This document shows positions 1 to 64,000 of a DNA stretch of 64,000 bases, one piece after another (position 1 is the stretch's first letter; the number at the start of each line of letters is the position of its first letter). The notes under the pieces are model-generated. The model did not search any database. It was not told where the DNA came from and worked only from the letters and a program-made list of their open reading frames with translations. Source of the DNA: Fimbriosthenelais zetlandica (Eukaryota); assembly GCA_977030845.1 (NCBI GenBank), contig OZ365114.1, forward strand, positions 18,724,001-18,788,000, written 5' to 3'. A program made the position numbers and the translations under genes.

Positions 1-1500
1 TGATGAGATACTTTGGTATCTTGTCATATTTCCAGTACATTTACTTAGTTTTTGATACTTGTTTCGGTGATAGCCAATGCAATATCAGATATTGAGATGG
101 GTCTGTCGAGAATCATTATATCTGAAGCCCGAGACTTTCCTTCTGAGGTGATGCATTGAGCTGTCTTGATGCAAGCCGACTGGTGCCAAAAATGCAAGGC
201 TTGTAGCCGGGCTATATTTTCCAAGTGCCATGAATGAGCGATAAACAGCGACGATGACCATATTGAAGATGGAGGGTCAGCTCCAGGGTGTTTAGCAAGT
301 GGAGCACGTGGCGGCTGAATTGATCTCTAAAAAGGATTTCCATTTGACTCCTGGTTTAATGGTTCAGTGGGGACGAGTTTATAGATGGACTGGAGGGTGG
401 AAGCTAGGCCTAGTATGTGATTGTTATCTAGATGACGGAAAGTGAGTTCATTGATTTACTAATGGCTGTCTTCCCCATGTCGCCATCGACGCAATAGTAG
501 GTTTTATTTCTGTTGGGTGTTCAGACGTCCAGACCGTAATAACTGGTCTGAAGAGACATATAACAGATGTGTCAGACCATCTTTTGAAACTTCGTAGGTG
601 AAATATTCTCAGACAGTGGAATGCGAGAAGTAAAATAAATCAACAGCAGTGTTACCCAGGGGGTGACACTGCCACTATAAAGTAAATCTCATTTTCAATA
701 ACAAACAAGTTGGTAGGTTATTCAAACAGAAGAAAGTGGTTCTCTTTGGTCGGGTGTAAAAGAGAAGGCAAGAAAAACTCCGCGTAAATCAAGGCAATCG
801 ATATCCACATGGGGGCCCTCCAAGTCAGGATGCTTGCATGACCATACACAATTTACTGATCCTTCGCGTTGCTAAAAACCTATTTTATTGGGCTCGTATT
901 CGATTCTCCATTCTTTCCTTATTGCTAGTATTTGATTCACAATAAAAAAAATGCATAAGTAATGAAGTACTAATAAACCTAAATATTAAATGTAGGATAC
1001 TCAATACATATTGCTCCTTTACCCTGCGAAGAACGTAATATGAAGTAATATGCAGAGAACAGCTTGAACTCGTGTTTACTTGAAGCTTTTCTTTTCATGG
1101 AGCACAGATGATGGTTATCCTGCCTGTTGTCAGTCCTGTATTTTCCACTCTGTTGCTCTCATGTGGATATTCGCGATCCTTCTTTCTTCTCAGACTCACA
1201 TTCTCAGCTCTCCAGCTGCTGGCAAGTGGTCCAATCGGGAGGACAGCCTCATCCTCCTTCACCTCCGCTGAGGAGCATTGCTCCTCCGAGTATCTCTTGT
1301 CAAGGTTTAGATTGCAGATTTAGAGCTTTTATAGATCCGTGCCTTGCCTCCATTTTCATCTTTTCGGCCCTCAGTATTCTATCCAGAAAATTCATTTCTT
1401 CATCAATTTCCCATCTGTACATCATTCACGAAGACATTACGTTATAAAGATCACATACGTGGATGGCTTTTTATATTGATGCTCCCGCGTCTGGTTTTCT
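1..1500 (-). mobile_element. Decayed LINE, 5' part (ORF1 remnant plus start of the AP endonuclease), running off the window
   Basis: DIALAITET at 60-86 resembles the APE DII.ITETWL motif; stop-riddled charged frame at about 1100-1450. Confidence 0.45.
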
Positions 1501-1899
1501 GTCTACAAGATAAAGCCTCGACATATAAATCAAGATGTTATTATTTCATTCATCTTCTTATCTGAGGAAGAACATTCATGTATGCCTTGATTACAAGGCA
1601 AGAGCACACGTTATTGAGCCCATAAAACACCCTACTGCTTTCAATGAGAATATAGATCAAAATTAAAGAAGTATCTCCGGCCATAAATATACTAGATTGT
1701 ATAAAGGTAGGCTTTAATAGATTTCCTCCTATTTACATTGAAAATAATTATTGGCAATTCATCTTTCTCCTTTTCAATTTATGAAATAGAGACATCCATT
1801 TCCTTGTTTTGTTAATCTATTACCTCTTATAGTCGTTTCTTGGAAAGACATACAAGCATCGGAAATGCAATTGTCTCTGCCTTCCTCAGATACGAGAAG

Positions 1900-4800
1900 A
1901 CGTTGTCAAGTAAATTGTATAGGAAAAATAAACTGTCCCTGTTGGAAGGAAACCCAGAGGGATATGTTATGTAAAAAAGAACCGACTACAGTCGTAATCG
2001 TCCACTCCCGTGAGGACCTGAGGTGATAAGAGTGTCCTCTGCATCCCCTTGATTGTCGTTAAAAGGAGAGAAAATTGTCGTTGTAGTAAGAGTTTCAGTA
2101 AAAAAAATTCCATGGTTTTATAATAGTTTTCTATTGGGTTTAATCAACCAATAGACATAATAATATTGTTTATTCCAAGACGGCCTAGTCTGCCAAGATG
2201 GAGTAAAGTCCCCATTATTTTATTTGTTCCTTTGTAATATTCGGATAGTAAGTTGCGAGCAGCTTCCCTGCCAATGCTCTGCAAAACTTGTGCATAGGAA
2301 CTTGGAGATTGAGTAAAAGCTTCTTCATATTCAACAGTCAAAGACCTAGGGACGGTGGGTAATTTTTCCCACATCTTTATTCATGAATGTCTTTGCCTCG
2401 TTTGGGAAGAAATGAGGAAAAGGGCCTTCTTCGACAACCATGCAGAGGTATTGTAGAAGAGAATGCCTTTTTGTTTACAAAGGTCTTTGTCTTAGACACA
2501 TACGGCAGAGGAGTTTATCCAAACACTGGCAAGGCTTGCATGGGCAAGCAGCTATGAAATAGAACACTTGGTGAATCTCAAGTGGGAGAAAGCAATATAT
2601 CTGCATTAAATTGGGTACAGGACTCCGAGGTCTAATAAGTGTTGTGTTGATACATATATATTTGCTCCAAAAAAGGCCAAAACAATGAATAGCCTCTCTC
2701 ATGTTAGAATTTAGGAAAGACCTACAGCTGTACACTTCAGACTTTGTCTTTGGATAGCCGCTGATATTTAGGCGGTTCTTCTTTTATTTTTTTTTAATTA
2801 TCATGTAGAGCAACGAGAATAAAGACTCACCCTTCAACTATAATATAATGAATTACCACTGTCTGTCTGTAATACTGTATGCTTCTAAGTTTCTTAATTG
2901 AATACGCAAAATATGAAGCAAGTCAGGGTAGAGTTCTTTATGCTTGAAAGCAGGTCATTTGTGCCCCAGCAGACCAAATGCCGAAGGAGGGCCTTATAAT
3001 TGTGATCTTTACCATCTGCTCTTTATAATACCAAAGCCAAAGCTTGGAAATTGCCATCTGCTTGCTCATTAATTGTGGCCCAATTCCCATGCATGTCATA
3101 TATTGTGTGTTATGGAGACCACTGGTGTATGCTGAAGTATGGTTTATAGCTCTCAGTGGGACCAAGTCCAGCATTTGTCTGCGCCTGCCTGTTTAGTCTG
3201 TGCAATGGACCACATGCAAAGGATAAAGTTAGTGTTTTCCTCATACACTCCAATGGAACATGATCCTGACACAGGGTAAATACAGTGATATTGTACGACC
3301 AATAACCGGGATCAATGCCTGTCTAAGCGCACCAGGAGCAGGTCTGTGAGCAGGTACCATAAGCTCCTAATATAGACGGCTTTGCCTGCTGGGGTATCCC
3401 ATATTGGCTTTGCTGGATAACAGTATAAGGCATCTTTTTTGCTGAATGAAAAGGAGCTTTGTGGTCGATTAATTTGACTGAAAACAAAATGAGGTCCAAG
3501 TGAGATTTATTAAATGATAAGGAAGTCTATACTGTATAGACAGAGTGTAAGATGGATCTTTAGAGATAGTTATCATGACAGAGCTCCAGCAGTTCAGGAA
3601 ACAGTCATGGGGAGTCTGGTCACTGAGGATTCTCGATAGATGAGATACATCCCCCTCCCTCGACTTGAAAAAAAGATGGAATAACCAGCTCTCAGTATAT
3701 ATTACATATCACACGGAATGAAACCGTAATAGGTCGAAAGAGTGTCACATGAAGGAAATAGTATTCTCTATGATAATTGAAAACTTAGATGAGCTGCAAT
3801 AATAATGATAATAGCAATGATACTGTTCTGTCGCCCATTATGTTTTATCAGGAGCTTCCTGAACAATGTTGTCAAGCTAAATTGTTTTTATAGTACATAT
3901 GTAAGGATTCTTGTTCGTGAATTACCGGCCAAATTTCCGTCATATAGATATGCTCTCCACATTCCCGGAAGCTCAGATATAGGGGGAGACGTAAGTAATT
4001 AATGTACGACCAATATACATGGTTCATATGCTACAGTACGGTTACTATTGTAACCATTATACATTGCTTCTAATCCTAGTCCCCCATTGTATGCTTCCCA
4101 GCCTCCAATCCCAGTACTGATATACAGTTAGCGCCAGGCAATAGATATTTTTTATCTTCCTCTGATGCAGTTTTAGTCGTTTTATTGCATTATACATCAA
4201 TAGCGTAAATGCAAGTGTCTGTATAGATGCCTCATACATTATGCCAGGCGTGATACAAATAAACTGTCATAGTTGTTTAAATAGCAGCCTTTCCCATCAC
4301 CCTAAGCAGACTTTTAATGCTGTTATAACACTGTTGGGCTATTCTTTTACCGGTGATAGATTTGTACGCAGGGGGCCTTTATACATGGTGAATTCATGGG
4401 GACTGGCATGGTGAGCTATGTTGTCATTTTGTATGATGGCAGGTTGATTGTTTGCTTTTAGTGATAGCGAGACCAGCATTCCCTATTGTTAGTGTGTTTC
4501 GATCTGTTCTGTACACAATGAAATGAACATGAGGAAACTATGGGCACTCTGGATAATTCCACACTCTGTCCTTTTCAAATTGACATAAGCCTGTTGCATG
4601 CATTGTGCCAATAACCAAGAATTTAGCGATATAATGCTCGTGTTTAAATTCGGAAATGTTTGTACCAGACTCTCTTTATCCTTGCTCTATAACGATTATG
4701 GTGGAGGACATGATATTATCATACACCTTGAATCTCCCTGTAGTGTTGAAATCCTGAAACTCAACAATTTCCAGCCGGTTTTATAGCAATAAACCATCCG

Positions 4801-5400
4801 CCATCACGAGTGAAATATCACTCTACTTGGAGGCACTCATATTGACTGACGATGGAAATTCATAGTGTTTCAGCCATGAAGCTTGATGGCTGTCCGGATA
4901 GGATCTGCTATAGACCAATAGCCTTTATCTACACCCTGAGTGTGAGGTCCCTGTAATACAAAACTGTCGCCTGACCCTGCAATACTGAGCAGCACATAAT
5001 GGTTCCCTGATCACCATATGAGCGCTTAGATTAGAGCCTAAACATGGCTTGTTTTATCACTGCCTCACTCCTTATGTCAGTAAGGGATTGTTTTGGTGAG
5101 ACAAGGAAGGTTTATGGGAGGGGGTGAACAATTTGGTGTCTAATACTAGCCAACCATTATGCCCATTCTGTCGGAGTGTTTCGATAAGTGTTCATGGCAT
5201 TCTGACTGAAATGAACCCGTTCCCATGACAGGAGTTTTATTCATGGGACTCAGGATCTTCTATCAGATTGGACAAGGTGTACCAGAAGCCTTAAGACCGA
5301 AGTGGGCTTGTGAGCAGGGCAGATCAGGTCATATCTTTCAGATATTCACACTGCTAGTTCGGGATGTACCATCACGCATATTCTATTTGCAACAACAATG
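1900..5400 (-). mobile_element. Decayed near-full-length CR1/L2-like LINE
   Basis: Degenerate motifs in the correct order: PHD-like PCPI (about 5270), RDGGWFIAIK (about 4790), RTISLYLPCVRIM (about 3290, YRPISL-like), DLGVL (2618-2632), LQSIGREAAR (about 2270); many stops and frameshifts. Confidence 0.55.
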
Positions 5401-5552
5401 GGTCATTATATTTCATGTGTTACCTGTGTTGTAGCATGATAAAGTTTTACCTGGGTTTTAAAACCAATCAGAACTATAGTAAATAGCTGGCCATAACTTT
5501 GATTTATTTACTTTGTACTTTCGAACACGTGAAGAGAATAATAAGGACTGTC

Positions 5553-5576
5553 AATAAATGAAATGGAAATGAAATG
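5553..5576 (+). repeat. AATAAA followed by a short (GAAAT)n tandem tail
   Basis: aataaatgaaatggaaatgaaatg; resembles the 3' tail of a retroelement. Confidence 0.45.
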
Positions 5577-5589
5577 GGGTTATCATGTT

Positions 5590-5960
5590 CGATCACATCT
5601 ATCAATAAAACAGAAAAGAATCGAAAAATACAGATAGAAAGGCACTTGAAATGTCAGAGTAACCCCACTTCAAACGAAATGATGCCTGCCTGAGTTTAAA
5701 ACATGGAGGCAACTTTAGATGACGGTAGTGATCAATGTTGTGGCTTCAATCAGAAGATAACTGAGCTTTGAATGTAGCGCGGAAAAATCGACAATAAAAA
5801 TACTTTCCCTTGCTTGAAAAATCAATGGAAAGCTTTTTAGTGGGCATTCAAAAAAGGCAGTGCGGCAGGATAGCCTTTTTTCTGATGTAGTTCTGAATGA
5901 GGTTTCCATGCATATCTCATTCATTCTGACTATCCCGGCCTTGTTCAACATCAATGTTGG
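5590..5960 (-). mobile_element. LINE 3'-end fragment
   Basis: SEKRLSCRTAFFECPLKSF resembles the C-terminal GK.SF.Y.A...WN.LP motif. Confidence 0.3.
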
Positions 5961-8099
5961 GGGAGTGATGCTTTTTCATTAATAATAAATACACATCTTT
6001 ATCATTTTCCATTGTTGGCACATCATTTATAAACTCAACAAACAAGCACTCATAACATTTTCTACCATTGAAATGTACATCACATTGTGTAAAAGTAGTG
6101 AATAGTCAATCATTGGCTGAGTTCCTGCTCTCGGACTCTGGGATTAAGCTAACAGCATTCTAAGCCTGCCAATATTGACTGGTCTTTAATGCTAAATGGT
6201 GATAACCAAGCCATTAAAATGCCTTCAAACAGAAACTAATTTTCCTTAATGACCCGATTATGCAAAGTTTGGGCAATCAACAAGCCTTAATTGTAATATG
6301 TTTTGTTTCTGCTTTGATTTACGCTATAGTCCCCTACTTAAAATGCAGACAATTCCATGCAATCTTTGGATTCGTAGAGTTCTTTTCTGCTCTTCTGTCT
6401 CAGGGTCAAGGAAGTTTACAAGCTTGATGCACACTGACTGTGGAAATATATATGATTAAAGTTACGGAAGTCAATGTGTATGTAGTTCACAAGCTCTAAT
6501 CCTGTACTTAGTCTAAAACTAAAGCAGCTTTACCTTGCTTGATCCACCAATCCGCCAGCTATTACCTATAGGTGTTACTTTCGAGGTTTCTTGCACCAAT
6601 AATTTAATCCAACTGCCTTTAGTACTAGTTAGTTATCAGCAATTCAGTTTTTCCTAATGATTGATAATCGTTGCAAACACCCAAAATGGTCATTGATTAT
6701 CTGCAACGGTTTAGCATCAGAATTTGGAGAGAAAAAAGGGAAGCAGCAGTTGCAGAAATAATCCTGATTTAGGGAGGTCTAAGAAGGGACTTAGACTGTC
6801 TCTCGGCCTATCTGTCTCATTGCGCAGAGGCTTTGTATATTTTTTGTTGATGTAGAATGACTGAGTGTTTCCAGGGGTGATATGCTCATTGTAGGGGAAG
6901 TTTCCCATGAGGGTTGAACCTCGGGTAACTTGCCTCTGTCCCTGGTAATACCCGGTGAACGACTGTCATAGATAGAAGTGTGGGATGGGTGGGCCATTGT
7001 CAGTCCGTGTTAACCTTTATCACCTGTGTGCTAAAGGTTGTTTACGCCCAGGCATTGGACCTGTAGTAGCTTCTGTTATATGCCTTACATACATTTGGCC
7101 ATGAAAATGGTGAAACATCTGTAGCTATCCTACAAATATTTTTTCACTAATTTGAAGAACATTTCCCTTGAGTTGTATCAATTCCATAGTAAACGATCAG
7201 TTACATGGAAAGAGTGAAAACACATACAGAATCTATAGTTTCACGCTCCACTCAGCAGTTGTAAAGTTCCATGGTTGGCTTTCTAAAATACGGCACACAA
7301 AAACGAAACATGACAAGAGACATCTTCTTTCATGAAGTTCTTGATAATTCTTTGATTTCTCCATTAAAATGGGCTCACATTTTGTTCGCATCTGTGAAGG
7401 TGCTGATTGTGAAAAAAAATCTATGGTTTCTTTATTCCTTACGGTTTCTTGTGCAAGGCCGTTGGAAATGCCTGTCAACTGCCAGGCAGAAGCATCAATT
7501 ACATTTCCAAGTGACGCTGACTGTCAAACTTGGTATTTATGATTTCTTCTCGTCCTCCAGACTTCCTGACTGCTGAGGAAAATTAAATTAGGACCTCTCT
7601 CTTGCTGGTCACGCAGGATGTTTCGAAGCTCCATAAATCTAACTTGTGTCCCCAGAACCTATTTACACGCTTCATACGCATACTTTTTCTTCTGGGTGAT
7701 ATTTTTTTACTGTATGGGTTGCAAATGGGGTACATCTTCACTAGAACTGTAAATTGAAGGCTCAAATCAAGCAGCTTATAACCTTAAAAACAATCTGGCA
7801 GGACACCGCACAGATAAGGCATTTATATATGACCCTGGCTGTTGCTGCGACATTACTCCAACCAACGGCACTGACCAACCTGGATAACCTTGGACTACCT
7901 GCCAGGTAGTCATTGCAATGAGTAATTTTTTTAACTTATACATCCGTGTTCCCTCATAAATTGATGTTAAGGCATCGCAATTTCAAACATACTGAACCCT
8001 TGATGCTGCCATGCTCACTAAGCCACTCCTTTGTAATGGACCTTGACCACGTTAATCTATAAAAGAATCTAGGGAAGTTAGTTACAGTGAAGTGATCAG

Positions 8100-11000
8100 G
8101 GCTGATATCCATTGGAGATTACCCTCTTGTATGAAGGGTCTTTTTCCTGGCTTAGCCTGATACATGACCCTTTGGTCCCCAGACACCCCTTACCAACGTT
8201 CACTACAGAATCCAGAAAATACCTTTTAACTTTGAGGCACACCAATATGTCAGTCACTCTGGGATTTATCAGTTGGTTACTTTGAAATTTCTGCTCTTTG
8301 ATCTGCTAGTTTCCGCCAATCATCCTGGAAATGCCTGTGGCAATAGGGTCATTGCTGATCAGACTTTAGCCAAAAAGGTGGTATTTTGAAAGGTTCAACC
8401 TTTCCTGCATCTCCTACTCTAGTGTTAGAAACACACCATAAAGCATCATGATATTTCCCAAATCACCCATTCTCTCCACTTTATAGAGTACTTTCACCTT
8501 TTCCCTTTATAGGGGCGGGGAGGAGGCATTCACATAAACCACACGGGTGACCACTCTCGTAAACTTACCCATGTGAAAAACCGAGCTTCTCTGCCTATAA
8601 TGTTAAGTCTTGTGTTGCAAGTACAAGAAAAGAATAGTGGAGAAGGGCCACTGAGATTTATTAGTACTCACGTCAAAGTTGTTCTGTGTTTCCTCTGGTG
8701 CTTCATTACATTTGAAGTGCACAATGTGGTAGATGGGTGGTAAGACAATTGCACATTACTGGTCCAAAGCCATAGCAGCTACCATTTCTCATGGAGGAAA
8801 TATCTCTTACTGCACATAATATAGAGCCAAATATCCACAGTGGCAGTTACCTGTAGGGAGTCCATAAAGATAACCCGCTTTAAGGGGAATTAATAACCCT
8901 TCATGGAATAGTTCGGAATAATTACTTACAAATAATTGCAATCTGCGTCAGGGTTACTTGTCTAAATGATTGGGATGCGTCTCCTGCACGTAGACCTGTA
9001 GACAAACATCTGCGATAAGATGTATATATGGCATTAGCTCAGGGAAACCCACAGACTATTTATCAGTCTGGCCTAAAGGGTTAACCTAGCTAATAAAGAA
9101 TAAACACTTCACCCAGCATTGCTAAACAACAAAGGCAATAACATGAGGAACTCCTAGGGAGCAGCTTTGCTTTGCTTGGGAGCATTTAGCCACATGTTCC
9201 TACTACTGCTCTAATCATGTTTAGTTCTAAGTGACCAATAAGTGCTCCCTTGTTTGTAGGAATAGTGTGCGGTGATAGGTCACGAGCATAAATCAGTAAA
9301 GATGACTTGTTACTATATCCTTTGATGATTCATAAAGGGTGGCTCCCTTACCTTTATATAATTTAGGAGAGTCCGGGAAGAGAAGGCCTCGAGTTATTTT
9401 TTCTTTTGACTCCTTCAGAAGAGTTAAGAAAATGATTAAGTGCATGGGAAAACGACCTGGATTTAGGAAAACTATTTTATTTTAGCATTTGTTTTGCACG
9501 GATGCAGAGGCGAGGAAAGCATATAAGTTTCCAGGACATGAGTCACCATTGCCTATCATGTTCACAATCATTCGTCACGGCTAATGTCAGTGTTACTTGT
9601 TCCCATCAAAGAGTCACACGCCCAAAGAGAGGAGAAAAGGAAACTGGTCTAAATGTGTTCCGCCAGCATGGGACTTGTAATGTATAATTCATTAGCAGTA
9701 CATGGACACAGTAACTTGAAACAGTATGGACACACTACAGACTGATTACCCCTTGGGTTGGCTTTGGTTTGGTTTCCGTTGCCTTCGTGACTGGCCCCCA
9801 ATGGATCCATGGAAGTTTTCCTCTGTGATCACATGGGGCACAGAACATGACTGTTCCAATTGCAGCAGAAGGGCAGGTCCTTCCTTCTGGTTGCATCCGC
9901 CTGGAGGTGCTAAGGTGTTAACGCCTCATAAAAACACAAGCAAGGGAGGAGATTACCACTCTCACCTTCAAAATGAAACAAGAGAACAGACATTCTTTGA
10001 AAAGATCATCTATCTCACTATTGGGATTAAAAGCTGTGAACCTTTCCCACTTTGACAATTCATGATATATATATCAATTAGCACTTTGCTTGATCTCTTG
10101 GTGCGTAACATCACGGTGGTTCTAAATTTCCTCCGCAAAGCCAAGCCAACACCTAAGTATCTGAAGTTTTATTGCTTTTTGAATGGCTGTGATGCTGCTG
10201 TGTCTTCTCCCGTCTGCACCCCCTCGGGATATTGTGTAAGGCCAGTGGACAGGCTTGGGTAGAATATTCACGCTGGCTTCTTTGGTAAATATATACCGGG
10301 AGGAATAATAGGTAGTGTGTAAGAAAATATACACATCACTCGGTGTAAGGATGATTAACTATAGTCGTCTGTCATTTTCCGCTACATACACAATATTCTT
10401 CAGTGCCAGCGAGCAACGCTTTTCTGTCAGACTCTGTAAAGCAAGTGTTTGGTAGGCCTACAGTCTTTGGTTTTAAAATGTAGCTTGCTCTAAAGAATTC
10501 TCGAAGAACATGGAAGAGAACTTGTATTCAAAAATGCTTCTTTCAGCAGACATCTAAGCATTTTTCACTGGCACCATCTGCTTTCCACTCTGTCTCTACA
10601 GTAGTCCACGCTTTATTGATCACCTTAAAACAACAGAAACAGCTTAGGGTGTATTTCTTTTCCACCCACATCTCCTGGATTGATTATTCTTGAGAGCTAT
10701 CATGACTTGGTTGATTACCTTTGGGCGCCTTGCCAAGTCTGGTATAAATGGCAGACAGGAGACTTTCTATTCCATTCATCAATTAGAGTGTCGATTATCT
10801 ATAGCGTACTTGTATAAAGTCCCCTGATAGTATCAACTCGTCTGTTCATGTTTGTTTCCCATGAAGAATTCAGTAGCTGTCATTGAGATTTTTTGGGGTT
10901 GAAATTGGACTTATGAATGATTCCTAAATGTGCGTTTGGCTTATGCCTTGATACTAATATTATGGTTGCACGTTGATGAGGAAACATTGTCACAGGGTAC

Positions 11001-11450
11001 AACGGTTGTGACGGGAGCTGTTCTATAGTGGTTGTTGGATACCTCGAGAAACTGACATCCGAGTGTTAAGCATAACTTCCTAGCATTTGTACCCATAATA
11101 ACCTTTGTCCATATAGTTCATATATTAAGATTTCCCTCGTATTATATTATATTTCTCTCGTTTTTCTCCATTCTGAATTGAAATATCTTGTTCCATTTAA
11201 TTTTATAACTTTACCGACAGTCCATAGACATTTAATTAGCAGGAAGACATCCATTTAAATTGGACAAGCCACTCTTGAAGTAAAAGCTGATCATGAATGG
11301 ACTATGAAAGGCAATCTCGGCCTGGGACAGAGATCACTTAGCCAGCAATTTACTCCTACTTCAAATTAATCCTCTGCGTTTTCTCCTCCACCGCCCACTT
11401 AAACACATCAGCATACTGATGGGTCGCATTATAGGACGAGGTGCTGAATG
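8100..11450 (-). mobile_element. Decayed CR1/L2-like LINE ORF2 (APE plus RT)
   Basis: LILSGDFIQ (about 10811-10836), TFRPVSFSPLFGR (about 9619-9657), FPKSRSFSHAL, LLFPDSPKL, MLGEVFILY, HLIADVCL (about 8999-9022), in the expected order and spacing. Confidence 0.6.
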
Positions 11451-11899
11451 GAGGCCAATATCGTAACTGTTGATCTATGGCTTGACAGGTTCCAATCATA
11501 ATTCACTAAATGCCCTCCACATGTAGCGTAAAGTGGTTGATTTACGGTGTATCACGCGAGAGGTGTCATGTAAAATGCATCATCAAAAGCCTCTGAAATG
11601 CGGATCAAGAGCTCTGGCAGGGCTGGAGCCTGGGCTATCATAGAAGGAGACCTTTAATCCATTACGCTGATTACCTGGCGTCATCCTACCCAACACCCCA
11701 GATAAATCATACTGATCCCTTACTACAGAGCAGAATACAAGCTGTCAAAGAGATGCTAAATGGGGATACACCTCCATCTCTCATGACTTTTTACAGTATA
11801 TACATGGGCTTCACCATCAAAGGAAAGCTGTCCTATGGCATGTCCCCCATGTTGAGTTACACAATGTCATGTTGCAGTTTTGATATTGCTAGATGAATT

Positions 11900-13600
11900 T
11901 GGATCTTTTACATGGAGTAGTCTAGAACGTACAAACTTATTGAAATTTGGTGTTGGCTAGCTCGAGCAAAACTGAAGAAAAATGGTCTGAGGCTAGAGTT
12001 CGTGATGAGCAGGTTGTGTAGAAATGAACTCTCAGTAATAATAGATGCTGGCAAGCGTCCAATATCCTCCAATTATGTAAATTGTGTATATATTTCATGG
12101 TAAAATACTGTATAATTTGCTAACTGGGTAATTAAAGACATGCTATGTGCCCCCCTCTAACTCTGGTGAGAGACATGTAAAAACAAGGATGCCAATCATG
12201 AAGAGCAATTCATAGAACTGACAGCATGTTTCCTCTGTGTTGTGATATGGCCCTGGTTCTTGCTGCAACATAAACAAAGCTACCAAGTAAAAGAAATGAA
12301 TGGAACATGAAGAATTATGAAAATATATATGAACCAGTGAATGAGGGAAACACGGAATAGAACATAGTCCGGTGATTAGGATGAGGGATGGAAAGGAAAG
12401 AACAGACGAGCTGAGCTGGAGAAAGGAGGATATTATTGAGAAATTCATGAAGGAAGGAGGTAGGAATTGAGTAAGACATAGGAAGAGATCTATCATGAAC
12501 CTGACTCTGAAGCTGTGATCTGGTTTAGCTGCTAACAATGGTAGACCTAGGCACAACACCACCTGCCTACTGCCACACTTAGCTCACTATGTCATCAGGC
12601 AGTCTCTTGGCACAACAAACATAGGTATGCATTAAATACCAGGGTAGGAAGAACATATGTTTCCATGAACAACACATCGAATAAATGTATACATGCCTAT
12701 ATGTTGCTCAGCGCAGTTCTGCATTCTTATCAGTAAAATATAGGTTACATTGGGACCAGGGTTTGGGACTCTCGTCGAGGATTTGGTATAACATGATGCA
12801 AAAGCTTTACATTCTTATCAGACTTCACTCTGTGACACAACGTCAACAATATAAATAGTAACTGTTGTTTGCCATTTCAATATGGATGGTCAGCATGGAT
12901 GTTTTCACATTGTATGCATTTTGTGCACATCCCCCATGATGTATCTTCAGTTTACCTGAACCTACTGAGCTTCATCCTAGGCACGACTAACATATTGACA
13001 TTGTAGTCTTCTAATCGGGCAACCTCGTGCTGGAACACGAAACCAGGAAATCAGACTAAACAGAGAAATAATGCTACCTTGCTGGCGATATATCGTCCTC
13101 TGAACGAAGTAAGCGAAGTGACTTCATCTTGGACCTGAGTACCTCGTGATATCTCTCTTATGAGAGCAGAGTCGACATTTATGGCAATCCTACTATTTTT
13201 TACAACATCCAATAACCCGCCTATGTCGGATATGACGAGCGGCAGTATTTCCGGCATTGGAACCGGATCTAGAATCCTTCATGCTAGTATGTCATAGGCT
13301 AACTATCCCGTACACAACCAACATAATATGATTGGATCCATTGACATCCACTACTTTCTTGCTGCATACTATGTTAGGTCAAATTCGATAGCAGCATCTT
13401 ATGCTTTCGAAATTACTGTTCACTTGTGTGGATGATGATATGATAGTAATTCTGCTTCACAATTTGACTGAAGTAGGATGTCATTAATCATTATATTATG
13501 TGTTCGGAAATGGAATTTTTTATTTGCGTTTTTCTTGTCTCAACGGGCTAAGGACATGATGAATCGGAAGGCTTTACTACTCCAGTCAATGGTACAGGGT
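11900..13600 (-). mobile_element. Decayed LINE 5' part (ORF1 plus APE)
   Basis: DVLFMETYV (about 12652-12678), FLPPS, LILITGL (about 12364-12386), TLASDHF (about 11979-12002). Confidence 0.5.
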
Positions 13601-14299
13601 GTAGTGTGGGAAAACCAGCTTCATGATGTGATTACCTCAAGTACTGGCGACTGATTGATGGGAGTTTGTTAATGGAGTGAAGGCAGGTGATTCATGTTAC
13701 ATATTAGTTACCTAAGTCTTAGGTGCTAAGTGATAGATTTCACCACTAAAGTGCTTAAATTGTCTTAATGTGAGTTCCAAGTGACTTGATCTACCTTGTC
13801 ATTAATGTTGTAAAAAAATATTTTATTATTCCCACAAGGTACACTAGTACTGTCAGTATTCCAAATTAATGGAATCTCAGTCTATACCAAATAAAATGCA
13901 TTACTGTGAGTATTTTAGTAGAGTCAACTCTGGTCACATAGCGTTCTGAGCAATGCTGACAATTGTTAGCGTTTGACCACTGTTGGGACAGTAGGACACC
14001 TATTGGATACATCTCCTTTCTGAGAAAAACTGACCATAATTGTGGTCTGACCACTTAATGGGGTGACCGCTATGGGAGAGTGGACTATATTCTTTTTATC
14101 CTGATTGATCATTGGCTGTATTCTATCCAGGAATACCCACACAAATTAAAGTTATTCTAAGCTGCCATGCTGGAATATGGGCAATAATTAAGCTTGCCAT
14201 ACATCTGGTACATGTAAGATATGACTCATGTGTCAGCTGATATTTACAAGTGATCACTTCCTTTAACTGGACTGACTGAAACACTCTAGTTTAGATATT

Positions 14300-16500
14300 G
14301 ACCCTCTGATTTCCCTATTCATTATTCATGACCAACCTTTAAATGATTGATACTTTGAAAGGGGACGATACATTACCAGGAGCACATGGTCCTGTTTGAT
14401 CTTCCTCTTTGAAAGTGAAATGGTTCCAAAAACACAAGTCGTTACCCTTTACATGCCTCCCCTGATGCACACTGTCTGTTTGGTGGTCAGGTAAGAAGAA
14501 AATATTTAGAATTTCCCCTCCCAAAGATTATTGACAATGTCATTTTGCATCAGTACATCAATGTCATCTTAAATTGAATTCGGTGTATAGCATTTTAAAG
14601 TTAATTAAATTTTGATGAAAAAACTAGTCAATATAGTCCTGCAAAATATGGGCATTGCTACTGCCAACTTCAGGTAATCCTGCTCACTTAAAAAAGCTCA
14701 CGTGTTCAGAACTGTTGAACTGCATATCAGAACGACTGATGCAAACAGTCCATGCCTTGGCTCAAATTGCCTTTCCTCAATCTATTGATGAACAATAAAT
14801 TTGGATCCAGTTCAGGAAAGCCATTGAATTGCATCTTGGAAGCGACTTGGTGACAATGGGTTAAAATGGATTAAATTTTCGACAGAGGCTAAGGTCATTT
14901 TATACAGAAATGAAATGGGTCGACCACAGTATTCCATCTGTCCCGGACCACGTGCACTTGGTGATAAATAAGAGCAGCTCGCACAGCCTTTCGATTCTCC
15001 TTCACAATAAGTCATTGCCTCAACTCACATGAGCATTTAACTAATGCCTCTGCCCATGACCCTGGTACCGTTCAATGCTGGACTGATGGCCCACATGAAT
15101 CAGTCTCTAGCCTTGACGTGAGGTCAGCCCGCCCTGGCGCCTCTATACACAGGACCCTAGTGTCCTCCTATAGGCAAAACATTAGACCGGGCAATCACTT
15201 CACCCACAGAAAGCAATTTAGGCCCAGTTGCACTAGGCACTAAGTTTATTTTCCGATCGCCCGACCACTGGTTAACCTAATCATCATATGAAAAGGAAAC
15301 TTAATGACATATATCTCCTCCGTTTGTCTCATCCTGTGTAAGCTAATGATGTTAGCTGATAGTAGGTCAATATTATGATGAGTTGATAATCAAGTTGATG
15401 GTTTGTCCGTCCTATGTAGCCTGAGCTTAATCAAGAGGTAAAACCCACCAATGTAGTCTATTGTCCTCCTACAACAGAGGGGATCAGTCTTTATGTCTAT
15501 GTCAATTGGACCCATACAACGGCCACCTCCTTTGTGTTTGGTCAGGGACATCCTTATTAGATCATTGTAACCTTACCCTTGGTGGTCTGGACTTTAATTC
15601 TAGATTTAACCTTTGGGCAACTTTAATTTCGAAATGGGAAACAATATATGACAATAAAAATAGTCTGTACACGTACTGGAGTATACTGGTTCAAATGGTT
15701 AGAGAGCCATCTGACGCAGCTTAGTTCTACACCAATATCAGTCTTGTTTCTGAGCTGGCTTGCACCATTGACACTTTTCGCAAATGACCACGCTTGGCCA
15801 CCATGTTCACTGGTGCCTCGACCTCTCCTACATCAGATTCCCCATGGGGATGTCAGGAATAAAAAAGGCATTCAGTTTAATGGGGTTTTATTTCTCATGT
15901 CCTTCTTAGCCATGTTAGTGGTGTATTCTATGTGTACAGGACAGTTGTTTGCTGGTGTTGCGTCACTGCAAGACCTGCCTGTAATGGTTTTAGACATTCC
16001 CTTGGGGAAAGACACAAAAACAGGCAAGATGTCTTTGGTGCCCTTCCATTTGGTTTGTCACTCTTAAAAAGGGCAGTTGAGTTTCCAATCAATTGCTCTT
16101 TCAGACCAATGGTTTTTCTGCCACTCGATGCCGCTGCTGATACCTTTCTTATTGCCAAACTGCTTCTGAAGTCCCGTTGCTTTGCATATGCTTCAAATTA
16201 TCTTCCAAATGCAGGATTTCTCCTTGACAACAACAGAATTGTCTATATCAGTTCTGAGTAGTAAGACATACAAGAAAGCATTTGCAACAGGTTTCTGTTC
16301 AACAGAATTACCTGTTCTATTCAGTTGTATGTACATGTAGAAATTAGCCCTCTGCCTGACACTGTCTGTCTGCCTGAGCACAAGAACCCACGAGCAATCT
16401 GCAAAAAGGACATGTCAACATTTATATATTTATGCTGTATCCAAAGCCTGACAGGAGGATGTGTGTTATCTAGATCCTACACGAAGTTCCCGCATTCATC
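14300..16500 (-). mobile_element. Decayed L1/Tx1-like ORF2 remnant
   Basis: Weak matches: QTINLIINS (RPISLLN-like, about 15390), LTSGRAIGK (about 15260), NWIQIY (about 14800). Confidence 0.35.
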
Positions 16501-18999
16501 TTTATATAGTCTATATTAACCTTCTGTCTCCTCGCCGACCCTCTCATGCATCTACCAATCAATTCATACTGTAGTGCGGTCCTTGAGAGCTGCCTACCTA
16601 GAACCATGCTTCAATGGTAGAAAACAAAAGCCAGGGACAGACTAAGGTGTTTTCTGATCTGTTAAGAAGAAGTTGACTCAAGCTGAAAATTATACCACAT
16701 GAATTTCATTCTTTGACGCGGTATGCTCAGGTCATTCACTGCCAAGAAAAGTGTTTCCAGCCACCAAGTTTGATTCTAGGATGCCTTTTTCCTTCAGCAC
16801 TTTTTGGGGGACTGACTGAGCTCAGTGTATTGCGGCATTAAGAAGGCAGAGCAGAGAATAATCCACAGAGATTCGGATCACACGATTCACATCATATCTG
16901 ATAAATACTTGGTGGAAGTGACAAGTGGAGTGGGACAGTTTCTTTTTCATCTGCGAACAAAAAACGTCCACCTCAACAAAAGAAACACGTGTTAAGATTT
17001 TAAATGGAGCTAGGTTTTATTGGTGTTGGAAGAGAACATTATTGTGTAAACAATAGTATTGAGTGGGAGTACTTAATTATATCATGGCAATATATACAAT
17101 ATATGACAATATATTAAGTGCCTTCGCATGCAATAGACCAAAATACTCTTTGTGAAGCATTTACCATAGAGCGAAGTTTGATTCGCAGGTATACCATATA
17201 CGCCACATACAGATTAGATATCCTAAATTCATATCAGGTATGATGACCGTTATTACATAGATACTGCTATGCAATAGATGTCGTCACTGCATGCTGGCTA
17301 TAATGCAATAAAACCTGCAGGTGGACACACTGTGTAATCTGATAGAGGAGGCCTTTCCTTTGGGTTTCAGGAATGCCAAATAACCATCAATGCATCAGTT
17401 AGTGAGTTTGTATTTAGTTACAGATGCCCTTCTCTATATTCATACTCAACTTTTAATGGTGGAAGGGGAAGTCTCTCATTTTCCTGATGAAATTACATCC
17501 ATTATGTCAAGTTACTTTGCCATTTCATTTATAAGTTCAGCATGACTAAATATTACTAATATCATTATTTTTTTTTAGATTTAAAAACGATATTCCTACT
17601 TGGATGACACCATCCCTTTTCCATACATTTAGTATTAAAATGAAATGTTCACTAAATATTATACCATGAAAATGGTTGCATTTGCTTCTCTCAGCAACAT
17701 ATAAAACTTGAATACCTTGATGGGTAAAGCCCCCCTCTCTTATCCGCCACCCTTACCTCGAGGTTTAACCAAGCCTGAGCCTGACCGGAAACAGTGGCGC
17801 CTGGCGTCAGTAAGTATTCACCTTGCTGTGAGGGGTCATCCCCTCCATGACCTTGTTGACCTGGAAGCAAATCATTTGCAATTGGTTTTGTGGCTGTGGC
17901 TCGATGGGGGAGGGCGTGAGGGCAGTAGTGGTGGGCCTCTCGCTGTACGAGCTTTGTGCATGATTCAATGCACCCTGGGCTGAAGGGGCAAAACATGAAT
18001 GATGTACACTTGCAATGCATCACAGTAGATGAAGGTTGATATATGTGTACTATGGATATGAGCGAGAGGAATACAAACATTCTGCAGAGTGATGCACTGC
18101 TGACATAGCCTTAAGATTCGGTCATTCACCTGTGATAATTATGTTATTTTAACATGTTGCAACTTTAATGACTTGCCGCTAGTCAAATTTTACATGTATT
18201 GCTTATTCAACAGCTTCCAGCCCAAAAGTGTTGTGAGAAAATATTTGGAAAAACAGAGCTATGTGAAAGTGTCATTTAATCGTAGTATACTGCAAGACCA
18301 AGAAATTAACAATAAAATGGAAAACCTCTGAAAAAGGGGTCTGAAATATTTGCGTATGGATAAAAACGAGCAGTTATTGTTCATAATGATTAAGTATTTG
18401 AGTACGTTTCATTTTGAGCGTTTATTACTTGGCAGTGGCCCCCTGGAATCGGATGGAATTTTACTACCAGGAAAATAAGGGAATAATTATTCAAAAGCTC
18501 GAATGGCACTTCATAGTTCCATCCCTCAGTCCAATTTAAAATAGTTTGCACATCTGGCAAGCAAATAGACATTTTAGTGAGATGTTTGAATGTTCGTTAT
18601 GTTGAAATGGGATGCTTGTGCCAAAGTTTTATGAGAATTCATTGCTGGTGAGTTGAGTATTTGAAACTTGAAATAGGGCATGTTGATGAAGTTCCGAGAG
18701 CACACTTTATTTTTTGTTTTCAATCAGAACAGTAGAGAGATGGAGAAATTATGTCAATTATCTTCTCCTCTTTGCAGGTAGAAAAAAGTTTAGGTTTGCC
18801 CTGCTTGTATTCTTAATTTGCTCCTAAACTCCCCAAACTCGCGATTGATAATTCCTTCATCACATCCAGCAAATACTTAAGGTGCTGATAGAGTCTTTAA
18901 CCTAAAATGTTGGTGCATGTTATTGACGATAATGATAATTATTGACGTACATTTTTGTTAGTTTAATCATCAGAATCAATATTTTAAACTCACGAAATA

Positions 19000-19900
19000 C
19001 TCTGCCTGTCCAATATGTAGCTGTATGTGACTCAGTTTGGCAAATTATTTATTCCTGCCTCAAGTTCTTGAGATCAAATAGAATGACTTGTCAAGGCTAA
19101 AATCTCGGTGCATAGTAACTTGAATTGAGGACTGAAGAATCTTTATTGTCAGGTTTTCCTTCTGTTCGTTATATTCAGGCTGTTGACTTTTGCAGGCAGG
19201 CAAGAAGTCAGAAAGTCTCTTTCCCAATTAATCTACCAGAGAAGCCAACCACACGTTTCAAGCAGTTGCATCCTTCAGTTCGCTCCTCGCGAAATCCACA
19301 TTGTGGATTTCTGTGGCAGTGCTGGATTAGATCCAATTTGAGAGCATTCCCTTTGTGAGATTCATTTTCTCTCGAATGCATCATGCGATTGGTCTGAATT
19401 AGATTGCTGCTTTAAAGATGGACTTCCTTCCCCTATCGCCTCAAATATTCAGCCCGCACTCACACCCTAATGCCAGTGGGTCCCAATCCCTGTTGTTAGT
19501 ATGTTTTGTAAGGGAGATGCCTTTTCAAGCAAATTTACACACTTCCTGTCTTAATTTCCCACAAGCCAGGGAAATTAAAGACTCTGGTCACGCCAAGAAA
19601 CTTTGTCGAGGACCATTGATTTTTCATCTTTGTACGACCAGAGTTGGCACACATTGCACAGTTTATCTCACTCTGGTTGTGGCTCTGGAATTCAATGGCA
19701 ATCTCCCGAAGGGAGTACATCTCGCATTTTGTCTCTCTCTGGTAAATTGATTCATCAACCCCGGTAAAACTAACCGATTATCACCAACAATGGTCAGCTA
19801 GGTTATTGGCACACCATCAGCTCTGAATTAACAAGTGATACTTCGGTGTTTTGTTTGAATCAGTCAAGGGTTACACGCTGAACTGAAACCAATTTATTTC
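19000..19900 (-). mobile_element. Stop-riddled reading frame of about 260 codons, possibly the C-terminal part of an L1/Tx1 ORF2
   Basis: Single frame with scattered stops; CKFA*KG...DPLALGCECGLNI resembles F.W.G......P...GG.G..N. Confidence 0.3.
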
Positions 19901-20199
19901 TCATTTCTCATCGCTTGTAATATCTAAAGCAACAATTTTGCTTTTAAGAATCTGAGAAGAGTCGATGAAAGAATCTGAGGCTTGCCAGCTTGGCATTCAA
20001 CGTCTTGCTGCCAATAAGATTTGTGAGTGTAAATTCTGCCTCAGACAGGATCAAACCTGCAGTAACCCTTGACCTTTGGAATTGGCGTATCTGGCAGAAA
20101 GTGAATGGTCGAGGCCAACACTTGTTTTTGCCATTTGAAAAAGTCAAGATTTTCTAGTACTGGAAACTCAAGCTGCTTGCAATTCATTTCTTGGTATAC

Positions 20200-22000
20200 A
20201 AATGCCTCTTCAGTATACAGTGGATATATTTTTCACCTCACGTAACCTCAATTTCCCCTTTTCCGCTCCAATATCCGAACCCATTATTAGAAAACTATTT
20301 GCTAAATTCTGCCATCTTGTTTGCACAGAAAAATGTTAAAACAATCTAGTTATTGGAACTGCGTGAATTTTGGCTGTTGACCATTATATAATACATGACA
20401 TTTGTGTAACTTCATCCAGATTTTAGGCTTACTCCAACATGGCATGCATTTCGGCTATGAAGCTTAGAGCGTCAGCCACATGCATGGGACTCCTTACTCC
20501 ATATGCCTGAAGAAAGGGAAGTTCTTTTATTGACTACCTTGCAGGGAGGCAAATATTGTCTAGAATTCTCCATATTGGCACAACTGATTGTAGGACCGTA
20601 ATTCCCTTAAAGAGCAGCACTCCTCCATCATTGCCTATGGGCCCTCATGAGAATTCTCTCGGCTTGTAAATGGATAGCATTGGAGCTTCCTCTATACAGA
20701 TGCTGCAATAAGGATGAAATCATTGCTGCAATACAATAGCTGACCCTCCCTGAAGAGCAACCAATCTGCTCTAGCACAGGTCCAATTTTGGCTTTCAATT
20801 TCACCAAGCACGAGAGATACAGCAACTTATTAGATGACAATATTTTTTTCGAAAACACATGTACATGCACTAAAACTTCAGGCATATTTTTTCTTCTTCT
20901 GTACATTCGTGATATGTAATCTTGTCTGGAATGTCACCCCGAAACATTTCCCCAAGCTCCTTGATTCCATGGATGTGTTTCGATTGGCCATGAGGCAGAT
21001 GGTTTCCGGGTGGAACAAAAGCCGCAACTCCTAATGGACCCTTGCCTGTCTATACTACCAAGATATCATTTTGCTTAGTTTCAAAAATATCTCGATGAGG
21101 CCAGCCAGTGTTAGTAGGCAAGGTTTCCCCTCCACTGAAAGTTTGTTGGTTTGGCAGCCAAACAGCATTTGTCTGAAGCTTCAGCATGTTTATAGGACTC
21201 GCATGCCATCTATATATGCCATGACTTATTGATAAGCATTTTCCTGCCATAGGGATTGTCTGTGATCCATTCTGCCATGTCTCGTTGGCCTGTATTTAAT
21301 GCATCAGGCATGAATACACTTTGTATTGTATGAGGAATCAATATATCAATGATGGCTGGAAACCAATAATTTTAGAGAGTGACATTACCTTAATAAATAA
21401 AAAATCAACCTCAAACCTTAAATTGAATGTCTGTAAACCCTACAGCATTCTGTTTCACATTCTCCAGGTGACAAAAGAAACCTTTCAGAACACATTTAGT
21501 GCCACTTCGAAGTGGGCGTGTCGCTATTATATATGCTATTCCAAAGGTGACAAAGGCATTGTCTACTTACTAGTCCGGTTTCAATCAGTATTTGCTTGAT
21601 AGGAATGTTCTCTCTATATGGCAAACTTATACCACGGTCCTTGAAACAATAGTTTTGCATTGATCTGCAGCCACTTTGCGCCAACTTTCACTGACACAAG
21701 TAGGCATTGATTTGCGACAAAGACAGCAATTAGCAACTAGTACTGAACATCCGAAAAAAAACATCTACCTCCTACCTTTTACATCGCTGGCAGTCTATAT
21801 CTTCATATCGAAAGTGTTTTTCTCATGCTACTCGAACCAATTGTGCTGCATCAAATTACACTCTTTCTACAATACTAGCTCCTTCTATTCACCACATTCA
21901 ATGGCTCTGCACTTGCTCGCAATCTTCCACTTGCTATTATAGGCGTGGCAAAGAAGCTCAAGTGCTCCCAGTGAAAAAGCTAACAGGACCCAAGTCTTGT
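20200..22000 (-). mobile_element. Decayed RTE-like LINE
   Basis: INAYL (APE-like), NSIYNSDTPTSKWH, SCGFCSTR (about 21020), RVSYCIAAMISSLLQHLY (GVRQGC.LSP.LF-like, about 20720). Confidence 0.4.
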
Positions 22001-22349
22001 TAGCTCCGGCTTTCAATAGATACTGTGAAAGACTTGCTTCATGCCAGTAACTTATGTGTTTCATATGACAGCAACTGATGTTTCCATTTTATTAGTTTCT
22101 GATGGAAGATATTCACATTTACGAATAACGTTCATTTACTGTTTCATAATCAACACAGATTGATGACTTTGGGGTCATAGCCATATCAATGAACATATCC
22201 ATTATTGAAATACCCCTCCCCCATTTCCATCCCTTGATTTCATGCTATACATCCATACGTCTGTTCACTATGGACAGTTTCGGTTTGCAGGAGAGGAACA
22301 GCAGTCAGTCGGCCACACTAAACGCTAATGGGGAATACCGTGAGTGACA

Positions 22350-24330
22350 CTCGTAAAGTACCCAAGGTACCCTCTTGTGCAAACTTAGGCAACAAATCTT
22401 AGGTGTGGATTTCCATAATTGCTCTCTTTGTTTCTATACTCTCTCTTCTCCTGGAAGGCCCACTTTAATTATAATATAACCTATATCTTAACACCTACAC
22501 AAATGTGACAATGCTATCATTTCATAATGAAAGGGGTGGCAATCATTCATGGACAGGTTGACAGTACAGGTATATGGTTATACAGCCTTTAACACCAGGG
22601 GCAGTCGTGTAATCCGATTTACACTTGCATGACACATTTACATCAGGATGATCCAAAGTGGAAGAGAGGGACCAAGCTGTTACACTTCTTGCCTTATTTC
22701 TCTCGATTTTCTGGACGGAAGGAAAGCAACCCCAGTCACATCTGTTTCTCTGGTTATCAAATCATCATGGGTCGTGCCTAGCCTTGAGGGTGGGAGGCCT
22801 CTGTTTACACTGGGGTATTCTATGACTGGGTATCTGACACCACCGAAGCTGAAGAAGGTCCAAGGCTGCATACCCCTCCCCTTAAGACCTCTAGTCTTGA
22901 GGTGAATGGGAAAAGGTGGAAAATTGAAACTGCTGTCGATGGGATGGAGGGGGAGTGATTGGAATCCCATTCACATGGGAGTTTCTTTCCACACTTGTAT
23001 ACCTAAAAACCTAAACTCCATTGCACTATCCTTCCAGGTTAAACATTCGATTGAAATAATTAGGTCTCCTTGAAAGGAGGATACTTATGCAAATTTCCTT
23101 TCAAAAAATGAAAATGATTCAGTTTATTGTATGGAATCGTATCGATTTACAGCCAGTCCTGATTAAATACAGCATCTATATACTCCTCCCAGGGACCTGC
23201 AAGTCCATGGTACTGTCCTGATGATGCTTCACCCAAACCAGCATGGGGAGCATTATGTAGGGAACAAGATGATAGGACATGGGCATTAAATCTTCTACCC
23301 TTCCACACCGTCACCCCTTATGCCCTTTTCACTCAATACTTTATATATAGCGCACTATTTTCTGTATGTTATAACCAAGGAAGGCCATGAAACTCTTCCA
23401 CCTTTATCCTAGCTTGTAGTACACTATTCCCCATTGCATTTGATATTGGCGATGATCGCCAGTAAGACCATAAGACCTCTCACAGGCTCGTCGAATTCAG
23501 CCACTCAGGAGGGTCTGCTCATACCCATTGAAATCTCACCTCGCAAAACCCTCGAATGAGCCAACATGCCTGGAGTTGGTCTTATCTAAAGCATTGATCT
23601 GTGAGCACTGCCAGAATCCGAGCTAAGGGCGCAAACTTTGTCCAGACCATTGCATTTTGGGTCCTGTTTATGCAGGGTTTATGGACCATAACCCAGTATT
23701 GTTTATGAGCAATACGTTATCATTAACCCCATAGCAGGACTGAATTTGTTATCACACATTCTTCTACTATGTCCTCCATAGGTATCCTAGGTCTACTGAA
23801 GAAACTCCCAAACACAAGCATTAGTGTGCCAGGGCTGGATTACTTATTCATTATAAACGAGGAGTGTAGAGTTTACTTTCCCATTACCCCATCCAACCCC
23901 CATTCATCACTTCACGAAGACGTTCATATACATCCAGAGAATGTCCTCTCCTTGTCCACATCCATGGATCTCATTCTCTCCTATAGAACTAACTGCTAGG
24001 AATTACCCTGGATTAATGTGCCTGTAGTAGCTCAGTGTAGTGGCATCAAACTACCATCCACTGATGGCTATGTTCTTGGTTAGCAAGCAAGAAACACATT
24101 AAGTATTCAATTATGGTAGTTTGGATCTTTGTAGTATTTTAAAGGGATTTTTATACGGTGAATGATGCTATAGACCGAGGAAGACAATGCTATTATGCTG
24201 GTCATCCCACTAATGTGTCCTTTCAACTCACCGGGTGGCTGCCTTTGACAGTGTTGGCATGAATGGAGGTGATCAAGTCACGGTGCACTGTGCAAAGTGA
24301 TTGGATCGCCTCTATTAAGACACCCCATTA
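22350..24330 (-). mobile_element. Decayed I/Nimb-like LINE (RT, RNase H, C-terminal zinc knuckle)
   Basis: SIVFLGL (about 24180), GTLIQGNS (about 24010), LRWCQIPSHRIPQCK (about 22805-22855, RNase H WIPSH.GI.GN-like), ITRL, HCHICVG (about 22500). Confidence 0.55.
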
Positions 24331-26069
24331 TAGAGGATCCTTCTGGTCAAAACGGGGATTAGTTTATACTGTTTTTCTTAGTAACTCAGTAGCAACAAAG
24401 ACTCTAGAGACAAACAAAGATCTCAATAGATTTTTTATCATAATATACACTTGTACAATTCTTCTCAATTTCCCTGTTTAAAAATCCCACATGCAGTTTT
24501 AAAATTTCAAAAACATTTCCGTTATATCTATATTGCTTGCGAAACTGTCCACCATGATAAACATCTATGTTTGCCTTCGCTATGATGCATCATGTCATCT
24601 CTATGGCAACGAAACATTATCTATAAAATCTAATCAATTGTGTAGCCTGCAGGAAGGGGCATCTGCTGTATCAGACTTGTCAGTAGGCCTAGATTCTTTT
24701 GTCTACAGAATAAGAGCAATTAACTAACATCATACATGCAAGACATGGGTATTAAATGGACATCAGCTGCTTCATTTAGCAAGTTTGGCCTTAAAATAAT
24801 ATTCTTCCATAGAAGAAACCTTCAGAAAAGAATGGCTCATTGTTGTATCGGTACCCAAGTTGTCTATCTCATTGACTTTCAATAATTAAAATGCATTGCT
24901 CGACATTAAATTTTTTATCAAGACCTGACTGACTTCAGGCATTGTAAGTCGTGAGTATACACAGTCTCCATAGAGATCATATATCGGCTTTCAGCGTGAG
25001 GAAAAATGATCATGAAAGAAATCGGGGCTTGAAATTTGTTAATAAACATTGAGGCTCGATACATTTAGTAATGTGCACTTTTCAAAAGCCAGGATCACCG
25101 TGAAGAAGGGGATAAAAGATTATATTGCTGTTAAACAGCAGTGAAAAGAATTACTTCATTACAGATTCATTTGTGATACATAAGTTTGTACACTAAAATA
25201 CTGATTGATGGAATTGAAAGGGGTAATATGAGGCAACTCTCCAAAATGGAACTTAAGAAAGAAGGAAATTGGATTATCTGTATTTGTCGATGGCCTTTTG
25301 TAATAAATATTTCGTTGATGATTTACACACCGTCACCCTTCAGATACTGGTCTGAGGACTTTGTTCATGATGACTATATGACTCTTTTTAACAAAGATTA
25401 CATGAACAGAAATAAGGGCAAATTGTAATGACGTAAAATTCAATAAAATTAAATAGCTGGTTGCTGCTGTAGTGGTGCTTAAATAATGCTAAAGATATAT
25501 AATTCAATAACGAGACAGACAGTACGCTACTAAAATACTTTCTCAGTGTCTACAACATCAGAAACATGCAAATAGATAGATAACAATTAATAATGTACAC
25601 TAACCGTGGTAATTGCTGCTTTACCGTCAACATTTTCATATTTACAAGGACAGCTGTGAATATACATGTACATAATCTTAAAATATTTGACATAAGCAAA
25701 TACAAGGACAGTTTCAGCATATATTATATTGGGTAATAATGCCTGCTTTCATAAACTATGTTTGCAGGGCCTTTTGTATTCACAATTGTGCGTTTGCCAC
25801 AGGTTTATTTTCTGTTTATGTGTTCATCTTTAAATCCTTGGGCAGTGGAATTTGGTATCCCAGAGAAAAACTTTTTTCTTTGAAACGGGCTGCTTTTAAT
25901 ATATGTGCAAATCCTTTGTAAGCACTCATCGGTAGGGATGAATTTGGTTTTATTACAAAATTAATACAATTATGACATAGTCCAAAGGTATAATAATTAT
26001 ACACATGTCCTTTGTACTATCACAATATTCTAAGTTTGCCAGAGGCTTTAAATTTATATATCGTCTGTT

Positions 26070-26075
26070 TTTATT
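26070..26075 (-). other. Candidate polyadenylation signal AATAAA for the A2M-like gene
   Basis: First AATAAA on the minus strand, about 420 nt after the stop; another lies at 25949-25954; AT-rich context, so weak evidence. Confidence 0.3.
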
Positions 26076-26498
26076 ACAGACCACATATATCCTATATTAC
26101 CTGATACATTCCTCAGTCGATTAAATTTGATTGATCAGCGAGGAAAAGAGCTACTATTTACAAAGTCATGATCAATTACTATTGCGCACGGCCTACATCT
26201 GAACAATTTTAACTAGTGTTTCAATACTTGATAAGAAACACTGAAGCGAAAGCCTAGATTTACACCACTGTTTTGTAAACGATCGCTATCGACAAGTTAA
26301 CATTAAATAATAATATTATCCGTTATGATATTTACTAAGTCCTATACAGCACAATACAAAGTTGTCTTAAATTATATTAAATATCAGGCAGTGATGTCAT
26401 CCGAAGGAATCTCTTCCGGATGTAATATCATGATAAATGTTTTATATACTTTAGACATGGATTCAACTTTGTTCTTGTGGGGCTCTGGCCAGCTAAGG

Positions 26499-26587
26499 TC
26501 ACTGAATCGTAGCGTCCACAAGACAGAAATCTTTCTCTTCTTCTGTGCAGATTTCTTCGATTTGATAAGTCTGGACACGACCGACAT
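26499..26587 (-). CDS. A2M: A2M terminal exon 36 (DVGRVQTYQIEEICTEEEKDFCLVDATIQ-stop)
   Basis: ttttttcag acceptor, phase 1 entry, Y...C pattern as at the A2M C-terminus, TGA at 26499-26501. Confidence 0.82.
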
Positions 26588-29500
26588 CTGAAAAAAGAGA
26601 TATCATTTTCAATAGAATACCTATTTATGTGTTTCCCAGATGTAATGCAAACGTTTATTACACATATTTCCTCAGTCTCATTTGGAGCATTTGCGTAATT
26701 TGAGCCATTCAGTAAAACATCACCCAGCTTGCATTTCAATGCAATGCGTCTGCAGTGTCAAAACAAACCACATGATGAGGTAATGACATGAGGGAAAGAT
26801 CGAATATTGACAATGTAATAGAGGCTTCAGGATCATGGTGGACTGAAATTAGACCCACTGGATACTGGAAAATAGGTCACAGAATTAGAATCATGCACAG
26901 AGTTTGACTTGACATTGCCCATTGAAGCCCTACTGTTCTGATGCAGATTTATAGTTGCTGTTGGTCTATATAACTAATATCAATCCAAACTAACCTGAAT
27001 TGCCATGTCTCGACCCGTTAATAGTCGTCATACCAATGAATAATATATTATGTATGCACAAATTTGTTCATGTTCAATGGAAAGGAAATGTCTTCCATTT
27101 GAATACCAGACGCTATTCAACAGGTTTCCAAGTCTTTCAAAGGGGTTTTTCATGGCCCATGAGAATCATCTGTACATTTCTATGGAATATATTATTCACC
27201 ATGGATCCACAGAGCTGCAATACTTGAATCCCATGCAGTTGTTTTTTGTCATATCTTGGACTGAGACCAGACCAGGCTGGCATAGCTGTCAAGATGGACA
27301 GTGGGTCTGAGCAGAGCTCTACATCCAGCATTCTCTGCTAGAATTTCCCCGATGAGTATTTACCATGGTGTCTCCCTTGACAGCAGGATGGGAAGGCTTA
27401 ATCTCTTAGCTTTGATAAGGTTCCCCCTAGCTGTCAGCAGGAAAACTATCACATGACAAGGCCCACAGTGAGGGCTGCAGGATGGGCCCTGGACTAAGTG
27501 AAAAGGGCACTGATGGGGGTTTTGTGTGCAGAACATAACCTAACATTGGTTCTCATAGTGAGTGGTCCTGCGGAATGCCTCTGGTACATATGATTGAAAG
27601 TTACACACTATGACAGAAGCTAGTTCAGAGGACAGCTCTTAATCTGACGAATGGCCTCAGGTTTCAACTGAACGCTGTGTTATTTGTAGAAGCAATTTCT
27701 ACTGTACAAGAAAGGAATAGCAGTATTTTGGTTTGGCCCCAAGTCATAACTATTGGAGGGAAATGGCAAATATCATTCATCGATAAAATCGAACCAAATG
27801 GCATTGATGATTATACTATTTTATACGAACATTTCACAGTAGTATAACAATACTTACCGGTGGTCCTATAGTAGTCATAGACACGGACATGGGCGGCCTG
27901 AACATTTCCAACTTCATCATGTTGTCTAACATTCATTGATATGCAATCATGGTGTCGCGTAAGCTTAAATAAATAGGATAGAAAATCATATAGGATTCTG
28001 CAGAGCAAAACTTGTGAAAAAAAACGGCCGAGTAATTAAGACGTTGAAATCGATGGTAGACTAATTAAGAATAGGCCAACCTGCCTTCATGCTGCCAGTG
28101 CATGCACATCCAAAGGAATTGATTTATTAAATTGATTTTCATCATAACAATATCCCTATCGATAGAAGCCATCAACTTACTGTGTTAAAATATAAATGAA
28201 CTGTGCTTGTTTCAAGTTTATAGCTGGTTTCGGCGACAGTTGAATTGGGGTCGCCCTTCAGCTGGAAAATAGAAGGAAGCAAATCAGTTTAAAAAACCCA
28301 AAACATATTGTTGGGTATGAGATTTTTTTGTCCGGTGAGGAGATTTGGAATGTAGACTTCCATGGCCTACTAAAAGTGGTTGGGCATCATTCAATACTTT
28401 TATTTGAGACTTTGCAGAGCAAGAAGTGTTAGGATGACACACAAGGAAAGCAAGAAAGTTCCTCAACAGAAAATATAAATTTTGTGGCTAAGCTATCAAA
28501 TAGAGAATGGGAGCTCTTGAAAGCCTCTTTGAGGCATGAAAAGAGAGTATGACCAAAGAATATATTAGATAGTCTATGGGGGTGTTGCTTGTGTCCAAAG
28601 TAACCATGGAAACCATCAGTTGGGGTGCACACCGATGAATATTATCAGGGGTAGTGTCCACTTGGGAATATCTCTGGACAAACATGTCCAACATCAGCAA
28701 ACAGGAGTGTAAATATGACCATAATATAGTATCCCATTCATCACATGGGATTGAAATCTTGACAATGGCCTGGCTATAAGGCAAGTGGTAGGAAGGGGAT
28801 ATCATCAGTTTTCAGACCATCCATTCTTGGGATTCTAGAATGAGGAAGAAGGATGGCCTGACAATACTGTTGCGAGTTGCTTAACTCACCACCCAGCCTG
28901 TTTCCTCCTATGCTTTATGTTATAATGTTGCGCTGTCGCAAACACGGCCACACTTCATGCATCTTTTTTCATATTATGTTATGGCTCGAAATATACGATC
29001 TCCCCCACATTATCTTTACCGCTCAGTATAATCTTAATAAACTGTGAAGATTGCGGTCATAATATACAATAAACCACTACATTTATCTGGTCTGAAAATG
29101 AATTCCGTGAAATGTCAGCGACGATAATGAACATCTTATGATGTATGGAGAGAAGATTAGGAGGGCCACTGTTCTGTTAAAGTCAAGGCAACTGTTGCGG
29201 TGTAGGTCTGTGGTCGTGGCGCATGTAAGCAGCTTCTCAGGGTCTCAACTTCTGATAGAGCCACAAGACAATCCATCAACATCAAGGCTCAGCCCCCAGC
29301 CTGTTTCACAAAACATGTGAGGATTCTAACACCAGGAAAGACAACCTTCCTTCCTGTCTTAAAAACACTAGCAGTCTTCATGGTGCAATATTTTACAGTG
29401 ACGGGCAGTTACGTTACATATATGAGGATAGTGGTTAAACTATGTTGGTATGCAACATGTTGGTCAGGGAATATGGGTTATAGTCCTTATAGCCCCGTCC

Positions 29501-32500
29501 ATTATTCTTAATTGAAGTGATCTGGGCACATTGCCAGGTGACTGGATCTCAGTTGGCTTTAGTGTGAATAGCGGCAATCCTTTTGGGTCACCTCACGCAA
29601 CACAGTGGTTGCGGCATAAGATCTCTAAGACTTTGTCGTTTTTGCTATGTTTCTTTCTTAGAAATGTGATTCAAAGCAGCCTATTAAATTCGTTTAAAGT
29701 GGATACTTTATTCCAGATACTCCATAGCATTGACTGGTTGCCTAAAGTGGACTCTCCCCTGTTGGTCATAGAATGGAATAATTCTTGGTGTCATTTTTAT
29801 CCTCTGTGAGAGCAATGCTTTCAATGAAACGCTTGCCCGTTGAAGCAGTAGATGAAAAACTGAGCCTGACTGGGGGACTATTGTCAGGCTTTGGTGGTCT
29901 TGTGCAAAGTAAGTTCCCAGGCTTATTGCCCGGCCTATCTCCCTTGATATATGAACCTGGCTGTCCCTCATTTGCCTGAGCGCTTCCAGTCGAATTGGGT
30001 TGGCAGTGGATGAGCCTCTACTACACTAGACACCGAAGCAGAGGGACACTATCCAGGACTGTACATTCTGCCCCAGTGCAAATACAAACTGACAAGAGTA
30101 GCTAGATTTCAAATGACATTGTAAAAATGAGGAGTGTAGAAAAAGGAAATTTCTTGGAATGATTGCCCTAGACACACTTCTGGGAGGGGGTGGGGATACC
30201 ACTGATTTATGCATGAAATAATGTTGAATACGTAATCATGAATCATGCCATTTATGTTATTCAAAGCTGGGCTTGTCTCAGGAATATTGATTCAGGCTGA
30301 TCTACTTCGGTATGATATGATATGGTGTCATGAAACATTAAACTTTACTGAAGTAGATGTTCTCTTAAGTAGAAACTCTCCTTTTGCCATATTTCAGCAT
30401 CAGCTCTATAATATAGATATTCTGGTCGGAAGAAACATAATCCCTTGGAAACGATAAACTTGTGCCTTGATTATGATTGCTATAATATCTTACCACTCTG
30501 GGCTTGTGTATAAGTATGTATATTACTTTTTCTTGCTATAAAACTCACCCTTGCCAGTTCATTTTCCTCGGGATGCCAGCCTGTGACCATCTTAATATCA
30601 ACGACGGCCATGTTAGAGTCTCCTCCTGGCCCGGTATACCTTTAAATATAGAAGAATGAATTAGTAAACCTGATGTTAGTACATAATTGTACTACATTAT
30701 CTTCACACTCATGGCCATTCCACAACACCCAAGTGGCTGGGCGTTCCTTTGAACACCCAAAGCTATGTGGAAAGTGTAAGTGAGTATCCCTTTCATCGAT
30801 ATACTGCGGGCGGTCCCCCTAACCACATTTCAAGCTTTCTTATTTAGGCCCCTTTTCAATCGATCCCTTGTGCTCTGTTACACAGGCGACAGGCACCATT
30901 TATAAAAGACACCGCCAGAGCAAGCATGAATAAATCATAAGTTTCCTCTCACTGGCTTACCTTGCACATATCTCCAACCTGCGCACCCAGCAGAGATGCC
31001 TGGGACAGTCACTGCGTGTACTGGAGGCTGACGGATGAGGTACGCTTTGTACAGCCACATCCAGTGAGAAGTACGTCTGAGGCTTGACAACCACGGGCAC
31101 ATTGTAACGAGATACACCCTGAAAATACCACATAGTTTATAATACTACAGTTTCATTAATTGAGCAAGGTCAATGGAATATTCCAAAGTTGTCCTCCCTA
31201 TTTGGATATCGAGACCCTGTAAAATATGTGAAGGAAATGGAGTATTATTTAAATGTGATTGAGTGTAGAGGATGTCAAGAGTTTCTCCTTAACATACCTT
31301 ACATCTTAACCACCATTAATGGTATATTTTCATACATGCTTCTGTTCTCTGTTCCTCACTATTCTCCCCTGTTGATAGTGAACAATGAAAGCGGACCCTC
31401 GAGTCTAATAAAGAGCACTGAGGGAGCCTATAGATGGAAGGGACAACAATATGGTGGGAGAAGCATATATCTTCCTAGTTTTTCTCTCAGCAGAATAAGG
31501 AAAAAGGGCTCTACTTGGCCGCCGAGGGGGAATGCCTAGGGGAGACATATATAAACATTTATCTTGAATCCCATAGTGGTTGTGATTATTTTTACAAATG
31601 CTGTTCTCAAAAAGACGGGTATTGGTCCCTAGGGTCTAAGCATTCAACGATTGGTTGTGTCTGAAATTGGATTGAATGCAAAGAATTGGCAGAGGGATAC
31701 TGAGAAATAGTCGAGATAGATGTTGTTTTAATCTGGACAAGCTTTCTCACTGTCCAAATTTCACACTTTTTGTAGGTACTTGATGAAACATAGACCCCAA
31801 TGAGGTTTTATTAGAAAGGCATTTGCCCTTTTTTGCTGAACGAACAAATATAGCAGACATACAGTGTTTTGCAACAAATAAGCAACTTGGCATTGTATGT
31901 ATATGACGATGGCAAGGATAATATTGCCTTGGTGCCGGCCAAGCTGGACTGACCTTTAGCTAAGATGGCTTAAGGCGAAATCAAATATAACAAAATGCTA
32001 CCCAAGTAGGACAAGGCCTGGTGGAATGGCCATGTAATTGCCAACACAGCATCTTTCTGGCTCCAATTGATTTCTTTATGAAACGATACTTGTTATCAAA
32101 TTTTGAGTGAGCGTGTGTGAAGATTATTGCAATGCTCAAGTTACCATCATATTTTCTTCATCCAAATGCCAGAAAAAAAATCACTTGATGTTTTATGGAC
32201 AATGAATTGAAAACCCGCAAGATTTTCCTGTGGACAACGTGCGGCCTAGTTTCAGCTCACTCTTGACCAGCAGCAATCTGTTAGAATCCATTAAGACCTG
32301 TGATGGCTTCTGACACTTTGTCCAAAATACATTATGCTCAGTGTACATGAGCTGCTTCCAAATAATGTCCAGGCTTTGCTATAGGTATATGGGTCTACAA
32401 GGTAAACGTTGCATAATAATAGGCTTTCTGCAGAAACTAATGCATATTAAAGAAACACCTGACAGATGGGAAGATGAAGAATTATTAATACATGCACATG

Positions 32501-35500
32501 TATTTTACATGGACATTGACCCTCTGGTTCCTTTTTTAAAAACATTTACGCAGATATAATTTGATTACAATCTTACCTGTATCAAAGCACATCCCGTGCC
32601 TGTAATGACAAAGCGCATGTCAGCTGGAAGTACATTAATCCTTCTCCTCTGTGCCAGAAGTCTGTTCTTTGACGTTATTGTCAGTTGGCCATTTCCATCA
32701 ATTTCCGAGCCATCAATAGTCACCACAATATTTGTCTCGTGTTTATAAGTACGAGCAGCATACTTGGCCAAAGACTCTACTGCAACTACCGTATCCTGAA
32801 AAAAAATAATTCTGACTACAGTGACAAAAGGCTCAGTGGTTCTTTAAAAGAGATCTAAACATCTAAACAAAATACCTGAACTGGTATATACATCAACTGG
32901 CATATATTTGTAATGGAAATGACATGCAAATATATACAGGCAATTGAATACTTGGCCAGATAAATCCTATAGCTGTTGGTATGCAAGATAAAAGGTCCCC
33001 TTATCTGTAGGTCATTATGGCGTATTTGTGTGAACCTTGTTGTAGTTGTATGCGGTTTTGTTAATAGCCGACATTTTGAATTTGTACAATTACAGTTTCA
33101 GTGAGTAGATGGTTTGTTTATCAACCGATTGATACTTGGTGGATTATAGATTCATGGTTTGAGCTTTATTGGAAGGAATGGTGGAACCATTTTGAGCAGG
33201 CTGATTGGATCCATTCAGTAACCAATGTACCCATTCAAAGGCCTACTCATTTGCATGTCCCGGGAGAGGGGTTCAACATGAGAAGGTGTTCTGGGAAAAA
33301 GGAGAGGTAGGCCTTCTAGATGAGATGTAGTGAACAGGGTACTGATATAAAGTGGGTCACATTCCCTTAACACACCCAACACACCCTCCACACTTTGTTA
33401 ATCATGGAAAAAAGCTCACAGATGGAGACCAGGCAAAGAAGGTTCAAACAATTTGGACCGGACACTGATTGTAAAATTTAGGTTATAGATCTGAATAAAA
33501 AGCCTTGAAATAAATGTTAAACTAGAAAGAAGCTTGTAGATAGGGTTAAATATTAAGCTACACCAGGCCCCGGAAGGAACCAATTAAGTGCGAGGGCGAA
33601 CATTTACTACAACACCCACACTCTACAGGAAGCGGAAGTGACAAGCCTTGCCCTAGCCAGGACTTTTGACCCCCTTGTAAATAATGAGGTTATACAGAAG
33701 TACACATTTATGTGAGAGCTCCATCAACTGTACATCCTAGAAAGGACATTTTGAACTCCAGAGGAATATTAGTAGGCTTAAAATCTATTAGTTCCCAGCT
33801 TTTCAAATAAATCAATACAATTTCGATATCATACTTTAGAAAGACGGTCTGTGAAATCTAAATGGATATAGCTTTTTATTCCAATGAGAAATAGGCCTAC
33901 ATATTAGTGTGCCAGAGTTTTTATCTGAGATTTATATACTAAGGATATGAATTGCTTTGCTTGAACCAAATTGTTGACGATATCATATTTATATGAGAAT
34001 CAACTAAGCACGATGGTCTCTATAAGAAAGCAGATTTTTTCTCTCCCCATAAGAGGATCATTCAATTCCTGTGATTGCACTCATTGGTTTATATAGCAAA
34101 ATCGCAGCCATATCTGATGCGATCGACAAGGGGAGAGATCAGGACTAAAGAGATTAGGACTTTGCAAGGGCCAGTGAATGTACCATAATTAAATCATTCC
34201 AGGACTCTCACTGAACATTAGCTGAATTGGCTCTGGGCCCGAGAAGGGGAACAAGATTATTGGGGTAGAGATCTTTGTTTATAACATTATAGACACACTG
34301 TCCCTGGGAGCATTTTTGGTACAGACCCTGCTAATCTCGCCTTGTCTAAAAATACATTCATAATGTACAACCAAGTGCTTACCCTCCCGTACTATACCCA
34401 CAACTATTAAGCAAGGAAATTCACAATGAATGAGCAAAGAGATAATTCTCGAATATATTCTAAATACCAAAAAAAGAAATATAGCAGTTAAGTTGTCAAT
34501 GTACCTACTAATTCTATGTAATGCGTTTTATGTTGCCACTCGTTGAACAAATGATATACACAAATTTGGTTAAAGAAAGAAAATTAATATTTAGACTTGG
34601 ATGAAGACTCTAAAGAGCTCAGCCATGATCCGGGCCACCCATGCTGTGAGGCAGTACAAAGCTTCTTTCTATATCTTTCCACTTGAGACCCAGTGTCCGA
34701 TTATTCATATTAATTGACTATTCCTACTCACTGATTGCATACTGCATTCATCCTTAATTGTCTCCTTATTAGATTTCTGAAAATTTCACGATGCAATACT
34801 AAATTGTTAAGTGATATGAGAATGTCGTAATGCAGTGGGGGTCATGCAGTTTTGGGGTTTAGCTTTTAATTCTTTACCATATCCACACAATTTTCGGTCA
34901 TGCTTTTTACTGATAAATTTGCGTGGAAAGAGCGCATTTTTTTCCGAATGGTAAGTACCATTTCAGGAGACCAGGAGTAGGTCTAGAGTTGAATTGTTTA
35001 GACTAGAGAAGGAGTGAATAGTGAAGTCAGGGAGGTAGAGGCAGGTGAATTTTTGTTTCAATGCCGTCATGCAGAAAGACTGAATGTTGGTGAAAGTGAT
35101 GAAAGAATAAATTAGCCTCATTGAGGAATCTCTCCGGTACATTCAGCTTTTTGAGACATGCAGCCAAAATAAAATGCTTGAATGGTGATTCATCGCAAGG
35201 GATTAGTAAGTAGCTGAGGGTAGGTAGGATTCTAGGTAGGTAGGTTCAACATGTGGTGGACTGGTTCTATTGAGAATGGTATGGGATGCTTTCAAGCCAC
35301 ATAGCGATGCATCTATCAAGCTAAACAGTTTGTAAAAAATTAAACTATTTTGGTGGAGAATTTAGATGAAGCACAAGAAAAATACGTGTTGAAATCAATC
35401 AATAATAACCTGTGTGGATGCGAATCCGCCCTCCGCATTCCGCTGTGATGTCAGCCATCTAACTATTGGCGCACCACTTTCAAGGTCATCTTGAGTTCCT

Positions 35501-38500
35501 GAGGCAAGCAATGCCAGGAGTACGTAGGCTGTGACTTCAATGTCAACAGGGTCAGCAAGTCCTTCCGGAGTTTCAGGTGTTGGGGCAACCTTCCAGTAGA
35601 GCAAGCCACCTGCAGATATACAATATATATTCCATTTGAATTCACATAAACAGTGAAAGTACCAATACACATATGTTTAAATTCTACACTCAAAGAAGCA
35701 TCACATGGATTAACTGCCCAGTGCTGCTAACTGGGTCATTGAAGGCCTGCCATGTCCGCCATGGTCTATTATGAGTGGCATGTAAAAGAACCATTGCTAC
35801 CAATCAATAAACACAGGCCATAGGACTGACAATGTATTTTTGTTCTCCTTGCGATAAGAAAATGGGAGTTACTGTGACGTTAAACTCCGATCAATCAAAA
35901 AAAAATCAAGGATAAAATCAGTCTAAGAAGCTTTTTTTCTATGCTCTTGCCTCTGACCTGAATACAATTCTTTACCGAGTTCACCCTTTTCGGATATCTG
36001 GCCTTGCATGCAATTACAGCCAAACTTACAGCATCTCTTAGACATAAAATTTGTGTGGTAAGGAGTCTAGGACAGTTGCAAAGAGAAGGAGTGACGAGGT
36101 CTATAGAGAGAGAAAAGGCTGGTAAGTTAATGATATTACCTCTCCTCGTCGCCCTCTCAAACAGTCGCTCCAGACATTCTTCTCTCTTGTGATTGCCTGG
36201 CTCGTACACACTGTAGGCATAGGCCATCATAGACAAGGAGTAGAGGTCTGAGGGCATTTGTCTGTCCAGACACTTCACTAGTCGCATCAATACGGGACTC
36301 TGCAAAAAGAAAACATATATTATGCTTCATCAGTGAAAAATAGTTTGTATGAACTTTCAACGTCCATGAAAGGTATTATGAGGATGTATGTACCTTGACA
36401 ACATTATTATGCTATAAAACATTATTTTGTCAGTGTTTGAATACGACAATGAAGATTTATTCCTACCGAAAATGCTGACAGGATTGTATGGTCTTTTTTT
36501 CGAAAGTAAAAATGCTATAACACTATAGAAATCACTCAATTTTATCTCGACAATTTTGAGATGGACATTGGGTGTCTCATGTTGATGTAACTCATCTGGC
36601 TGCATGCAAAAGGGCATTCTTTAAATTGAGTGAAGCATTGAAAAAATGCCTTTCCAAGTTACATGATACTCTGACTTGACTTACAAATCGTGAGAGGCCA
36701 GCGTCCAATAGAGCAGCCATGATGTAAGCTGAGAGGCCAGCAGGGGAACTGTGAGTTTGATTCAGGCCACCTAGGATGAGTTTATTATGGACCATTCCTG
36801 TTGGTAGGAAGCAACCTGAATCCTGCTGATGACTTTGGAGCAAATATATTGAACCCTGGAAATAATGAAGAAAAAAAGAATCAGAATGCAAATTAAGAAT
36901 ACGTCTCTGGCATTGTCCTGACATAATATTGTATGAATAGTATTATTTAAGAAATTTGCTGGTAAACACATCAATTAATAGAATGAATAACACTACCTGA
37001 AATGCATCTTCTTCAACAAAGGTATGAGCACGGGCATGTGCAAAGGTCCTAATGGCGAAGGCTGTCAGCCACAGACTACCCTGGGGATCCCTCCGGCCAA
37101 ATGGGCTGTAGGAGCCATCCCTACGCCTGAACTTCAAGACCTTTTGGTACCCTGAGGTGGGGAGATAAGCACAACCAATGAATTCAGAGCCTCGTCCATA
37201 GCCATGATCGGACGATGAAATGTATACCTCATTCCAGGCTTACTTAGAGCCAATGTGGTCCTGGTATAGGGGCTGAGTCATAAAGTAGGTGTTTAATGGC
37301 CTCTATTTCCTTTACTTCAAAATAAAGGGTTTTCTCTATTTATGAAGAGGTCCATATTTAATATCCACTTATATAACTTATAGCTAATTTGATGAGTATA
37401 CTGCTCAGACATAGAAGGTGGGCAGGAGCAGATCCGGCAATTTGAAAAGGAAGGTTCGAATTTTAGTTGGGTTGGGAGCAATGGGTTTGGGGTTCAAACT
37501 GTCCCACCGACTTTGTTTGGCCATATTTTTGCCAGATCTTTTATTTCTTCCTTTTTTTCCCCCAATAAACCCCCCTGGATCCACCCCTGGCGGGTTTTCA
37601 TCTCAGAAATAGAACCTGAAACCTTACCTTCTGCAATGTATTGCTTTCCCCTTTTTTCTCGTTTCTCCGTCATTTGGCCCGTGCCAACAAGATAAGACAT
37701 AACGTGAATATTGGTGGCTAATTTAGCCAAATTCTGTTCACCACAACCAGTAGGATGTTTCAAAAGTTTATGAACCTTCTCTACGGTTGGTCCCATGACA
37801 TCAGCTAGAAGTACATGAAACAGCATAAACATATATCAATATTATCGAATAATTTATTTTCTGTAGAGAACAGAAGATATTACTTTTTATGCTGGAAATT
37901 TCAAAGTGAAGCAGAATGCCAATTCTAAGATACGCTACTGCAGGGTTTCCCCTCGGTTGCCATTGATCCTATGAGCAACATTGAGCAGATCTGCCACCTT
38001 ATGAGAGCTGGTTAAAACAGAAGTTCAGTCATGATGCCAAATGCCAGGATGTCACAGTAGAGGGCTCTGCAGTTGGCTTGGCATGGAGGAATCGTGGATC
38101 CCTCAGACTTGTGAGTGTATTCCAGCCTGATCTTGTGAACTTCAAGCATGACTGCACACATTCACTCTCACGTGGCATTTCCGCCATTGTGACATGACAA
38201 TAACTAGAGGAGCACTCACCTGTAACTGTGATGTAAGCCTCCTGAGAGTCATCCACAACATGTTCTGGGATCGTGAAATTCATATAGATCAGTTGCTCAT
38301 CTTCAAATCCTGGACAGATAAAAAACATACACATTTATGCAAAATATCTATCCAATAATTGTACCTAATCATTCAGTCTGATTGGACTATACTTTGAGCT
38401 CAAGCTGATCAAGTTATGCCAATAAATATGATGGAAATGATCAACTGTATCGTAAGGTACACTCACCATTCACACAAGCTATTGTAGTCTGGGTTTTCTC

Positions 38501-41500
38501 TTCCTCAATTCCTTCGGGCTATAAATGATTTTGATAAATGATGATTAATATTTACTTCTCATACCCTCTGACGAGTACAAATGTCCGTACGTGTAGAATG
38601 CCATTAACTCCTGACTAACCTCCATCTTTGATTTATCTCACATTTTCTTGGTTAACTTAAACAAATGTTATCAGGCACGAAATCGGTGCATTGTTAGGGG
38701 TATTGATCAATTACTCACCAGCACAGTGAGAGGCTTTGTGAGGGTGTCCATCGCTACCACTTTACCATCCGTCCATTCACACACATCCCGACCCTCGACT
38801 GCTTCAGCCTGAGGGGTGACATGTATAAAACATCTTAATGATGGTCTTTTGAAATACCTTTAAAAAGTTACTTGATGAATATGAATTATTCAGCAAGATG
38901 ACTTACCGAGAAAGTGACATTTATTTGACCAACATCGAGAGGAGCTATCTTGTAGGGCAAACCAACTGTATTTTGCTCACACATGCATATAACTTCCTCT
39001 ATCCCACCCTCTTCTAGTGCTAATGAATCGGAGAGATCCAGACGAAGGGCAAGCTGTAAAGTGAAAAGAATGAAAGCATTAAGCCACAGAAACTCCACAT
39101 ACCGAGCCATGTTATAAATGTCAGCCCTGGTTCATAGCTTCAAGAGAACTGGTTTTATGGATATATACAATGTCCCCTTTCTCTAATTTCAATTTCTATG
39201 AACAGTCATCATCCGAACATCATCTTTCACAGAGCTTCTTTGTACTTAACAAGTATTACCTCAAAGCACTCATCCAAGTAGCTGTTGATGGTGACTTGTA
39301 GCGGGATAACCTCGTCCCTTATCACAGTCGCTGGGAGTGTGAATGAGATGAAGAAAGGTTGGAAAGCTTTAACCACTGTAGTTGGTGCAACACCCAGACC
39401 AGAAGTGGCATGGAGACAGAAAGCATTTCCCGCCCATTCGGTGATAGTATGAGGCAACGTATGTACGGACGATGATGAGGTTTGCCCAGGCCTTCAAAAC
39501 AAGGAAATATACATAATTTGTTTTTATTTTAAATAGATATTTTGGATACAACTATGAGCTCAGCTACATGATTATCAAATTAAAAAAGGAATAGAATCTA
39601 TATAAGAAAACTTTGAGACAGCATTGTCATATACTCACTCTAAGAGAACTGTGTCCCATAGCCAGGTCTCGGGGAAGTAGAACCTGTGCTTGAGTGTGGG
39701 TAGTCCAGGGTAGAGACTTCGTAGGTTGGGCAGAGTGTCCGATGGAGGCTCGATCCAGGGTGTGGTTGAGGGCGTCAGGATACTGTACTCTTTGTCTATG
39801 AAGCGCAAAGGCGAACGGAGTTTGTGGTGGGCTTTACCTCGAAGTCTGAACATTGAGCCGGTGACAGGCACTAGAAACATGCGGTACGCCAGGACATGAC
39901 AGCCAAACAGGCAAGGGCAACTGGTGGTCAGGCAGATGTGTCAGGCAACATAAGAAAGCAGGCATAGAAAGGTTGCAATGGCCACATATTATATATAATT
40001 TTTTCCTACTTCCAGAAGAAACTGAGAAGGTCTTCCTGGCTTCTTTTGACACATTCGCCACACATAGCGATAGAGAGGGGAGAGGAGGGCTGTGATTACT
40101 ATATTATGCTCCCGGGCTTATGCTACTGGGACATGAATAGAAGCTTTATATATTTCTGTCAGAAAGGACTGAGATGGAAAAGGGCATCGTGTTATCCATT
40201 GTTCTCACGTTGATTAAGAACTTTGCACACGAGAAGAAAAAAGCCTGTGAAGATTTAAATCCTAATATCATGAGGCTGTATATAAGTATACTACTGCAGG
40301 GTGTTGCCATATGTACAGGTCTAGCATTGATTGATTTGGTTCAAAATTAGGATGAAATGTTGAAGTTAGTCACCTCATAGATACAATGAGGTAGTTCATG
40401 AACATGGGTATATTGTTATCAATGATTGTTTGGGATTCCCTTTTTTAACATAATCTTAGTATATGGCTCATTTGTCATGGACAATAAGAGTGTTAAGATT
40501 TATATTTATTTTTTCGTCATTTATCTCTAATTTATATTTTTGAACATGCTTAATTTCTTGTGCGATGAACTGTTTTAAAGAGCATCATGCGGACAAATTA
40601 GGCCACGAATAAAGCAGAACATTAACGAGGACACAAGACACATATTGTCCAAACACAAACACAAGATTCACTCTAACCATTATAATTATTATCAAGTTTG
40701 TGTGAAAGTTATGCTAAGCGATGTGTATATGTTTTAATTGTATAACCCTTTAACCATAATTATTACTGTTTACGTTTCAATGGCGAAAAACTTTGAGCTA
40801 AGCAAGACTTAACCACCAGTACATACAGATATTTCCATCACCACTTAATTTAGTCTGAATTTGTTAGAGAAATAAACTTCTAAATTTTATTTTTTTTTTT
40901 TCAAAACACACCCAGCCCATGGGCTATTATTCCCAATAGCATGCTGTGCCCATACCTATTGTTTCCACAGGACTTGGGTCACAATCTGGACAGTACGAAG
41001 CTGGGTGGAATTGATTAGAAAGAAAATGTGGTCAATTCAAACTAAGGGGTCAGAGGAAGCGGTTAAAATTTGGTTCAACTTAAATCTGTCACAGCCGCAA
41101 AGACCCATAGCAGCTAGATGCCTGATGTATTTTCATTATGCAATTGGCTTTCACAGATAGGCTCATCTCAGTGCCTTTATATCTATCTACCTGAGCATAG
41201 TAAATGTTATTTGCCTTTTATAATTTGGTACGTCTTTGTGTAGATAATTAGAGAATAAAATCTTGCATGTTTTGAGATGCATTAAGGCAGCATGCTTTCA
41301 AGTTTTCTTGCATCAAGAAAACAGTCAGGTAAGAGATGAAAATGTTATTTATAAATAGCGGATGTGTCTAGACATAGCTAGAAATTTAAAAAGAAGCAGG
41401 CAATCTGAATCTTCCTTTCAAGCATCAGTACAATTCCTTTGAAAGCAAAAGCGATTCTTCGTTCAAGAAGGCAACTCAAAGAACTGTGCCTAATGCTGAT

Positions 41501-44500
41501 AGGAAGACTATCTGTCAATGGGTCTCAAGTGCCGGTTAATAAAACGGTTCCTTTTGCATAATTGATAATCAACAAAATGTAATCAACTCATGTTTAAGCA
41601 AGAATTGAAATCATTATCGATAAAAGAAAACAAACGCAATATCATGAATAGAAAAAATAATAAATTATGCTAAACAAGGATAAATCTTAGAATTATATTA
41701 AATAATTTTTGAATTACATAGAAGTAAATTATATCTTTAAAGAGTTTGTCTGGCCAAAGGAGACCTACCAGTTGCATATGGACGTGAGCAGGGTCTTGGG
41801 TTCACATTTAGATCCGTCATCACTGAAAGTCCTGCAATCTGAAAATAATGGAAGGAATAACATGAAGTTTTACAATCATGGATTGTGAGGGAAAACATGA
41901 TTATTGCCATAATTATGCAAAACACTTACTTCAAAAGCTCTCTTAGCGTCTTGAAGAATAACACAGTCATCCGTTGGTGGATTTATTTCAGGCAGACGCT
42001 TGGCAATTCGGTTATATAGCTGAAGGTAGAGATATGAAAAGTTCTGTAGTGCAATCATTGTGGTATTGTTACAGATACAGATAGATACAGATAAATGAAC
42101 CTGCGTTGAATATGGCTGCTGGATGTTATATTATTATTAGAGCAAATTCCCCCAAGTGTCACTGCAAGAGGATTTGTATCTTAATAATTACCAGACATGA
42201 AAAGAATAACAACTGTTATCTTGTTGCATATATTATATGCAATTAATAAAAAGGGGGAAAAATAAGACAGGTCTCTAGTCTATACGAACAAACAATTTAG
42301 AATTATTTTCGTATTTTTCTCCAATTGGGGCGATTTGATTAATGCCTTCAACGAAAGCCATTGTTTCGTGAGGCAGTTGTCATCTAGTCTTTTGACTTTT
42401 CCTTTTTATTTTCCGAACAATGACTGAACGTGGCTATAATTATGCTGCAGACGTTCTTGGGGAACAGCACCATAATTGTGGATCCAGTAGGGAGGTCTTT
42501 AATCAAGGTACCGCCATTTAAACAACTTGATTCACGTCACTGTCAATTAACAGCGATGCACACGCTAATAGCCAGCAATGTGGGAGCTAATAGCTAACCT
42601 ACATGCTCCTCTTTACTTGATAACTCTTAATTTTTTTTTTCATGAAAGACAAAAAATACTTTTGCCATGCTTTCTATTTATACATTACTCTGTATTATCA
42701 CATCACATGAAAGTACTGGCATGAGTAAAACACTTTGTGTTTTTCTTGTGTCTTTTTGATAGATGATCACCCCCAATAGAAGACAATTAGATACCAATCT
42801 TCCCTTTATCTGTCATGAAGAAGGGATTCCCTTCCTTAATGCTGAATAAATAGCCTTCTTTATCCAAAGTTCTCAGAATTCAACGATTTTACAATCTATT
42901 GTCTTATCTGTTGTCAAAAAATTTAAGTGATCCTTTCGCTCCATTAACTATCGGCGCCTAGTCGAGAATGAAACCAGAGCGAAGGTTTCACAGCCCAAGT
43001 ATAGCCTGGTCATAATTCACCTACACAGGGCCCAGTTGCTGCAGCTGGCAAGCACGCTTAATCCCGAAGGCATTATACCAGCAACTGCATGGTTGCATCT
43101 GTGCCACTTGGTCTATTGGTTTATAACAGCATAACCAGCTTGTTGCTGGTGCAGGTGGTGGCTGATATAATGTTACAAATTCACCGTTTTTCTACCTTGG
43201 TTAAGATGAATGTACCCCTGTCCAGTGAGGAGGCGAGGGTATTCATCAGCGAGCCTCGTGCGTGTAAGTAGTGAATGCTTGCGCTTTTCTTCTTGGCTAT
43301 TATCTCACCAAGGACAATCGATCTGTGCTAATTCCCCACCAAAGTTACAGTATCTTCTGTCAGCGAATAAAAGGAGCAAAATCATGGTATATCCTTGTGG
43401 ATATCCAGATGTCAGCTCGAGTTATTGCCGAGTTTGAAACGTGTCGTAAGGATCAAGAAAGTCTTGATGAAACTTTTGTTGAAAAGGACATAGATTTGAT
43501 ATTATTTTATAGCCTATGGCTAACATAGTTTAGACTTAAATTAGGCTTTCAGCCATAAAACTGCGGTAATCAATATGGCTTCTTATATGTATATCCCATG
43601 CTTTATATCCTTGTTGATAAAGCAGCTGATAGAAAGGCCAAACTATTTGGCCAAGTGTGGAATGCCCTGAGGATTATCTTTCCTCGAAGCATTCCAACAT
43701 CACTCGCATGCATGACCGTAAAACCTGTTCAATTCAACGAAAGATCTCTTTCAAAATTGTACAATCAAGTATAAAAGGTCCTCAAACATGCACACATAAT
43801 TAGGAACATAGAGCTGCTCTGTTGATGAGTGGAAAAAAGTGAAAAAATGGAGGTCACGTGACTTATATTTTAACTTTTACTTTTAAATATTCTTGTATTT
43901 TCTGTCTCTGGTTTTCTTCTGAGATCTATCTATCTTGCTCGGTTGCCTATCGAGATAACCTCTTACAAGTAAAAAGCTCAAAGGGAAAGGTTGTACCTTG
44001 TCGATATCAAGATAAGAGGGTTCCTCCATAGCGTGCACGCTCCTATCCACCACTCCGATAGCACAAAAAGACCCAGGCTCAGCCTTTATCTCCATGGTAA
44101 CATTATCACCAGGGTAGGGATCACCAGAACCGGAAGTGGGTCGTACAGCCAGCGACACCTGGTATGTGGACAGGCAAACTATATATAATTCTGTCCTTTA
44201 CAAAAGATTGACTGTGCTTTTGACTTTTTACATGAATTCTGTCAGCAAACGTTCTCTCACATTTTGAATATATTACGTGAAACTTTGTTAAGAAATTGAT
44301 CATTTTAAATGTGCAGATTCTCGTTTATAAGCTTTAGGTAGATATAATATAGTATTAAAAGTAAATGGTAATTACTAACGTTATGGCTGTAGCACGGTGA
44401 AGTGTCAAGTCTTATGACGTCAGAAACAACTTCGCCTCCGTCAGTAACATAATAGAGTAGGAGATGAGATTTGGGAGGTAAAGGTCGAGATGCTCGAACA

Positions 44501-47500
44501 TCCAGCATGAAGTGATGTGGAATCACCTCTATATCATAGTCAGATCCCAATGACTCATCTGAAATACAATTTCACATCAGTATATTTTGCGTCTTATAAC
44601 ATCTCTAGTTTCATGAAAAGTGTGAAGTTTTCTGGCTAAGATTTCTCTTACCTGCTTCCAAGACAGCATTGAGTGAGTATTCTCGGCAGGGAATCCATGA
44701 TTTGCTTATAATGGGTTGGAATCGGGCTACTTCACCATGAATATTATAATGCATGTCATATAGAGTCTTGTCACCCCCTCTGCTGTCACTACATCTACGA
44801 TATGAGAATGGAATGGGGTTCGTTCTGGGGAAGTATATTCCCAATGTGTCCCCTTCTGCCACCCTGAAAATTAAAAAGATACACATGAATTATAGGCCTA
44901 ATGGACTTTAGGTATATGTTGTGGCTTCAGATAAGATTCCTGATACTAATTGCTGAAGATAATTACCTTATCCTCTCATGCCCCTCCAGAGCTTTTACGT
45001 ATTTCCCTCGGTCGTTGTAAGCAATTCTAGTCTGTCCTACAAGGATGTATGTTGAACCTACAGCTGAATCCTTCCTCCAAACCTAATTATCAGGTCACAA
45101 AAACGAAATCATCAATATAGGCCAATCTTCTAGCATAGCGACATCTCTTATTGCATGCGTGTTTTGCTCAGTGCTCTCATAGGGCTCAGTGCTGTAATAG
45201 GGCTCTTCAACTATGCACAATTAAGATGTCGATGGGTATAATTAATATTTCTGTCTTCTTAGACCTATAATGAAGACTATTATACATAAACTATGGAACA
45301 GGCCTACCTGTAAGTAAATAGGTTCATGTGATGAACCATGCACCCGTGGGTTTGAGTAGAAGCTCCATCGTACTATATGGCCATGTTGAGAAATTGTTTT
45401 ATAGGGATTTGGTATGACTGACACATTCATCCATCGGTCGGTATACTTTCTTGAGACAATTTCATCGCCAACATCTATGTGCTCTTCCAAGAAAAAAGGT
45501 GCATAATTCAGTGATATGATTATGAATGTTGTCTGCGATGCACATTATGTTATCCAAAACTTTAGGTTAAAAAATGTGGGCTGTTATATATGAATCTTTC
45601 CGATATTAGTTTCACAAGAAAATAGTACAGTCTCAGAAGAGAATGACATTGAAAGAGACAGAAAATCTACATCTTTGTACCTATATGCCTGTGACCTGGT
45701 GGACTAACAGCATAGGCAGCTTGTGTGTGGATGATATGGTCTATACTTCCAGTGTCCAAAACTCCTCTATTTGCCAGCACCTACAACAATTCAGTTAGTT
45801 AGGTTAACACAGTCATACCACCATTATTATCATCTATCACCATTATCATCATCTAGATATAAAGTCTCATTGGTAAGACCCTACATGCTTACTTGATAGT
45901 GGAATCTAATGTTGCCGCCGTCACGAGGTGGCATGATGACTGTGGTGTTGATGGTAAGAGAGTTGATACAGGTACCCAGGTGATGCTGGGACTCCATCTG
46001 GACGTAACTGTTGGAAGGGGAATACCAAGCATGAACAGTGAACTCCACGGCTTCTGTTGACTTCAGCAGCATCCGTTTAGTATAGCGGGTGGAACCTTGT
46101 GCCTGTAAATATAATAACAAGATGTTCATGACAGTAACTCCCAAACCAAACGAATGTAAAGAACATCAATGTAATCAAGTACTTCATATGTTACATGAGT
46201 GATGATATCCACTAAGTTAAACAAAATGCCCTATCAAAGATGATTTATGCAAAGCCTTGCATTCCCATAGCAGCTCCATATAAATCATTGCACACGTTGT
46301 GAACAGTCTGCAATAGATGGCAATGTAGTTACCGACCAGTTTATGATAGCAATATATGCTGGCTGACAGTCAAGATACCTCTTGATATCCCTGTATGTCA
46401 GCTTGGATCTTGAAGCGATCCATGGACTTGCTGAGTTGCCCCGACAGAGGGGATCAGGGGATGTAGTACTTCCCAGATGGGAGACACTCATTTGTCTTCA
46501 GGGGCGTAGTGTCCTTTTCGGGCAACATTCCCCCTTGCACCATGGAAGTTTATTTCTTGTAAATCTCTGACCGACAAGATAGTTTGAAATGTCAACCCTT
46601 ACCAATTGTTTTTGCTGCACATCCTATTATTTGTACAAGAAATGGCACTGTGTGATTCAACATAACATAGCCATGCTCATTTGAAAAGCCTCAGTATGCC
46701 TGAGGCTTTCCACCAGTGATGTTTTTCAAGTACCCAATGTTTCAAGGGCCCTTTGAGTGTGGTAAGTGCCCCCACACCTCCTTGGAACTCCCATGTTTGT
46801 GAGCACAGTCATGGGTCTAGGATTTCCCTTACAGATGCCCGGGGGACAGCGAGTCTTAAGAGAGGACTAGGGAATCACCTAGTTCCTGGCAGAGACCCAG
46901 CTATAATGAATGCAGAAGCATGACAGATGCCACTCCCCATATTCCTTCCTGGGCAGCAAGGGAATTCATATATGCCCAAAATGGACCCCAGGACCATGAA
47001 TTAACAATAGTATGCGTGATAGAAATGGGGAATAAAACAGATTATGTCTTATATGTAAAGAAGGGCATCATTCTATGATGCAGTAAGGAGGCCAGAGGGA
47101 AAAAGGTGTCAAGAGTTACCCCTCTAAAATTATTTTATATGGTGTATGCTCTATACCCAGCTTTGTCATTACCATGCTTCCATATAGAAAAGGACTTCAT
47201 AAATTCCAACGATGAATAGCTCAGTTCATGTAAATTCGATATTTATCGCCAAACACGAACAAATTGGTGCCATAAACTGCGATCAATTTGGCAAAGCATA
47301 CATCTTTCCCACTTATACCTGCATATATTTTGAGATATAATATATTCATGAATGATAAACTTTTTATTCTAGTTCAGAAGGAAGAATTGGATGGATATTA
47401 TTCCCATTATTCACTGCGTTCTCAGTAAGCTAACCCTTTGTTAGGAGGACTGTCCCGTGATTAGGGTTGTTCATTCACAACTTGAGTGTGCCGACGTATG

Positions 47501-50500
47501 GCGAGCAATCAGGATTAATGTTGGATCCTAATGAGGTTACATTGTTGGGGTGAGAAATCATAGTCTTCAATGTTAGGGTACATATTATGCAGAGGTAGTT
47601 CACTTCTTTGGTACCTCCTAATTCCAGATGATAGGAACTAGTCATTTCCTTTGCCAGTAGGGAATTCTCTCTTCAAGCAGCAGTCGTTACAAATTGTATG
47701 TGTGGAGCCTGCTTATGTTAGAGAAGAAATATGGTCATTGGAATCCATGATTAATTAAGGAAACTGTCAACAAAGACTCAGCGACTAATTTGCACTATAA
47801 TTGGACCATTCTTGGCTCGTTTACAGTATTGTGCCATACAGATCCAAGACCCTGTTGAGAAATCAGTGTGGGGCATTCAAGCCGTTTTAGGGCTTTTGCT
47901 TCCGTCCGCCATCTTAATCAGCCACAAAAAGGATGTCCTCTTTATACAGTTATTTTCCTCCTTGATAACATTTTAGCCCCTGAGGCCGTGAATTTTTAAG
48001 TTGATGCTCAAATAATTAATCCCAGTGGAGTTTCTGCCTGTGCTTTGGTTCGGGAGTGGATTAAAGGAATAAAAAGGGAGATAAAGAAGACGGTGAATCT
48101 TCCAAACGTAAATAGTACTCCTATACAGACGTTTTTGTTCAAGGCAGACAAGATTAAAAAAAGGGTACATTTTGTAATGACTGCTGAGGCTTAATTAAAA
48201 AAAACATCCTGACTCCATCCATGTAATCTCATTAGAAATGAAAACGTTTTTTATATTCTTTCATAAACTGATCTCTTCTGCTACATAAATGTGATTGATG
48301 TTTTTGACATTAAACACTGTAGATAACAAGATAGATGAGGAGCCTAGTGATAATCAAAGCAATTCAATCTTGTTCCTTGCGATGATCACTTGATTTAGAT
48401 GTTACATCCTAGGCTCTAACAAAAGTGAGTTATCGTTCCTTGCCAGTAGTGGCGACACCCTGGGCATAAATGGAGGAAAATACTGTTGTATCTTTTCTTT
48501 GATCATGAAGAGCGAAATACTTTTAATGAGAATTATAAGAAAAAAAACATCGTAGATAATGCTGGCGGATATTTCATAGTAATAGGAATGAACATAGCTT
48601 GCCATTGCAAGCGGCGAGCATTAGAGGAGAAATTCCCATTAGACATAACAGCAAATAGAATCTATATAGCATATATTACCTCGTATGTCTTGATGTGCAA
48701 CAGTCTCGATTTTAAGTTAACTGGATTTGCATACATCTAAATGTTAGTGTCAATTTGGATATGAATTGGGCATAGGGGAGCTTGGTAGATTTTTTTCTAT
48801 TCTATATTATATACTATTATGATAGAGAGGATTTCATCTGGTTCAGCTCTCTCGGGCTTTGAACAACAGTGCGTCTGATTGTTCAATATATAACGTTATA
48901 CTGGATCATTAGGTTGTGAATGTTTATGATTATTTCGCCTCAATTTACGCCCAGTATCTTTTTGCTGGACGTAATGTGAGGCATATAATATATTTTCACA
49001 TTTCACTGGCAAGTCCAATGAAGTCTCCACTAAGCAGTTCCCGACCATACTGGTACCAATGCAATTGGCTGTCCTCTGCAGCGATTCGGCTGGCACAATA
49101 AGCCAATGTTTGTGGGCAGAATATATATATCCATAATAGATGGGCGTCACATACACACAAAATCGGAGATAACAATCGCAATATGATTTAAGGTGAAAAG
49201 CTATGCCCTTTCTCTGTTATAAATCAGACAGAGCTATGACCTTCCTTACCCTCAGTTTGAAGCTGTTAACCTTTTTAGAGAGCTTGGGTAATGTGAAGAG
49301 CACTTCCCCTTTGGCGTCGGCTGAATAGGTCACTCTATAACGTAATTTCTTTTGTCCATCAGGTGGATCTCCATCGTGCCACACCGTCAGTGCCAGTTTA
49401 GCCCCTTCAGCTGGCTCACCGCTCAGAAATTTTAGCACCACCTGAAAAGAGATCCCATGTTGATTAACCAATGTAAATCATTGATGCCTGGCAGCAAGGC
49501 CCTATTTTGCCCTCAACTTGTACTGCCCTCCATCCCTGTACTTCTTTGATCATTTGGGAGAGGTTGGAAAGAAAAAAAACTTTACTGGATCCGTAACTGA
49601 AATGAAAAGCGATCACTAAAGCAAACTTTGAGATTTACAGATCTTTTTGTGAGGACTTGAAGGATATTGCCTGCTGCCTCAGTTAATGGGAATATTGATT
49701 GGAGGCCAGAGAAATGTGAAGCAAAACGCCATATATTTTCATCTCTGCCTGAGGTGTATGTCAGAATTTATGGCTTGTTTCGTCACATATCTGGATGATC
49801 CCTATTGCTTTTGCTTATATATATATATATCATTTCCAAATCTAATTACACTTATGGAGTCCCTAGTGATTTACACTCATGTTTTAATTAGCAGCCGTGG
49901 CAATGTTCTTCGGGATATGATATTTGAATTCAAAGATTAATATTGGACTTTCGTAGGCATGTTGTATTTATGAATTCTTTAATGTCTCAAACCTACCTTT
50001 CCCGAATATGGTATGCCTGGTTTGAAGTAAGGAGCTGAGAATTTTTTCAAATCAACTGTGACACGTCCACCATTGGAATGTACAAGCTGTTTCCCAGATT
50101 GCATTGTAAGCCCTAAAAGGGGAAAGATCAAACATTAATGAAAGTAGGCCTACAATTAGCCACTGTAGAATGCTGATCGTTAACCACAGATATACAGAGC
50201 TGTATAATCATGCCTTATATTATAGAGTGAGATGAAGACCCCTTACCAGTATGGATGTCTGTAACGTTGGCATATACAGTAATACTGGAAAGTTCATTCG
50301 GCTTAGTAATGTCTGGATCCCATTTAATTAACGAATTCATGCAACCTTTGAGCTGGAATAATGGAAAAACAGATATAGGCTTATAAAACTTGAATACAGA
50401 AGTCATAATTTGGATGAGAGGAATTGTTTTGCTCCAGGAATACTACAGACTTTGCCTGTATATTTTGACTTTGTGTGCAAATCATGCCTTCCATCTTTGC

Positions 50501-53500
50501 ATTTTTTTTATCAAAGAGAAAGCCAGAATCATTTTTCATTTAATTCTGTTCAGCCTCATCTTATCAAAAAGGGGGAAATGAAATGTCTATTATTTATGAG
50601 TATTTTTCTTCTATGAGTTTCTATAATCGCCTTCATCCTTGGAAGATGAAATATTGCCTTGATGACACTTCCGGCGTGAGGAAAATAAAGATTTGCCTCA
50701 AGGGTCTTCAAAATGGATCGCTGTCAAAAGATCTTGGTAAGGGCTACCCGCTATTACATTGCACACATGAATTGGTTTCTTCAGATAAATTGAGATACCC
50801 ACACTGAATGAAGAAAACCAGCAGATCAATTTATTGCTATGGTGGAGTTTGTGATTTGGAGAAGAGTTTGTTGGCATGACACATTTGATAAAGATTATCC
50901 ATTCCAAGTGGTGTGAATATATCAGATGTAGAACAGATATGGAATAAATTAAAATGCTCTGGTTTTTGACAGATTCTGTCCATGACAGAATGTGAATGAT
51001 TTTATCCTATATTAGAAACATTTAAAGCTAGTTTGACTTACTTGCCCATATTTCCTTTGACATGATGTAGGACTGGTGCAGGTTACAAGCGTGTAATTCC
51101 CAACAACTGCCTTCCCATAAATATATCTGCAATATTCAGCATATATACAATCTTGAGGAACATTCCGCTTTTAAAATCCTGACCTAGACAAACGTTTGGG
51201 GCCTACACAGATTTAATGTTTAGCTAGATGTGTTGGTATGAATAATTATGAAGTGTCATTATGTCCTCTATTTTAATTTGTCCATAAAACTGACTTTGAA
51301 GTAAATTGTCAAATGTTTTATAATGCAATGTTATAACGTACTTTGCACATACACGGACAACAAAGCTACTGCCATCAGCCGGCAAGAATTTAGGTGCCTC
51401 GACAGTCGCTTCAAAGTCCGGGAGAACTGAAAAGAAGAGTAGACTATAATGTGTTTGTGGAATTATAAAATTATCTCAAGTCCTTTGCTACCACATGCTT
51501 GTAAAGATCCCATTTATTGAACGCATAAGTTATAAATATATTTACCATAATATGTGACTGTAAACAATTTCCTTTCTCGATAGTCTTTTTCTGTTTCGAC
51601 TATGAGTTTCCAGTTACCAATCGTTGTGTCTTCTGCCAGGGGATATTCAAGTTCTGCAAGACCTTCGGGCATAGATAAGGGAAAAAACGCATTAAGCATG
51701 AAACTATTGCATGAATGATAAATGTTCATTGTAAATGATAAACAACTACGTTGTGGATTTGTTGCATTATAATGTGTACTTGAAAGTGAACATGTTCCAG
51801 ACCAAAGCCATTTAAATTCCCAGTAGCAGAAGCCTTCCAAATAGGTCTGCACTATGCGCTATATGGACACTACTTCATTGTTGTACCAAAGCTCATCTTC
51901 GGAGCCTAAGATACAGAAATCCAATCAGCTTTGCCTCTATTTGCCTCCTACCTTGGGGCCCTGTGCAACTGATAAGGGATTTAAGAGATAAATGGCTGAG
52001 GATCTTTGAATTATACATACCCACTCTACTTCGCACATTTCTCCACTCTGTTAATCTATAGCCGTCAGGATCTTCAAGAAAGACCATAGTTATCTGCAAA
52101 ATAGAAAATTCATACTCATAATCTCATAATTTAGATTCAATACATTTATAAACACATTGTGTTTCCTCTCAAATTATGTCCCACCTCAAAGGTTGCGTTC
52201 ACTGGTAAGAATTTAACAGCATAATGGCTAACATGATGCAGGGAGGAACGAATTTCCTTTGAAAGGTTCAGAAGTTGGTATTAAGGATTGCCTTGTATAT
52301 TGCTGTCTAATCCTATGAAGAATGATATTCATTCCCATAGGCTATGAGGGTAAAGTAAATCGTCTGAAAATGGTAAGGTGATTGAACCATACATGGGGAA
52401 AAATATGGTTTTTATCTTTCAAGGAAAGTTCCTGATACCCATCTATTTTCCGTTGATCAATCTCCCTTCCATGATCCAAAGGTCAATGGTGGGACGTCCA
52501 AGTCTGCATGCATTGTCAGAACAGAATGATTTATGAGCACAATAAAACAAAGGGTAGACAGCCAGGGGAGTTCCCACGAGAACAAGGTGTTGCCCTTTTC
52601 TCTGATGTATATTTAAAACAAATAAAAGCACCACCTTCTTATGACGTCATAAAGAAAGAACTAATTTCAGAAAGATTTGGACAAAGCAATATGGACAATA
52701 CACAACTTATATTGTGGGCGGATTGGTTGCATGTGACCAAATGATAGTCTCTCACGAGTTCTTTGTTAAAAATGCATATCTTTTTTATTTTTCTGAATTA
52801 AAGAAAAGAAATAATTGATTATAATTGCCAAATTATTTCAAAATTATACCTGGAAGAACAGTTTTCACCATAGAGCTCCCACAAACGTGGATGTGATTAG
52901 GTACTCCAAGTGTAGATAAGTAGTACATTAGGAAGGGCGTGCCCGTCCAAAGTTCAGTTATTAAGCGCAATCAAAGCAATTGATTCAATGTTGGTAATGG
53001 TGAGACCTTGCCTCTATCATGTGAATGCTTGATATGGCCAGACTGCCGAATATTTCCCATGAGATCTGTACATTTCATTAAAAAGGAGATTAAAATTATT
53101 TTCCCATGAGTCTGCTGTCTAGGGACAGAACAAACCTTTCTGAATAATTCAAGATTAGACATTAATTCTGAAACTGTTCAATTCCCTTAGAAATGTCATG
53201 AAAGCGCATTTCTCAATTCATTTTATGAAAAATCATCGTGCCTCTACAAGTAGAAATGTTTAGAACTGTCCTCCTAGCTTCCTTACCCTTCGCTGCTTTA
53301 CAATCACATTATTACTAATGTGCGCAATATTGTCTAAGGGCAATGAGATTCGATATCTTCTATCTCTGTGCCACGGAGAATAATCAAATAATTACTGTCT
53401 AGGACAGTTTTATGCCTGAGGCCAATGAGCGTATGATTCCATGGAATATATCCACCCTTGTAATAGGCATTGGGAGTATATTTAAATCAAATCTGTAGCA

Positions 53501-56500
53501 GCCTCGGTCAGCCATCTAATCAGCAATTTCTAACGAGAATAGATTCAAGATGTAGGTAACATACATGACTTCAGACAACATGTTTCCTATGGTAATATGC
53601 ACTACAATAGGTCAATATGACCGTACTCATGTATCCACTATAGGCAATTCCATTTGATGCTATGATAAATTCCTTTTGTCATGACATGAAAATGGATATT
53701 TTCATCAGTTACTGTAGTGATATTGATATCACTCATACGATTCTTTGTTATATAGCTGACATGGCAAAGCAACATAAAAAGTACGCTTTTGACTGGGCTC
53801 TCTAATTGCTGAATCAATTCATGGATCAAAAGAGGCCTATAAAAGCTACATACAGGTTTATATTAGGTTTCCTATCCTTTTTTCTCCCATGATAATGACA
53901 TTGTATGTTGTATTTTGCCTTATATAAAATGTTGAATTGTAGAAACAACAGCAGAGCTCCTCCTGTAGTTTGTTCATTCAATTTTGATGGAGAGTTGCCT
54001 GGCTTTCTAACCGAAATCTTATGGAATCTCACGGAATCACTTCAGATTCTTCCTCTTCAAGCTATGGTCTCATTGCTTTGGTATCTACTCCCCCTCCCAT
54101 CTGATAAATTGCTGCAGTCTGAAATGTTCATTAAATCAACCGCAGAAGTACTGGGTCCTCATCTCTATTTCGAATGTAATTGCTTCCTGAAAGTCCACTT
54201 CCATATCAGCATCTATTGGTCAACTCCTACTATTCTGTTCAATACATATCTATTCACGATCCCCGTGTAGCCAGGCCCCTTTAAACAGGAAAGGAACGGT
54301 GAAGCTCACCACAGCACATTAGAAGTTAATGTGCTGCAAATTAAAGCAGATCCTCAAGACACTGAAAATCCATTATTCCGATAGATAAGATAGAAGTGAC
54401 AAAAGGACACAGTACATTGAGCAGCACTTTCTGTGGTAAAAGTTGGCAGTCTTTAATACAGGTGTTTGTGAGGGATTAAGCATCCACTGTACCGATTGAT
54501 CGAGCAGTACAGCCTCACACAAATCGGGAACCCTATCATGCAGCTTTTTTCTTCTTCCAAGCAGCAGACTTTCAGAATCTAATTTCATTCGTGATTCCCT
54601 TCACTTACTTTACAATGATCATTTCGCCTGCTGTATCGAGTAGGGAAAAATGATCCTGTCTGAAGCTAGTGCTATGATCGAAGCCAGATTCCAATTAGAT
54701 GTTCTGCACAATGTTCTAACAAAGAAAATCAGTCTGTTCCTAATTCCTGACATCATTATCTGCGATAAGAATAGACTTTCTTCCTCCTTGATGATTTGGG
54801 AACAATGCATTCCCATAAAGATATCATCAACGGAATTGAACGAAATGATGTTCTAAAACTTAGAGTATGCATACTCATGGTGCCATATTTTGAATAATCT
54901 TGATTATTGTTTCTCAGGATGGAATTAATCCATTCCATTGTCGTTAGAATAATGGAAATGATGATGGAGTCATTATACATTCCAGGAAGCTTTCCGTCCA
55001 ACGGTTTTTGCGAAAGACCGTTATTAGCATTCTCAAGCCATTGGCAACGATTATCTTCACTGAATGTGATTAATTCTCGTTTAAAAATCAATGGCTTCTG
55101 AGTTTAAAATAAATGTGAAGAATTATGATTGGAAATCCTTACAAAAGCCATATAAGCTGGTCATGTTTGTCTGAATCTGTATCCTATTTCTAACCCCTCG
55201 TATATATAATACATACCTCAATATTAAAAACCAATAACAGACCGAGAATGGGAAACAGAATCTCATGAAACTTTATCCCTTGGAAAAATATAAGTATCTA
55301 CTGATGATAACCCGAAATATTTTCCAACATTAGATGTACGTCCTGAACAATACAGCAAGAATTTGCTTCTTTGTTGTGATTGTATTGTGCACTGCATTCT
55401 TGAATCAAATGGATGTAAAAAGCTGCGAGTAACTCTAAAAATTTAATGATGTTTTGTTTAGTGTACCCACATATTTGAGGCCTTCATATACACACTTTCT
55501 GATCTCAATAAATCATAATTACATAGACATTAAGATCTAGATTTTCCGGAAAAAAAATCAGGGGAGGACAAGAATATAATTTTCCTCTGTGTGGAAACTA
55601 AACTACACATAATATATATATTTGCTTTAATCTCTGTGCAGCTGAAGGACAAAGCCACACTGGGCTATCCTTTCGCTTAGGGGATGTTTTATTTTAATTG
55701 GGGAACATGATACAGCTGTCATAGAACCCCCATGCATTGCCTATGATAATGTTTCCAAGAGGACAACACTGTGAATAAAAGGTTTCAGGCAATATCTCTC
55801 AGACATCACAAATGGTCCTCGATTTCCAGATAACAAGCTTCATGTGTAGTGAATATATATGCTCTTGTTTCTATGATTTGCCCCCGTATTCTGTCTAGAA
55901 ATGTCAGAGCCTTTTCCTTCAGACTTTCAAAAGAATAATTAGGTCCATTTATAGATTGAAAGACTTCTTTACTCTATAATGCATGGTTCAAATCAAGAAG
56001 GACACATTTCACATATGTATTCCTAAAAAAAACTTAGTTATTATCCCGATATTCCCCTGCTCTTGTAATTCTTCATAGTATAAATGTATCTAGCCGTAGG
56101 TTAGGGGAAACATTTATACTCACATTTTCTTCTCGAGGCCGCAAGTCCAACGTTACAGACAATATTCGTATCCGTACTGAAAAGATGAATAAGATCAGTT
56201 AGTATATATGTACACAACATTTATGTTGAACAACATAATATAACAAAACAATTACTACAACAAAATCGTAAGATATGGGTAATAATTCATGCTGGTGTAC
56301 AAGTATTATGAAAGTGAATTTGACGTCTTTTTTTCCTCATGATCTCTGCCAAAAAAGTGTCAGAGCAAGTTAAACCATCATTCAAAGAAAACGTTCCCCT
56401 TAACGTTCCCCCAATCTACCAACGTAGCCAAGAAATAGCAATTTATCTCTCATAGAATGACAACAATTAACATAGAAATTGCTGACATAGATCAAGGTAA

Positions 56501-58345
56501 TTCCCAATTTAGGACTGCAATATGACATGGAGTCATGCTTTTGGATTGACGCTAAGATTCATGTTGGAATTAATCACTGGGAATTATAAGTAATTTGTGA
56601 GCAATCGTTCCTTGCTTGCATCGATCAGGCTCAAAGCTGCAGAACTACCTACAGATTAATGCCTTCTCGATGCCTTCATGCCTTCTTTTTGACAAAAGGG
56701 CTTGTGAAAAGAATATGTCCATAGGGTGGCATGGTAAGAGATGCTTCAGCCATCGCCCATTCACAGTCTGCTTTAGTACAACAAAGCTCAAAACTGCAAT
56801 ACCATATGGCTTAGCATTGCTGCCTTAGATCAGCATGTCGATGCTGCAATTTGCTGCCACCTCTTTGCTTTTAATTGTTGGAACAACAATGGTTGCCATA
56901 GCAAGAATATATCCATATTCTCCTGTCACTCTTTCTCTTTCACAATCACTAACGTTTTCTTCTCTCGCAATATGCAGACATTGAAATTTTCTATTTCCGT
57001 ACTGTTGTCTTCTACAAAAGGGACATTTATCATTTCATCTATGCAGCAAGGTTCTCTGCTGCTTATTCTTTTTTCTTATTAAAGTGGATGTCGGAATCCT
57101 ATACAAGGTAGGATATTGCCTCTTATATGAATAGAGGGATTGTTCACAACCTCGACCCTGTACAATTGTCACCCCAACTGAGCTTTGATGACAGTCATCA
57201 CAAGATTCTCTGAGGGGAAGGCTTATATATACATAGACTGTGTCTGCATATAAGATTTATAATTAATCTTTTGTGGGGAAATTACTTCCTTTGTTGGTAT
57301 TAGATTTCTTATGGAAATGAAGGAATTATATCTCGTGCCTCCTTACCTGTTTGACCTGGTTTGTACAGTGGTTTGTCCGTTTGTATGATAATCATATAGT
57401 TGCGAGGTGCTACAGTGACTGTTTTCTGAAATACAGGAGGTTTTGCTGAGGGTGGTGCACCTGCTAGACTTATACTGGCTGTAAGATATGCCTTGGCTCT
57501 GTTAATGTACGAAGGAACATGAAGATCTATGCATTTATCCATACCTGCAATGAGAGATGTACAATTAAAAATTGATAATGAAATTGAAAATGACCTAAAT
57601 AGATGAAAGGCACAAAACAAACCTCTGATAAAAAAAATCTAAGAGGGTAATCTGCAATCGTCCTCCTTTGAGAATTTGTGTTCAATGATTTCTGTTCAAA
57701 GTCTTCAGAAAGTATGTTACAAACACTAAAAGAAGTCACAAGGACTATATCTGAGATGCAAGGTTTTATATTCTGATAACGACGTCCTAGAAGTGTGGTA
57801 GTGAACATCATTAGATGTCTTTGATGTTCACGCTACCGTTGACACTTGACAACAAATTCCTTTTATCAAAAAGACTTAGGATTGAGAGATTTTCTCCCCT
57901 TCTGTGATAGACATAAAACCTTAGTGGCAAAAACCCAGCCCTCGCCTGATGATTAAGATGGAAGTGTCCCTACTTTGCCTGCCCGTCCCTGGTTTTAATT
58001 TAGAAATGGGACTTTGCTGCTGCAAATGCTCAGCAAACAGGCGGATCTCATTGCGAAAGATGACAGTGGTTGGCAGGCATATAGATGTTTGTGTAATATT
58101 ATGTACAAATACCTTTTTCTGATCGCATAGATACTTTTATTCAACAGTTCAACATGTATAATCTGTCATATTTGTCATGAAACTTACCATTAGGATAGCT
58201 TTCTATTTGTGTATATGAAGTTTGTCTACGAGTACACCGCAATTTATATGTGATTGTGACATCTCCTAAGATGTCGTGAAATGTTGTACATAGTCGGGCT
58301 GTAGATTTCCGAACGATTACATTCGGCACTGCTATCAGAAAGCCC
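26499..58345 (-). CDS. A2M: Alpha-2-macroglobulin-like thioester protein (A2M subfamily); 36 coding exons, about 1648 aa, 5' signal-peptide exon not identified
   Basis: Exon chain has GT-AG boundaries, matching phases and no internal stop (4948 nt). A2M motifs occur in the expected order: QTDKPLYKPGQT, DPDGYRLTEW, VLPDFEA, FKPGIPYSG, SPSNSY, LLLYYV..GEVVSD, VVDRSV, FPETWLWD, PHTITEW..AFC, FQPFF, PEGIEEE, PTGCGEQN, GSYSPFG..GSLWLTAF, DIEVTAY, QRNAEGGFASTQDT, SNMAVVDIKMVTGW, VHLYFN, VRVYDYY. There is no C345C, transmembrane or GPI tail. Confidence 0.96.
27858..27963 (-). CDS. A2M: A2M exon 35 (LTRHHDC...VGNVQAAHVRVYDYY)
   Basis: V.VYDYY motif; phase 0 to 1. Confidence 0.95.
28181..28261 (-). 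CDS. A2M: A2M exon 34 (LKGDPNS...TVHLYFNT)
   Basis: V.LYF motif; ttttccag acceptor and gtaagt donor; phase 0 to 0. Confidence 0.9.
28400..28860 (-). mobile_element. Intronic L1-like ORF2 fragment
   Basis: IPRMDGL (K.PG.DG-like) followed by TLLFADVGHVCPEIFP. Confidence 0.3.
29150..30200 (-). mobile_element. Intronic LINE RT fragment
   Basis: DYNPYSLTNML (NYRPISLT-like, about 29470), GVRILTCFVKQ, CLDFNRT (about 29180). Confidence 0.5.
30549..30639 (-). CDS. A2M: A2M exon 33 (YTGPGGDSNMAVVDIKMVTGW...)
   Basis: Receptor-binding-domain SNMA.VD.KM..G motif; phase 2 to 0. Confidence 0.96.
30961..31118 (-). CDS. A2M: A2M exon 32 (GVSRYNV...FSLDV...LEICA)
   Basis: YNV....F.L.V....IC motif; phase 0 to 2. 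Confidence 0.93.
31550..32350 (-). mobile_element. Intronic LINE RT/3' fragment
   Basis: Degenerate LSIKHQVIFF (LN..K..V-like) and AITWPFH (L.W..H-like). Confidence 0.3.
32577..32795 (-). CDS. A2M: A2M exon 31 (DTVVAVESLAKY...GTGCALIQ)
   Basis: DTVVA..L..Y and G.GC..Q motifs; phase 0 to 0. Confidence 0.96.
32950..33250 (-). mobile_element. Intronic LINE 3' fragment
   Basis: LYKFKMSAINKTAYNYNKVHTNTP resembles F..N..VH.YNTR. Confidence 0.35.
35410..35609 (-). CDS. A2M: A2M exon 30 (YW...DIEVTAYVLL...WLTSQRNAEGGFASTQ)
   Basis: TED motifs; phase 1 to 0. Confidence 0.96.
36140..36299 (-). CDS. A2M: A2M exon 29 (SPVL..CL...DLYSLSMMAYAY...ATRR)
   Basis: Y..A..AYA pattern; phase 0 to 1. Confidence 0.94.
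36685..36855 (-). CDS. A2M: A2M exon 28 (QQDSGCF..TGMVHNKLILGG...LSAYIMAALLDAG)
   Basis: TED Q...GCF...G......GG motif; phase 0 to 0. Confidence 0.96.
36997..37151 (-). CDS. A2M: A2M exon 27 (YQKVLKFRRRDGSYSPFG...GSLWLTAF)
   Basis: Thioester-domain (TED) motifs; phase 1 to 0. Confidence 0.96.
37628..37804 (-). CDS. A2M: A2M exon 26, thioester exon (DVMG...PTGCGEQNL...)
   Basis: GCGEQ encoded at 37734-37748; phase 1 to 1. Confidence 0.97.
38220..38309 (-). CDS. A2M: A2M exon 25 (...FTIPEHVVDDSQEAYITVT)
   Basis: P..VV.DS..A..TV motif; phase 1 to 1. Confidence 0.93.
38467..38518 (-). CDS. A2M: A2M exon 24 (PEGIEEEKTQTTIACVN)
   Basis: PEG.E.E.T....C motif; phase 0 to 1. Confidence 0.93.
38719..38808 (-). 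CDS. A2M: A2M exon 23 (AEAVEGRDVC...DTLTKPLTVL)
   Basis: AEA....C...D...KPL.V motif; phase 0 to 0. Confidence 0.93.
38907..39053 (-). CDS. A2M: A2M exon 22 (LALRL...ICMC...VGQINVTFS)
   Basis: C.C and G..NVT motifs; phase 0 to 0. Confidence 0.93.
39260..39491 (-). CDS. A2M: A2M exon 21 (LPHTITEWAGNAFC...GLG...FQPFF...ECFE)
   Basis: A2M domain motifs; phase 2 to 0. Confidence 0.96.
39639..39870 (-). CDS. A2M: A2M exon 20, bait region ending RFYFPETWLWD
   Basis: FPETWLW motif; phase 1 to 2; the acceptor was chosen by phase match. Confidence 0.88.
41769..41838 (-). CDS. A2M: A2M exon 19 (IAGLSVMTDLNVNPRPCSRPYAT)
   Basis: GL..MT....PC motif preceding the bait region; phase 0 to 1. Confidence 0.92.
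41930..42019 (-). CDS. A2M: A2M exon 18 (LYNRI...DDCVILQDAKRAFE)
   Basis: Linker region, D...F pattern; phase 0 to 0. Confidence 0.88.
42071..42093. repeat. Short (ACAGAT/AGAT)n microsatellite
   Basis: acagatacagatagatacagata. Confidence 0.6.
42900..43450 (-). mobile_element. Intronic LINE RT fragment
   Basis: ELTSGYPQGYTMILLLLF (about 43365-43419) matches TSGVPQGS.LGPLLF. Confidence 0.6.
43997..44158 (-). CDS. A2M: A2M exon 17 (VSLAV...PGSFCAIGVVDRSV...DIDK)
   Basis: S.C.I..VD.SV motif; phase 0 to 0. Confidence 0.95.
44380..44558 (-). CDS. A2M: A2M exon 16 (...PPKSHLLLYYVTDGGEVVSD...PCYSHN)
   Basis: MG5 LL.YYV...GEVV.D motif; phase 1 to 0. Confidence 0.93.
44652..44863 (-). CDS. A2M: A2M exon 15, inserted domain part 3 (VAEGDTLGIYFP...WIPCREYSLNAVLEA)
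   Basis: ttttcag acceptor and gtaag donor; phase 2 to 1. Confidence 0.82.
44967..45082 (-). CDS. A2M: A2M exon 14, inserted domain part 2 (VWRKDSAVGSTYILVGQTRIAYNDRGKYVKALEGHERI)
   Basis: attag acceptor and gtaatt donor; phase 0 to 2, exactly bridging exons 13 and 15. Confidence 0.82.
45308..45483 (-). CDS. A2M: A2M exon 13, inserted non-A2M domain part 1 (EHIDVGDEIV...GHIVRWSFYS...IYLQ)
   Basis: Open frame, phase 1 to 0; I see no counterpart in canonical A2M. Confidence 0.8.
45681..45780 (-). CDS. A2M: A2M exon 12 (VLANRGVLDTGSI...GHRHI)
   Basis: MG5 V...RG....G pattern; phase 0 to 1. Confidence 0.85.
45893..46102 (-). CDS. A2M: A2M exon 11 (AQGS...AWYSPSNSYVQM...FHYQ)
   Basis: SPS.S motif; phase 0 to 0. 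Confidence 0.92.
46250..46560 (-). mobile_element. Intronic LINE ORF2 linker fragment
   Basis: SPWIASRSKLTYRDIKRY resembles PWIT..IK..I..R. Confidence 0.35.
47000..47930 (-). mobile_element. Intronic LINE 5' end (PHD-type ORF1 remnant)
   Basis: aagatggcgg start followed by Cys-rich WICMAQYC and HTICNDC. Confidence 0.4.
49250..49441 (-). CDS. A2M: A2M exon 10 (VVLKFLSGEPA...DAKGEVLFTL...FKLR)
   Basis: MG4 D..G...F.L pattern; phase 0 to 0. Confidence 0.9.
49997..50112 (-). CDS. A2M: A2M exon 9 (...PYFKPGIPYSGK)
   Basis: FKPG.PY.G motif; phase 1 to 0. Confidence 0.92.
50247..50352 (-). CDS. A2M: A2M exon 8 (LKGC...VYANVTDIHT)
   Basis: GC and A.VT...TG pattern; phase 0 to 1. Confidence 0.9.
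51042..51126 (-). CDS. A2M: A2M exon 7 (YIYGKAVVGNY...)
   Basis: Y.YGK.V.G motif; phase 2 to 0. Confidence 0.9.
51342..51426 (-). CDS. A2M: A2M exon 6 (VLPDFEATVEAPKF...VRVCA)
   Basis: VLP.FE motif; phase 1 to 2. Confidence 0.92.
51546..51662 (-). CDS. A2M: A2M exon 5 (GLAELEYPLAEDTTIGNWKLIV...FTVTYY)
   Basis: MG2 pattern; phase 1 to 1. Confidence 0.92.
52021..52093 (-). CDS. A2M: A2M exon 4 (ITMVFLEDPDGYRLTEW...)
   Basis: DP.G.R..W motif; phase 0 to 1. Confidence 0.92.
53000..55150 (-). mobile_element. One or two intronic LINE endonuclease remnants
   Basis: GLSQKPLDGKLPGMY (ISETWL...LPGY-like, about 55000) and CYRFDLNI (GDFN-like, about 53490). Confidence 0.35.
56124..56176 (-). CDS. A2M: A2M exon 3 (VRIRILSVTLDLRPREEN)
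   Basis: ttttcag acceptor and gtgagt donor; phase 1 to 0; V.IR....L.P pattern. Confidence 0.85.
57347..57544 (-). CDS. A2M: A2M exon 2 (MG1/MG2, ...IIIQTDKPLYKPGQT)
   Basis: QTDKPxYKPGQT motif; phase 1 to 1. Confidence 0.95.
58188..58345 (-). CDS. A2M: A2M exon 1 of those found (MG1 start, GFLIAVPNVI...)
   Basis: tttcag acceptor, gtaagt donor, phase 2 to 1; resembles the A2M N-terminal pattern (aromatic-x4-P ... C). Confidence 0.8.
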
Positions 58346-58549
58346 CTGAAACATCAAAAGAACAAGTGAAAACATTAAATAATGTATAACATTGAAGTAA
58401 AGTATAATCCAAATATAATGATACTTAAATTATTCATTAAGAGTCTGATGAGAGTTGAGAATCAAAATATATATTTCGATTTTCTAAAAGAAACCCATTC
58501 ATTGACGGCATTGTCTACTGACAGATATGATGCAGCATGGTGATTGATC

Positions 58550-60450
58550 CCCTGGCAAACACCATGTCTGCTTTTAATCATAGATCTATGAGAGGCTGTT
58601 TCCTATTAATCAATCAAGTATATGGGGAGGCTTGGTCGTGAGGAGAGTGTCACCAACCAACACCTGGGGCAGATCAATGTGGGCGGGTGGCCAGTGAAAC
58701 GGAGAACAAGACGGAGCAAATTACTGATCTCTGTATAATATCCACCTGAGCCCCCATCTTTCTTGATTACAAAGTCGATATTTACGTCCCTAAAGGACTT
58801 TTGAAGTAATTCCCTTTCACACGTCTAGATTTAGTGTATGATGCTGTATCCTCCCTCTCTTAAACTCACAGCTATTGCTTCATACAGTGTTTGCCCTGAA
58901 GGCAACCAACCCAGAACAGGTATTAGTTACCATTATGTAAAGTTGTCATTAGCTTAGTTCAACAGTAGCTTCCTTCTTAAATAAACTACTAAAGTAGGGG
59001 ACTTGTCATGTTGAAACTCCTAGCTGAACATTATTGAGTTTCTTCTTTCACTGAGAACACAAAAGCTCTCACATCAACAAGTGTCGCGAAGCAAGGTATA
59101 CAGTATTTTTCTACTTGCTCCCTTTTACTTATTTTTGTATCAGTGTTCAATTGAAACACGTTTCCCCTCGTCTTTTGTCCAGAGAGGTAGAGAGGCACCT
59201 TTGATATTGTGGTTAGGAAAGGTTCCGTTGGATGAAAGTATAACACAGAACAGGATCCCAAGAAATGCATGCAGACATGTTTTTGGACAGAGCAATTGAG
59301 GGAAATCCTAGAAAAGTTGAACATTTGTGGCGGAAGTCTAAGCACAGAAACCCAAGCTGAGATCTATAGCTGTGAGGCTTTCAAATCTTTAGATATTTGT
59401 CAATTGGGATTGACATAGTAGCGTCAGTCATGCAAAGGCGAGGGAAGTCTGGTGGATCTGGAATAAGAGGATAACGTTTTTCAACACATAGGACAGACAG
59501 AAAAAGCATGGCCGAGTCATTAGCAGTAGACTCAGTAGCTGAGGGGAAAAAGCTGCATCTTAAGAAACTGATCACAAGGATTCTGTTAGTGTGTTTTTGT
59601 TGGATGTAATTGCATGGGAGGTGTACAAGAACGTTTGCTGTATGAAAAAGATGTGACTGTCAGTAGTTTAATACTGAATGCAGAAAGAGATTTTTCCAAA
59701 GCAGCTAATTATATTTCGGTGAAGGAAAATGTAAGAAGGTGAGACTGTCTAGTGCGGGCAGACTGTTTAAAAGCCATTTTTGACCTGGACATAGGGCCTA
59801 CATATCGTATAGCTTGTTTTGGGCTTGTGTTCACCCTGAAAACTTACTGAAAACAGGTTAATTTCCTGCCAAGTCCAATGCAATCCATCTTACTATGAAT
59901 TCTTACCCTGGTAGCAAGAAAATGTCTGGACCAAAGTTCTTTCAAATTAATGTGGTCAGATATATCATCTTAAATTGAAGGAAACTTTTGTGATCAAGAG
60001 GGATTGGTCCATTCTGTGCTTTTGATCACATGCCTCATCAACAGGCGCCCAATTGGTCAGTAGAAGGCGCATGATTAGAGACGGTGTATTGGGTGTGATC
60101 AATCATCTCTCTTCTATGGTTTTGTGTGGAGCTAGTCTGCCCACTCCGTCTATCAACAGTCTGGAACAAAAGGCTAGAGACGAACTCGAGTCTTCCACTT
60201 TTTTAATACGGATCATAGAAGCATCAGGCTCTTCCATCATTTAAGCAGGGTTAAAATATGATCTGCAGCATCAATATGGTGTCCTTTGCTCAGTATAGTC
60301 TTTTGGTAGGCTCTCATGTCCCAAATAATCCATGCGACTTGTGAAGGGAATCTGATCTGCGTGGGAATTCAATACAGGGATAGTGTGTGGGGTATGCTTT
60401 TTATTGGACCCGTTATTGATTTGGCCGGTTCCTATTTCCTTCTTTTCTGC
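58550..60450 (-). mobile_element. LINE 5' part (ORF1 plus start of APE), upstream of the first identified A2M exon
   Basis: SRLLIDGVG (about 60150), YPLIPDPP (about 59470), YEAIAVSL (about 58870), KDGGSGGYY (about 58750). Confidence 0.45.
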
Positions 60451-60999
60451 AGGCTTGTTGTGAGCCTGATCATTTTGGGTGGTCGCTGATACAGACTTTG
60501 TTATCCTTTAATTCCCCAGTGTTTGATGTCTGCATTTGTCTGTAAAAATGCTCTTTTTGTTCCTTGCAGCATTCTGAATTAGTACTGTGACATTCTGGAA
60601 AGGCACACATGTATAGAAAAGATACAGAGATATATATATATGAGGCTCAAACAGTAAACTAATATCGGCAGCCGACGGATGAGATGTCATCCACATAATA
60701 TTAAACTTTAGACCTATAAATTCCTTTCATTGCTTATTCATGCAGGATATAGGTAATTGCGCACACAATATAAACTAGTCTGCCATGTAATCATTACTTT
60801 ATTTCTGTCAATACCTTTTAGAACCATTGAACATTAGCTAATAATCATTCAACAACGGTAGGGCTACATTCAGGCTGAATTCTTCGAGTTACCTCTCAGA
60901 CAGCTCATGTATCATTTCATATTAGTTCCCCTCCCCAAAATATTACAAAAAAAGTTCTTGTCATTCTAGAGACCAAACATTAGGTGGTCAGCTTCATTC

Positions 61000-62300
61000 T
61001 GATTCTTTAGGGTCATTGAATTGATGTGTCCTTTAGAACATGTGGCTATCAACTGGCACATATCGATATCTGAGTTTACGCTGGCCTTGAGGAGCCTGAG
61101 ACAAGCCCACCCATCCCATTCCATCCTTGTTTACGTGACTAAACAACGTCACAACTCCATTCGTCCGTCTGATTCGGCTACTTTTACCTCGGTGACAGAA
61201 ATAATCGATGTCTGGGAAAGCCGCAAGGGATCAATAGAGGTGGAAGTCGCCATTGACGGTCAGCCGCATTAGCCGGAAGGACACGGGACAGACCACTGGT
61301 GGCTCTGACTGTTAGGGGGAAATGGAGGTCGATTATTAGTTCAATCTAACGTTGGTGAGAGTGGTGGAGCAGTGGAGAGGAGGAGGGCTCCAGTTAGAAT
61401 GGATACCTAAGAAGGTTATGACACATATTGATGGACCGAAACTCTGAATATCAAGGGGAAGTCCATGTTTCTTGTCAGGATCCATAATGGAGCCAACAGG
61501 CTCCATATCACATGCAGTTGGCTGAGTTTGAGTTTGGGAACTCATTTTTCTCCAGTAGAGTCATTGCCTTTTCCACCACAACAATTTCTAGTCGTTTTCC
61601 CTTTTAATATAATTGTGTATAATCACGAAAAGTCCCTATCTTTGGTTGTCAAACCTGGAACAGATTTGGGCTGAACCTCAGGGCAACAATGATAATGGCG
61701 AACTGACCCCCATAATACATTGCCTCAGAAAGTGCCCTCAGAAAGTGGTGGGTCTGGTAGTCTGCGACTATAGGATAATCTGCATGCCTGCATCTCACTA
61801 TTGCCATGGAAACAACATGAAGACACTTCAGGTTGCCAGAGTTTCTTTACTCGAATGCCAGTGAATGGCAAAAGCTGTTTTTCTTCCCCATAAACCCTGA
61901 CAATGGGGCCTTTTTATGGCTTCTATCGGTCCTCTGGCAACTCCATCAGCCTGATTTCTTGGCTATGTTGTGCCTGAATGGACACTAAACTTTGCTGCCA
62001 TCCTGATATAGAACAGATCTGACAGCAAACAATTAATGAGTGAGGCGGGATTTATGAGGCATATTTAGGATCATAAAGCATCTTAACCAACCATTCATTT
62101 TTTAATCAATACAACAATTAATTTTTGTGGGGGTTCTGGAACTTTGGGCACTGCTATTTATTGGCCTCTTGGGATCTTATCAACGGGGAATCCCATGACA
62201 AAGCGTGATGGATAGTGAAGCCACCTACTCTGGTCTCGTTAAACTCTCCCAACTTTCTGCCTCATTCGCCTGGAGAACACACCCATTCATATTCGTGTAA
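61000..62300 (-). mobile_element. I/Nimb-like ORF1 (gag-like) remnant
   Basis: DSPLI (about 62185), ADGVARGP (about 61940), degenerate zinc knuckle SCCFHGNSEMQAC (about 61800). Confidence 0.4.
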
Positions 62301-64000
62301 TTAAAACCAAATCAAACCCATGACCTTATCAAGCTTCGTGAATTCAGATCTAATAAATCACACTGTTATCATGTTCATTTATCTGAGCTGTTCGCCATTT
62401 CTTTCGATATCCCACATTTTCGTGATGATAGGAGAAAAGCGAATGGTAAAATCAATCTTTTTTCACGGTATACTACACTTCTGGAATATCAGTTGAGATA
62501 TTTGCAATTTGATAAGCAAAATCTCACGCAAATCCATTTGATATATCAATGTCATATATCATATCCTTCATCAATATTATTTTGAAGACGTCACCCACCT
62601 ATTCTTACCAAGCACGAACCAATTGCAACAGCCACTTGTATTTAACAAAAAAATAAGTTGTACATGATGAAACATTCAAAACGCACGATGATTTCTAATA
62701 TTTCATGTATTTAATGTGGATTGTATGTCATGGTGGATAGCCCTTCAAGCAAGGCAACAAAACACATATTTACCGGCGGTTATATGTCATAGAAATCATG
62801 ATTATACAGTATAGTGCACAGGCTCCCAATGTACATTAATTCCACTGGAATATATTGAGGCTGGGGACGAAAGCCGTGCTGTACATGGAATTATAGGGAG
62901 TTGAGAACTACACCAATATCATTAAAAATGTTGATTGCAATCCACACCAATGGCTACCCAACATTGACAGGAGATCGATCACATAGGCCAAAGCAGCTGA
63001 TTAAAAATATAATTGGGTGTCTATTAAGTAATGTTTCATCCAGTCAACTGCCTTTTACTGCTCATTACGGCAATGTTAGTCTCATATCTCAGTTGCAACA
63101 ATGCAACCCTCTCTGCGTGTGAAGAACCACATCAGTAGTTGGGCTTTTTGATTTCAGCTGGCTGTTGAAATCTTATCTTGGGTGACGTTTTTCTCATTTA
63201 ATACCCATATTGCTCCTCCACAATTCAGTTTCTTACTTACAAAAAAAACCTTTAGTGAACAGTTCAAATACTGCAGTGCAATATATTATCGTGTCTCTCT
63301 GTATTGATTTTGTTCAATGGAAATTAACACGCAGTAGTGACCTCACATAAAACATTGAAATAAGCGCAAGAAAAGTTCCTTGAACAGATGTGGGATATAT
63401 TATGTTCTTTTCTGCTAATTCTTGGCACTATATAATATTGGACGAAGGCTGCACACGGGGAGGTTAGCATAATACAGACTTCCTGTCTTGCTCGGCTATA
63501 TATATAGCGATGCAGCAATGAATAGTCTGTATATATATGAAAGATGAAATGGTGTCTGACCACAGCTTTCTCAGCTCACTGTATTATATTTGTCCAATTA
63601 TTTTCTTCGATCTTCAAAGCAAAACACCATGCTTGTTCAATCAGCGCATCTACCTCGCGATAACAGACAAATTGATCTCCATCCTCTACGCCTGCTAGTC
63701 ATAACACCCTTGTAGAGACAGAACTCATTTTTCCTTCTGCTAATTATGAACTCAACATCCTGTCCTTATTAAAGGCCTTCCTCGTCTAGAGTCCACCATA
63801 GCAAGTTGGGAATAAGAGTCACGATTGAAAGCATCCTTGAGTATTTCCCTCCCAAGTCTTCCTAATTACTCAGATCGACTCATGTCTGCTCGGCTTAGAA
63901 CTCCGGTAAAAGGACTTTAAGAGCGTTTTTTAGTCAGCTTCTGAATTAATTTGAATCTGGAGTGATATGGGATTATTCTTCGTTTTTATATTTTGAATCT

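Follow-up and report, generated by a model that had tools for sequence, protein, structure and literature searches.

Thioester proteins (A2M, C3, TEPs, CD109 and MCR) are commonly portrayed as a highly conserved scaffold, in which accessory domains are few in number and confined to fixed places, namely the MG6 site and the C-terminus. Among the internal accessory domains, the bait region of A2M follows the fourth strand of MG6 and precedes the fifth (PMC13069473), and in MCR an LDLa domain replaces ANA or the bait region (PMC7016707), such that the bait region, ANA and LDLa represent internal accessory domains at the MG6 site (PMC7016707, PMC13069473). The accessory features of the superfamily comprise ANA, C345C, LDLa, the bait region, TM and GPI (PMC7016707, PMC12939704). 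In the literature searched, no description of an insertion in MG5 of thioester proteins was found.

The window analyzed here, which denotes the whole 64-kb stretch of DNA from Fimbriosthenelais zetlandica, contains no N, has a G+C content of about 40%, and carries an A2M-type gene on its minus strand. Three exons of this gene are, on balance, best read as coding A2M-type exons that provide MG5 with a jelly-roll module acquired by exon shuffling, likely a binding arm, a reading that is held with reasonable though far from full confidence. The membership of the host gene in the A2M/TEP superfamily is evident from its A2M_BRD and A2M Pfam regions and its thioester domain with GCGEQ. Single minus-strand exons match Pfam A2M_BRD (E 3.5e-6 and 0.013), A2M (6e-19) and, weakly, MG2 (0.04), and TED_complement is matched twice on the strand of the gene (E 2.1e-13 and 1e-15). 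An intact thioester motif, GCGEQ, is present near 37.7 kb in the same gene as the insert, and the open stretch of the thioester exon (37497..37835, minus strand) contains HPTGCGEQNL and accounts for the TED_complement match with E 2.1e-13. In a phmmer comparison with the PDB, the MG4-MG6 piece matched human A2M, A2ML1, another A2M and CD109, and the closest solved relatives of the MG5-MG6 piece are A2M, A2ML1 and CD109, a relationship that applies to this piece only, as assembled from the local exons. The gene keeps its own MG6 region alongside the MG5 insert, and neither a tandem A2M paralogue nor a second copy of the inserted domain was found in the window.

The local exon table covers exons 11-17, numbered as in the preliminary description of this DNA, with borders fixed by unique strings and all coordinates on the minus strand. 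Exon 11 (46102-45893, 210 nt) encodes the end of MG4 and the first strands of MG5 and aligns to human A2M from residue 439 to about 490, while exon 12 (45780-45681, 100 nt) encodes the MG5 strands that precede the insertion site (VLANRGVLDTGSIDHIIHTQAAYAVSPPGHRHI), aligns to human A2M ...IMAKGGIVRTGTHG (phmmer against the PDB), and ends in phase 1. The insert occupies the next three exons. Exon 13 (45483-45308, 176 nt), which covers positions 3-53 of the family profile described below, is entered in phase 1 and left in phase 0 after ...IYLQ. Exon 14 (45082-44967, 116 nt; profile positions 53-90, VWRKD...HERIR) is left in phase 2, within ...RIR/VAEGD, and its consistent border pair is AG/GTTTGG...ATAAG/gtaatt, a naive reading of the borders being off by 1 nt. 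Exon 15 (44863-44652, 212 nt; profile positions 89-158, VAEGDTLGIYFP...PCREYSLNAVLEA) carries both Cys residues of the insert and is left in phase 1. The rest of MG5 is encoded by exon 16 (44558-44380, 179 nt; ..HHFMLDV..HLLLYYVTDGGEVVSDVIRLDTSPCY), which is entered in phase 1, aligns to human A2M from residue 520 to about 563, and matches positions 58-99 of Pfam A2M_BRD, and the start of MG6 is encoded by exon 17 (44158-43997, 162 nt; A2M_BRD positions 99-140, E 3.5e-6), in which the alignment to human A2M runs up to residue 610.

The spliced reading agrees with the preliminary description on the three insert exons, which amount to 176+116+212 = 504 nt free of stops, and on the symmetric 1-1 character of the block, the introns before exon 13 and after exon 15 both being in phase 1. 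All introns across exons 11-17 are of the GT-AG type and short (112, 197, 225, 103, 93 and 221 nt). When spliced in silico with the insert, exons 11-17 form an open frame of 385 aa, and when exons 13-15 are left out, the frame is still open, with the junction ...GHRHI-D-ESLGSDY. The earlier placement of the end of exon 12 at ...VLDTG probably needs correction: a second phase-1 donor does exist there inside exon 12 (GAA/GTATAG, last exon base 45747), but its use would remove HIIHTQ, the strand that is the counterpart of human LLVKQ, and for this reason the donor after 45681 is preferred, so that exon 12 most likely reaches 45681 (...GHRHI).

The upstream flank of the insert aligns to human A2M 439-512 (6tav numbering), ending in ...YYLIMAKGGIVRTGTHG, and the downstream flank aligns to human A2M 520-610, starting from MKGHFSISIPV (phmmer against the PDB, 6tav, in both cases). 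Because of these alignments, the insert is assigned to a 7-residue loop of human MG5. The flanking blocks, which had been claimed to lie close together in the human protein, are indeed separated by 7 residues there, while 31 linker residues and the 168-codon block lie between them here. The usual topology of MG domains comprises seven strands, and when this topology is read onto the alignment, the insertion loop would connect strands four and five of MG5. The insert is comparable to the bait region of A2M, ANA of C3/C4/C5 and LDLa of MCR, each of which is a foreign module spliced into the loop of an MG domain, and it appears to lie in the loop of the neighboring MG5 that matches the bait-region loop of MG6. 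It differs from them in its host domain, which is MG5 instead of MG6, as well as in its fold, the known modules being an extended bait region, a helical ANA and a small Cys-rich LDLa, whereas a jelly roll of about 160 aa is present here. The earlier statement that the known accessory domains occupy other positions is in line with the literature, in which the internal ones sit in MG6, not MG5 (PMC7016707, PMC13069473). In human A2M, MG1-MG5 line the prey chamber (PMC9181621), and the direction of the domain, in or out, is therefore of importance; a domain at the MG5 site could point inward rather than outward.

With the inserted peptide, no match to a Pfam family was obtained at E up to 10. When 1.84 billion representative proteins were searched exhaustively with HMMER (cut-off E <= 1e-3), 165 representative proteins were found to match the insert, 29 of them at E <= 1e-10, with identities of 35-36% for the closest matches. 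As these matches span positions 4-165 of the query, the block can be regarded as one whole domain. A chance match is at odds with the score of a family HMM built without the insert, which recognizes it with 139 bits at E 5.6e-45, the match extending across profile positions 4-158 out of 160 (155/160). The domain envelope comprises residues 105-272 of the exon 11-17 product, and the three exons correspond to residues 104-271; with this profile match and an envelope that equals the exon block, the earlier view of the block as a foreign, autonomous module in an A2M-type gene is upheld. Alignment A1, comprising 54 copies of the domain, has the consensus G....R...D....IP.P...G....W..Y...V.LQVWRP...Y.LVGQT...I.V..GD..G.YFP..NPIP...C...LY...W.PCR.YS, with two invariant positions, nine nearly invariant positions and a Cys pair, and the insert keeps 11/11 of the invariant and nearly invariant residues (R11, D15, G34, R61, G101, D102, G105, C156, R157, Y159 and S160 in insert numbering). 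The uncharacterized family members resemble the insert over the whole domain (24-38% identity) and share with it the R..D, LQVWR, GD..G.YF, NPIP and PCR.YS motifs and the Cys pair, and one disulfide is likely in the inserted module. They differ from it in their company: neither a thioester motif nor a TEP identity, and thus no thioester protein, was found among the best 150 of the 165 matches. None of the 54 aligned members matched a relevant Pfam family, PF18560 being present in none of the 54; a word-indexed search with alignment A1 yielded nothing new, and a metagenome contig scan with the insert yielded no relative. Judged from its sequence, the insert is a complete copy of a real, mobile domain family absent from Pfam.

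The family is found in a variety of protein contexts. In many members, the domain occurs singly in proteins of 150-250 aa; it is arranged in tandem in the members designated P0001 (three copies) and P0003 (five copies, from Glandiceps); and in Haliotis and Babylonia, two to four copies lie within the C-terminal part of mosaics containing Astacin, ApeC, CUB, Kringle, Sushi, Lectin_C and ShK domains. In other proteins, it often adjoins immune-type domains, namely ApeC, C-type lectin, SRCR and Sushi. All named members, which come from Glandiceps talaboti (XP_077999396, XP_077985727), Capitella teleta (ELT88399), Haliotis spp. and Babylonia areolata, are annotated as 'uncharacterized' or 'hypothetical', and P0001, P0003 and a further member, P0004, start with signal peptides. 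The preliminary description had stated that the motif pattern recurs in uncharacterized secreted proteins of marine invertebrates, and this is substantiated by the 165 representative matches and the annotation of the named ones. Additionally, Porifera and Annelida are the labels given to Atlas clusters that share the features of the domain, and clusters of PF18560 are also among the neighbors in the Atlas feature search.

An AlphaFold2 model of the insert was built with alignment A1 and reached a pLDDT of 92.8 and a pTM of 0.89; it contains 13 strands and lacks long helices. The peptide, with its two Cys residues, both in exon 15, is all-beta in this model, in keeping with the compact beta-rich domain that had been read from the letters. 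Foldseek gave no match in the PDB at E below 1e-3; its top PDB matches, at TM 0.47-0.56, were two phage structures, namely a capsid protein of a cyanophage and a fibre of a mycobacteriophage, and the lectin-like domain of Cwp84. With VIA-align, the Cwp84 lectin-like domain ranked at the top (4ci7 residues 334-496, Z 11.7, 142 residues, rmsd 2.7 A), followed by the Bxb1 tail-tip protein (Z 11.1) and the cyanophage A4 protein (Z 10.9) and, at lower scores (Z 5.4-9.8), by the PBCV-1 capsid protein, two esterase N-terminal CBM-like domains, PHR, F-lectins and CBMs, including CBM32. On the basis of these VIA-align and Foldseek neighbors, the module is classed as a galactose-binding-domain-like jelly roll, and the model places it in this class as a representative of a family without a solved or characterized member. 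The structural check that had been proposed for this peptide thus yielded a jelly roll whose best fold match, by VIA-align, is the Cwp84 lectin-like domain. Clusters of the AlphaFold DB were matched with E down to 6e-9, as domains within unnamed mosaic proteins; models of Swiss-Prot entries gave no convincing structural match, and a PDB profile search with the domain gave chance-level matches only.

The Cwp84 lectin-like domain of Clostridioides difficile (4ci7; PF18560 Lectin_like), the best structural match with Z 11.7, is like the insert an accessory beta-sandwich on an extracellular protein involved in proteolysis, but with an identity of 7% and no Pfam match the likeness is at the fold level only. 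The same sandwich is shared by F-type lectins, CBM32/35/62, discoidin, PHR and phage tail/capsid decoration domains (Z 5.4-11, Foldseek TM 0.44-0.56), and for the lectins and CBMs the Z of about 6 is in the range that VIA-align calls common, with no shared sequence motifs detected. The solved folds closest to the insert are 7-12% identical to it, a level that gives no information on the ligand. Many galactose-binding-domain-like jelly rolls bind carbohydrates or surfaces.

The gene structures of other family members bear on the route by which the module reached MG5. The block in the window is a class 1-1 module, in phase 1 on both sides and with domain borders that equal exon borders, and same-phase borders of the module recur in unrelated genes. 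In Glandiceps talaboti, the P0003 gene has three exons per copy, 1-1 phase borders are present in 5/5 copies, and 1-1 linker exons lie between the copies. On the metagenome-derived contig L004, the domain is an apparent single 501-nt exon adjoining an SRCR open frame, and its apparent borders (strong acceptor tttgctttcag and donor CAG/gtaatt), read from the letters alone, are both in phase 1. In Haliotis and Babylonia, there are two exons per copy, with phase 1 at the N-terminal border where the neighbor is a module from outside the family, and with phase 0 where one tandem copy meets the next. Since the module is phase-1 bounded in Glandiceps and, apparently, on L004, as the 1-1 reading of the block had led one to expect, exon shuffling is supported. 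The internal intron positions of the domain differ among the four lineages, those in the window being unlike those in Glandiceps and the molluscs, and therefore no donor gene can be named. What the lineages have in common is the outer borders, which is in keeping with a module that is old and mobile. A recent transposition was considered and rejected, as flanking repeats and transposon traces are absent; neither direct nor inverted flanking repeats were found around the block.

Several explanations of exons 13-15 other than a constitutive insertion have to be weighed. Since skipping the block keeps the frame, the three exons might be used optionally or not at all. The main rival is that exons 13-15 form an alternative cassette, with the gene producing a plain and a domain-bearing A2M according to isoform, tissue or condition. 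The 1-1 symmetry of the block, which leaves an open frame upon skipping, the poor pyrimidine tract of the exon 14 acceptor (tgacctgataattag) and the weak donor of exon 12 (TAG/gtacaa) are consistent with such a cassette. The introns that flank the block are short, like the neighboring constitutive ones, and exons 13 and 15 have good outer splice sites, which speaks against a cassette at most indirectly. The cassette is considered rather unlikely. It is a good deal less probable that the three exons are an unused relic, i.e., a fragment of the domain family that landed in an A2M intron and is unspliced or spliced as noise. Two observations would fit a relic. The first concerns expression: searches for RNA runs, made with the locus and with exon 15 by itself, listed none, and the protein-fragment searches gave no near-identical fragment: a 202-aa query with both junctions retrieved only three distant relatives of the domain, no fragment was found with an insert-free MG4-MG6 protein query, and an exact look-up of the open reading frame around exon 15 returned no record. 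Moreover, the best 150 of the 165 matches include no orthologous thioester protein with the domain. A relic would, however, hardly be expected to run through 504 nt over three exons without stops or frameshifts, to keep 11/11 invariant or nearly invariant family residues, and to have 6/6 canonical splice sites with both outer phases fitting the host frame, and the surroundings are free of flanking repeats or transposon traces of a recent landing.

The least credible of these explanations, and a highly improbable one, is that exons 13-15 belong to a separate gene on the same strand, nested in an A2M intron and encoding a small secreted single-domain protein. Many family members do stand alone with 150-250 aa, and read-through of the exon 15 donor meets a stop after 16 further codons (GKRNLSQKTSHFS, then the stop), which makes a terminal exon conceivable. 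The 197 nt upstream of exon 13, however, contain no ATG-led exon resembling a signal peptide in a compatible frame, no Met lies in the open stretch leading into exon 13, just 197 and 93 nt separate the block from the A2M exons, and both outer phases match the host gene. Taken together, the intact three-exon block, the retained family residues, the fit of the phases, the tight spacing and the coinciding borders make a true in-frame insertion the most economical explanation, with the cassette as its main rival and a relic or a nested gene less likely. Under a true insertion, the three exons would be included in the mRNA.

For the true insertion, the following course of events and its consequences can be proposed. 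The three exons would encode one complete copy, about 160 aa in length, of an unnamed extracellular jelly-roll module, which most likely arrived through exon shuffling, at a phase-1 intron that was already present. This intron would split the MG5 loop between the fourth and fifth strands, a loop of the same kind as the bait-region loop of MG6. In its mature form, the protein would have the MG ring, TED and RBD of an ordinary thioester protein, together with an extra globular domain projecting from MG5. By analogy of fold, this domain would most likely be an arm that binds either a glycan or a partner protein, a function suggested by the fold together with the domain company kept elsewhere (ApeC, C-type lectin, SRCR, Sushi and CUB). 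It may localize or orient the thioester protein, whether for target recognition in covalent tagging or for the tethering of a protease trap. The glycan or microbe binding envisaged in the preliminary description is thus a prediction from fold likeness to lectin-like and CBM jelly rolls only, and a pattern-recognition A2M, as suggested there, is a reasonable hypothesis.

In complement, recognition and covalent deposition are divided between separate lectins and C3. A more far-reaching and doubtful possibility for the present protein is that recognition and tagging are united in a single chain, in which a lectin-like MG5 domain is combined with thioester deposition or with protease trapping at surfaces, and that the module is the founding case for a new family of binding modules that is widespread in invertebrates.

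If MG5 does carry a folded module of about 160 aa, both its place and its partner fold would be new for accessory domains of thioester proteins, and it would show that MG loops other than that of MG6 also accept insertions. It would also give a natural example of recognition and covalent capture in one chain. The module family itself is sizeable and absent from Pfam, with representatives in sponge-like, annelid, mollusc and hemichordate proteins, and naming and characterizing it would aid the annotation of many invertebrate proteins that are at present labelled 'uncharacterized'.

The window appears to contain a single clear gene, of the A2M type, and no obvious conserved coding exon was found on either strand among the listed open stretches of at least 85 aa in positions 1-29500 and 59700-64000. 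Exon 12, which encodes the MG5 strands preceding the unnamed jelly-roll domain, contains a second GT donor, GAA|GTATAG (45745-45747, minus strand), which is in-frame and in phase 1, the preferred donor being located 66 nt downstream. Use of this second donor would remove 22 codons (SIDHIIHTQAAYAVSPPGHRHI) from exon 12, while the junction of the shortened exon to exon 13 or exon 16 would stay correct. Two short tandem duplications, each of two copies, are located in the neighboring introns, one of 19 nt in the intron preceding exon 12 (45816-45853) and the other of 18 nt in the intron following exon 13 (45166-45201); both are probably trivial.

The unnamed domain is also found in other gene contexts. 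In Glandiceps talaboti, a gene with five tandem copies is present on OZ203286.1 (contig L001, 3001-25588), in which each copy comprises three exons together with a 1-1 linker exon of 10-11 aa, and the signal-peptide exon sequence occurs twice on this contig, at 1195-1281 and 3001-3087. The third exons of copies 2 and 3 are almost identical, which points to a recent internal duplication within this gene.

Four proteins from the homology search (P0007, P0019, P0036, and P0087) are all annotated as "uncharacterized"; they come from Babylonia and Haliotis, except for one that derives from a Logan assembly. Each is a large, conserved mosaic protein that combines Astacin, ApeC, CUB, Kringle, Sushi, C-type lectin, and ShK domains and whose C-terminal region carries the unnamed domain in two to four copies. 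On the metagenome-derived contig L004 (GCA_013332915.1, JAAUYA010243962.1), the domain is encoded by an apparent single 501-nt exon (2511-3011) with apparent phase-1 splice sites at both ends, and an SRCR-encoding open frame lies approximately 400 nt upstream. Judged by its sequence, this exon looks like a textbook 1-1 exon of a mosaic gene.
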